Positions 1 to 64,000 of a stretch of 64,000 nucleotides of DNA are shown here, piece by piece; positions within the stretch are counted from its first letter, which is position 1, and each line of letters begins with the position of its first letter. The notes below the pieces were generated by a model. It saw only the letters and a list, made by a program, of their open reading frames with translations, made no database searches and had not been told where the DNA came from. The translations under genes and the position numbers were made by a program. This DNA is from Hydrolagus colliei (Eukaryota): the NCBI GenBank assembly GCA_035084275.1, contig CM068750.1:7440001-7504000 (forward strand). Reading direction: 5' to 3'.

Positions 1-500
1 TTCACTGCCTAGTCCCAGATCTATTTTGGATCAGTAAGAATCCAAGCTATTGGGGTGTTATGGATAGATATGGTGCTGAGGCTTTGTTAGAAGGTAAGCC
101 AGAAGGAACATATCTGCTCAGAGACTCGGCCCAAGAGGACTATCTGTTCTCTGTCAGTTTCAGACGTTATAGCCGCTCCCTCCATGCCAGAATTGAACAA
201 TGGAATTACAATTTCAGTTTTGATGCTCATGATCCCTGTGTCTTTCATGCACCTAGTGTAACTGGTCTCTTGGAGCATTACAAAGACCCAAATTCCTGTA
301 TGTTCTTTGAGCCGCTGCTGTCACTTCCACTGAACAGGACCTTTCCCTTTTCACTTCAGCACCTCTGCAGAGCTGTAATTTGCAGCTACACTACCTATGA
401 TGGCATTCATAGTCTTTCCGTGCCACCAGCAATGAAAAGTTACTTGAAGGAATACCACTACAAACAAAAAGTTCGAGTGTTCAGGTGCGATGAACTGTAG
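1..500 (+). CDS. SOCS4: Suppressor of cytokine signaling 4/5 family, 5'-partial (SH2 + SOCS box), most like SOCS4
   Basis: Frame open from position 3: [66 protein letters not shown]...[12 protein letters not shown]...[22 protein letters not shown], PLLSxPL, LQH and MKxYLKE fit SOCS4 better than SOCS5 as I recall them. M60 is internal. Confidence 0.8.
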
Positions 501-2417
501 TGATAACGTGGATCAGCAGAAAACCAATGGCCTACAATAAATTCAAATTTGTAAAGCACCATAAACATCACTAATCCATAAAGAAATTAGTTAATGTTTG
601 TCTTAAATAGAAGTTTACTGGCACAGTATTTTGATAAGATACTTTTTATGGACTGTTTACTTTAACATTATTCTCTATTGTATTCAAACATTCCCACTTG
701 ATTTCCTTTTCTTTACAGCAGTGCATTTAAAACTGCTTTACTTTGTCAGACAAAATATTTATTTGACTTTTTCTCATGACACTCAGCTCTTATGGTTTTA
801 CCTAAAACAGGACTTTGTCATTTCATCCATCTGAAAACCAAGTGTATTTGCATTTGATCTCAAGATTAAACATTTCTAAAGTCAATTCAAAACATCAAAG
901 AATTGAATGTATAACCATAATTTTATTTGCACTGTTTTTATACTTTTCCAAATGTATTAATCCATAATTTGTAGAGCTCGACAAGTGTAACAAAATACAA
1001 TACGAATGTAACCTGGGTTATTGCACTGTTACTTTCAAATTCATTTTACATGAGTAAAAACTAACAAAATGCTGTTGTTTGAAGTCTGTTTTATACAATA
1101 ATGCAGTTTAGAAATGTATTCTTAACTTTCTAATAACAAATCTAACAATTTAGTATCAACTGATCTCAAAAGAAATAACCAAAGGTTGATTAGAAATCAA
1201 GCCAGAGGATGACAAAAAGACTAACCAGGAACTACATCTGAGCAGCAGGAAATGGTCAGTGGGTCAGAATACTGACCAAATAAAACTTAAAACATATGTG
1301 GAAGGATGCAGCTGAAAAGAAAGGAAATGGAACTGAAGTCTAAATTAGAATATTTAAAGCAAGACAGTAAACAGCTGGAAAGTAGAGAGAATCTTTGTTC
1401 ATTTACAGAGTTAAAGTAAGAAGTCTCATTTTTTTTTGGTCAGGTGAGGGGCGGACACAGAAATGTATCACCATAGTTTTCAAACCGGACAAAATTTACA
1501 TATATGGAAATTTCCCTGTCTGGAATGAAATGCAGTCTCTCCCCAGAGACACACACAGTGCTTATCTTATTCCATAATGTCAAATTTAATAACTCCTTTA
1601 CAAGAAGTTAATTAATAATTTAATAAGTATATTCTTTACTCACTTTGCTTAAAGGATTGTTTGAAATCACATGGGCTCCCAAACAATCTTTTTGTCTCTG
1701 AGGAGTACAATAAACTAGATGTATGCTTCCAAATTTAACATTGGAATTTGTAACTGGATTGCTCAATAAGCAACAAAGACAATAAGGGAATTACTTCGTC
1801 CTGACTCATGGAAACCCACCTTGGAACATAGACGCTGTCAGAGCAGAATTCCCCCCAAGTCATGCTCATATACTTCCGATTTTCTTATTAAAGAATCAAG
1901 TTAGAAAATGGCCACATTCTGATTCCCATTAAAATTTTAGGAAAGTTTCATTGTTAAATACAGCATTGCTAGTATTCAATCAAAAACGATATGTGGCATC
2001 CAGATTGAAAACAAACTACCAACTGACAAATGGAATACACCATGGAAGGCTTACAAAGAGTGCAAGGGGCTGACTCACAAGTGCTCAAATCAAGTTCTTA
2101 TTCAGAAGATTCTGTTTTTGGAGACAATCTATACTTAACTGCTGCAGACCACCCTTGTAAACAAAAGTGCATTACAGGGTGTACTAAATGGATGGTTGTG
2201 CTGAAGTAATGCTACCAATTTTAATAAACAAAACATTGTAACTAACTTAAGTTTGAAGAATTCCATCATTGCACCACCACCACCACACCCATCCCTACCC
2301 CCACATAGAATTATATACAAAAGTCTTTGGTGTAACTTTCCTAAAATGCATAGATACACATTTTTCTACTTTCAACATACAAAAAATGGCTTGACTGAAG
2401 CATTTTTATCATTCATC

Positions 2418-2690
2418 CAACAACAACAACAAAATTACATTTGTATAGCCTTTCATGTTGGGAGGACGTCCCAAGGCGCTGGACAGAGCGTTTCAGACCT
2501 GAGATGGGCACAGGATCTGGGAGGGTGTGGGAAAGGAAGGGGAGGTGACCAATGGCACCATTGAAGAGGAGGGTTTTGAAGTGGATAGGGAGTGGGTGAG
2601 GCAGAGGGATTGCAGAATGGAATTACAGAGGTTAGCGACAGAGTGGCTGGGAGTGAAAATCAGCACAGTAGTAAATGTATGCAGAGTGAG
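2418..2690 (-). mobile_element. L2 (LINE2) 3' fragment
   Basis: (CAA)n tail followed by aaattacatttgtatagcctttcatgttgggaggacgtcccaaggcgctg; same tail as the coding L2 fragment at 58440-58993. Confidence 0.7.
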
Positions 2691-3430
2691 ACAATCTGAC
2701 TTGATCAAGTTTGCTGTTGGCTGACGGTCCAGTTCTGCTTATTTCAGAAATGGATAATTACTTTTAATAATTAAGGCAAGGGCTCAGTTATGAAAATGGC
2801 TTTGTATGAAAGTGGAAGCTTTTGGATAGTCTTGCGGAGTTGGATTATACAGCATTGTTTCCTATATTCTTAAATAATATCCAGAAGATAAAATATATAG
2901 AAAGCAAAGGATACAAAATGTAAATTACAATTTCTTAACCAATCTCAGTATATATATTTGAAACAATAATCCAATCTCAGAAGGAATTGAGGCTTTCATC
3001 ATAAAATGCATTTACAGAGAAGTTAATGTTCTTCACTGATACTCCAGCTGTCCTTGTGTTGGGTGAATTATCTATTAATAACATTCTGAGAACTTCCCAG
3101 TATTGCCTAATGAACAGTATGTCTCTGTGCTAAGTGAATGTGACATGTGAACATTCAGTGTTTAGGGAAATTCCCATATAAATGAACTTCATCTTAATCG
3201 ATTTCCAGCATGATCCACTGTTCCAATCACTCAGAAATAAAGTTGATTTAAGTTATTAAATAATGCAGCTGTATTAGTGCACCCTAGCTGTGAAACATAA
3301 TGAAATAAGAACACTTAAGAATCATTCTAAATCGTTATGGAATACATTTTGCAAGAGATTAATTTTCTGCAGGCTTTTAGAGCTGAAAGGGTGATGTTGC
3401 TTGATCTGTAAGTGTAATTATTCCATGATA

Positions 3431-3724
3431 CTGTATATCCCATTAGAAATATCCGACCATGTGTTCCACAGTAACCCCAGTTCTTAACATTCTACAAGCA
3501 TTATTAGGCACTGGGTCGAGATCAGAAGAAAAGTGCACAATTTAAAATGAATTACAATAGACACATATGTGAAAATGGACTGTCCAAAAAGGAGATAGAA
3601 TAAGATTGGGACACCAACGTCTATTGGGAATTGGACAGCTTCTTGGTAACGGAAGTAGATTATAGTGGTAGATTGGCTTTTCACTGCAGAACATTTCTGA
3701 GGTTATTTCCAATGGGATATACTT
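3431..3724. mobile_element. MITE / non-autonomous Tc1-mariner/pogo-type DNA transposon
   Basis: About 42-bp imperfect terminal inverted repeats (gtatatcccattagaaata vs tatttccaatgggatatac), flanked by TA at 3429-30 and 3725-26. Confidence 0.65.
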
Positions 3725-4229
3725 TAATCGCAGAGCAGATCAAGCCGCTTCACGCTTCCATCTTTAAAAGCATGCAGAAAATTAACCTCAGATTGGCTTG
3801 TTGGTAAAGGAAACAGATTGTAGTATGGCAGATTGGGTTTCTTGGTAAAGGAAGTATAGTACATTGTAGTACTATAGAATGTACAGTAGATTGAGGGGTA
3901 AGAGAGAGACTTGCGCATGTGATTTTTAAAAATCTTTGGGGCTGGTCAGATGTACGTGATAGTCTTTCCTGTTTGTTTCTAGATTCGCTCACGATTATTG
4001 AAAATATTGCATTAGTTTAACTCATTTACTGCATATGTGCTCCAATCGAGCATCTATTATTTGCTCTGGCTGATTGTTTATATTGACTGAAAGACATGCT
4101 GAAAATCTAGTTAAAACTGAATTGTGTATTTGCTACCTAGTGGGCAATGCAAGTCACTAAACTTACAATGAGAGTTTCTATTTGGGACTTGTTTCTACAC
4201 TAAATGTAAATTTAAAGATTTACTTTATT

Positions 4230-4490
4230 GAGTGAAGGGAGCAGAGTAAACCCCAGGTTCTTTCAAAATGTTACAAGGAATGGGGGGAGAAACAACATTG
4301 GCCTGAGGGGTGGGGGAAGAAGAAAAAATCATAGAGCCTCTGCTTCTGAGACCACTGCTGGAATATGAACCTGTGTGGATGCCTGGTGAGAACAAAATCG
4401 AGTTCAGTTGAACCCTGCTGCTGAAATAGTCTGCCGACACTCGCCCTCAAGGCTCACACACAAAAAAATGATGAACGGCAGAGGGGCAGA
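4230..4490 (+). mobile_element. Old SINE-like family B copy
   Basis: tgctggaatatgaacctgtgtggatgcctggtgagaac block matches the reverse-complemented blocks at about 7160-7215 and 28190-28240. Confidence 0.5.
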
Positions 4491-4867
4491 GCCTGGAGAA
4501 GAATATGCCAGCATGAGCTGGGAACACATGCTGTGTTTACTAATATTGCTGTGTGAACATTTGCGCTCAGTTGTGTCAAAATTAAGGGTTTAATTGATTC
4601 AATGTGATTTACTGTGTTCATGAAGGTATTGAAAGCAATGGACAATTGCTGCAATAAGTACAGTCCACCAATTGTATCAAAGAATGATACCCATTTAATA
4701 TGAATGACATGATTATAGTGTACCACAATGTACCAACATACATAATACTGCACAACATAATTTTAACACTAATTCATATGTGTAAACTTTCTACATCACA
4801 ATATAATCTGATCTGGTTATTTATTGATTTTTACAAACACATATCTTTTGGATACATTTACATGTAT

Positions 4868-5638
4868 AAGAACCTGGCAGATTATTTTTTAGAAGGGGAG
4901 AGACTAAATAGTGTTAGCGTTCAGAGGGACTTGGGTGTCCTTGTACACCTGTCACAATAAGTTAGTCTGCAGGTACAGCAAGCAACTAGGAAGGCTAATG
5001 GTATGTTGCCATTCATTATAAAAGGGTTGGAATATAAGAGTAGGGAAGTCTTGCTGCAGCTGTATAAGGCCCTGGTGAGACTGCACCTAGAATATTGTAT
5101 CCAGTTTTGGTCTCCTTATTTAAGAAAGGATGTACTCAACTTGGAGGGGGTACAGCGTAGATTCACTAGGTTGGTACCTGGGATGAGGGGGATGAGTTAT
5201 GAGGTTGAGCAATCTAGGCCTATATTCTCTAGAATATAGAAGAACCAGAGGTGATCTTACAGAAACCTATAAGATTATTAAGAGGCAAGACAGAGTAGAT
5301 AGTGGACGACTATTTCCCCTGGTTGGAGAAACTATAACCAGGGGTCACACTCTTAAAATCAGGAGTCAGCCTTTTCACACAGAGTTGAGAAAAACGTCTT
5401 CACTCAGAGGGTAGTGAATTTATAGAATTCTCTACCCCAAAGGGCTGTAGATGCCTCAATCGTTGAACATATTCAAGACTGAGATCGATAGATTTCTTGT
5501 GGATAAAGGAATTAAGGGATACGGGGATAAGGCGGGTAGGTGGAGTTAGAATAGATGAGCCATGATCTTATTGAATGGCAGGGCAGGTTCGAGGGGCTGA
5601 ATGGCCTACTCTTGCTCCTAATTCTTATGTTCTTATGT
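4868..5638 (+). mobile_element. CR1-type LINE, 5'-truncated, frameshifted RT C-terminus plus 3' UTR
   Basis: QRDLGVLVH, KGLEYKSREVLLQLYKALVRLHLEYCIQFWSPYLRKD...VQRRFTRLVPGM, LGLYSLEYRRTRGDL...TRGHTLK; tail ttcttatgttcttatg; possible TSD atgtat. Confidence 0.92.
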
Positions 5639-6560
5639 ATTCTGATAGGCCCTCACACCACTCTATCAATGAGCAAATGCCACTTAAGAGTAAATATTGA
5701 TTAGATTTTAGTCTGAATGTCAACTTAAAATGATCAATATTATAACTTGGTCTTGATACAAATAGCTATTCCTGTGTGAAGTACGCTATATAAATGCAAG
5801 TTATTGCCTGTTGTATAACAACGTATGATCACCAATTAGCATATGCACACTAAAAGCAGACAAGCTCCATCAGCACACATCATCCTTAAAATTTTGATAG
5901 AGAGCGTCAAAATGAGCAATTGAACCTCCTGTTGTCACACTTCACCTCAAATTACTTTTGAAGATCAACAATGCTATTTGAAATATTCTGACTACGAATG
6001 GAGCGGGATATTTTGGGAAGCAATTCTTAGGGTCCACACTCAAATCATACTTATGACATTGGTTTGCTTACATAACTGACAATCAATAAGCAGCAGAGAT
6101 CACTCAGCAGTGAGGCTTGCTGGAAACATACATTCAATGAAACATGTCCAGTTTGACAAGAAAAATTTACAGGCTTTTGTAAAAGCTATTGAGAGCACTA
6201 AAAGTTGAATCAGCGGCAAAACATTCGGCCTTTCCATTCGATGTTCAATTTGGTACATTTGGTAGTTACAAAATAACTAAAATCATTTATAAAAATGTTA
6301 GCATATCAGATAGCTTTGCCTCGTCCCATTTCCTCTTCGCATCCCATTAATTCAGCACGACTGCTTGGTTTGTTTCAAAGATCTGCTCTCAGCAGGAACA
6401 TGGGATGAAAACTGGTGACGAGCAAGCTAAATGGACTTTGTGAGGTATCAGAGAAGGTAATTGGCAAATCACACCTCACAGAATTTCATGCCATCAAGCA
6501 TAGATTTTTTTTCTTCTGTTTCGCTCAATCACTGCTAAATAAGGCAAATGCTGGTTTTTT

Positions 6561-6688
6561 TCAAGGAAGATTGTGAAGTGGGTTTTCAAAATACAGTGGA
6601 GTGGATTCTGGCAACCTTTGGTGATAATACTTTCTACTTACAAGGAGCAGTATAAACATTTCCAGAATCTTTGCATGGTGATCTATTT
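6561..6688 (-). CDS. OST-alpha-like exon 7 (last coding)
   Basis: tacag|AA ATA GAT: (Q)IDHHAKILEMFILLLVSRKYYHQRLPESTPLYFENPLHNLP*; phase 1 matches exon 6. Confidence 0.88.
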
Positions 6689-9600
6689 CTGTAGATAAAT
6701 GATAGGCAAGTTATTGGAAGGAAATGATAAAAAAAATCTCAAAATATCTGATTGCTGACATAGTAATTAAACAAACTGACATGGATGAGATTATCATCAC
6801 AATGTAGAATTAGCAACAATTTGTATAGCGTTTTTCTTATACAGTGGGAGGACATCTTAAAGTGCTTCACTCAACCGAAAGGGGAAAATAGATGAACATT
6901 GCAGGAATGATTGCCTGGAATTATTTGAACAGGAATAGTTGGGCTGGAGAATATTTATCACATTTATAGAAGTGCAGAATGCAATGCCAGTAATAGGGAC
7001 TGCGGGGAGGTGCCAAGATAAACAACATCCCACATATTTCCTGTTAACTGAGAATGGAACATTCCAGCCTCATCATGTTAAAATACCCTGCCGGCCTTCA
7101 TTGTTCAGGTTCACACCAAGAATGGGGAGTAAATTTGAGCAACCAAAGCATCACGACAAAGCCTAATCCTGTCTTTATCTGACATCTGCATGGGAAAATG
7201 TTCCAGCAAGGATCAATTGATAACAGCCATGGGCAGGACCTCTCTTGGGTTGTAAGGTTTTTTCAACTTTCCCGGTTGAGATCAGCTAATTCAGCACGGC
7301 TGGGGGGAGAATTGTGCTTTAAACCTGCTCTGTTTGGCTCATATTAGTTATGCTCTTTCTCCAGTGAGCTTCAAATCTGTATCTAAATATACTGCTTAAC
7401 AATATTTCAGAGGACAATCCTTATTCAACATTACAATTAGGTGGCAATTGTGTATCCTGCTGAAATCTAGATTCAAATTCTAAGTGTAACTATTGTATTT
7501 TGCTGCATACAAAGGACAATCTGATATCTGTACTGAGAAATTTGATATTGCTACAGTACCACAATACTTACGTAATGCTCTGTTTTTGGAGGAATACAGG
7601 GGTAAGCAAGGAATGACATTGTAAGTTGCAAGACTGCTCAGTATCAGTGGCTGAAGATTGCAAACAATGACGTAGACAATGATAATTGCATATTTAGCCA
7701 CAAGATGATATCCTGTTTCTGCAATGCCAATGGCTGCTTTCAGCAACAAGTTAAATGCATACAAGGATAAAACAGCAGACACATTCAGCAGAATCTTGAT
7801 GTAGAACAAGGGATCATTTAGATGTACCTGGAAAAGGAAGTTTCATTTATTAATATAGCTCAATCTTAAATTTCAAGCCTTGAGGGCCACTTCAGAATTA
7901 TTATCCAACATATATTCATTTATATACAACATATTTTATTATACAACGTATATTAATTCCCAGTACCTTGGGACATCTTCCTGACATGAAAGGCGCCCTT
8001 TTAATGTAATTTTGTTGTTGTTGTTCAGGAAAGTACAATATCTTTTTCTAGAATATATTGTAATTCATAAACTGATTTAAATAAAGTATAGTACATTTTG
8101 GTGTTTCTAAACTACACCATCAGTGAGAAGATACAAAGCCAAATATTTTACTAAATATGAAATAAGTAAAATATAAAGCATTACAAGAATTATATTAAAC
8201 TGGAAAGGATACTAATGATATATATTTTGCCAAAGTTGCACTTTATTCCAGGACCAAATTCAGGTATTCGAGGATCTAGTGGAATTTTAGATAATCATTA
8301 AGATTAGATTGTCAATTTTAGCATAGATTAATCATTCTGTTAGCACCCGAAGGTCATAAAACACAATGTAAACTTAATTTTGCTGAAGCTAGCAAAATTA
8401 AATCTGCTGATATAAATTAACCCCTTCGTGAATGAAATGAATTGCCTGAATTCTTGGATGTGAAAAAAAATACAGACCAGATTCAAAGTTACCTGTCCAT
8501 TATTATATTCGCCATCAGCCCATAGGATGGTAGAGATAAACTGGAGTAAAGGCTGCAGGGTCAATGCCTGCAAGATGCCAATTCGAAGGACTTTGTAAGC
8601 TTTTCTGTGGGACACATATCCCAAATAATGTTAATTATCAGAATTACATTTCTGGATTTACTTTCTAAAGTATCACACACAACCCACATTTCCTCTTTTA
8701 TGTGTTGCATAATTCCAGTCATCTTTATTTAGTTCATTGCTGATAGAATGGAATATCAGACATTGTGTAACAATAAATACTCCTTGCCTTTGATAAAATG
8801 CTTTTTACATCAGCAGGACTTCCTAAAGTGCTTGAATAGATTTACTAAAATGAGGCATAATTATGAAGCTTAAAAAAGCAATTTTATCAGGAGGATTTTT
8901 AGCCAGGACAGACAGAAGAAACTATCTTCTCTTTTTATACAGCACCACAGGATGTTTAACATCCAGTTGAATGTTACCCTGTGTGAAGGGCGCTATATAA
9001 TTGCATGTTGTTGTTGTTGATTAGTAGAAGGGACCTGAATTAAGTCTTTGCTTTGTGAACTACAAAACAAGTTCATTCATATAAAACATTAACCATGAAC
9101 CTGCAAATGTCATATGCAAATATTGTTTTATTCAATATTACATGATTGTACTTATTATCTTCATTTCAAATGATCCCAATGTTTTGTTACTCAGAGTGAA
9201 ATGTGATCCGGATAAATGACTAATATATTAAATATATGCAATTTGTTCTCAATTTTTAACCTTATATTTTATGAGTTTATACTTTTACAATTATTTTACT
9301 TGGTCGGATTCTCACATTTAATAAATAAGTACATAGTTCATCAAGAAAGACATGTAAGACACCAAGTCTTAAAAACCAGACATGCAAAGCATTTTCATAC
9401 AATTTATTGCTCACAGACAAAAAGGATCCTGGACCACTTGATATCTATGGGGAACAGTTTAAGGTAAGAATGACAGGATCAGTTTTATTCCTCTCTACAC
9501 TGTTTTGCTGGTGGCATCTCAATTTATCAGATTCCAAGAGTCCCACACAATGGATGAACTAAGACATCCACAATGAATGATTCATGGTTCACTGGACGTT

Positions 9601-12600
9601 AATTGAGCAAATAGAAAGCAATAAAGAAAAACACCATAGGATATAATAGCTACGTATTACATTGTTAAAAGAAATATGGCAATACTATACCTGCTTATTT
9701 TGACCTTTGGTAGGCAGGTACAACAGCAGCAGCAAGGTCCCAAATTTAATGGTGTATCCACATATTGCAGTTTATCAATAGCTTCAGTGACTCCTCCAAG
9801 GTAAGCAATAGTGAGGTGGAAGAAACCAAACAATGCTAAACTGGCATATCTAAATAGAGAAAGTCAGATTAGACATCAAAAATACATCCCTTATCAATGC
9901 AGTTATGCAAAGCATCTTTAATATACAATACAGTACGAGTAAGTGGAGTCCTGTAGCTCAGTGGTTAGAGGATTCGCCTCACAAGTGAGAGACCTGGGTT
10001 TGATTCCCAGCAGAGCGAAATATTGTGCAAGTTTCCTTACTCCACATGCCTCTGTTTACCTAGCAGTAAGTAGGAACCCAGTTGTTAGTTGATTGGCGGA
10101 ACGCTTTTCCGAGGGTCATAATTCATTTAATTATTCATTTTAATCCATGTCTGTTTGTGGGACACAGCTGTGTGCAATTGTCTGCCATGTTTCACCCACA
10201 AACTGTAGTCAATTCACTTTGCATATATTCTGTGAAGAATATATGACGCGATAAGGCACTATATGCAATGTAAGGATTAATATTATTACTGTATTATTAT
10301 TACGTTACTTACACTGCACTCACAAAGTCCACCAGGATTCCTGCTCTTGGAACAAACATCCCCAACTGATAAGCAACGGTAGTTACCTAAGAAAAAAAAG
10401 AGCAGAATTGTTTTCCTGAGATTGCTTTATCTCCTGTACTTTGTATTTATGTGAAGGTTCATAGAACCACAAACTTAAGCAGTGTTCGGCTGTGATAAAA
10501 ATCACCATGATGCCAACTGAACATCCTGTAAACTATGTCATTAAAGTGCGGGTGGGAGAAAGGAGTAGGAAGCAGTAGAGAAAGGAATCCCTGTACTAAA
10601 ACTACTGTTAGTCAACAACCAAAACAGTTCCACATGTTTAGGCCCTTTACACATAGAAATTTCCTAACATTGAATGGGATGTGCACTCTCTCCCTGTAGG
10701 GATGTATGTTTGTTTACCTAATTCTGGAGAGTGTTAGATACAGTTTGACAAGAGCCAAGATTTGGAGATCCCAGTGTGTGTGTGTGTGTGTGTGAGTGGT
10801 ATGTGTTAGGGTACTATTGGAGTACTAACAGCACATAGTTTGCAATTGAGAGCATAGCCTGGCAAGCCTCCTATCCATTAGGTCTTTGGCTCAACAAATG
10901 AGCTGACCGAGAGTGTACATCATGTAATGAGGTCTGCAATGTATCTTGATGGTTAAATTACAGTAATGGCAATAATAATAATCCTTGCATTTGATATAGC
11001 GCTTTTCATGTCTTCAAGATGTCTCAAAGCGCTTCACAGAATATACTGTAAAGTAAATTGACTGTACAGATGTGGGTGAAATGCAGCAGCCAATTGCGCA
11101 CAGCAGTATCCCACACACAGTCAGGGATTGAGTGACCAAATTATTATAGTTTTTTTTGAATGGTTTATTATTAAGCTTATGGAGTAAGGAAACTTGCCCA
11201 AGGTTTCGCCCTGACCTGCCTGGATTCGAAACACAGGTCTCTCGCTTGTAAGGCGAGTGCTCCAACCACTGAGCTACAGGATTCCACAATACAATACTTA
11301 CAGGAAATAAGGCCAGGACCACCATAGTTTTCTCCTTGATTAAAGTATTCAAGACATTGTTGTTCACATATATCCATAGCTCTATGAAGATGCAATAATT
11401 GGCAATTGCTACAGCATTGAGTACAACCATGACAGCAATTCCATCAGGTGTGAGGTCTAGAGTAAGAAGGGAATAAAAAGATACCAAATTCCTCTCAGTA
11501 TTATTTGAATTTCCATGAAAAGTGGAACATTAGCTGGCATTAGCAGTACAGTGATATCTGATAGTTAGAAATTACAAGGTAACAGTTTGTGATAGGATTT
11601 CACTCTGCCAGTATCTGCATGCATGTGTGTATCAATTGCATACAATTTAGTTCAGGAATTATACCACATTTCCATACAACTGATGCCATCCCTCTTCCCA
11701 ACCAACCTTTCTCTCTCAGGCTTCAAGTGATAAATTACAGCACCAGCTGTGTCTGGAACACTTTAAAATCAGTTCTAATGAAATCAGTTTCCAAGCAGTT
11801 TCTAAACTGACGCAGCCCAGATAACGCAACGTTCATCAAATGCACCTGCCTTTTTACAAACAGCACCCACAGCTCAGACATCTCATACACTCAAGCTGGG
11901 CTTTGGTCAGCCTTCAATGGCAGTAACATGAAACATTCTGAGCCAACTTGCAATATAAAAGTCGCATTGTTTGGGGTGCTCATAGTTTCTCGCTGGCTTG
12001 CCTTTGTCTTTATTTTCTGCTATCCCTGACTGGTTGCAACAGTGTTATTAACTGTGAGCTCCCATCACATCATGCTCAGCTGTTGGCAGAATATTAATGG
12101 CCTTTCACTGCTACAATTCCACGCATCTGACTTTCAGATATGACTTGTAGAGATATCCTCCCGACGAAAGGTGTTGTACAGATGTGATTTTATTGTAGTT
12201 GTTGTTGGAGAATACCCCCCCAGTTTGCCTTGAAGACAAGGCTTTGCAGAAACCTTTGGGGCTTCTTTGCCCCGCCGGTTTCGCTAAACTTCAAGCACAT
12301 GCTGCTCAGTTGACATTTCAACAACAAGAACAAAATTACATTTGTGTAGCGCCTTTCATGTTGGGAGGACATCCTCCAGTTGGTCAGTCAATGCTTTGTA
12401 TGCATTCTTCCCACTGAATTCCTGCTTTTCAATTCAAACTGTAAATATAAAATTGTCCTGCGCCCAAGCTCACAGTCCAGCTGTCTGATCCAAATTGTTG
12501 CACTGTGGATTAGAATTTGCCTTTTGGATGAGACATAAACACACGGTCTGTTTGTAGGTGGAAGTTAAAGATTCCCCGAATCAAAGATTCCATTCCAAAA

Positions 12601-12869
12601 CAGAAAGGACTTCCCCTGTTTGGTCATGCTAGGGCCTGCTTTACAATCCCGTGATAGGAAAGAACAAAATGAAAGAGCAAGCAGATTTTCCTAGATTTAG
12701 TTACCCGCCTTCTCGAACCTGGAAACCTGCTCCCTGCAAGGAAAGCACACAATACGGCATTGAACAAATCTAAGCGAACATTCAGTAATCATTTGCAGTC
12801 ATTCCGTAATGTAACTTTACCTTTAAGCAGGTCAAAAGAGTACGGCAAACTGTCACTGCAGTTGGGCAT
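6561..12869 (-). CDS. Organic solute transporter subunit alpha-like (SLC51A/OST-alpha family), 7 coding exons, 933 nt, 310 aa
   Basis: Exons 12821-12869, 11302-11456, 10313-10386, 9691-9849, 8493-8604, 7572-7827, 6561-6688 join in frame with GT-AG junctions and no internal stop; motifs FVPRA, GPCCCCCTCLP, LQPxIxSxLA, CxPxYSSKxR, ILEMF...RKYY. Confidence 0.9.
7040..7370 (-). mobile_element. Old SINE-like family B copy
   Basis: gagatcagctaattcagcac and cctaatcctgtctttatctgacatc blocks shared with the copies at 4230 and 55150. Confidence 0.5.
7572..7827 (-). CDS. OST-alpha-like exon 6 (256 nt)
   Basis: ccag|GTA...TTA C|gtaagt; VHLNDPLFYIKILLNVSAVLSLYAF...AKYAIIIVYVIVCNLQPLILSSLATYNVIPCLPLYSSKNRAL. 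Confidence 0.92.
8493..8604 (-). CDS. OST-alpha-like exon 5 (112 nt)
   Basis: cacag|A AAA...CAG|gtaact; (R)KAYKVLRIGILQALTLQPLLQFISTILWADGEYNNGQ. Confidence 0.9.
9691..9849 (-). CDS. OST-alpha-like exon 4 (159 nt, poly-Cys motif)
   Basis: ttag|A TAT...AG|gtatag; YASLALFGFFHLTIAYLGGVTEAIDKLQYVDTPLNLGPCCCCCTCLPKVKIS; not in the ORF track. Confidence 0.93.
9944..10288 (+). mobile_element. tRNA-derived SINE family A, long variant
   Basis: A box tagctcagtgg, degenerate B box gtttgattccc, shared 3' body and aaggatta(tta)n tail. Confidence 0.88.
10313..10386 (-). CDS. OST-alpha-like exon 3 (74 nt)
   Basis: ttttcttag|GTA...GT|gtaagt; VTTVAYQLGMFVPRAGILVDFVSA(V). Confidence 0.9.
10774..10794. repeat. 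(TG)n microsatellite
   Basis: gtgtgtgtgtgtgtgtgtgtg read directly. Confidence 0.9.
10971..11286 (-). mobile_element. tRNA-derived SINE family A, full length
   Basis: Minus strand reads tggaatcctgtagctcagtggttggagcactcgccttacaagcgag...ttcgaatcc...atcaaatgcaaggattattatt. Confidence 0.92.
11302..11456 (-). CDS. OST-alpha-like exon 2 (155 nt)
   Basis: ctctag|AC CTC...CCT|gtaagt; (D)LTPDGIAVMVVLNAVAIANYCIFIELWIYVNNNVLNTLIKEKTMVVLALFP. Confidence 0.9.
12460..12625 (+). mobile_element. Degraded Deu-domain (AmnSINE1/SacSINE1-like) fragment
   Basis: gccttttggatgagacataaac...ggtggaagttaaagattccc resembles the Deu-domain core as I recall it. Confidence 0.5.
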
Positions 12870-13150
12870 TGTTACTGTAATAAGCGAAGCTTCGGGTGAA
12901 ATGGTTCAGGAATGTTAAGGGCTAAATATTCCACTTCGGTCGAGTGCTGCTGTGGCTTCTTTTTGTTAAAGATCTGGTTGCTGTTCGATACTTTGTTGTA
13001 CCCAAGTACAGTAAAGATAAGTATTTGCGCAACAATGCAGCATTTTATTCTGCCAGCTACTCGCCCCCGCATAACACACAGAATAGGCAACAAAATCTAT
13101 CCTCCAGGCAAGACCAGACGCATTGATTGCGGAGTCAAACCGAAAGAGAA
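12640..13150 (-). promoter_or_regulatory. CpG-retaining putative promoter of the OST-alpha-like gene
   Basis: About 18 CpG in 500 bp by eye in a CpG-depleted background, spanning the first coding exon; GC-box-like cgcccccgc near 13062. Confidence 0.45.
12821..12869 (-). CDS. OST-alpha-like exon 1 (coding part)
   Basis: acaATG (A at -3), in-frame TGA 13 codons upstream; MPNCSDSLPYSFDLLK then AAG|gtaaag, phase 1 matches exon 2; N-C-S sequon. Confidence 0.8.
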
Positions 13151-14712
13151 GTTAGCAAGAAAAGTGAACTTTGCAATGTAACCCTTCATGTGCTGTAAGC
13201 TTTTTTTCATTCTATTGTATTAGTTAAAGGACCAAAGAATCGCTATTTCTTGACAATATTTTCCAAAAGTACACTGAAAACACAAGAGAAGTATTAGAAA
13301 AATAAATGAGTTCTGCCACATCTCCCTTTGAGATGGTGACGCCCTTTTAGTCCAAATCTGCAATGGGTTAAGGTTTTATCAGCTATACATGACTAACAGA
13401 CAAACAGTAATAAAAGCAGGATATCGAACTGAGATATTTGATGTGGACAGAAGGTGCGAATTGGAACAATTGCAAAGCGGATAAAGGATTTTACCAGAAT
13501 TGGATATGAATGCAGCAACCTGCCAACTGGAGCTAGTGTTTAGGGCTTGGCTTTAAGATAAGAGAGTTACAGTAAATTAAACTTTACAAAGCAACAGTAA
13601 CTGACCCTTGCCTACATTATCCCCATGATAGTGGAAGTTTTGAACACTGACTACATTAATCTAGCTTGCAGCCTGACCAGCAACATTAGTTTTGTGAGCC
13701 AGCTCTGGTCTTCTCTAGGGCTCTAAGCTACAACCACCTCAAACCTGCTTAGCAACACGCTTTTCTTGGAAATCTCCAAAGAGCTTTGCTAACCTGACAT
13801 TCTTGTGTCTGGAATCTAAAAGGAAGAATCCAGGTGTAGGTGACAAGGTCGGGAGAAATCCATGTGTGTGGATATATAAAATATATAATATATATAGTTA
13901 TTTGTATGTCAAGGATTATTGCTGTTACCACAGCCCCTCTCTCGCTAGTAAAAGTGTCTTGAGAGAGAGGAATGGAAGATGGGCAGAACATCTCTTTGGC
14001 CCATTTATCTCTTCCTTCCAGAATATGAACATGATAGTTCTCCCATCAGATTTTTTTTAAATAAAAAAAACTTTGTCCAGCTTCCTGGTCTTAACCGCCC
14101 TGCCTGCTGACTCACTCCAGTCACTGATTAACCTCTGAATAAAGAAATGCTCTTTGGTGCCCATGCCTTTGCATTCTTCTGTGTCCTCTTAATTACCATA
14201 CAACTACTCACTCATTTGACACACTGCTTTGAGTTACTGGAGCAACTTCTACAGTCTATCCTTCCCATTATATTATTCTGCTGTGTTTTTTTAAATCTCC
14301 GTAGAAGGAAACACTTATGTGTTCTTTTCTCTAAACTAGACGTTGACAAAGCCACAACTTCTGTAACCTAACTGGTTATGTAACTCTCCTCTTTCCCTTC
14401 AGTCAGAAGACTGAAAACAGATGTTATTAGCTGAATCAGATTCCATGAGAAAGGATGTGAGATAATCAGAATGCAGCAACCACAAACATACCAGTTCATT
14501 TTGCTTTCCAGATGGGGCTTCAATGTGCCCAAGTATTTGAGAATCAGCCAGAATAGCTGCAGCATTGATACGGAACATGGACTACAGGAACCTTTATACA
14601 CAGTGTTAGATCTTATTGGTGGGATCTTAACAGCTCCTATCAATAAAGAGAATGAGACCACATAACCCAAAGTTCTTTGGCCTTTCGCTGTGTGTGTTAA
14701 TTCAGATTCCAC

Positions 14713-15023
14713 ATAATAATCATCCTTGCATTTTGATATAGAGCTTTTCACAACTTCTAGATGTCTCAAAACGCTTCACAGAATAATAAAGTTAATTGAC
14801 TGTATATTTGTGGGTGAAACACGCAGCCAATTGCGCACAACAGTGTCCCACAAACAGTCATGGATTGAGTGACCAAATTGTTACAGGTTTTTTTTGACGG
14901 ATTATTATTAGGTGTATGGAGTAATGAAACTTGCCCAAGTTTTCGCTCTGACCTGCCTGGATTGAAAACACAGGTCTCACGTTTGTAAGGTGTGTGCTCT
15001 AACCACTGAGCTACAGGACTCCA
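14713..15023 (-). mobile_element. tRNA-derived SINE family A, full length
   Basis: Close match to 10971-11286 over the whole length. Confidence 0.92.
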
Positions 15024-15407
15024 TATATTCTCAGGGTCATTGATTCCCACAAACTCGCTCCCCAGTGAACATTCTTGACAATCTACTGTTCAAACAATGC
15101 TTTAAAATTAAAGAACACTACAGCTATTGTCGCAATAGGAATTGATTAACCTGATGTATTTGCAGGAATGTTTCAGAGATCCCAGTGCACTGATGCTGAA
15201 CTCTTATTTCACACTCAATCCACTTTTTAGACAATGTTTTTACATTTAAAAAAAAATCAAAAACAAGCAAAAGGTTTGTAAAACAAAGTCATATGTTCTG
15301 GGAGATGATCTACGCACAACAGCAGTCCTTAAATGAGAACCGGAGGCTATTTAATACTCTCTTGTAATCATCATTGATCCCCAACAAAGGGCCTCTTATA
15401 CCAATGG

Positions 15408-15490
15408 ATAATCCTTGCATTTGATACAGCGCTTTTCACATCTTCTAGACAACTCAAATTGCTTCACAGAATATACTGTAAAGTGATTTG
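15408..15490 (-). mobile_element. SINE family A 3' fragment
   Basis: ataatccttgcatttgatacagcgcttttcac...cttcacagaatatactgtaaagtg. Confidence 0.8.
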
Positions 15491-17409
15491 AAAATGAACT
15501 TGTGAAACAGCTTCATAAAGGCAAGCCAACGAAGAAACATTTCTGTTTAGTTTCAAAAATATTTGCTTAAGGAATTAAGGATTAAGGGTTAATGACTCCA
15601 TTGCTTGAATATGATGACCACAAGATGGAGCTCAGAATACATGCTCAATACAAACATTTGCCTTTTTTCCTATTAAGGTATTGTATCTCAGTTTATTCAA
15701 CAATGATTGAAAAGGTATTGGATGAGAGACCTAGAAATTTAAATATCCTGCAGTCTATAAGCAAATATTGAATTTGTGTACATGTGAGTTACTGCACAAC
15801 GCCTTGTCCATAATCAGCGTTCAGTGCTCAATTTCTGCATCACCTTCATTCACTGCACAACACTCACCATACACCTTGCCTGGTTTTTTGCTGTTCCTCT
15901 GTCACCACCCTTTGTATCAACCTCTGACAAACTAAGGGTTGATATTCTGAAGTATTACATTTTAGATGCTGGATATTAAATAACAACAACAACTTGCATT
16001 GATATGGGGCATCTCGGAGCTCTTAACAGTAGCAGAGCTGACACTGATCAGTGACATGTATTCTAGAAATGTGAAGCGGCGTCTGTCTTTATGTTGTACA
16101 TGGAAGTTGAAACGCTCTGAGACGCCATCCGGCATGGAGGGCGCTATATAAATCGAAGTTGTTGTTGTTGTTGGAAGAGCTACAAATGATCAACATGAGA
16201 GCAGGAAAACAATGGAGTGTTAACAAGACGTTGGGTTCATAAAGCTTTTGGAAGGAAAACGACGGTGTATATGCAAGTTGTAGGGAAAAAAAACTCTTTG
16301 TAATGTAGGTCTTGTGCCTGCACATCACAAGCACTCAACAGAATGCTATTCTGACTCAGGAAAGCCTCACAGCAGAGATCACACAAGTCAACGCAACATA
16401 CTTAGAGCTCCATGAGAGATGTGCTTTGTATCTTGAGATGCTTTGCCAGGCGCTTGCCCCACATACAGTGTATTTTTTCCAATTCAAAGCCGTGCATCCA
16501 ACAAATTCTATTTGTTGGCACATTGTTGTTTTCAGTTCAGTAAAGCTGAAAAGTCATTGACTTAATATCCCAATCCAGTCTCGATTTGAATGATCAAAAG
16601 TGTACTTTTAACAACTCTCCGCTGAATCTAACAGCATGTTTGCAGCTGCTGGTTTGCCTTTTTTCCAGCTCCAACCAGCCCAATGTGACAAATAGCCCCC
16701 TTCTGTGCAGCGCTCATTATAATTCTATGACAAATGTCACTTCAATTAAGAAGATGAATAGCCCCATTTGAATTTCGGCCCAATTTCTTGCACGTCACAA
16801 ATCTGGAGGAGAAAGGAACATTTTCTTTTCTTTGTACTACACGGGGAAAGTGTGACTTGGTATCTAATTGCAAGCCGCCTCATTCCCAAGAGCAGGTAGT
16901 GTGTAAGTGTGCTGCCATTTACCCAGCTCATTTTGGTTGCCCAGTATTCCCACATGCTAGTTGCAATGCTGTGAGGGAAAAGTATTACCATTAAACAGGA
17001 ACACAAGGCAACAGCTAAGAATTATATGGTCTTCTCATCGAGACACCTGAAGATTATACATAAATGTGCTTAGCTCTTCGTTCCTCAGCAACAAACAACA
17101 TGCTGTGCAAATAGAAATGCAAAACGTTTATACATTTTTTTCCCCACAATTTTGAATTCTATGTTGTCAACCGTGTGATAAAGAGCAATGATCTGACAAT
17201 CTCAAATCTCCCAGAGGTGAAAAAGAGGGGCAAAGTGTGGTCTCGGATCAGGCAGATGAAAGAATATAAATTATGGAAGACTCACACTTAGTGCAACATC
17301 GAGGACAATTTGTAAAGTACAAAGTGGTTTCTGGTTCTGTACTTATAACAGAGCTTGATGTCAGTGCTCTGGGACGCTATGCTACATGAGGGGCACTATC
17401 CCTAACCCT

Positions 17410-17785
17410 GTCAAGTAGCTCAGTGATTAGAGCATTCGCCTTACATGCGAGACACTTAGGTTCGATTCGACGCAGGCCGAAACCTTGGGCAAATTTCCTT
17501 AACAGCAACAACAAAATTACACTTGTATAGCGCCTTTCACGTCAGAAGGATGTCCCAAGATGCTGACTTACTCCACACCTGATAATAATCCGTCAAGAAA
17601 AAAAACAAGAAAAAATTGATCATTTGAATCCACGGCTGTTTGTGGGACACTGTTGTGTGCAATTCGCTGCCACATTTTGCCCACAAATACACAGTCAATT
17701 CACTTTGCAGTATATTTTGTGAAGTGTTGTAAGACATTTAGAAGGCGTGAAAAGCGCAATTTCAAAATGCAATGATTATTATTAT
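17410..17785 (+). mobile_element. SINE family A with nested inverted L2-tail insertion (17502-17566)
   Basis: tRNA head with gttcgattc, body interrupted by a 65-bp L2 tail flanked by a ctta duplication. Confidence 0.88.
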
Positions 17786-19336
17786 ACATACAAGTAAGTT
17801 ATTGTTTTTATTAAAGGGTATCTAAACCAAACTGAGTTCCATGTATCCCAGCTATCACATGGGACATGGGATAATTTATAATTAATTTACACAGCTGGAA
17901 GAAGTCTTTAGTTCTCACATTAAGATGAAAATAGTACATTTGAGCAGAAAGCAAGACCCAGAATACATTGCCAGAAGATGCATTAAAGGGCAAATATTTG
18001 GACATCTGAAATAGAGTCAGTCTGCTCATGGCTTTGGTTATCAGCAGAAGTTAACAACTTTAGATGCTCAGTGTCTTCTGATTCATCTCTTTCTAATGTT
18101 CCCAATGGATAATTGATTCACATGCAAGATCTTCTAAATGAATTCAGGATCAATAACTAATCTATTGTTTAAATTCACTGGGTGCCACTAGGTAATCAAA
18201 ACAGAGTTGGTTAATTCTGATCAGGTATCAACAGATGATTTCCTCACTGATTGAAATCCATTCTAAATAATTAAACTAATTGCAAAGCTCAGCTTGAATT
18301 ATCATTTGGATTAACATCTTTACAAGGCTGCAAAGTAAGGCAGGATGGTGATCTGAAAAATTCTGACACTGATACTTTTCAAAATTTCTGAGACAGCTGT
18401 TTGTGACAATTTATCTGAATGCCAGTCACATAAAATATCAAAGTACAGTACTATACTTCAAATCTTATATTGCTTCAATCAAAGATGTGGCCACCTTTAT
18501 TGTTATCCACCACTGAATTGGTTCCAATTTATTGCTATATTTAATTTAGTCATTGCACGGAATGAACATGAAAAAAACCTTACTGAGTGTCATTGGCCTT
18601 ATTCCTAAACTTCACAATAACTGCCCCATTCCTAACCCAGGTTTATTGCGTTGCTCACTTAGATTTGGTGTGAAGACACATTTGAAAGTGATGTCCTTAG
18701 AGGTCTTATTTTCCAATTTAAAAATGTTTCAAGACTAACCAAACAGCTCAAAGAAGTACAGCTTCAATGGTATGATTTGTTTATGAAACGATCAACTCCA
18801 AAATAAATTCTAAGTTGCTTTCGCTCATGTTGACAAGCTATATTGCACATATCTTCACAGACCAGTTGGGCCAAATATCCTGTTACCAAGTTCAAATAAT
18901 TCTATCAATAAATTTGTCATGCTTTTGACAATAAGTCACCAATATTAAACTTGGATCACATAATCCTCCATCAAGATCCATTCTTATTGACTCCAGTCTT
19001 GAACAATTTCCAGAATTCGACTTTACGTAACTTCTCCCCCTCGTTTATGAACTTTAGCAAGGTTTTACAGGTAAGGAATGGGGCTGACTGACCTAACATG
19101 ACATGAAGCACCTGAAAGCCAGCACTGCAAACCGACCCCGTCTTCACCAGCTGAAGATTTTAACGACATCACTTGGAAATCACATATGTTGCCAGGAGCT
19201 TTGTCCGTGGATGACATTTTATAATTAAAAAAAACATGAAATATCATAAACAGTGGCACTCATAACATTCAAGGCGGGGATGCTTTCTTTAAAAAAAGAA
19301 GTCTGAAAATATTTAACATATTTATAAAATAAATCC

Positions 19337-19342
19337 TTTATT
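19337..19342 (-). terminator. ACTN1: Probable ACTN1 polyadenylation signal AATAAA
   Basis: tttatt on + strand about 355 nt past the stop codon. Confidence 0.6.
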
Positions 19343-19696
19343 ATGCTGTGTAATGAGTGAACTTGAATTTTTTTGTGCGCGATGGTGAGTTACAATGTGG
19401 CCTGTTTTCAATATACATAACAGGTGTACGTTAGTAGAAAAACATGGAATGCGACATTGTGCTTGACTACAGACATCACAACAAACGTAAACGGTACATT
19501 TTGATTTTTTGGGGGGAACATTTTGAGAAAAATACCTATTTCTATAATAAAATATGTTTTGAAGTTGTCTGAAGAAAAAAACATTTCTTCTGTAAACTGC
19601 ACTTGCCATCCCAAGCAGACATTTCGCATTTTCTTTAGTTTAAAGCCAATAGAGGTGAGCAGACACTGGCTGCATCTGAAAGATGCAGTTTTTTTT

Positions 19697-55604
<35,908 letters not shown>

Positions 55605-57189
55605 CTATTGTGTTTATATTTTACACAAATTAAAAAAAAGATGTTTCCACCGTTTCAGCTCGGTTTACATTAAATATCCTCTGGTAAAGCTTATCCAGTT
55701 CAGAGAATGGGGCAGCTTTAGTTGACCACAGTAGTTCACAAAGTAAATCCTCATCCACTTCAAATTGTTAATGTTATGGGATGAAACACTATTTTGATCA
55801 CTTCCCAGTATGTGCATGCCTTTTCACCACCCAAATCATAACAAAGTACAGAGCAAGTGCGAAGGCACTCAGAATAGGACAGCGCATCTCAAATACCATC
55901 CAAGAAATAGCGACAACAACAAAACCCCCCAATATGAATTAATAGTTATCTGACAGATGGTTCCACCATTTGCAGTTTGCCTTCACAACAAGGGTGGAAT
56001 CTTTTCCTTTCTCTTCTTCCCCCCCTGCAGCTAACCATGACAGGGCTAACACAGACATCCCCCCACCCATTCAAGCCACTCTTCAATGCAAGCCACATTC
56101 ACAAATTCAGAAAGAGATTGGTGACACATTTACAGAGGATACTAATATCTGTATTATGTACTATGGTCAAAACCCGTCAGAGTAGGTTTTTCCAAAAAGC
56201 CTTCAAAATACCTCCCAAAAAGAGACCTGCTGGAAGTCTTTCCCTGGACTAATTCTCTCAGGAGAGGCACAAAGGCATCCTGTGGTTTTGTGAGGTGGAA
56301 AGTAATCTGACAGAAGCCTCGGGCCCAGAATACACAATAACTCTGGTTTGCAGATCAATCCCTCCTCAACACACATGGGTTATGCTTCCCTCAGCTCAAA
56401 AAGGTAAAATCTCAATAAGAAGTCCCCTACCTTCTAGCGAAACCCCCCTCTCCACCCCCCTCTCTCCTCCTCTCAATATAAATCTGAATAGTTTTTAAAG
56501 AGGTAGTTTGCCTTCTGTTCTGTTGATTATCTATTGCATTTAATCTTGTCTGAAGGGCGTACTCTGTAAAATCTCTGCCTTAAGGCATACAAAATGTATG
56601 AACTGAACTGTGAAAGAATTCTTTGTAGTTAATACTGCACCATCCAGTTTACCTTCCCGATACTGACTTAATAATGGGTTTCTTTAAAATTATTGCATTT
56701 TTCATTTCCTACCCATTATTTTATTTCCTTAGAATACAAAGGATCACATCAAATACCAATAATAAAACACCACCCATAATACAAACTGACGTTCTAGAAA
56801 GCACGACAGTATCTTTATTTTACAATCTCTCAGTACAAATAGTTTGCTTTATCGGAGTCTCTCAGCTGCCAGAAGCTTTTAATGCACATCATTATCAAGT
56901 ACAAATGTTGCTTGTGGTCAATTTCCTCTTCAAATTGAAGCATTATAACTAAACTGAACAAAAAATAAATAAAACTGCCTTTGCCAGGAAGATGCAGAGA
57001 ACATCTTCATCACATGTGCTGAGGAACTACGATAAATGTGGCTTTATCTCCTCAGACTTCTAAACTGCTTAATCCTTACATTTGATATGGAGCCTTAACA
57101 CATCATCAAAATATCACAAAGTGTTTTACGCTCAATGTGGTCAGCGACTAGGGTGGGGGTTTGTAGCCTCTCGGCCAGGACACAGAGAA

Positions 57190-57420
57190 ATTAGAATACA
57201 TTAGGAAACATTAGAATATGCAGCACAGAAACAGATAATTTGACCCAACTGGTCTATGCCAGCGTTTATGCTCCACATGAGTCTCTTCAACTAAGCCTAC
57301 AAGCCGTTCCTTCTATTCCTTTCTCCCTCGTGTACCTATTTAGCTTCTCCTTAAATACATTTATGCTATTTGCCTCAACAACCCCTTGGGTAGCAAGTTC
57401 CACATTACTTTGCACTCATC
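57190..57420 (-). mobile_element. CR1 3' UTR fragment
   Basis: Repeated attaga(a) tail and cagcacagaaaca...cccaactggtctatgcc, typical of an antisense CR1 end. Confidence 0.6.
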
Positions 57421-58439
57421 AATAACTAGGTCATGAAGTCATTTGTAACATTCTTTGCAGTTTCTTACCACAGGGGCAGGAAACATGAATTTACAAACTA
57501 AGGAAACCACATTGCAGAGAAGTCTCAAACTCAATTCAAAGTAGCTCAACTTAAACGTAGGTTAACGGAAATCGCTTTAGAACGTATACTCATTTTGTAT
57601 ACATTACAGGTACGTATGCATTTTGAAAATAGCAGGGATGAATATTTTAGAGTTTTAGCATCATTACCTTTGAAGTTCAGGATGTATCTATGTAGAATTG
57701 GAAGGGTCCAGGACACAATAATATTTTCCTAGGGCTGAATGGTGGAAGGGGTCAGGTTGATGAACTGAATTACCTGCTATAGTTCCCTTCTTTATATTCT
57801 GACAAAATTCAAAACTGCACCATCAAAGTTTCGTTTTGACCTCAACCTCCAACTTCAATCAATCTTTTCCCAGATATTCAATGTGACAAAGTTGGGACAA
57901 TTTCAGGAGGCTGGTCCTAGTTTTACAATAACATAAAAAGTAACACAGTAAGGTCCAATCTTTTAAATTTTAAATATCCTTCAGGCAGATAATCAATCAT
58001 TTTGCATTGGTTTAAATGTCATTTATTGTAACCAAGATCTAAGGATATTGTCCTTCCCAGTGTCAATCACTAGTAATTCAACTAGAGATTCATCTAGTAA
58101 CACCAACCTACGTCATGATTCCAGTCAACATAATAATATAACATATGGTCCAATCAGAGTGCAATGACTGGAACAATGTGATCAATTTAATAGAATGTAT
58201 GTACAACAGTAAACCCTCAAGATTATTGGCACCCCAAGGAGCAAAGGTATACATCTGAAACTCAACTGATAGCAACCCTGAACACGGAAACAAGTTGCAA
58301 AATCAAACCATTCTTCTGCAGCCAATGTTGAAATGCATTACTGTGCATTTGATAAACGATCTACCATTTGAAAAGCGTGTGTTACACTCAAGGTCCTAGG
58401 TTTTTTTGTACAGCTTCAATTATTAATAGTCCTGTTTGG

Positions 58440-58993
58440 CCCTGAACTATCCTTTCTACCCCACATCCGCATCAAGACCAGCACTGCCTTCCACCACCTC
58501 AGTAACATTGCCAGACTCCAACACTGCCTCATGCCCTCAGGCTGCCAAAACCCTCACCCATGCATTCGTCACATCCCGGCTCCATTGGCTCCTCATCCCC
58601 CGGAGGATTGAATTCAAGATCCTCATCCTCATTTTCAAAGCCATCCATGGCCTTGCCCCTTCCTATCTCTCCAACCTGCCTGCCGCCTCTGTTCAGTGGG
58701 CTCCGGTCTGTTCCATGTCTCCTGCCCAACCTGCCCTACCATCAGTGGCCGGGCTTTCAGACTCTCTGTCCCCATACTCTGGAACTCCATCCCACACTCC
58801 CTTCAACTTGCTTCCTCCCTTGCCTCCTTCTCAAGGCACTCCTTTTCGATCTCTTTTCTGCCGTTCTCCCATCTCTCTCCCTCCTCCCTACCATGCCCAA
58901 CCTCCATGCTCGGGTCCAGATCCCTGACTGTTCAGCGCCTTAGGACGTCCTTCCAATGCAAAGGGCGCTCTATAAATGTAATTGTTGTTGTTA
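58440..58993 (+). mobile_element. L2 LINE 3' fragment with internal deletion
   Basis: AKTLTHAFVTSRL joined directly to HWLLIPRRIEFKILILIFKAIHGLAPSYLSNL, then GRAF...PILWNSIP; tail gcgctctataaatgtaattgttgttgtt. Confidence 0.88.
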
Positions 58994-60289
58994 TAATTGG
59001 GCTCTGGAATCATACAGCAAGTTCAAATAAAATGGCAACTCAAGGAAGAGAAGAGGAGCATCTGAGGAAACGACAGGCATTTTTCTGGCAGGAAATTCAG
59101 GCCTGGAGAAGCGCAGTGTTTGTGGATTCGACATCCATCTGGGTCTCAGTCTAAAGACAACTTGCCTACAGCAATCCAATCAAGGATGTGATTTACAGCA
59201 CTACGTCATTGTTCTTCCCACAAAGTGAATTAGTAGTGCAAGTGCTCCTTTTAAAAAAAAGTAAATTAAATTGACTTATTATTTTTACGATTAGGACAGT
59301 TTCTGAATGTTTGATATACTGAGCTCACTGTTCTACTGTATAAGTAATGTAAGCACATTTCTGGAAATTATCAGATCTTTCTCCATCTGTTTCAATATTA
59401 GGATATTTTGTCCACCACTCAATCCAAAACCATTCAAATCCAGAGTGCAAGTTCAGAGTTGTTTATGATACAAGTACTGCAAAAGACCTTTACAATCCTT
59501 ATCTGAGAGTGCAGAAATGAGCACCAATGAAGCTTTCGGTGATTAGAGATTGAGAAATTGTCATTACGGTTGGGATCATGTTGAATCGATATTGTGCAGC
59601 AAATATTCCCTTCAGGTGCAATGTACAACAACATACTGTGTTATATTGCTCTGCTATTACAGTAGCCACCAGGCAATGTTCAGCAGCAGCTCTGGGATGA
59701 CTCATCCTCCACTTCCACACCCTTAAACTCCACAGTGTCCTGCTGAAATCATCCTTGATCAGGAACTGAGCAGATCAGGAAGCAGAGTAAATACAGCCCA
59801 CATCCTACATTTTGTGCTGTACCATGTTGCCATCTACATTATTTTCAAGGTTCCACTTCCCATTGGCCTCCCTTTTCTTCCTTCCAATTTGGAATAAAGA
59901 CTGCCTGCAGCTCCTGAGATTCTGTATAAACACAAGCTGTTCAGCTTGAGCTTTCATGAATTATCAAAGCTGCTTTTGCTACATTAGTTCTGCCTGCTAG
60001 CTCTACAGTCTCAAGACTTTTTACAGTCTACTATTTAATGCACCAGTGTGTTACAGGAAAATCACTACAGTATAATGTTTTAAAATAAACATTTGGAAGC
60101 AATTGCTCCCAAGAACGAAATCACAATAGTAATTCTGCTGGAAGGAATATTTATTTATTCAACTTCTTATTTCTTAGTTCTTATTTCTGTACTTTATCTG
60201 CTTAAATATCAGATGCCACAAAACCGATAATTGACACAAATTGTTGTGTACACTCTCCTGTCTCAGCAACCCGCAAACAAATGCAACAT

Positions 60290-60680
60290 ACACCATGAAC
60301 AATCAATAATAATGTACACTCCTATGAAGTTTCTCACGTTGAGAAATTGCTTTACAAAGTCTGAGAGGGAGTATCGAGCTCGGAAGGTTTACGGTAGAGA
60401 GATGGCTGAAAACAGGCAAATCTTCAGACAGGATTTGAAAGCAGAGAGGGTAGAAGAGTGATGGAGAGATGCAAACTAACTTACCTGCCAATGGTAGGAT
60501 CGAGAGCAAGTATATGGAATGGCCAGTGAGGAGGGTGTAGTGTTACAGACATCACAAAGTGATGCAAGACTGTAGAGACATTTGAAGCTGAGGATTTGGA
60601 TAGTCGGGTATTTGTGGAGAGTGGAAATAGGTAGGGCAGCAAACAGGTTATTAGAAAAGTTATCCAGTAATCCAGGGTTC
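60290..60680 (-). mobile_element. Degraded L2 fragment
   Basis: LDNFSNNLFAALP and ILSFKCLYSLAS resemble L2 ORF2 motifs. Confidence 0.5.
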
Positions 60681-61862
60681 ACTTGTCAAGCAAAGTATTT
60701 ATTTCTTGCTCACAGCACTGAAACAGGTTCTTTGAGAATCATTACAAAGTAAAAGAGTTTTGATGGGATCATAAAGGAAGTAGAAACCCTGATCAATCTT
60801 GGATCATTCATAGAGGAGCATCCTTGGAAATTCCTCTTTGAATGCAGTCAATGCACTTTAGAGTATATCCTGTGAAGCAGTTTGGGATGTACTCCTGATG
60901 CGAAAGGCGCTGTGCCAAAGTAAGGATTATTTTTTTTTATTGACTCACGTCAAAGAAGCTACAAAAAGCAAGGAATTAAGCATGTTGCTCACGTACTCAA
61001 GTTAAATATTGGTGGTACTTCATCATCTCGACTGCTGTATTATGAATTCAACACAACAGCCAAATGTCAGTAGAGGAAATTAGCTACACAACTCAAGACC
61101 TTGTGATATATTAAAAGCAATCTTTTAAGAAGCATTGTCAAGAGAACCAAATATTCCATATACAGTATTGGGTTAGAATGTTATTCTTTAAACACCCAAA
61201 GGCTTGGTTGAAATCCAGCCCAAATTGATAGATCTAATAGTTATAAATTCCCTTTACACAAGAGTTCAATGTTTTCATTTCCTAGGGGAGAGGAGTGAAA
61301 ACTTAGTGCCAATAATTTGCCATTAAATAGATCACCTCCTTAAGGGAGTCCAAATTCAGGGAAGTCCAGGGGAATATGGAAAATGACAGTAGTCATTAGT
61401 AGTGCCTTAGTTTTCATCTGACTACTCTATCTAATCTGAGGAAGCAATAAGCAAAGGAAGTTGTAACAAATGTTGGGCCAGAATGGCCAGTATTGGGTTT
61501 GGGTTGGGATACAACCCGTTCTTCAAAATGCAAGAACCGCTTCTTGTCACAGGTTCTGAAAGCCATGGAATGCTTCCCGTGCTCAATCAAGGAACTGTGC
61601 GAGGTTACCGTTAGTACCTTAGTAGTTAAGTATTTAACTTTTCCCCTCTCCTCCACACCTCCATTCCTCAACTAACAGCGTAGGTAGATTATTTTCTCCC
61701 AGCTCTCTGCCAACACTGCTTCGTGACCAGCTGCCATCTGGTGTGTTCAGGCAGGTCGGATTGATTATCTTGCTTAATTTTTCCACTGTTCCCATGGCAA
61801 AACGTTCACTTGATCTTTCCTCTTAATAAGAGCAAACGCCAGGAAACCATCATGTCGAGAAT

Positions 61863-62160
61863 TTGGAGTCTTACAAGCGTGAGACCCGTGTTCGAATCCA
61901 GGCAGGTCAGGGCGAAACCTTGGGTAAGTTTCCTTACTCCACATGCCGAATAATAACCCCTCGAAAAAAACAATAATAAAATTGGTCATTTCAATCGCCG
62001 ACTGTTTGTAGGACACTGCTGTGCGTAATTGGCTGCCATGTTTCGCCCACAAATATTCAGTCAATTTACTTTACATTACATTCTGTGAAGCGCTTTGAGA
62101 TGTATAGAAGATGTGAAAAGCCCTAGAACAAATTCAAGGATTATTATTATTATTAATAAT
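61863..62160 (+). mobile_element. SINE family A lacking the A-box region
   Basis: tggagtc runs straight into ttacaagcg; B box gttcgaatcc, body and (tta)n tail intact. Confidence 0.9.
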
Positions 62161-62455
62161 AGCAATTGTTCCTGCTAAAGAGTGAGGCTGCCCAAACACA
62201 CCCTCCAGTCATCCAGGTCAGGAAACCACAGCACCTAAACAAACATATTCCGCAAGTAGACTGAAACAACCTGATCAGGGAACTGTAGAAATTCACACCA
62301 CAGAAGGCACCCTTACCCATGCAAATATCCCAGCATCTCAATATTTCATCACATCTATTCAGCAACTTTCATCAACATTTTCAGTAGTCGGGTCGTTCAA
62401 CACCACAGAAGCAACAATAAAATAAATAACTTATGACAGTCTAGAATTTCACATA

Positions 62456-62730
62456 TGGGGCTTTCCCATGGCTTAGGAAGTAAATGCACCATATGGTGAT
62501 ATTGAGCCATACAGATTAACAAAGTTCTAGGTTTGATCCCTGGTCTATGCTAATGATCCCAGTTGTAAATGCATTACGGCTAGTGGCCTCGGGACTTGAG
62601 GCTGAGATGGAAGGGAATGGAATAAGAGAGGAAGTGTCAAGGAAACACTGATGATCAGGCTTTGATAGAATACCCAAAGGGTCAAATATTCTGATTCTCT
62701 GCCAACCCTGTGCTCAAATGTAGGCATACA
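62456..62730 (+). mobile_element. Old SINE-like family B copy including tRNA-like head
   Basis: tggcttagg (A-box-like)...ggtttgatccc (B-box-like) followed by blocks shared with other family B copies. Confidence 0.5.
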
Positions 62731-63282
62731 TATACAGTATTTCAGAATTTTATCTACCACAACCAGCATGCTGATCTATCACAGAAGTCATAAGCAAAAC
62801 ATGATCAGATTATATAAATTTCAGTTTGTCCCTCTATGGCATTAATAATTCCAGAAGCACACAGAGTTGTTCATACGTTATTTTAAAATATTTTATTCTA
62901 GTCATTGGATTTTATCAGCTCTAAGCAACTGCTGGTAATGAGAAACAAAGAAGCCAATGCAGCAGCCAAACAGGAAAGGCTGGAGGGCATGTGATTGCAC
63001 CTGGTGAAAGCTTCCATGAGACATTCATTTGGGGCTTGGGCTCAAATTGAGATGCTCATAATATATATTTTTCCTGGAAAAGAGCCAGGAGCAATATGTG
63101 ATTTACAGCATAGCTTTATGTTACAGCCAGTGCTGGATGGGACAATAAAATGAATCCTGCAGTTGGGGAATATCTAACTTTGGGCAAATACTCCTTCCTT
63201 GTTTCTGGCCTTAAGATGAGCAATTACAAGGAAGGGGGGGTGGGGGGGTGAGGCAGGGTTGGGATGAGGGAAGGCAAAGAGG

Positions 63283-63490
63283 TAACATAGGAACATAAAT
63301 AGGCCTTTCAGCCATTCAAGCCTGTTGCACCATTCTATAATCATGGCTAATCTGTACCTCAACTCTAAATAACCACTCTTGCTCTGTATTCCTTGATACC
63401 CTGACCTAACAAATATCTATCTACCACAGTCTGGAAAATTTGAATAGATCCACAACTACTGCCTTTTGGGCGAAGAGAGTTCCATACAGT
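63283..63490 (-). mobile_element. CR1 3' end
   Basis: aacataggaacata...cagccattcaagcctg...atcatggct is the reverse complement of the tail at 5555-5638. Confidence 0.78.
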
Positions 63491-64000
63491 TGAACATGGT
63501 CAGGTGCACGGCAGATAATAGCATCCAATTCTCAATTGAAATCTGATCTGAAGGAGCCACAACAAAGTTTAACCCAACATCATTAAGATGTCATATCCTA
63601 CCAGTTCCAATCAAGAATTTAATTGAACAAAGGAAAATTTCAACACCCCCCTCACATCCATGATTTCCACTTGAACAATAGTTTCCAATGCTTAGAACCA
63701 TGACCCCAGCCAAACTCATTCTTAAGATAGTTTTGCTTTACTATTTCGGGCTGAGCTGAATTTCTGGTGTAGATAATTGATGAAGCCACTTCTGCAACAT
63801 GCACATTTTAGTCCAAATTCCTCACAAGCATTCTTTAAAACTCATTAAGATAAGGTCAATATTTTCAGTTGGAACATCTTATCTCAATATCTGACACTCC
63901 AAGAATGCAAATGAAGCTGTTTCCCTCAGACAATTTGTGCAATCTGAGTACCAAATGTAGATCCACATGTCGAGATGCTCACCAAAGGCCTATTGAACTG

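What the first reader, a model, noticed from the sequence alone, without database searches (positions are those of the whole stretch)
6561..12869. Hidden intact OST-alpha (SLC51A)-like transporter gene between SOCS4 and ACTN1, probably a divergent paralogue
Seen: seven minus-strand exons (49+155+74+159+112+256+128 = 933 nt) splice GT-AG into an uninterrupted 310-aa hydrophobic protein: MPNCSDSLPYSFDLLKDLTPDGIAV...GMFVPRAG...NLGPCCCCCTCLPK...ILQALTLQPLLQFISTILWADGEY...LQPLILSSLATYNVIPCLPLYSSKNR...ILEMFILLLVSRKYY. Four of the seven exons are absent from the ORF track. Known: OST-alpha is a 7-TM bile acid/steroid-conjugate carrier with a poly-Cys loop, needs OST-beta, and was first cloned from skate liver; human SLC51A is at 3q29 near PCYT1A, not beside ACTN1. 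Inference: this is a second, highly divergent OST-alpha lineage kept in cartilaginous fish, with unknown substrate (bile alcohol sulfates or steroids are candidates) and unknown partner. I saw no OST-beta-like exon in the window.
Basis: partly seen in the sequence, partly recalled or inferred. Interest (0 to 1): 0.85.

Follow-up and report, generated by a model that had tools for sequence, protein, structure and literature searches.

The report
Intact OST-alpha-like transporter gene paralogue
This chimaera-type fish genome carries an intact gene for a membrane carrier related to, but distinct from, the bile-acid exporter subunit OST-alpha; gene-prediction pipelines already list the same gene in many sharks, rays and some bony fishes, but nobody has studied what it does.

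Summary
Seven minus-strand exons (6561-12869) have GT..AG at all six introns. [quoted passage not shown] Exons 4-6 hit Pfam Solute_trans_a in order, and the Cys-cluster motif is present.

The gene is a separate paralogue and not a moved SLC51A:
- A 52-row tree gives three clades, each with support of at least 99.
- An AU test rejects joining the cartilaginous-fish copies to the SLC51A clade (p 3.6e-5).

It is neither "hidden" nor confined to cartilaginous fish. The same ~310-aa gene is annotated in 17 shark, ray, skate and chimaera species. It is also annotated in bichirs, a lungfish and six teleosts. A third clade of about 410-430 aa exists as well.

A model of the Callorhinchus orthologue matches the human OST-alpha cryo-EM structure (TM-score 0.84-0.87). 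Several groove and tunnel residues differ from the human protein.

No RNA run was available, dN/dS could not be computed, and the tool needed for synteny was closed. My paper searches found no description of this clade. The joined exon model was never searched.

Verdict: an ordinary, intact member of a known family; its substrate and partner are unknown.

The parts
12821..12869 (-). Exon 1 (49 nt): start codon at 12869-12867, 16 codons plus 1 base.
   Evidence: 11 of 16 residues identical to P0042 residues 1-16. GT donor at 12820.
11302..11456 (-). Exon 2 (155 nt): first long helix region.
   Evidence: 41 of 51 residues identical to P0042 18-68. AG acceptor, GTAAGT donor. No Pfam hit on its own.
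10313..10386 (-). Exon 3 (74 nt): holds the family-invariant Pro-Arg pair.
   Evidence: 23 of 24 residues identical to P0042 69-92.
9691..9849 (-). Exon 4 (159 nt): holds the Cys cluster GPCCCCCTC in the TM3-TM4 loop.
   Evidence: PF03619 positions 70-112, E 0.026. (human OST-alpha 138-171, E 0.0063). (49 of 52 residues identical to P0042 94-145).
8493..8604 (-). Exon 5 (112 nt).
   Evidence: PF03619 positions 121-156, E 5.5e-4. (33 of 37 residues identical to P0042 147-183).
7572..7827 (-). Exon 6 (256 nt): corresponds to the TM5-TM6 region that forms the substrate groove in human OST-alpha.
   Evidence: PF03619 positions 163-238, 34.4 bits, cut-off 24.9. (human OST-alpha 219-294, E 2.6e-6). 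(77 of 85 residues identical). (sister of Callorhinchus, support 100/97).
6561..6688 (-). Exon 7 (128 nt including the stop at 6561-6563): last helix and C-terminal tail.
   Evidence: 38 of 41 residues identical to P0042 270-310. AG acceptor. No Pfam hit on its own.
6636..6641 (-). GTAAGT inside exon 7; a possible alternative donor at the point where the Callorhinchus RefSeq isoform P0269 departs from V9L032.
   Evidence: the two proteins share 284 residues and then diverge. Use of this donor is not shown.
798..830 (-). Possible alternative last exon, antisense just beyond the SOCS4 stop. It has an AG acceptor, then 10 codons and a stop.
   Evidence: It matches the alternative tail of P0269 in 7 of 7 residues and then, in another reading frame, in 16 of 18. 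Read in frame it therefore stops early in this genome. Use of this exon is not shown.

Best explanation
[quoted passage not shown] It is one of at least three old paralogues of the OST-alpha subunit. Clade A is SLC51A proper. Clade B is a form of about 410-430 aa with a long tail. Shown: the gene is intact, it is colinear with its orthologues, and it keeps the residues that never vary in the family. Its orthologue is predicted to adopt the OST-alpha seven-helix fold. Inferred: it works as human OST-alpha is described to work. In that description a palmitoylated Cys-rich loop between TM3 and TM4 packs against TM5 and TM6 and shapes a groove open to the inner membrane leaflet. An amphipathic sterol-type solute enters the groove and leaves through a polar tunnel by facilitated diffusion. 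Several groove and tunnel positions differ from the human protein, so the preferred solute probably differs. Whether it needs an OST-beta-like partner is unknown.
For: Exon structure and ungapped colinearity with P0042, 272 of 306 residues identical. PF03619 hits of exons 4, 5 and 6 fall in profile order, and exon 6 is above the curated cut-off. Exons 4 and 6 match human OST-alpha residues 138-171 and 219-294. In the search with P0003, 25 of the 120 listed rows score 300-699 bits and are named OST-alpha-like. The other 95 score 145 bits or less. In the tree, clade A has support 100/100, clade B 100/100 and clade C plus window exon 6 100/99. Exon 6 is sister to Callorhinchus (100/97), and clade C splits into cartilaginous fish (98/92) and bony fish (96/81). 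The AU test rejects cartilaginous-fish clade C plus clade A as one clade (lnL difference 29.75, p 3.6e-5). Thirteen species have both a clade C and a clade B protein, and Polymixia has both C and A. The window keeps 8 of 8 invariant family residues. It departs at only 2 of 156 positions that are invariant in ten cartilaginous-fish orthologues; the ten proteins themselves range from 0 to 21. The model of P0042 has pLDDT 82.5 and matches 9ljg_A, 9uo2_A and 9unv_A at TM-score 0.84-0.87, while the next fold scores 0.41. The mechanism is taken from PMC13346981, which I read in full.
Against: There is no RNA evidence for this species. The one run found is DNA-like and lies over introns as well as exons. 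Exons 2, 3 and 7 give no Pfam hit on their own, and exon 1 is too short to search. Fold and full-length comparisons were done on the Callorhinchus orthologue, not on this genome's protein. Clade A is represented in the tree by teleosts only and is tied to human SLC51A only through bit scores. I named the AU test group after seeing the tree. No clade A or clade B protein of a chimaera appeared in my lists, so a second copy in this lineage is not shown. Of the three described substrate contacts, R241, R244 and Q260 correspond to K, A and I here. Teleost clade A also differs at the first two, so these positions say little about function.
Confidence: 0.85

Rival explanations
1. It is the canonical SLC51A orthologue, simply moved next to SOCS4 and ACTN1 in cartilaginous fish, and it evolves fast.
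For: It has the same Pfam family, the same fold and the same Cys cluster. I could not show a separate SLC51A in a chimaera.
Against: Clade C includes bony fishes. One of them, Polymixia, also has a clade A protein. The AU test rejects joining the cartilaginous-fish copies to clade A. Human OST-alpha scores 122 bits against P0042 but 233 bits against a teleost clade A protein. A paper passage gives 41% identity between skate and human OST-alpha (PMC5942847). The structural alignment of P0042 with the human protein gives 26-27%.
Confidence: 0.03
2. In this species it is a recently silenced or unexpressed relic that only looks intact.
For: There is no RNA run and no dN/dS. The possible alternative last exon is out of frame relative to Callorhinchus.
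Against: All seven exons are open and all 12 splice dinucleotides are intact. The window keeps 8 of 8 invariant residues, and only 2 conservative changes fall at 156 clade-invariant positions. Of the 34 differences from Callorhinchus, 23 have a BLOSUM62 score of 0 or more.
Confidence: 0.07
3. It belongs to the TMEM184 side of the Solute_trans_a superfamily and not to the OST-alpha side.
For: PF03619 covers both groups. I had no TMEM184 sequence for the tree.
Against: Every named relative is called OST-alpha or OST-alpha-like. The only matches among solved structures are OST-alpha. The Cys cluster of the TM3-TM4 loop is present in every aligned row that is not gapped there, 32 of the 33 OST-alpha-type sequences of A1.
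Confidence: 0.02

Closest known systems
[quoted passage not shown]
   Same: Same length. Ungapped colinearity exon by exon. 89% identical to Callorhinchus, 73-75% to a ray and a shark, and 53% to reedfish and lungfish. Same clade in the tree.
   Different: Nothing structural. It is the same gene in another species. The names are pipeline labels; my paper searches found no study of this clade.
SLC51A / OST-alpha (human structures 9ljg, 9uo2, 9unv)
   Same: Solute_trans_a domain. Predicted fold at TM-score 0.84-0.87. Cys cluster in the TM3-TM4 loop with 6 of the 7 human cysteines. An acidic residue at the position of gate residue E116. Invariant Pro-Arg, Trp, Gln, Arg, Glu and Phe positions.
   Different: Separate clade. 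26-27% identity. About 30 residues shorter at the N-terminus. W234 corresponds to Y, K191 to Q, P209 to N, R244 to A and Q260 to I. Different neighbouring genes. Dependence on OST-beta is unknown.
Long-tailed OST-alpha paralogue, about 410-430 aa ('si:dkey-16n15.6'; clade B)
   Same: An old vertebrate OST-alpha paralogue with the same domain and Cys cluster. It occurs in the same shark, ray, lungfish and bichir species as clade C.
   Different: Separate clade with support 100/100. It has a long C-terminal tail. It is retained in amphibians, reptiles and platypus, where no clade C protein appeared in my lists.

Membership tests
Solute_trans_a (PF03619; OST-alpha/TMEM184 superfamily) | Significant match to the Pfam model | tested here: met
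   Exon 6 alone scores 34.4 bits against a cut-off of 24.9. Exons 4 and 5 hit below the cut-off but in profile order. The orthologue P0042 scores 116.5 bits over profile positions 7-263 of 267.
OST-alpha type | Seven-helix OST-alpha fold | tested here: met
   Tested on the Callorhinchus orthologue only, because the joined model was not used. pLDDT 82.5 and pTM 0.78. TM-score 0.84-0.87 to human OST-alpha, with the next fold at 0.41.
OST-alpha type | Cys-rich motif in the TM3-TM4 loop (palmitoylated in human) | tested here: met
   GPCCCCCTC in exon 4 aligns with 6 of the 7 human cysteines. Palmitoylation itself cannot be tested here.
OST-alpha type | Substrate contacts R241, R244 and Q260 of the human protein | tested here: inconclusive
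   These positions are K, A and I in the window and in P0042. Teleost SLC51A in alignment A1 also lacks the two arginines, so they do not define the family. The residue list comes from PMC13346981.
OST-alpha type | Needs OST-beta for trafficking and transport | not testable with these tools
   No OST-beta search of the window was possible. Translations that run through stops are not accepted by the tools.
SLC51A orthologue (clade A) | Groups with SLC51A in a tree | tested here: not met
   Clade A 100/100 and clade C 100/99 are separate. AU p 3.6e-5 against cartilaginous-fish clade C plus clade A. Bit scores against the human protein are 122 versus 233.
SLC51A orthologue (clade A) | Conserved neighbourhood (PCYT1A; recalled, not from a call) | tested here: not met
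   The neighbours in the window are a SOCS4-like exon (281 bits to 2izv) and an alpha-actinin gene. No long ORF in between hits Pfam.
Clade C 'OST-alpha-like' (about 310 aa) | Full-length colinearity and tree placement with the 310-aa proteins | tested here: met
TMEM184 | Groups with TMEM184A, B or C | not tested

The most novel reading that the evidence does not exclude
The jawed-vertebrate ancestor had at least three OST-alpha genes, although the SLC51 family is described as having only SLC51A and SLC51B. Clade C was lost in tetrapods and most teleosts. It encodes a carrier whose altered groove and tunnel (Y for W234, I for Q260, Q for K191, A for R244) suit a different solute. That solute could be bile alcohol sulfates or less anionic sterols, perhaps carried without OST-beta.
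Probability: 0.15. Interest if true: 0.6.

Novelty: new member of a known kind. Interest (0 to 1): 0.3.

Why it matters
[quoted passage not shown] Sequence databases nevertheless hold two further OST-alpha clades that are old and well conserved. The one found here survives in cartilaginous fishes, bichirs, lungfish and a few teleosts. With human OST-alpha/beta structures now solved, these natural variants of the substrate groove could help show what sets substrate choice and dependence on a partner subunit. For this genome the practical result is one gene model to add to the annotation.

Tried and rejected
NCBIfam scan of the six searchable exons gave only chance-level hits to bacterial models. 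Exon 2 against solved structures gave only a chance hit to adenylosuccinate lyase, E 0.2.

The look-up of sequencing runs (kind rna) gave one run, which is not on record as RNA. Laid on 6550-12549, its contigs cover introns and exons alike, so it says nothing about expression.

The search for homologous proteins with P0042 returned only 19 rows, all clade C, and so gave no view of a chimaera SLC51A or clade B copy. The ESM Atlas returned only general PF03619 clusters. Six long ORFs elsewhere in the window had no Pfam family.

Eight counted paper searches found no description of this paralogue. The phrase 'transporter subunit alpha-like' occurs in 5 papers. The one I opened, PMC7011509, has it only as a table row for birds. 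The library lacks most subscription journals, and I did not see the two Nature structure papers themselves. Supplements were not consulted.

I considered and dropped the translocation, pseudogene and TMEM184 readings; see the rival explanations.
Full report
**Observation**

Their limits are:

| Exon | Coordinates | Length (nt) |
|---|---|---|
| E1 | 12821-12869 | 49 |
| E2 | 11302-11456 | 155 |
| E3 | 10313-10386 | 74 |
| E4 | 9691-9849 | 159 |
| E5 | 8493-8604 | 112 |
| E6 | 7572-7827 | 256 |
| E7 | 6561-6688 | 128 |

A script confirmed these lengths, which sum to 933 nt. It also confirmed a GT donor and an AG acceptor with a pyrimidine-rich tract at all six introns, and that none of the seven in-frame translations contains a stop.

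I did not concatenate the exons, and no search, fold or tree used a joined sequence.

**Family**

- Pfam: of the six exons long enough to search, three hit Solute_trans_a (PF03619), in the order of the profile. Exon 4 hits positions 70-112 (E 0.026). Exon 5 hits 121-156 (E 5.5e-4). Exon 6 hits 163-238 (E 1.9e-8, 34.4 bits against a cut-off of 24.9). Exons 2, 3 and 7 hit nothing.
- Solved structures: exon 6 matches human OST-alpha residues 219-294 (E 2.6e-6). Exon 4 matches residues 138-171, including the Cys cluster (E 0.0063). Exon 2 gave only a chance hit.
- NCBIfam gave nothing relevant.

**Orthologues**

A HMMER search of 1.84 billion representatives with exon 6 found 23 proteins at E of 0.001 or better. 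Among them was a 313-aa protein, P0003, at 47% identity. [quoted passage not shown]

Searching with P0003 listed 120 rows:
- 25 rows score 300-699 bits, are almost all about 310 aa long, and carry that same name. 16 are sharks, rays, a skate and the chimaera Callorhinchus. The rest are Erpetoichthys, Protopterus, Polymixia, Lampris, Lota, Arctogadus, Lepidogalaxias, Centroberyx and one unnamed Logan contig.
- The other 95 rows score 145 bits or less. They are ordinary fish OST-alpha plus one brachiopod.

Cluster look-ups add Polypterus and Amblyraja. They also give the Callorhinchus accessions, V9L032 and XP_007886317.

**Exon-by-exon comparison**

Each exon aligns without gaps, end to end, to consecutive pieces of the 310-aa Callorhinchus protein P0042:

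| Exon | P0042 residues | Identical |
|---|---|---|
| E1 | 1-16 | 11 of 16 |
| E2 | 18-68 | 41 of 51 |
| E3 | 69-92 | 23 of 24 |
| E4 | 94-145 | 49 of 52 |
| E5 | 147-183 | 33 of 37 |
| E6 | 184-268 | 77 of 85 |
| E7 | 270-310 | 38 of 41 |

In all, 272 of 306 residues are identical. One residue is left at each of the four split codons.

Identity falls with distance: 230 of 306 to a sawfish, 224 of 306 to a catshark, 163 to a lungfish and 162 to the reedfish. It is 75 to a salmonid SLC51A, 84 to a shark clade B protein and 79 to Lingula.

**Is the gene decaying?**

- Across alignment A1 (33 sequences of all clades), eight columns never vary. The window has the family residue at 8 of 8. It equals P0042 at 22 of 22 nearly invariant columns.
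- 156 of the positions that are invariant in ten 310-aa cartilaginous-fish orthologues are covered by the exon translations. The window departs at 2 of them (G to A, L to V). The same leave-one-out count for the ten proteins ranges from 0 to 21.
- Of the 34 differences from Callorhinchus, 23 have a BLOSUM62 score of 0 or more.

**Paralogue or moved orthologue?**

Human OST-alpha (9ljg_A) scores 233 bits against a salmonid OST-alpha. It scores 122 bits against P0042 and 108 bits against a shark protein of a third group.

That third group, clade B, is about 410-430 aa long and is named si:dkey-16n15.6 in some fish. It occurs in sharks, rays, coelacanth, lungfish, amphibians, reptiles, platypus and ray-finned fishes.

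The maximum-likelihood tree has 52 rows: 18 clade C, 12 clade A (all teleosts), 20 clade B, Lingula, and window exon 6 as its own row.
- Clade A has support 100/100, clade B 100/100, and clade C with the window 100/99.
- Exon 6 is sister to Callorhinchus (100/97).
- Clade C divides into cartilaginous fishes (98/92) and bony fishes (96/81).
- The order in which the three clades branch is unresolved, and the tool warns that long branches meet there.

An AU test rejects a tree in which the cartilaginous-fish clade C rows and the window join clade A (lnL lower by 29.75, p 3.6e-5). I named that group after seeing the tree.

Thirteen species have both a clade C and a clade B protein in my lists, and Polymixia has both C and A. 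The duplication is therefore older than the split between cartilaginous and bony fishes.

No clade A or clade B protein of a chimaera appeared. The lists are cut at 120 rows and depend on shared words, so this absence says nothing.

A paper passage gives 41% identity between skate and human OST-alpha (PMC5942847). The structural alignment of P0042 with the human protein gives 26-27%. This suggests, by inference only, that the classic skate gene is clade A.

**Fold and mechanism**

AlphaFold2 on A1, with P0042 as first sequence, gave pLDDT 82.5 and pTM 0.78. Foldseek against solved structures put the three human OST-alpha entries first, with TM-scores 0.84-0.87, rmsd 2.4-2.6 Å and E as low as 6.7e-15. 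The next hit, a GPCR, scores 0.41.

I read the commentary PMC13346981 in full. It describes human OST-alpha/beta as follows:
- A palmitoylated seven-Cys loop packs on TM5 and TM6.
- A lateral groove holds the substrate contacts R241, R244 and Q260.
- Palmitoylated C161 contacts W234.
- A tunnel is gated by P209 and E116 and holds K191.

Through the alignment and alignment A1, the window shows the following at those positions:

| Human residue | Window residue |
|---|---|
| Seven cysteines of the loop | 6 of 7 are Cys |
| E116 | D |
| W234 | Y |
| K191 | Q |
| P209 | N |
| R241 | K |
| R244 | A |
| Q260 | I |

Teleost SLC51A also lacks the two arginines in A1, so those two positions are weak markers. 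W234, K191 and Q260 do separate clade A from clade C. The step from these differences to a different substrate is inference.

**Surroundings**

- The ORF at 60-500 (+) matches human SOCS4 at 281 bits, and the next best SOCS protein scores 53 bits. SOCS5 is not among the solved structures, so it cannot be excluded.
- An exon at 25658-25813 (-) matches an "actinin" entry, 1sjj, at 95 bits, against 78 bits for alpha-actinin-2. Another note of this scan reads ACTN1 exons at 42907-43328.
- The OST-alpha-like gene and SOCS4 lie tail to tail.

**Expression**

Only one run holds this DNA, and it is not on record as RNA. Its contigs tile introns and exons of 6550-12549, with 0 differences from the window inside exons 2-7. 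Expression in this species is therefore untested.

Indirect hints, neither of which proves expression:
- The Logan contig that encodes P0028 is 1669 nt long and carries an uninterrupted 316-aa reading frame.
- From memory, UniProt V9 entries of Callorhinchus come from cDNA. No call checked this.

**Literature**

Eight counted searches found no description of this paralogue. One commentary calls SLC51A and SLC51B the only known members of the family (PMC5924743, passage seen). I did not see the two Nature structure papers or any supplements, and they may contain a phylogeny.

**Verdict**

The reading "divergent paralogue" is right. "Hidden" and "kept in cartilaginous fish" are not, because the gene is already annotated in about 26 named species. 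What is new is only this genome's copy, plus the point that the literature I could search does not mention the clade.

Noticed in passing
window 6636-6641 (-) and 798-830 (-): Exon 7 holds an internal GTAAGT exactly where the Callorhinchus RefSeq isoform (P0269, 311 aa) leaves V9L032. That isoform's alternative tail has a match 5.7 kb further on, behind an AG acceptor at 831-832. The match lies antisense just past the SOCS4 stop. In this genome a one-base difference makes the tail stop after 10 codons. The conservation may simply reflect the SOCS4 3' UTR.
   Followed up: partly
window 9947-10018 (+) and 11211-11283 (-): Two tRNA-Val-like elements lie in introns 3 and 2. The bins around them reach summed contig depths of 1 to 9 million in the laid run, against about 50-100 elsewhere. 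They look like heads of a very abundant tRNA-derived SINE.
   Followed up: partly
proteins P0148, P0158, P0160, P0219 and others (not in the window): A third OST-alpha clade of about 410-430 aa with a long C-terminal tail is annotated from sharks to amphibians, reptiles and platypus. The databases name it variously 'alpha' or 'alpha-like'. A paper search for its zebrafish-style name found nothing.
   Followed up: partly
window 7950-8149 and 12150-12549: Two further intronic stretches have summed contig depths of about 46,000 to 95,000 in the laid run, and many contigs join them to the SINE regions. These are other repeat families that I did not identify.
   Followed up: no
window 60-500 (+): The last coding exon of a SOCS4-like gene (SH2 domain and SOCS box) matches human SOCS4 at 281 bits. 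The gene is cut by the start of the window.
   Followed up: partly
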